NCBI GenBank assembly: GCA_000004985.1
Contig: GG739066.1
Direction: 5' to 3' (one strand)
From: Naegleria gruberi
Lineage: Eukaryota
DNA: 8,517 bases
Under the pieces are notes generated by a model, which saw nothing but the letters and a program-made list of their open reading frames with translations, was not told the origin of the DNA and ran no database searches. Position numbers and translations under genes: made by a program. Numbering within the stretch: position 1 is the stretch's first letter; the number at the start of each line of letters is the position of its first letter. Positions 1 through 8,517 of this stretch are shown piece after piece.

Positions 1-1043
1 GTGTGTCCTTGTTCAGCTAATGCTTGCGAAAGATTAATACTACCATAATATCTATCCAAAAAAAGACAATGTTTTTTTTCTAATTGGCTTGTGATGCCTG
101 ACACTAATTGAGGAACTGTCTCTTTGGAAATTGGAGCTCCTCTTACAAACTTTTTCCTCTTGCTTTGTGCAATGGCAGGGTCTTCTGGTTCTTCCATTGT
201 TCTTTTCATTAGTTGAGCATAAACAAGAAAACCATTCTTGTCAGCAATTGTATACAGCTTACACCCATTTTTCTCTGGTTTTTTTGGCATGAAAACATGG
301 TGAGGATTATTCCTCATCATCATACCAACCATTGATTCATCGAATGCAAGCACTGTTCCTGGTTGATAAACTTCTTTGGAATTTTTGTTAAAAAAAGACT
401 CCACCACATCAAAGTCAAACTTCAAACAAGCTGCCATTTCAGCAAACTTGTGATACTTCATTCTCGACTTGAAAAAAAGACCATCACCAGTTGCATCAAC
501 CGTTGGCATCCTCCAACAATCAACAATTTTAGTCCTTTTTTCCCCATTGCCCAATTTAAAGAGAAGACAAAGAAATGTTTTGAAATCTTTCTTCTTGAAA
601 GGTTTATTAAACCGTTTCAAGTAATTGTCTCTGCTTTTTTGATCATTCTTTGTTAAAGGTCTTCCTCTCTTTCCTTTCTCCGAACGAGCTTCAATTCTAT
701 GACGTCTTCTTTCATTCATTTGCTTCAACAAATACTTCTCTATTTCCGGAGTAAAGATTTTACTAAACATTGATAGTGGTGTAACTTCTTCCGTAGTGAA
801 GGTGAATTTTAAACTTCCCTCTTCTTCATTCGGAATAGGAGGAAGCTTGTCAGTTAATTCAAATGGTTTATCATTGATTTGTAATTGAAATAAATCTATC
901 CCTCTCATAACTTCGGCTTCTTCTGCAGAAATCTTGTCTGTGGACTCATCCGAACAGTCAGACTGAACATCCTCATCATCATTTAATTCAGGAACTTCGC
1001 TTACATCTTCATCATCATCATCAGACGTAAATTCAAAATCCAT
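1..1043 (-). CDS. piggyBac-family (DDE_Tnp_1_7) transposase, N-terminal ~347 codons; ORF is still open at position 1, so the C-terminal part lies outside the window
   Basis: Manual reverse-complement translation from the ATG (complement of 1041-1043) gives an uninterrupted reading frame to position 1: MDFEFTSDDDDEDVSEVPELNDDEDVQSDCSDEST...FTPEIEKYLLKQMNERRR...MKYHKFAEMAACLKFDFD...VLAFDESMVGMMMRNNPHHVFMPKKPEKNGCKLYTIADKNGFLVYAQL...HCLFLDRYYGSINLSQALAEQGH. From memory this is colinear with T. ni piggyBac transposase. The acidic N-terminus EDVQSD aligns with DDVQSD. AFDESMVG aligns with TIDEQLLG, containing catalytic D268 (codon at 339-341). HHVFMPKKPEKNGCKL aligns with CPFRMYIPNKPSKYGIKI. FLDRYYGS aligns with TCDNWFTS, containing catalytic D346 (codon at 55-57). 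It is missing from the supplied ORF track only because it has no stop inside the window. Confidence 0.85.
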   Translation of the reverse strand, partial: MDFEFTSDDDDEDVSEVPELNDDEDVQSDCSDESTDKISAEEAEVMRGIDLFQLQINDKPFELTDKLPPIPNEEEGSLKFTFTTEEVTPLSMFSKIFTPEIEKYLLKQMNERRRHRIEARSEKGKRGRPLTKNDQKSRDNYLKRFNKPFKKKDFKTFLCLLFKLGNGEKRTKIVDCWRMPTVDATGDGLFFKSRMKYHKFAEMAACLKFDFDVVESFFNKNSKEVYQPGTVLAFDESMVGMMMRNNPHHVFMPKKPEKNGCKLYTIADKNGFLVYAQLMKRTMEEPEDPAIAQSKRKKFVRGAPISKETVPQLVSGITSQLEKKHCLFLDRYYGSINLSQALAEQGH

Positions 1044-1045
1044 GA

Positions 1046-1105
1046 TGGTTTGAGTGTTATTGTTTACCTGGGTTGTTTGGGTTGTGTGTTGTGTATAATC
1101 TTGTG
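1046..1105. repeat. GT-rich low-complexity tract (CA-rich on the transposase strand) directly 5' of the transposase ATG
   Basis: Sequence gtttgagtgttattgtttacctgggttgtttgggttgtgtgttgtgtataatcttgtg contains repeated GGGTTGT / GTGTTGT motifs. Confidence 0.4.
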
Positions 1106-1208
1106 AAAGCATTTTTTTAAGGCCATCATTGTTTACCGTAATGTAAAGTTATTGTACAGTATTGAGGAGAAATAAATCTTAATGAATCTAGATTTTTCAA
1201 AAATTAAT

Positions 1209-1256
1209 GAGAGACGCAACTCGAGACGCAGCCTGACTAGGCTCCAGCGAGTTGTA
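1209..1256. repeat. GC-rich island with direct repeat GAGACGCA(N4)GAGACGCA (1211-1218 and 1223-1230), an XhoI-type CTCGAG palindrome, and a small hairpin gcct-gact-aggc
   Basis: Read directly from the sequence: gagacgcaactcgagacgcagcctgactaggctccagcgagttgtag. Its local GC content is far higher than the surrounding promoter, which is more than 75% AT. Confidence 0.5.
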
Positions 1257-1467
1257 GTGTTTTATTAAAGTCCTACAGAAATACTCCCTTTAATTCTTTC
1301 AAATCCACCCACATTATTAAATTATTAAACTTTCATAAATTCCTTGATAAATAAATATGAACATTTCTTTTCAAGTTGCACCTTTCAATTTAAAACATAT
1401 CAATTTTCAAATAATAGTTTTGTTACCACTTCACATGAAAAAATAAGAAAGCACACAGATCTTCAAA

Positions 1468-2025
1468 ATGGCAAGATCTCACAAACAGTGTCCAAGTGCT
1501 GTGGCAGGTTGTAAGTGCTGCTCCACTTTCGGAATTAAATATCACAGAGAAAAACATCTTTCACAACGATCTTCAAAGAGAAAAACAAAGGAATTTCTCA
1601 ATGATTCATCACGACACATTTCCGATGCCTTGCCATCGAGAGAATATGTTCATTCTGATGTGAGATTGGTTCGACATGTGGAGAAGTATGTGGATTTGAA
1701 AGATTATCTCTCCTACCTGGAATGTTATGATGAGGAGAGGAATGAAGGCCTTAGGAACATTGAAAAACAAGTAAAGAATGAAATGATGGAAGAGTGGAAA
1801 CTAATGAAACCATCCCATGTTGTAAAAAAGGCAATTAAAAAATTAGAACGAGAAGGAGAGTTTACAATTTTCGACAATCAGGAAATTGAACTTCCCAAAG
1901 AATGTAAAAAGAGAATAGTCACTTGGGAAAATCAAGCTAGACAAATCATACGTGAAGCCAAAAAATATGAGCAAACTGGCTCACTAAGTTCATTCAATTC
2001 CTACAGGATTGTGATGAAAAAATAA
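1468..2025 (+). CDS. Hypothetical 185-aa protein with an N-terminal Cys/His cluster (C8, C15-x2-C18-x7-H26-x3-H30), a basic stretch, and a coiled-coil-like Glu/Lys-rich C-terminal half
   Basis: Complete ATG-to-TAA ORF from the track. The start context is ttcaaaATGG. The AATAAA at 2021-2026 overlaps the stop codon. Codon usage is A/T-rich in the third position like the neighbouring genes. I do not recognise a homolog from memory. Confidence 0.5.
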   Translation: MARSHKQCPSAVAGCKCCSTFGIKYHREKHLSQRSSKRKTKEFLNDSSRHISDALPSREYVHSDVRLVRHVEKYVDLKDYLSYLECYDEERNEGLRNIEKQVKNEMMEEWKLMKPSHVVKKAIKKLEREGEFTIFDNQEIELPKECKKRIVTWENQARQIIREAKKYEQTGSLSSFNSYRIVMKK

Positions 2026-2026
2026 A
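2021..2026 (+). promoter_or_regulatory. Putative polyadenylation signal AATAAA overlapping the stop codon of the 185-aa ORF
   Basis: Sequence atgaaaaaATAAAtg. TAA occupies 2023-2025 inside the AATAAA at 2021-2026. Confidence 0.3.
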
Positions 2027-2236
2027 TGTACTTTACAATGAAACTCTTCAATTCAACAACATTAGCTCAATGTTATTCTCATCAAGATTTATCTGAGAGA
2101 AAATCTCAAGTTAGTAACAAATGGAATAAATGCGCACGTACAAACCTTCCTTACCGATAGAAAAATCGAAATGCTTCGGGTTTGCAAATTGCAAAAAACC
2201 AAATAAATAGAATGAACATGTCGAGTGATGAAAGAA

Positions 2237-5200
2237 NNNNNNNNNNNNNNNNNNNNNNNNNNNNNNNNNNNNNNNNNNNNNNNNNNNNNNNNNNNNNNNN
2301 NNNNNNNNNNNNNNNNNNNNNNNNNNNNNNNNNNNNNNNNNNNNNNNNNNNNNNNNNNNNNNNNNNNNNNNNNNNNNNNNNNNNNNNNNNNNNNNNNNNN
2401 NNNNNNNNNNNNNNNNNNNNNNNNNNNNNNNNNNNNNNNNNNNNNNNNNNNNNNNNNNNNNNNNNNNNNNNNNNNNNNNNNNNNNNNNNNNNNNNNNNNN
2501 NNNNNNNNNNNNNNNNNNNNNNNNNNNNNNNNNNNNNNNNNNNNNNNNNNNNNNNNNNNNNNNNNNNNNNNNNNNNNNNNNNNNNNNNNNNNNNNNNNNN
2601 NNNNNNNNNNNNNNNNNNNNNNNNNNNNNNNNNNNNNNNNNNNNNNNNNNNNNNNNNNNNNNNNNNNNNNNNNNNNNNNNNNNNNNNNNNNNNNNNNNNN
2701 NNNNNNNNNNNNNNNNNNNNNNNNNNNNNNNNNNNNNNNNNNNNNNNNNNNNNNNNNNNNNNNNNNNNNNNNNNNNNNNNNNNNNNNNNNNNNNNNNNNN
2801 NNNNNNNNNNNNNNNNNNNNNNNNNNNNNNNNNNNNNNNNNNNNNNNNNNNNNNNNNNNNNNNNNNNNNNNNNNNNNNNNNNNNNNNNNNNNNNNNNNNN
2901 NNNNNNNNNNNNNNNNNNNNNNNNNNNNNNNNNNNNNNNNNNNNNNNNNNNNNNNNNNNNNNNNNNNNNNNNNNNNNNNNNNNNNNNNNNNNNNNNNNNN
3001 NNNNNNNNNNNNNNNNNNNNNNNNNNNNNNNNNNNNNNNNNNNNNNNNNNNNNNNNNNNNNNNNNNNNNNNNNNNNNNNNNNNNNNNNNNNNNNNNNNNN
3101 NNNNNNNNNNNNNNNNNNNNNNNNNNNNNNNNNNNNNNNNNNNNNNNNNNNNNNNNNNNNNNNNNNNNNNNNNNNNNNNNNNNNNNNNNNNNNNNNNNNN
3201 NNNNNNNNNNNNNNNNNNNNNNNNNNNNNNNNNNNNNNNNNNNNNNNNNNNNNNNNNNNNNNNNNNNNNNNNNNNNNNNNNNNNNNNNNNNNNNNNNNNN
3301 NNNNNNNNNNNNNNNNNNNNNNNNNNNNNNNNNNNNNNNNNNNNNNNNNNNNNNNNNNNNNNNNNNNNNNNNNNNNNNNNNNNNNNNNNNNNNNNNNNNN
3401 NNNNNNNNNNNNNNNNNNNNNNNNNNNNNNNNNNNNNNNNNNNNNNNNNNNNNNNNNNNNNNNNNNNNNNNNNNNNNNNNNNNNNNNNNNNNNNNNNNNN
3501 NNNNNNNNNNNNNNNNNNNNNNNNNNNNNNNNNNNNNNNNNNNNNNNNNNNNNNNNNNNNNNNNNNNNNNNNNNNNNNNNNNNNNNNNNNNNNNNNNNNN
3601 NNNNNNNNNNNNNNNNNNNNNNNNNNNNNNNNNNNNNNNNNNNNNNNNNNNNNNNNNNNNNNNNNNNNNNNNNNNNNNNNNNNNNNNNNNNNNNNNNNNN
3701 NNNNNNNNNNNNNNNNNNNNNNNNNNNNNNNNNNNNNNNNNNNNNNNNNNNNNNNNNNNNNNNNNNNNNNNNNNNNNNNNNNNNNNNNNNNNNNNNNNNN
3801 NNNNNNNNNNNNNNNNNNNNNNNNNNNNNNNNNNNNNNNNNNNNNNNNNNNNNNNNNNNNNNNNNNNNNNNNNNNNNNNNNNNNNNNNNNNNNNNNNNNN
3901 NNNNNNNNNNNNNNNNNNNNNNNNNNNNNNNNNNNNNNNNNNNNNNNNNNNNNNNNNNNNNNNNNNNNNNNNNNNNNNNNNNNNNNNNNNNNNNNNNNNN
4001 NNNNNNNNNNNNNNNNNNNNNNNNNNNNNNNNNNNNNNNNNNNNNNNNNNNNNNNNNNNNNNNNNNNNNNNNNNNNNNNNNNNNNNNNNNNNNNNNNNNN
4101 NNNNNNNNNNNNNNNNNNNNNNNNNNNNNNNNNNNNNNNNNNNNNNNNNNNNNNNNNNNNNNNNNNNNNNNNNNNNNNNNNNNNNNNNNNNNNNNNNNNN
4201 NNNNNNNNNNNNNNNNNNNNNNNNNNNNNNNNNNNNNNNNNNNNNNNNNNNNNNNNNNNNNNNNNNNNNNNNNNNNNNNNNNNNNNNNNNNNNNNNNNNN
4301 NNNNNNNNNNNNNNNNNNNNNNNNNNNNNNNNNNNNNNNNNNNNNNNNNNNNNNNNNNNNNNNNNNNNNNNNNNNNNNNNNNNNNNNNNNNNNNNNNNNN
4401 NNNNNNNNNNNNNNNNNNNNNNNNNNNNNNNNNNNNNNNNNNNNNNNNNNNNNNNNNNNNNNNNNNNNNNNNNNNNNNNNNNNNNNNNNNNNNNNNNNNN
4501 NNNNNNNNNNNNNNNNNNNNNNNNNNNNNNNNNNNNNNNNNNNNNNNNNNNNNNNNNNNNNNNNNNNNNNNNNNNNNNNNNNNNNNNNNNNNNNNNNNNN
4601 NNNNNNNNNNNNNNNNNNNNNNNNNNNNNNNNNNNNNNNNNNNNNNNNNNNNNNNNNNNNNNNNNNNNNNNNNNNNNNNNNNNNNNNNNNNNNNNNNNNN
4701 NNNNNNNNNNNNNNNNNNNNNNNNNNNNNNNNNNNNNNNNNNNNNNNNNNNNNNNNNNNNNNNNNNNNNNNNNNNNNNNNNNNNNNNNNNNNNNNNNNNN
4801 NNNNNNNNNNNNNNNNNNNNNNNNNNNNNNNNNNNNNNNNNNNNNNNNNNNNNNNNNNNNNNNNNNNNNNNNNNNNNNNNNNNNNNNNNNNNNNNNNNNN
4901 NNNNNNNNNNNNNNNNNNNNNNNNNNNNNNNNNNNNNNNNNNNNNNNNNNNNNNNNNNNNNNNNNNNNNNNNNNNNNNNNNNNNNNNNNNNNNNNNNNNN
5001 NNNNNNNNNNNNNNNNNNNNNNNNNNNNNNNNNNNNNNNNNNNNNNNNNNNNNNNNNNNNNNNNNNNNNNNNNNNNNNNNNNNNNNNNNNNNNNNNNNNN
5101 NNNNNNNNNNNNNNNNNNNNNNNNNNNNNNNNNNNNNNNNNNNNNNNNNNNNNNNNNNNNNNNNNNNNNNNNNNNNNNNNNNNNNNNNNNNNNNNNNNNN

Positions 5201-6328
5201 NNNNNNNNNNNNNNNNNNNNNNNNNNNNNNNNNNNNNNNNNNNNNNNNNNNNNNNNNNNNNNNNNNNNNNNNNNNNNNNNNNNNNNNNNNNNNNNNNNNN
5301 NNNNNNNNNNNNNNNNNNNNNNNNNNNNNNNNNNNNNNNNNNNNNNNNNNNNNNNNNNNNNNNNNNNNNNNNNNNNNNNNNNNNNNNNNNNNNNNNNNNN
5401 NNNNNNNNNNNNNNNNNNNNNNNNNNNNNNNNNNNNNNNNNNNNNNNNNNNNNNNNNNNNNNNNNNNNNNNNNNNNNNNNNNNNNNNNNNNNNNNNNNNN
5501 NNNNNNNNNNNNNNNNNNNNNNNNNNNNNNNNNNNNNNNNNNNNNNNNNNNNNNNNNNNNNNNNNNNNNNNNNNNNNNNNNNNNNNNNNNNNNNNNNNNN
5601 NNNNNNNNNNNNNNNNNNNNNNNNNNNNNNNNNNNNNNNNNNNNNNNNNNNNNNNNNNNNNNNNNNNNNNNNNNNNNNNNNNNNNNNNNNNNNNNNNNNN
5701 NNNNNNNNNNNNNNNNNNNNNNNNNNNNNNNNNNNNNNNNNNNNNNNNNNNNNNNNNNNNNNNNNNNNNNNNNNNNNNNNNNNNNNNNNNNNNNNNNNNN
5801 NNNNNNNNNNNNNNNNNNNNNNNNNNNNNNNNNNNNNNNNNNNNNNNNNNNNNNNNNNNNNNNNNNNNNNNNNNNNNNNNNNNNNNNNNNNNNNNNNNNN
5901 NNNNNNNNNNNNNNNNNNNNNNNNNNNNNNNNNNNNNNNNNNNNNNNNNNNNNNNNNNNNNNNNNNNNNNNNNNNNNNNNNNNNNNNNNNNNNNNNNNNN
6001 NNNNNNNNNNNNNNNNNNNNNNNNNNNNNNNNNNNNNNNNNNNNNNNNNNNNNNNNNNNNNNNNNNNNNNNNNNNNNNNNNNNNNNNNNNNNNNNNNNNN
6101 NNNNNNNNNNNNNNNNNNNNNNNNNNNNNNNNNNNNNNNNNNNNNNNNNNNNNNNNNNNNNNNNNNNNNNNNNNNNNNNNNNNNNNNNNNNNNNNNNNNN
6201 NNNNNNNNNNNNNNNNNNNNNNNNNNNNNNNNNNNNNNNNNNNNNNNNNNNNNNNNNNNNNNNNNNNNNNNNNNNNNNNNNNNNNNNNNNNNNNNNNNNN
6301 NNNNNNNNNNNNNNNNNNNNNNNNNNNN
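2237..6328. other. Assembly gap: 4,092 consecutive N
   Basis: Uninterrupted n run. The long X-filled ORFs in the track are artefacts of translating N. Confidence 0.97.
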
Positions 6329-6778
6329 ATTGCACGAACCCAACGTCACCAAGTGGGAGGAGCTATCCATCCATTAATGTTTGTAAATAGAGACTTTGAT
6401 GACAGAGATTATGAAATGCTTCTAGCTTTGGATGATAATGTTGAAAAGGCATCAAAAAAGACAGCAGCCTCTGTTGTTGGAAAATTACCAATTGTACATA
6501 TTGAAGAGAAGGAATGCACTTGTAGTATTTGTTTGGAAGATTTAGAAGTTGGATCGTTTGCTAGTGAAATACCTTTTTGTAATCACAAATTTCATACAGA
6601 ATGTATAGAGAAATGGTTGAAAGATTATGGACATACTTGCCCTGTTTGTAAACAAGAAGTTACAGAGATTGATTTTAATCATGCAAAGATCATCAAGGAA
6701 GAAGTCAATAATAAGAGAAAAGGTTTCTCAAATAAGAATGTTACAGAATCCAGATTCAAAAAGAAGAAGGTTGAATAA
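6329..6778 (+). CDS. RING-H2 E3 ubiquitin ligase, C-terminal fragment (RNF38/RNF44/Arkadia-like tail); the 5' part of the gene is inside the gap
   Basis: The frame is open from the first base after the gap to the TAA at 6776-6778. Translation: ...DYEMLLALDDNVEKASKKTAASVVGKLPIVHIEE-KECTCSICLEDLEVGSFASEIPF-CNH-KFH-TEC-IEKWLKDYGHT-CPVC. This is a perfect RING-H2 spacing: C-x2-C-x15-C-x1-H-x2-H-x2-C-x11-C-x2-C. The DYE-LLAL-D plus LP motif preceding the RING is typical of this E3 subfamily. Confidence 0.8.
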   Translation: MARTQRHQVGGAIHPLMFVNRDFDDRDYEMLLALDDNVEKASKKTAASVVGKLPIVHIEEKECTCSICLEDLEVGSFASEIPFCNHKFHTECIEKWLKDYGHTCPVCKQEVTEIDFNHAKIIKEEVNNKRKGFSNKNVTESRFKKKKVE

Positions 6779-6779
6779 A
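6774..6779 (+). promoter_or_regulatory. Putative polyadenylation signal AATAAA overlapping the RING gene stop codon
   Basis: Sequence gttgAATAAAagg. TAA occupies 6776-6778 inside the AATAAA. Confidence 0.3.
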
Positions 6780-6820
6780 AGGATTAAAATTTCAAATATA
6801 TATTTTACAATCATTTACAA

Positions 6821-7210
6821 TTATTGTTCCTTCTTGGCAGCTTCTAGAATTGATTCCAAAGTCTTCCTTTCAGGTATAATATCCTCAAGAAAATCAAAAT
6901 AATCTTGACTTTTAACAGCCTCCGATAAATCGTTATAATTTACGGTTTTTCTATTGTCTCTAATTGTATTCTTCAATGATTCTCTAGCTAAATGTTCAAT
7001 TAATTTTTCTGCAGCTTTGGAAACCAAAACAACAGCTTCTTGTGAGATTGTTCGAACATCAGCATCACTTTTCATTATTCTCCTCACTCTTGCAACAGGC
7101 ATATCTACAATTTGTCTGATTGGTTGCTGTTGTTCCGATCCTGCAAAGGTCATTTGATAATTTGCATCCGAAGATGGTTGTAGGGAAGACGAAGATGGTG
7201 TATGATTCAT
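6821..7210 (-). CDS. Histone-fold protein, H2A-like CHRAC1 (CHRAC-15) / POLE4 / DPB3 family, 129 aa with a Ser/Gln-rich N-terminal extension
   Basis: The track ORF 6821..7270 begins at a GTG (complement of 7268-7270), and the first ATG is at 7208-7210 (MNHTPSSSS...). The core DMPVARVRRIMKSDADVRTISQEAVVLVSKAAEKLIEHLARESLKNTIRDNRKTVNYNDLSEAVKSQDYFDFLEDIIPE aligns, from memory, with human CHRAC1 LPLSRIRVIMKSSPEVSSINQEALVLTAKATELFVQCLATYSY...KKVLTYSDLANTAQQSETFQFLADILP, and with POLE4 and DRAP1. The 60 nt between the first ATG and the track's GTG start are AT-rich and look like leader rather than coding sequence. Confidence 0.8.
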   Translation of the reverse strand: MNHTPSSSSLQPSSDANYQMTFAGSEQQQPIRQIVDMPVARVRRIMKSDADVRTISQEAVVLVSKAAEKLIEHLARESLKNTIRDNRKTVNYNDLSEAVKSQDYFDFLEDIIPERKTLESILEAAKKEQ

Positions 7211-7358
7211 TTTTATTAATAATTTATAATTTATTAATAAATATTTAATTGAAATTGATGATCTCAACACATTTTAGCCTTGAATATTATTTTCTTTAAG
7301 ATTAAAATATTAACACTCATCATACATGTTATCACTCATCAAGAAAGAAATTAAAAAA
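7211..7358. promoter_or_regulatory. Bidirectional promoter region between the head-to-head histone-fold gene (-) and the PRORSD1-like gene (+)
   Basis: Only 115 bp separates the histone-fold ATG (7208-7210) from the first in-frame ATG of the + gene (7326), and 148 bp separates it from the homology-supported ATG (7359). The region is extremely AT-rich, with TATAAAT-like motifs on the minus strand about 20-30 bp upstream of the histone-fold ATG. A polypyrimidine-AG, tattattttctttaag, lies at 7286-7300. Confidence 0.4.
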
Positions 7359-8033
7359 ATGGCTACAGAATTAACTATTGAACAAAAAGAATCCATTCTG
7401 TTAAATTTTCTTCGTTCCGAACTTGGAATGAAAGCAGATACTAGTTATCATGCTCAATCAGACACTGTTGATGATTGGTTAAAAGCTGTAGAGGGTAGAT
7501 ATGTCGATTCGGATCAAGTCAAATTTAAATTATGTAAAAACTTCTTTTTAAATCACAAGAAGAAGAAACAAAACAAATTCTATGGAGTTGCTTGTACTGA
7601 TACTCAAGTTGAAATGAATGCACTCTCTAAAAATCTTGGATTAGGATCAGGAAATTTGAGATTTGCTGATAGTGCAGAATTAACTAATTATTTAGATATC
7701 TTACCTGGCAATGTCACTCCACTCGCTTTCCATTTATTACATCCAAAGGTTCAAGAAAAGAGGCCTGATGTTCTTGTTTCAACTGAGGAAAATCCATCAA
7801 TTGTTTCCAATATGAAAACATTGACCATTATTGTGGATGCCAAAATTTTGAGAAAGAGTAAGGAGTTCACAACTATGCTCTTGTTCCATCCTCTGCACAA
7901 TTGTGCATCGACATCAATGTCACAAGATGAATTTATCAAGTACATGAAGGAATGCTTAGGAGAGGATGCTTGGATGCAAGTTATTGTATATGATTTCGAA
8001 ACAAATGCAAAGCTTTCAGTAAATGACGTATAA
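7359..8033 (+). CDS. PRORSD1: PRORSD1-like protein (prolyl-tRNA synthetase-associated domain; YbaK/ProX-type aminoacyl-tRNA trans-editing deacylase)
   Basis: Translation MATELTIEQKESILLNFLRSEL...CKNFFLNHKKKKQNKFYGVACTDTQVEMNALSKNLGLGSGNLRFADSAELTNYLDILPGNVTPLAFHL...IIVDAKILRKSKEFTTMLLFHPLHNCASTSMSQDEFIKYMKECLGEDAWMQVIVYDFE aligns along its whole length with human PRORSD1 (recalled from memory) SKNLFLKDKKKKNYWLVTVLHDRQINLNELAKQLGVGSGNLRFADETAMLEKLKVGQGCATPLALF...VKFVLDSAFLEGGHEKVYFHPMTNAATMGLSPEDFLTFVKMTGHDPIILNFD. The conserved Lys in KN-FL and the GxGSGNLRFAD block are both present. The start is chosen at 7359 (aaaaaaATGG) because MATEL... aligns with human MAGAEL.... An in-frame upstream ATG at 7326 would add MLSLIKKEIKK. 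Confidence 0.85.
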   Translation: MATELTIEQKESILLNFLRSELGMKADTSYHAQSDTVDDWLKAVEGRYVDSDQVKFKLCKNFFLNHKKKKQNKFYGVACTDTQVEMNALSKNLGLGSGNLRFADSAELTNYLDILPGNVTPLAFHLLHPKVQEKRPDVLVSTEENPSIVSNMKTLTIIVDAKILRKSKEFTTMLLFHPLHNCASTSMSQDEFIKYMKECLGEDAWMQVIVYDFETNAKLSVNDV

Positions 8034-8166
8034 GACAAAGGAAAATGTCAATTTTGTAAACAACCTAGAAAGCTCTTTTTACCTGTATGAGAAGTTTACA
8101 TGTGACAAGTACGCAGACGTGATTGTATTGTAAATATGGAAAATTGTACACCTGCACAACAAAAAA

Positions 8167-8517
8167 ATGGTCTCTCGCATCATGAGCCCCAGCATGTTAC
8201 TGTTTGGGCTGTTGGTCAACTTGATTGTTGCCTTTTGTTGTGGTGTAATTGTAAATCTTGTGGATGCACAACAGTTATCATCATCCAGCTTGAAGAGGAC
8301 TGCACACATCACTACACCAAATTTCTCTAATAATTCAACAATATTAATATCATCTCCGTTAGTGAAAAGTATTCTCTTGGAACGATTCTCACTGGATGAA
8401 TTTTTAAAATTGTTGTCTAATGTGACTTCACCTTCAATTATTACAAGAATGGAGGTGAATGATTCTGCAAGTGGAGAACAGTCAATCGTCTATCAGACAA
8501 CTGAGGAAAATTTCAAT
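8167..8517 (+). CDS. Partial ORF (117 codons, open to the window end) encoding a protein with an N-terminal signal peptide or signal-anchor and multiple N-glycosylation sequons
   Basis: The start context aaaaaaATGG is identical to that of the PRORSD1-like gene, and the upstream in-frame stop is at 8131-8133. Translation: MVSRIMSPSMLLFGLLVNLIVAFCCGVIVNLVDA|QQLSSSSLKRTAHITTPNFSNNSTILISSPLVKSILLERFSLDEFLKLLSNVTSPSIITRMEVNDSASGEQSIVYQTTEENFN. This shows a roughly 23-aa hydrophobic core, then the sequons NFS, NNS, NST, NVT and NDS. It is absent from the ORF track because it has no stop in the window. No homolog is recognised. Confidence 0.4.
   Translation, partial: MVSRIMSPSMLLFGLLVNLIVAFCCGVIVNLVDAQQLSSSSLKRTAHITTPNFSNNSTILISSPLVKSILLERFSLDEFLKLLSNVTSPSIITRMEVNDSASGEQSIVYQTTEENFN

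What the first reader, a model, noticed from the sequence alone, without database searches (positions are those of the whole stretch)
1..1467. Intact-looking piggyBac-like transposase beside host genes, with no recognisable TTAA-CCYT terminus
The 347 visible codons have no stop or frameshift and are colinear with canonical piggyBac. They preserve the acidic N-terminal EDVQSD block and both of the first two catalytic aspartates (AFDESM at 339-341 and FLDRYYGS at 55-57). That pattern suggests a young, possibly active element rather than an old decayed copy. I read the 424 bp upstream of its ATG for the expected 5' end, which on the + strand would appear as ...RGGG-TTAA. The TTAA sites present (1117, ~1316, ~1324, ~1389) are not preceded by GGG. 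Three explanations remain. The element's 5' end could lie further away, with the 185-aa ORF inside the element as cargo. The gene could be a domesticated PGBD-type host gene using a host promoter. Or this lineage could use non-canonical piggyBac-like termini.
Basis: partly seen in the sequence, partly recalled or inferred. Interest (0 to 1): 0.6.

Follow-up and report, generated by a model that had tools for sequence, protein, structure and literature searches.

The report
Truncated piggyBac-like transposon with unusual ends
The left end of this small Naegleria gruberi scaffold holds the first part of a jumping gene of the piggyBac type, from a divergent protist branch whose ends are long inverted repeats starting CTG and lack the family's usual TTAA flanks.

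Summary
The window is a whole 8517-bp Naegleria gruberi scaffold. Its minus strand carries an open piggyBac-type transposase ORF (PF13843, E=2e-20) that runs off the left end. Catalytic Asp 1 (339-341) and Asp 2 (54-56) are present. Asp 3 and the Cys-rich tail lie off-scaffold.

The element's 5' end can be placed at window 1278:
- A decayed second copy in a metagenome contig (L001) shares the leader at 89% identity, beginning sharply there, with unrelated flanks.
- The closest relative (L011, a complete 2233-bp element) has 125-bp terminal inverted repeats whose first ~50 nt are homologous to window 1278 downward.

So this is a transposon copy that keeps its terminal repeat. It is not a domesticated gene, and the 185-aa ORF is an orphan neighbour outside the element, not cargo.

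No canonical TTAA-CCY end exists. At eight junctions from five related elements, TTAA occurs 0 times, and AT|CT(G/A) occurs 7 times. The window has TT|CTG.

Unresolved: copy number in N. gruberi, whether this copy is complete or active, and the true target-site duplication. Interest is moderate: an ordinary truncated transposon, but from a lineage with apparently non-canonical ends.

The parts
1..1112 (-). Partial transposase ORF of a piggyBac-like element. Cut by the scaffold end after ...LAEQGH.
   Evidence: no stop; 0 of 20000 shuffles stop-free. (PF13843, E=2e-20). (NCBI model P0001 starts MLSQDYTQ...). (family profile vs piggyBac 6x67, E=2.4e-21).
339..341 (-). First catalytic Asp (AFDESM), equivalent to T. 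ni piggyBac D268.
   Evidence: alignments. Invariant D235 in family alignment A2.
54..56 (-). Second catalytic Asp (FLDRYYGS), equivalent to D346.
   Evidence: D conserved in all relatives covering this column. (profile 'vgDryfGs' aligned to 'ITCDNWFTS').
1113..1278 (-). 5' leader of the element (166 nt from terminus to ATG 1112). The relative L011 has 171 nt from terminus to ATG.
1154..1278 (-). Inferred 5' terminal inverted repeat. The terminus is the C at 1278, read on the minus strand as CTGTAGGACTTTAATAAAACACTACAACTCGCTGG... The extent of about 125 nt is inferred from L011. The 3' partner is not visible.
   Evidence: 89% identity to L001 488-602 over window 1282-1163. L011 has 125-bp inverted repeats, 95% identical; the first ~50 nt are homologous among window, L001, L012 and the L011 3' end.
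1279..1282 (.). Flanking tetranucleotide, AAAT on + (ATTT in element orientation). Not TTAA. The nearest TTAA (1290-1293) is 11 nt from the terminus.
1468..2025 (+). 185-aa orphan gene, outside the element and not cargo. Listed only to mark the boundary.
   Evidence: NCBI 'predicted protein [Naegleria gruberi]', no other homolog. (no Pfam family). (no similarity to the element or its relatives).

Best explanation
**What it is.** Window 1-1278 (minus strand) is the 5' part of one copy of a cut-and-paste DNA transposon. It belongs to a divergent, mostly protist branch of the piggyBac superfamily in Naegleria gruberi.

**Layout.** The element begins at 1278 with a long terminal inverted repeat, 5'-CTGTAGGACTTTAATAAA..., about 120 nt long by homology. 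A leader of about 166 nt follows, with the promoter presumably inside the repeat and leader. Then comes a DDD (RNase H-like) transposase gene. The scaffold ends inside that gene after the second catalytic Asp.

**Shown.**
- The ORF is open and belongs to PF13843.
- Asp 1 and Asp 2 are present.
- The 5' boundary is at 1278.
- That end is homologous to a demonstrated inverted repeat in a relative.
- There is no TTAA or CCY at the end.

**Inferred.**
- The missing part carries Asp 3 and the Cys-rich DNA-binding tail, as full-length relatives do.
- The transposase binds the long repeats and excises and reinserts the element.
- This lineage targets an AT dinucleotide rather than TTAA.

Whether this copy is complete or active cannot be told.
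For: **Transposase.** PF13843 E=2e-20. The family profile matches T. ni piggyBac 6x67 at E=2.4e-21 and piggyBat at 1.2e-18. The match is colinear through D268, D346, D447 and the Cys-rich domain.

**Open frame.** 370 codons stop-free, against 0 of 20000 shuffles.

**Second copy.**
- L001, a 927-bp ENA metagenome contig, was found through the 76-aa protein P0077.
- It matches window 1282-1163 at 89%.
- It matches window 1014-834 at 73%, with many deletions and an in-frame stop.
- Similarity begins abruptly at CTGTAGG, and the upstream flanks are unrelated.

**Closest relative.**
- P0002 has 35% aa identity, E=2e-52.
- It lies on L011, a 2233-bp contig bounded by 125-bp inverted repeats that are 95% identical.
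- Their start, CTGTACGAATTTAATAAAGTACTAC...CGCTGG, aligns with window 1278 downward.

**Other relatives.**
- A Willaertia magna element has a 28-nt inverted repeat.
- A marine element has a 19-28-nt inverted repeat.
- Both start CT(A/G)G and flank an intact ORF.
- Metagenome contigs L006, L007 and L011 break exactly at these ends, as multicopy repeats do.

**Literature.** PiggyBac-class repeats are reported in N. lovaniensis (29 RepeatMasker hits; PMC6125883).
Against: - The 3' end of this copy is not on the scaffold. The inverted repeat, the third Asp and the Cys-rich domain are all inferred, not seen.
- Copy number in N. gruberi is unknown. The protein searches found no second N. gruberi protein of this lineage.
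- The second copy comes from an unidentified metagenome organism.
- The dinucleotide next to the terminus is TT here, against AT in 7 of 7 relatives' junctions. This may mean a mutated end.
Confidence: 0.82

Rival explanations
1. Domesticated piggyBac-derived host gene (PGBD, PiggyMac or Tpb2 type). It would be immobile and expressed from a host promoter, with transposon ends no longer functional.
For: - The ORF is intact over 370 codons and embedded among compact host genes.
- Only one N. gruberi protein of this lineage was found.
- One intact relative (P0004 on L003) lacks inverted repeats.
Against: - The sequence homologous to a demonstrated terminal repeat is retained at the expected distance from the ATG.
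- A decayed copy with the same end sits in an unrelated context.
- No ortholog from other Naegleria species surfaced in either protein database.
- The scaffold breaks inside the gene, as often happens in repeats.
Confidence: 0.07
2. A larger element whose 5' end lies beyond the 185-aa ORF, or in the N gap, with that ORF carried as cargo.
For: - There is no canonical end in 1044-1467.
- An 18-mer resembling the terminus (3 mismatches, same orientation) lies at 1989-2006. About 0.01 such matches are expected by chance.
Against: - Similarity to L001 stops at 1278-1282, with unrelated DNA beyond.
- L011 and L012 place the terminus at the homologous CTG.
- Region 1279-2236 shares nothing with the element, L011 or other relatives by blastn or tblastx.
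- The 185-aa ORF has no homolog anywhere.
Confidence: 0.04
3. A canonical TTAA-targeting piggyBac-like element whose terminal nucleotides and target duplication have simply mutated in this old copy.
For: - The review of 157 elements attributes rare non-TTAA flanks (ATAT, TTAT, ATAA and others) to mutation in single copies (PMC5381638).
- A more distant relative (L009) has TTAA at its 3' flank.
Against: - TTAA is absent at 8 of 8 junctions from five distinct elements of the closer clade. Two of these elements have well-conserved repeats (27 of 28 nt, 19 of 19 nt) and intact ORFs.
- AT precedes the terminus at 7 of 8 junctions, against a background AT frequency of 0.10.
- TTAA-anchored scans found no better repeats.
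Confidence: 0.07

Closest known systems
piggyBac (IFP2) of Trichoplusia ni and canonical piggyBac-like elements (PBLE)
   Same: - PF13843 transposase, colinear with the solved structure 6x67.
- Asp 1 and Asp 2 in place.
- Relatives carry Asp 3 and a C-terminal CxxC...CxxC domain.
- Single-ORF element of about 2.2 kb bounded by inverted repeats that begin with C.
   Different: - Single-sequence similarity is marginal (E=0.033).
- The repeat is about 120 nt rather than 14 +/- 2 nt, and begins CTG, where G at position 3 falls outside the published C[C/A/T][C/A/T] motif (PMC5381638).
- The flanks are not TTAA.
L011/L012 element (oil-sands tailings metagenome JGI 3300002220; protein P0002)
   Same: Closest relative found: 35% aa identity, homologous terminal ~50 nt, similar distance from terminus to ATG.
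   Different: A different family. Its ORF is split in two. Its host organism is unknown.
Willaertia magna KAL9646704.1 element (L002)
   Same: Same clade, from a heterolobosean sister genus. Intact 646-aa transposase with DDD and the Cys-rich tail. Inverted repeats start AT|CTAG and lack TTAA.
   Different: The repeat is only 28 nt. 33% aa identity.
Domesticated piggyBac transposases (human PGBD1-5; ciliate PiggyMac and Tpb2)
   Same: The transposase fold is shared. PiggyMac also acts at non-TTAA (TA) boundaries; that point rests on my own knowledge, and PMC5381638 describes these genes only in general terms.
   Different: Those genes have lost their terminal repeats and are conserved single-copy host genes. 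Here the repeat is retained and a decayed paralogous copy exists.

Membership tests
piggyBac superfamily transposon (PBLE) | Transposase with the DDE_Tnp_1_7 (PF13843) catalytic core | tested here: met
   E=2.1e-20, 73.8 bits against a cut-off of 22.4. Family profile vs piggyBac structure 6x67, E=2.4e-21.
piggyBac superfamily transposon (PBLE) | Catalytic DDD triad (D268, D346, D447 of T. ni piggyBac) | tested here: inconclusive
   D1 (339-341) and D2 (54-56) are present. D3 lies beyond the scaffold end. It is conserved in the relatives that reach that column, except P0010, where MAFFT misplaces the final residues.
piggyBac superfamily transposon (PBLE) | C-terminal Cys-rich DNA-binding domain | not testable with these tools
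   Off-scaffold. Present in relatives P0004, P0005, P0007, P0008, P0009, P0012, P0018 and P0020.
piggyBac superfamily transposon (PBLE) | TTAA target-site duplication flanking the ends | tested here: not met
   The flank at the only visible end is ATTT in element orientation. TTAA occurs at 0 of 8 junctions in five related elements. A strict test of the duplication needs the 3' end.
piggyBac superfamily transposon (PBLE) | Short (12-19 bp) terminal inverted repeats starting C[C/A/T][C/A/T] (PMC5381638) | tested here: not met
   The terminus starts CTG. The repeat is 125 bp in the closest relative, and about 120 nt are conserved between the window and L001. The window's own 3' repeat is not visible.
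Domesticated piggyBac-derived gene (PGBD type) | Loss of terminal repeats | tested here: not met
   The sequence homologous to the repeat is retained at 1154-1278.
Domesticated piggyBac-derived gene (PGBD type) | Single copy with orthologs at the syntenic locus in related species | not testable with these tools
   No Naegleria genome could be searched. No ortholog appeared in the protein searches. A decayed copy exists at a non-syntenic locus.

The most novel reading that the evidence does not exclude
A protist clade of piggyBac-superfamily transposons does not use TTAA. The clade is centred on Heterolobosea such as Naegleria and Willaertia, with marine and tailings-pond relatives. Its ends are 5'-CT(G/A)..., often within long (up to 125-bp) inverted repeats. 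They abut an AT dinucleotide, which implies either a 2-bp AT duplication or insertion at AT without duplication. That would mean a different target recognition or cut geometry within a superfamily defined by TTAA specificity.
Probability: 0.35. Interest if true: 0.6.

Novelty: new variant of a known kind. Interest (0 to 1): 0.42.

Why it matters
TTAA targeting and seamless excision are the hallmarks of piggyBac. They are also why it is used as a genome-engineering tool. A natural branch with intact DDD transposases, long terminal repeats and AT rather than TTAA at its ends would show how target choice is set in this fold. It would also link canonical elements to the ciliate domesticated enzymes that cut at non-TTAA sites.

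For this window alone the consequences are modest:
- It is a truncated transposon copy at a scaffold end.
- It explains why the scaffold breaks there.
- It marks the 'predicted protein, partial' as a transposase.

Tried and rejected
**Extending the scaffold.**
- The window is the whole scaffold.
- Exact look-ups of the 185-aa ORF, the 235-aa ORF and P0001 were not on record.

**Finding more copies.**
- A 20-mer of the terminus found 0 hits in JGI metagenomes.
- A family-profile scan of metagenome contigs gave only L010, a decayed fragment at 40% identity.
- Viral and GTDB contig scans gave nothing.
- An alignment-based protein search returned only 2 hits and missed its own members, so it could not be used to list Naegleria paralogs.
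- Source names of the top 20 relatives: one Willaertia, one Pompholyxophrys transcript, and the rest metagenomes. No second N. gruberi protein.

**Looking for canonical ends.**
- TTAA-anchored inverted-repeat scans in L002, L003 and L004 gave only low-complexity matches.
- There is no 3' repeat in L001 or L015.

**Target-site duplication.**
- A TA model fits only 3 of 8 junctions (worked out by hand from the junction sequences).
- A 4-bp ATAT model fits the marine element but not Willaertia.

**Other.**
- A literature search for PRJEB11402 found nothing.
- The 'EDVQSD' similarity was rejected as evidence.

Full report
**What the window is.**
- The protein search identifies the minus-strand ORF as NCBI 'predicted protein, partial [Naegleria gruberi]' on a contig of exactly 8517 bp. 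The window is therefore a complete small scaffold.
- Positions 2237-6328 are an N gap.
- The real sequence is about 35% G+C and carries compact, intron-free genes.

**Checking the observation.**
- Minus strand 1-1043 gives 347 codons without a stop.
- The frame is open for 23 more codons, up to an ATG at 1112-1110, which the NCBI model uses.
- A 370-codon open frame never occurred in 20000 shuffles. The stop-codon probability is 0.078 per codon, so P is about 1e-13.
- Pfam PF13843 (DDE_Tnp_1_7) matches at E=2e-20 over profile positions 1-228 of 349.
- As a single sequence it barely detects T. ni piggyBac (E=0.033). A profile of the window protein plus 12 relatives matches piggyBac (6x67) at E=2.4e-21 and piggyBat (9c0f) at 1.2e-18.
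- That profile match is colinear through D268 (iDEs), D346 (vgDryfGs), D447 (fVDqAn) and the Cys-rich tail.
- In the window, Asp 1 is at 339-341 and Asp 2 at 54-56. Both columns are conserved in the family alignment.
- The 'EDVQSD' block is real, but its match is insignificant (1.2 bits) and it is absent from relatives.
- There are eight TTAA sites in 1044-1467, not four. None follows GG.

**How rare the lineage is.** An exhaustive HMMER scan of 1.84 billion representative proteins found only 153 relatives at E<1e-3 and 8 at E<1e-30. Those whose source was looked up come mostly from metagenomes, plus Willaertia magna (KAL9646704.1) and one Pompholyxophrys transcript. The full-length members of the 12 aligned relatives (533-839 aa) keep all three Asp residues and a CxxC...CxxC tail.

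**A second copy fixes the 5' boundary.**
- One hit, the 76-aa protein P0077, turned out to be translated partly from the leader of a related element.
- Its 927-bp ENA metagenome contig, L001, matches window 1282-1163 at 89%.
- It matches window 1014-834 at 73%, with many deletions and an in-frame stop.
- Similarity starts abruptly at ...TCTGTAGGACTTTAAT. Upstream DNA is unrelated: an EGF-like gene in L001, and the 185-aa ORF side in the window.

**The closest relative shows what that boundary is.**
- P0002 (35% identity, E=2e-52) lies on L011, a 2233-bp contig bounded by 125-bp inverted repeats that are 95% identical.
- The repeat begins CTGTACGAATTTAATAAAGTACTAC...CGCTGG. This aligns with window 1278 downward, CTGTAGGACTTTAATAAAACACTAC...CGCTGG.
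- The distance from terminus to ATG is 171 nt in L011 and 166 nt in the window.
- I conclude that the element's 5' terminus is window 1278 and that about 1154-1278 is its 5' terminal repeat. The window's 3' partner is off-scaffold, so the repeat is inferred here, not shown.

- The 185-aa ORF (1468-2025) lies outside the element.
- It is an annotated N. gruberi orphan with no homolog and no Pfam family.
- Region 1279-2236 shares nothing with the element or its relatives. Cargo is therefore unlikely.
- Domestication is unlikely because the terminal repeat is retained and a decayed copy exists elsewhere.
- The third alternative, non-canonical termini, is supported.

**Termini across the clade.**

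| Junction | Sequence |
|---|---|
| Willaertia element (L002) | intact ORF between 28-nt inverted repeats: ...gtagtcAT\|CTAGAAATTACT...AGTAATTTCTAG\|ATgagttg |
| Marine element (P0009; L004-L007) | 19 nt exact, about 28 nt in all: ...tatatAT\|CTGGTTGATTTTACG...CCAG\|ATatcttc |
| L012 | gagAT\|CTGTACG |
| L001 | taatAT\|CTGTAGG |
| P0003 element (L013) | cccAT\|CTGGTTTTTACC |
| Window | gtatTT\|CTGTAGG |

- Contigs L006 and L007 of the marine element end exactly at its termini.
- TTAA is present at 0 of 8 junctions. AT is present at 7 of 8, against a background AT frequency of about 0.10.
- In the two cases with both flanks, a 2-bp AT fits both. A 4-bp ATAT fits only the marine element.
- I could not decide between a 2-bp duplication, insertion at AT without duplication, and AT being part of the repeat. 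No empty sites were available.
- The published survey of 157 elements gives TTAA as the superfamily's target, repeats of 14 +/- 2 bp, and a start motif C[C/A/T][C/A/T]. It attributes rare other flanks to mutation (PMC5381638).
- A more distant relative (L009) may still be canonical, with TTAA at its 3' flank.

**Most likely mechanism.** This is a cut-and-paste DDD transposase encoded by an element with long terminal repeats. The transposase would bind the repeats, excise the element and reinsert it.
- Shown: family membership of the protein, two catalytic residues, the 5' boundary, its homology to a real inverted repeat, and the absence of TTAA.
- Inferred: the missing C-terminal half, the 3' repeat, mobility in N. 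gruberi, and AT targeting.
- N. lovaniensis is reported to have 29 PiggyBac-class RepeatMasker hits (PMC6125883), so such elements in the genus are not new in themselves.

**Limits.**
- No Naegleria genome could be searched, so copy number, the rest of this copy and synteny remain open.
- L001's host is unknown.
- Junction positions rest on the extent of inverted repeats or similarity, and on contig breaks.

**Verdict.** The feature is an ordinary truncated transposon copy, but from a divergent piggyBac lineage with non-canonical ends.

Noticed in passing
window 1989-2006 (minus strand): An 18-mer, CTGTAGGAATTGAATGAA, matches the element's terminus with 3 mismatches. It has the same orientation and lies inside the 3' end of the 185-aa ORF. 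About 0.01 such matches are expected by chance. No further similarity surrounds it. It could be chance or a relic of an older end.
   Followed up: partly
window 2237-6328: A 4092-nt run of N makes up 48% of the scaffold. The very long 'ORFs' listed across it are artefacts.
   Followed up: yes
window 6329-6778 (+), 6821-7210 (-), 7326-8033 (+): Three tightly packed host genes. They are the C-terminal part of a RING-finger protein (zf-RING_2, E=2e-10), a histone-fold CBF/NF-Y-type protein (E=9e-19), and a YbaK/aminoacyl-tRNA-editing-domain protein (E=5e-10). Intergenic spacers are about 40-115 bp.
   Followed up: partly
window 8167-8517 (+): An open frame starting MVSRIMSPSMLLFGLLVNLIVAF... has a hydrophobic, signal-peptide-like start and runs off the right end of the scaffold. 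No Pfam match.
   Followed up: partly
L003 1814-1846 and 3887-3919: The intact relative P0004 is flanked by a 33-bp direct repeat (97% identical), not an inverted one. The 5' copy is preceded by CTGG and resembles the marine element's terminus. Unexplained.
   Followed up: partly
L002 5620-5648 and 5662-5690: A perfect 29-nt inverted repeat with a 13-nt spacer lies about 210 bp upstream of the Willaertia element's 5' end. It could be a hairpin or miniature element. Not examined.
   Followed up: no
L004 339-2858 and 3922-6858: Two distantly related PF13843 genes lie in tandem on one marine metagenome contig, with about 20-23% identity in their best local matches.
   Followed up: partly
L014, last ~23 nt: The Logan contig ends in an Illumina adapter-like sequence (its last bases are AGATCGGAAGAGCACACGTCTGA; one search printed this end as the reverse complement, beginning TCAGACGTGTGCTCTTCCGATCT). 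Its ends are therefore read ends, not biological boundaries.
   Followed up: no
L009 ~278-300 and ~2127-2150: The more distant relative P0018 has a ~22-nt inverted repeat, AGAATTnnnnAACCAATAAAAA. TTAA is at its 3' flank and ACTA at its 5' flank. It may be a canonical TTAA element with one mutated flank.
   Followed up: partly
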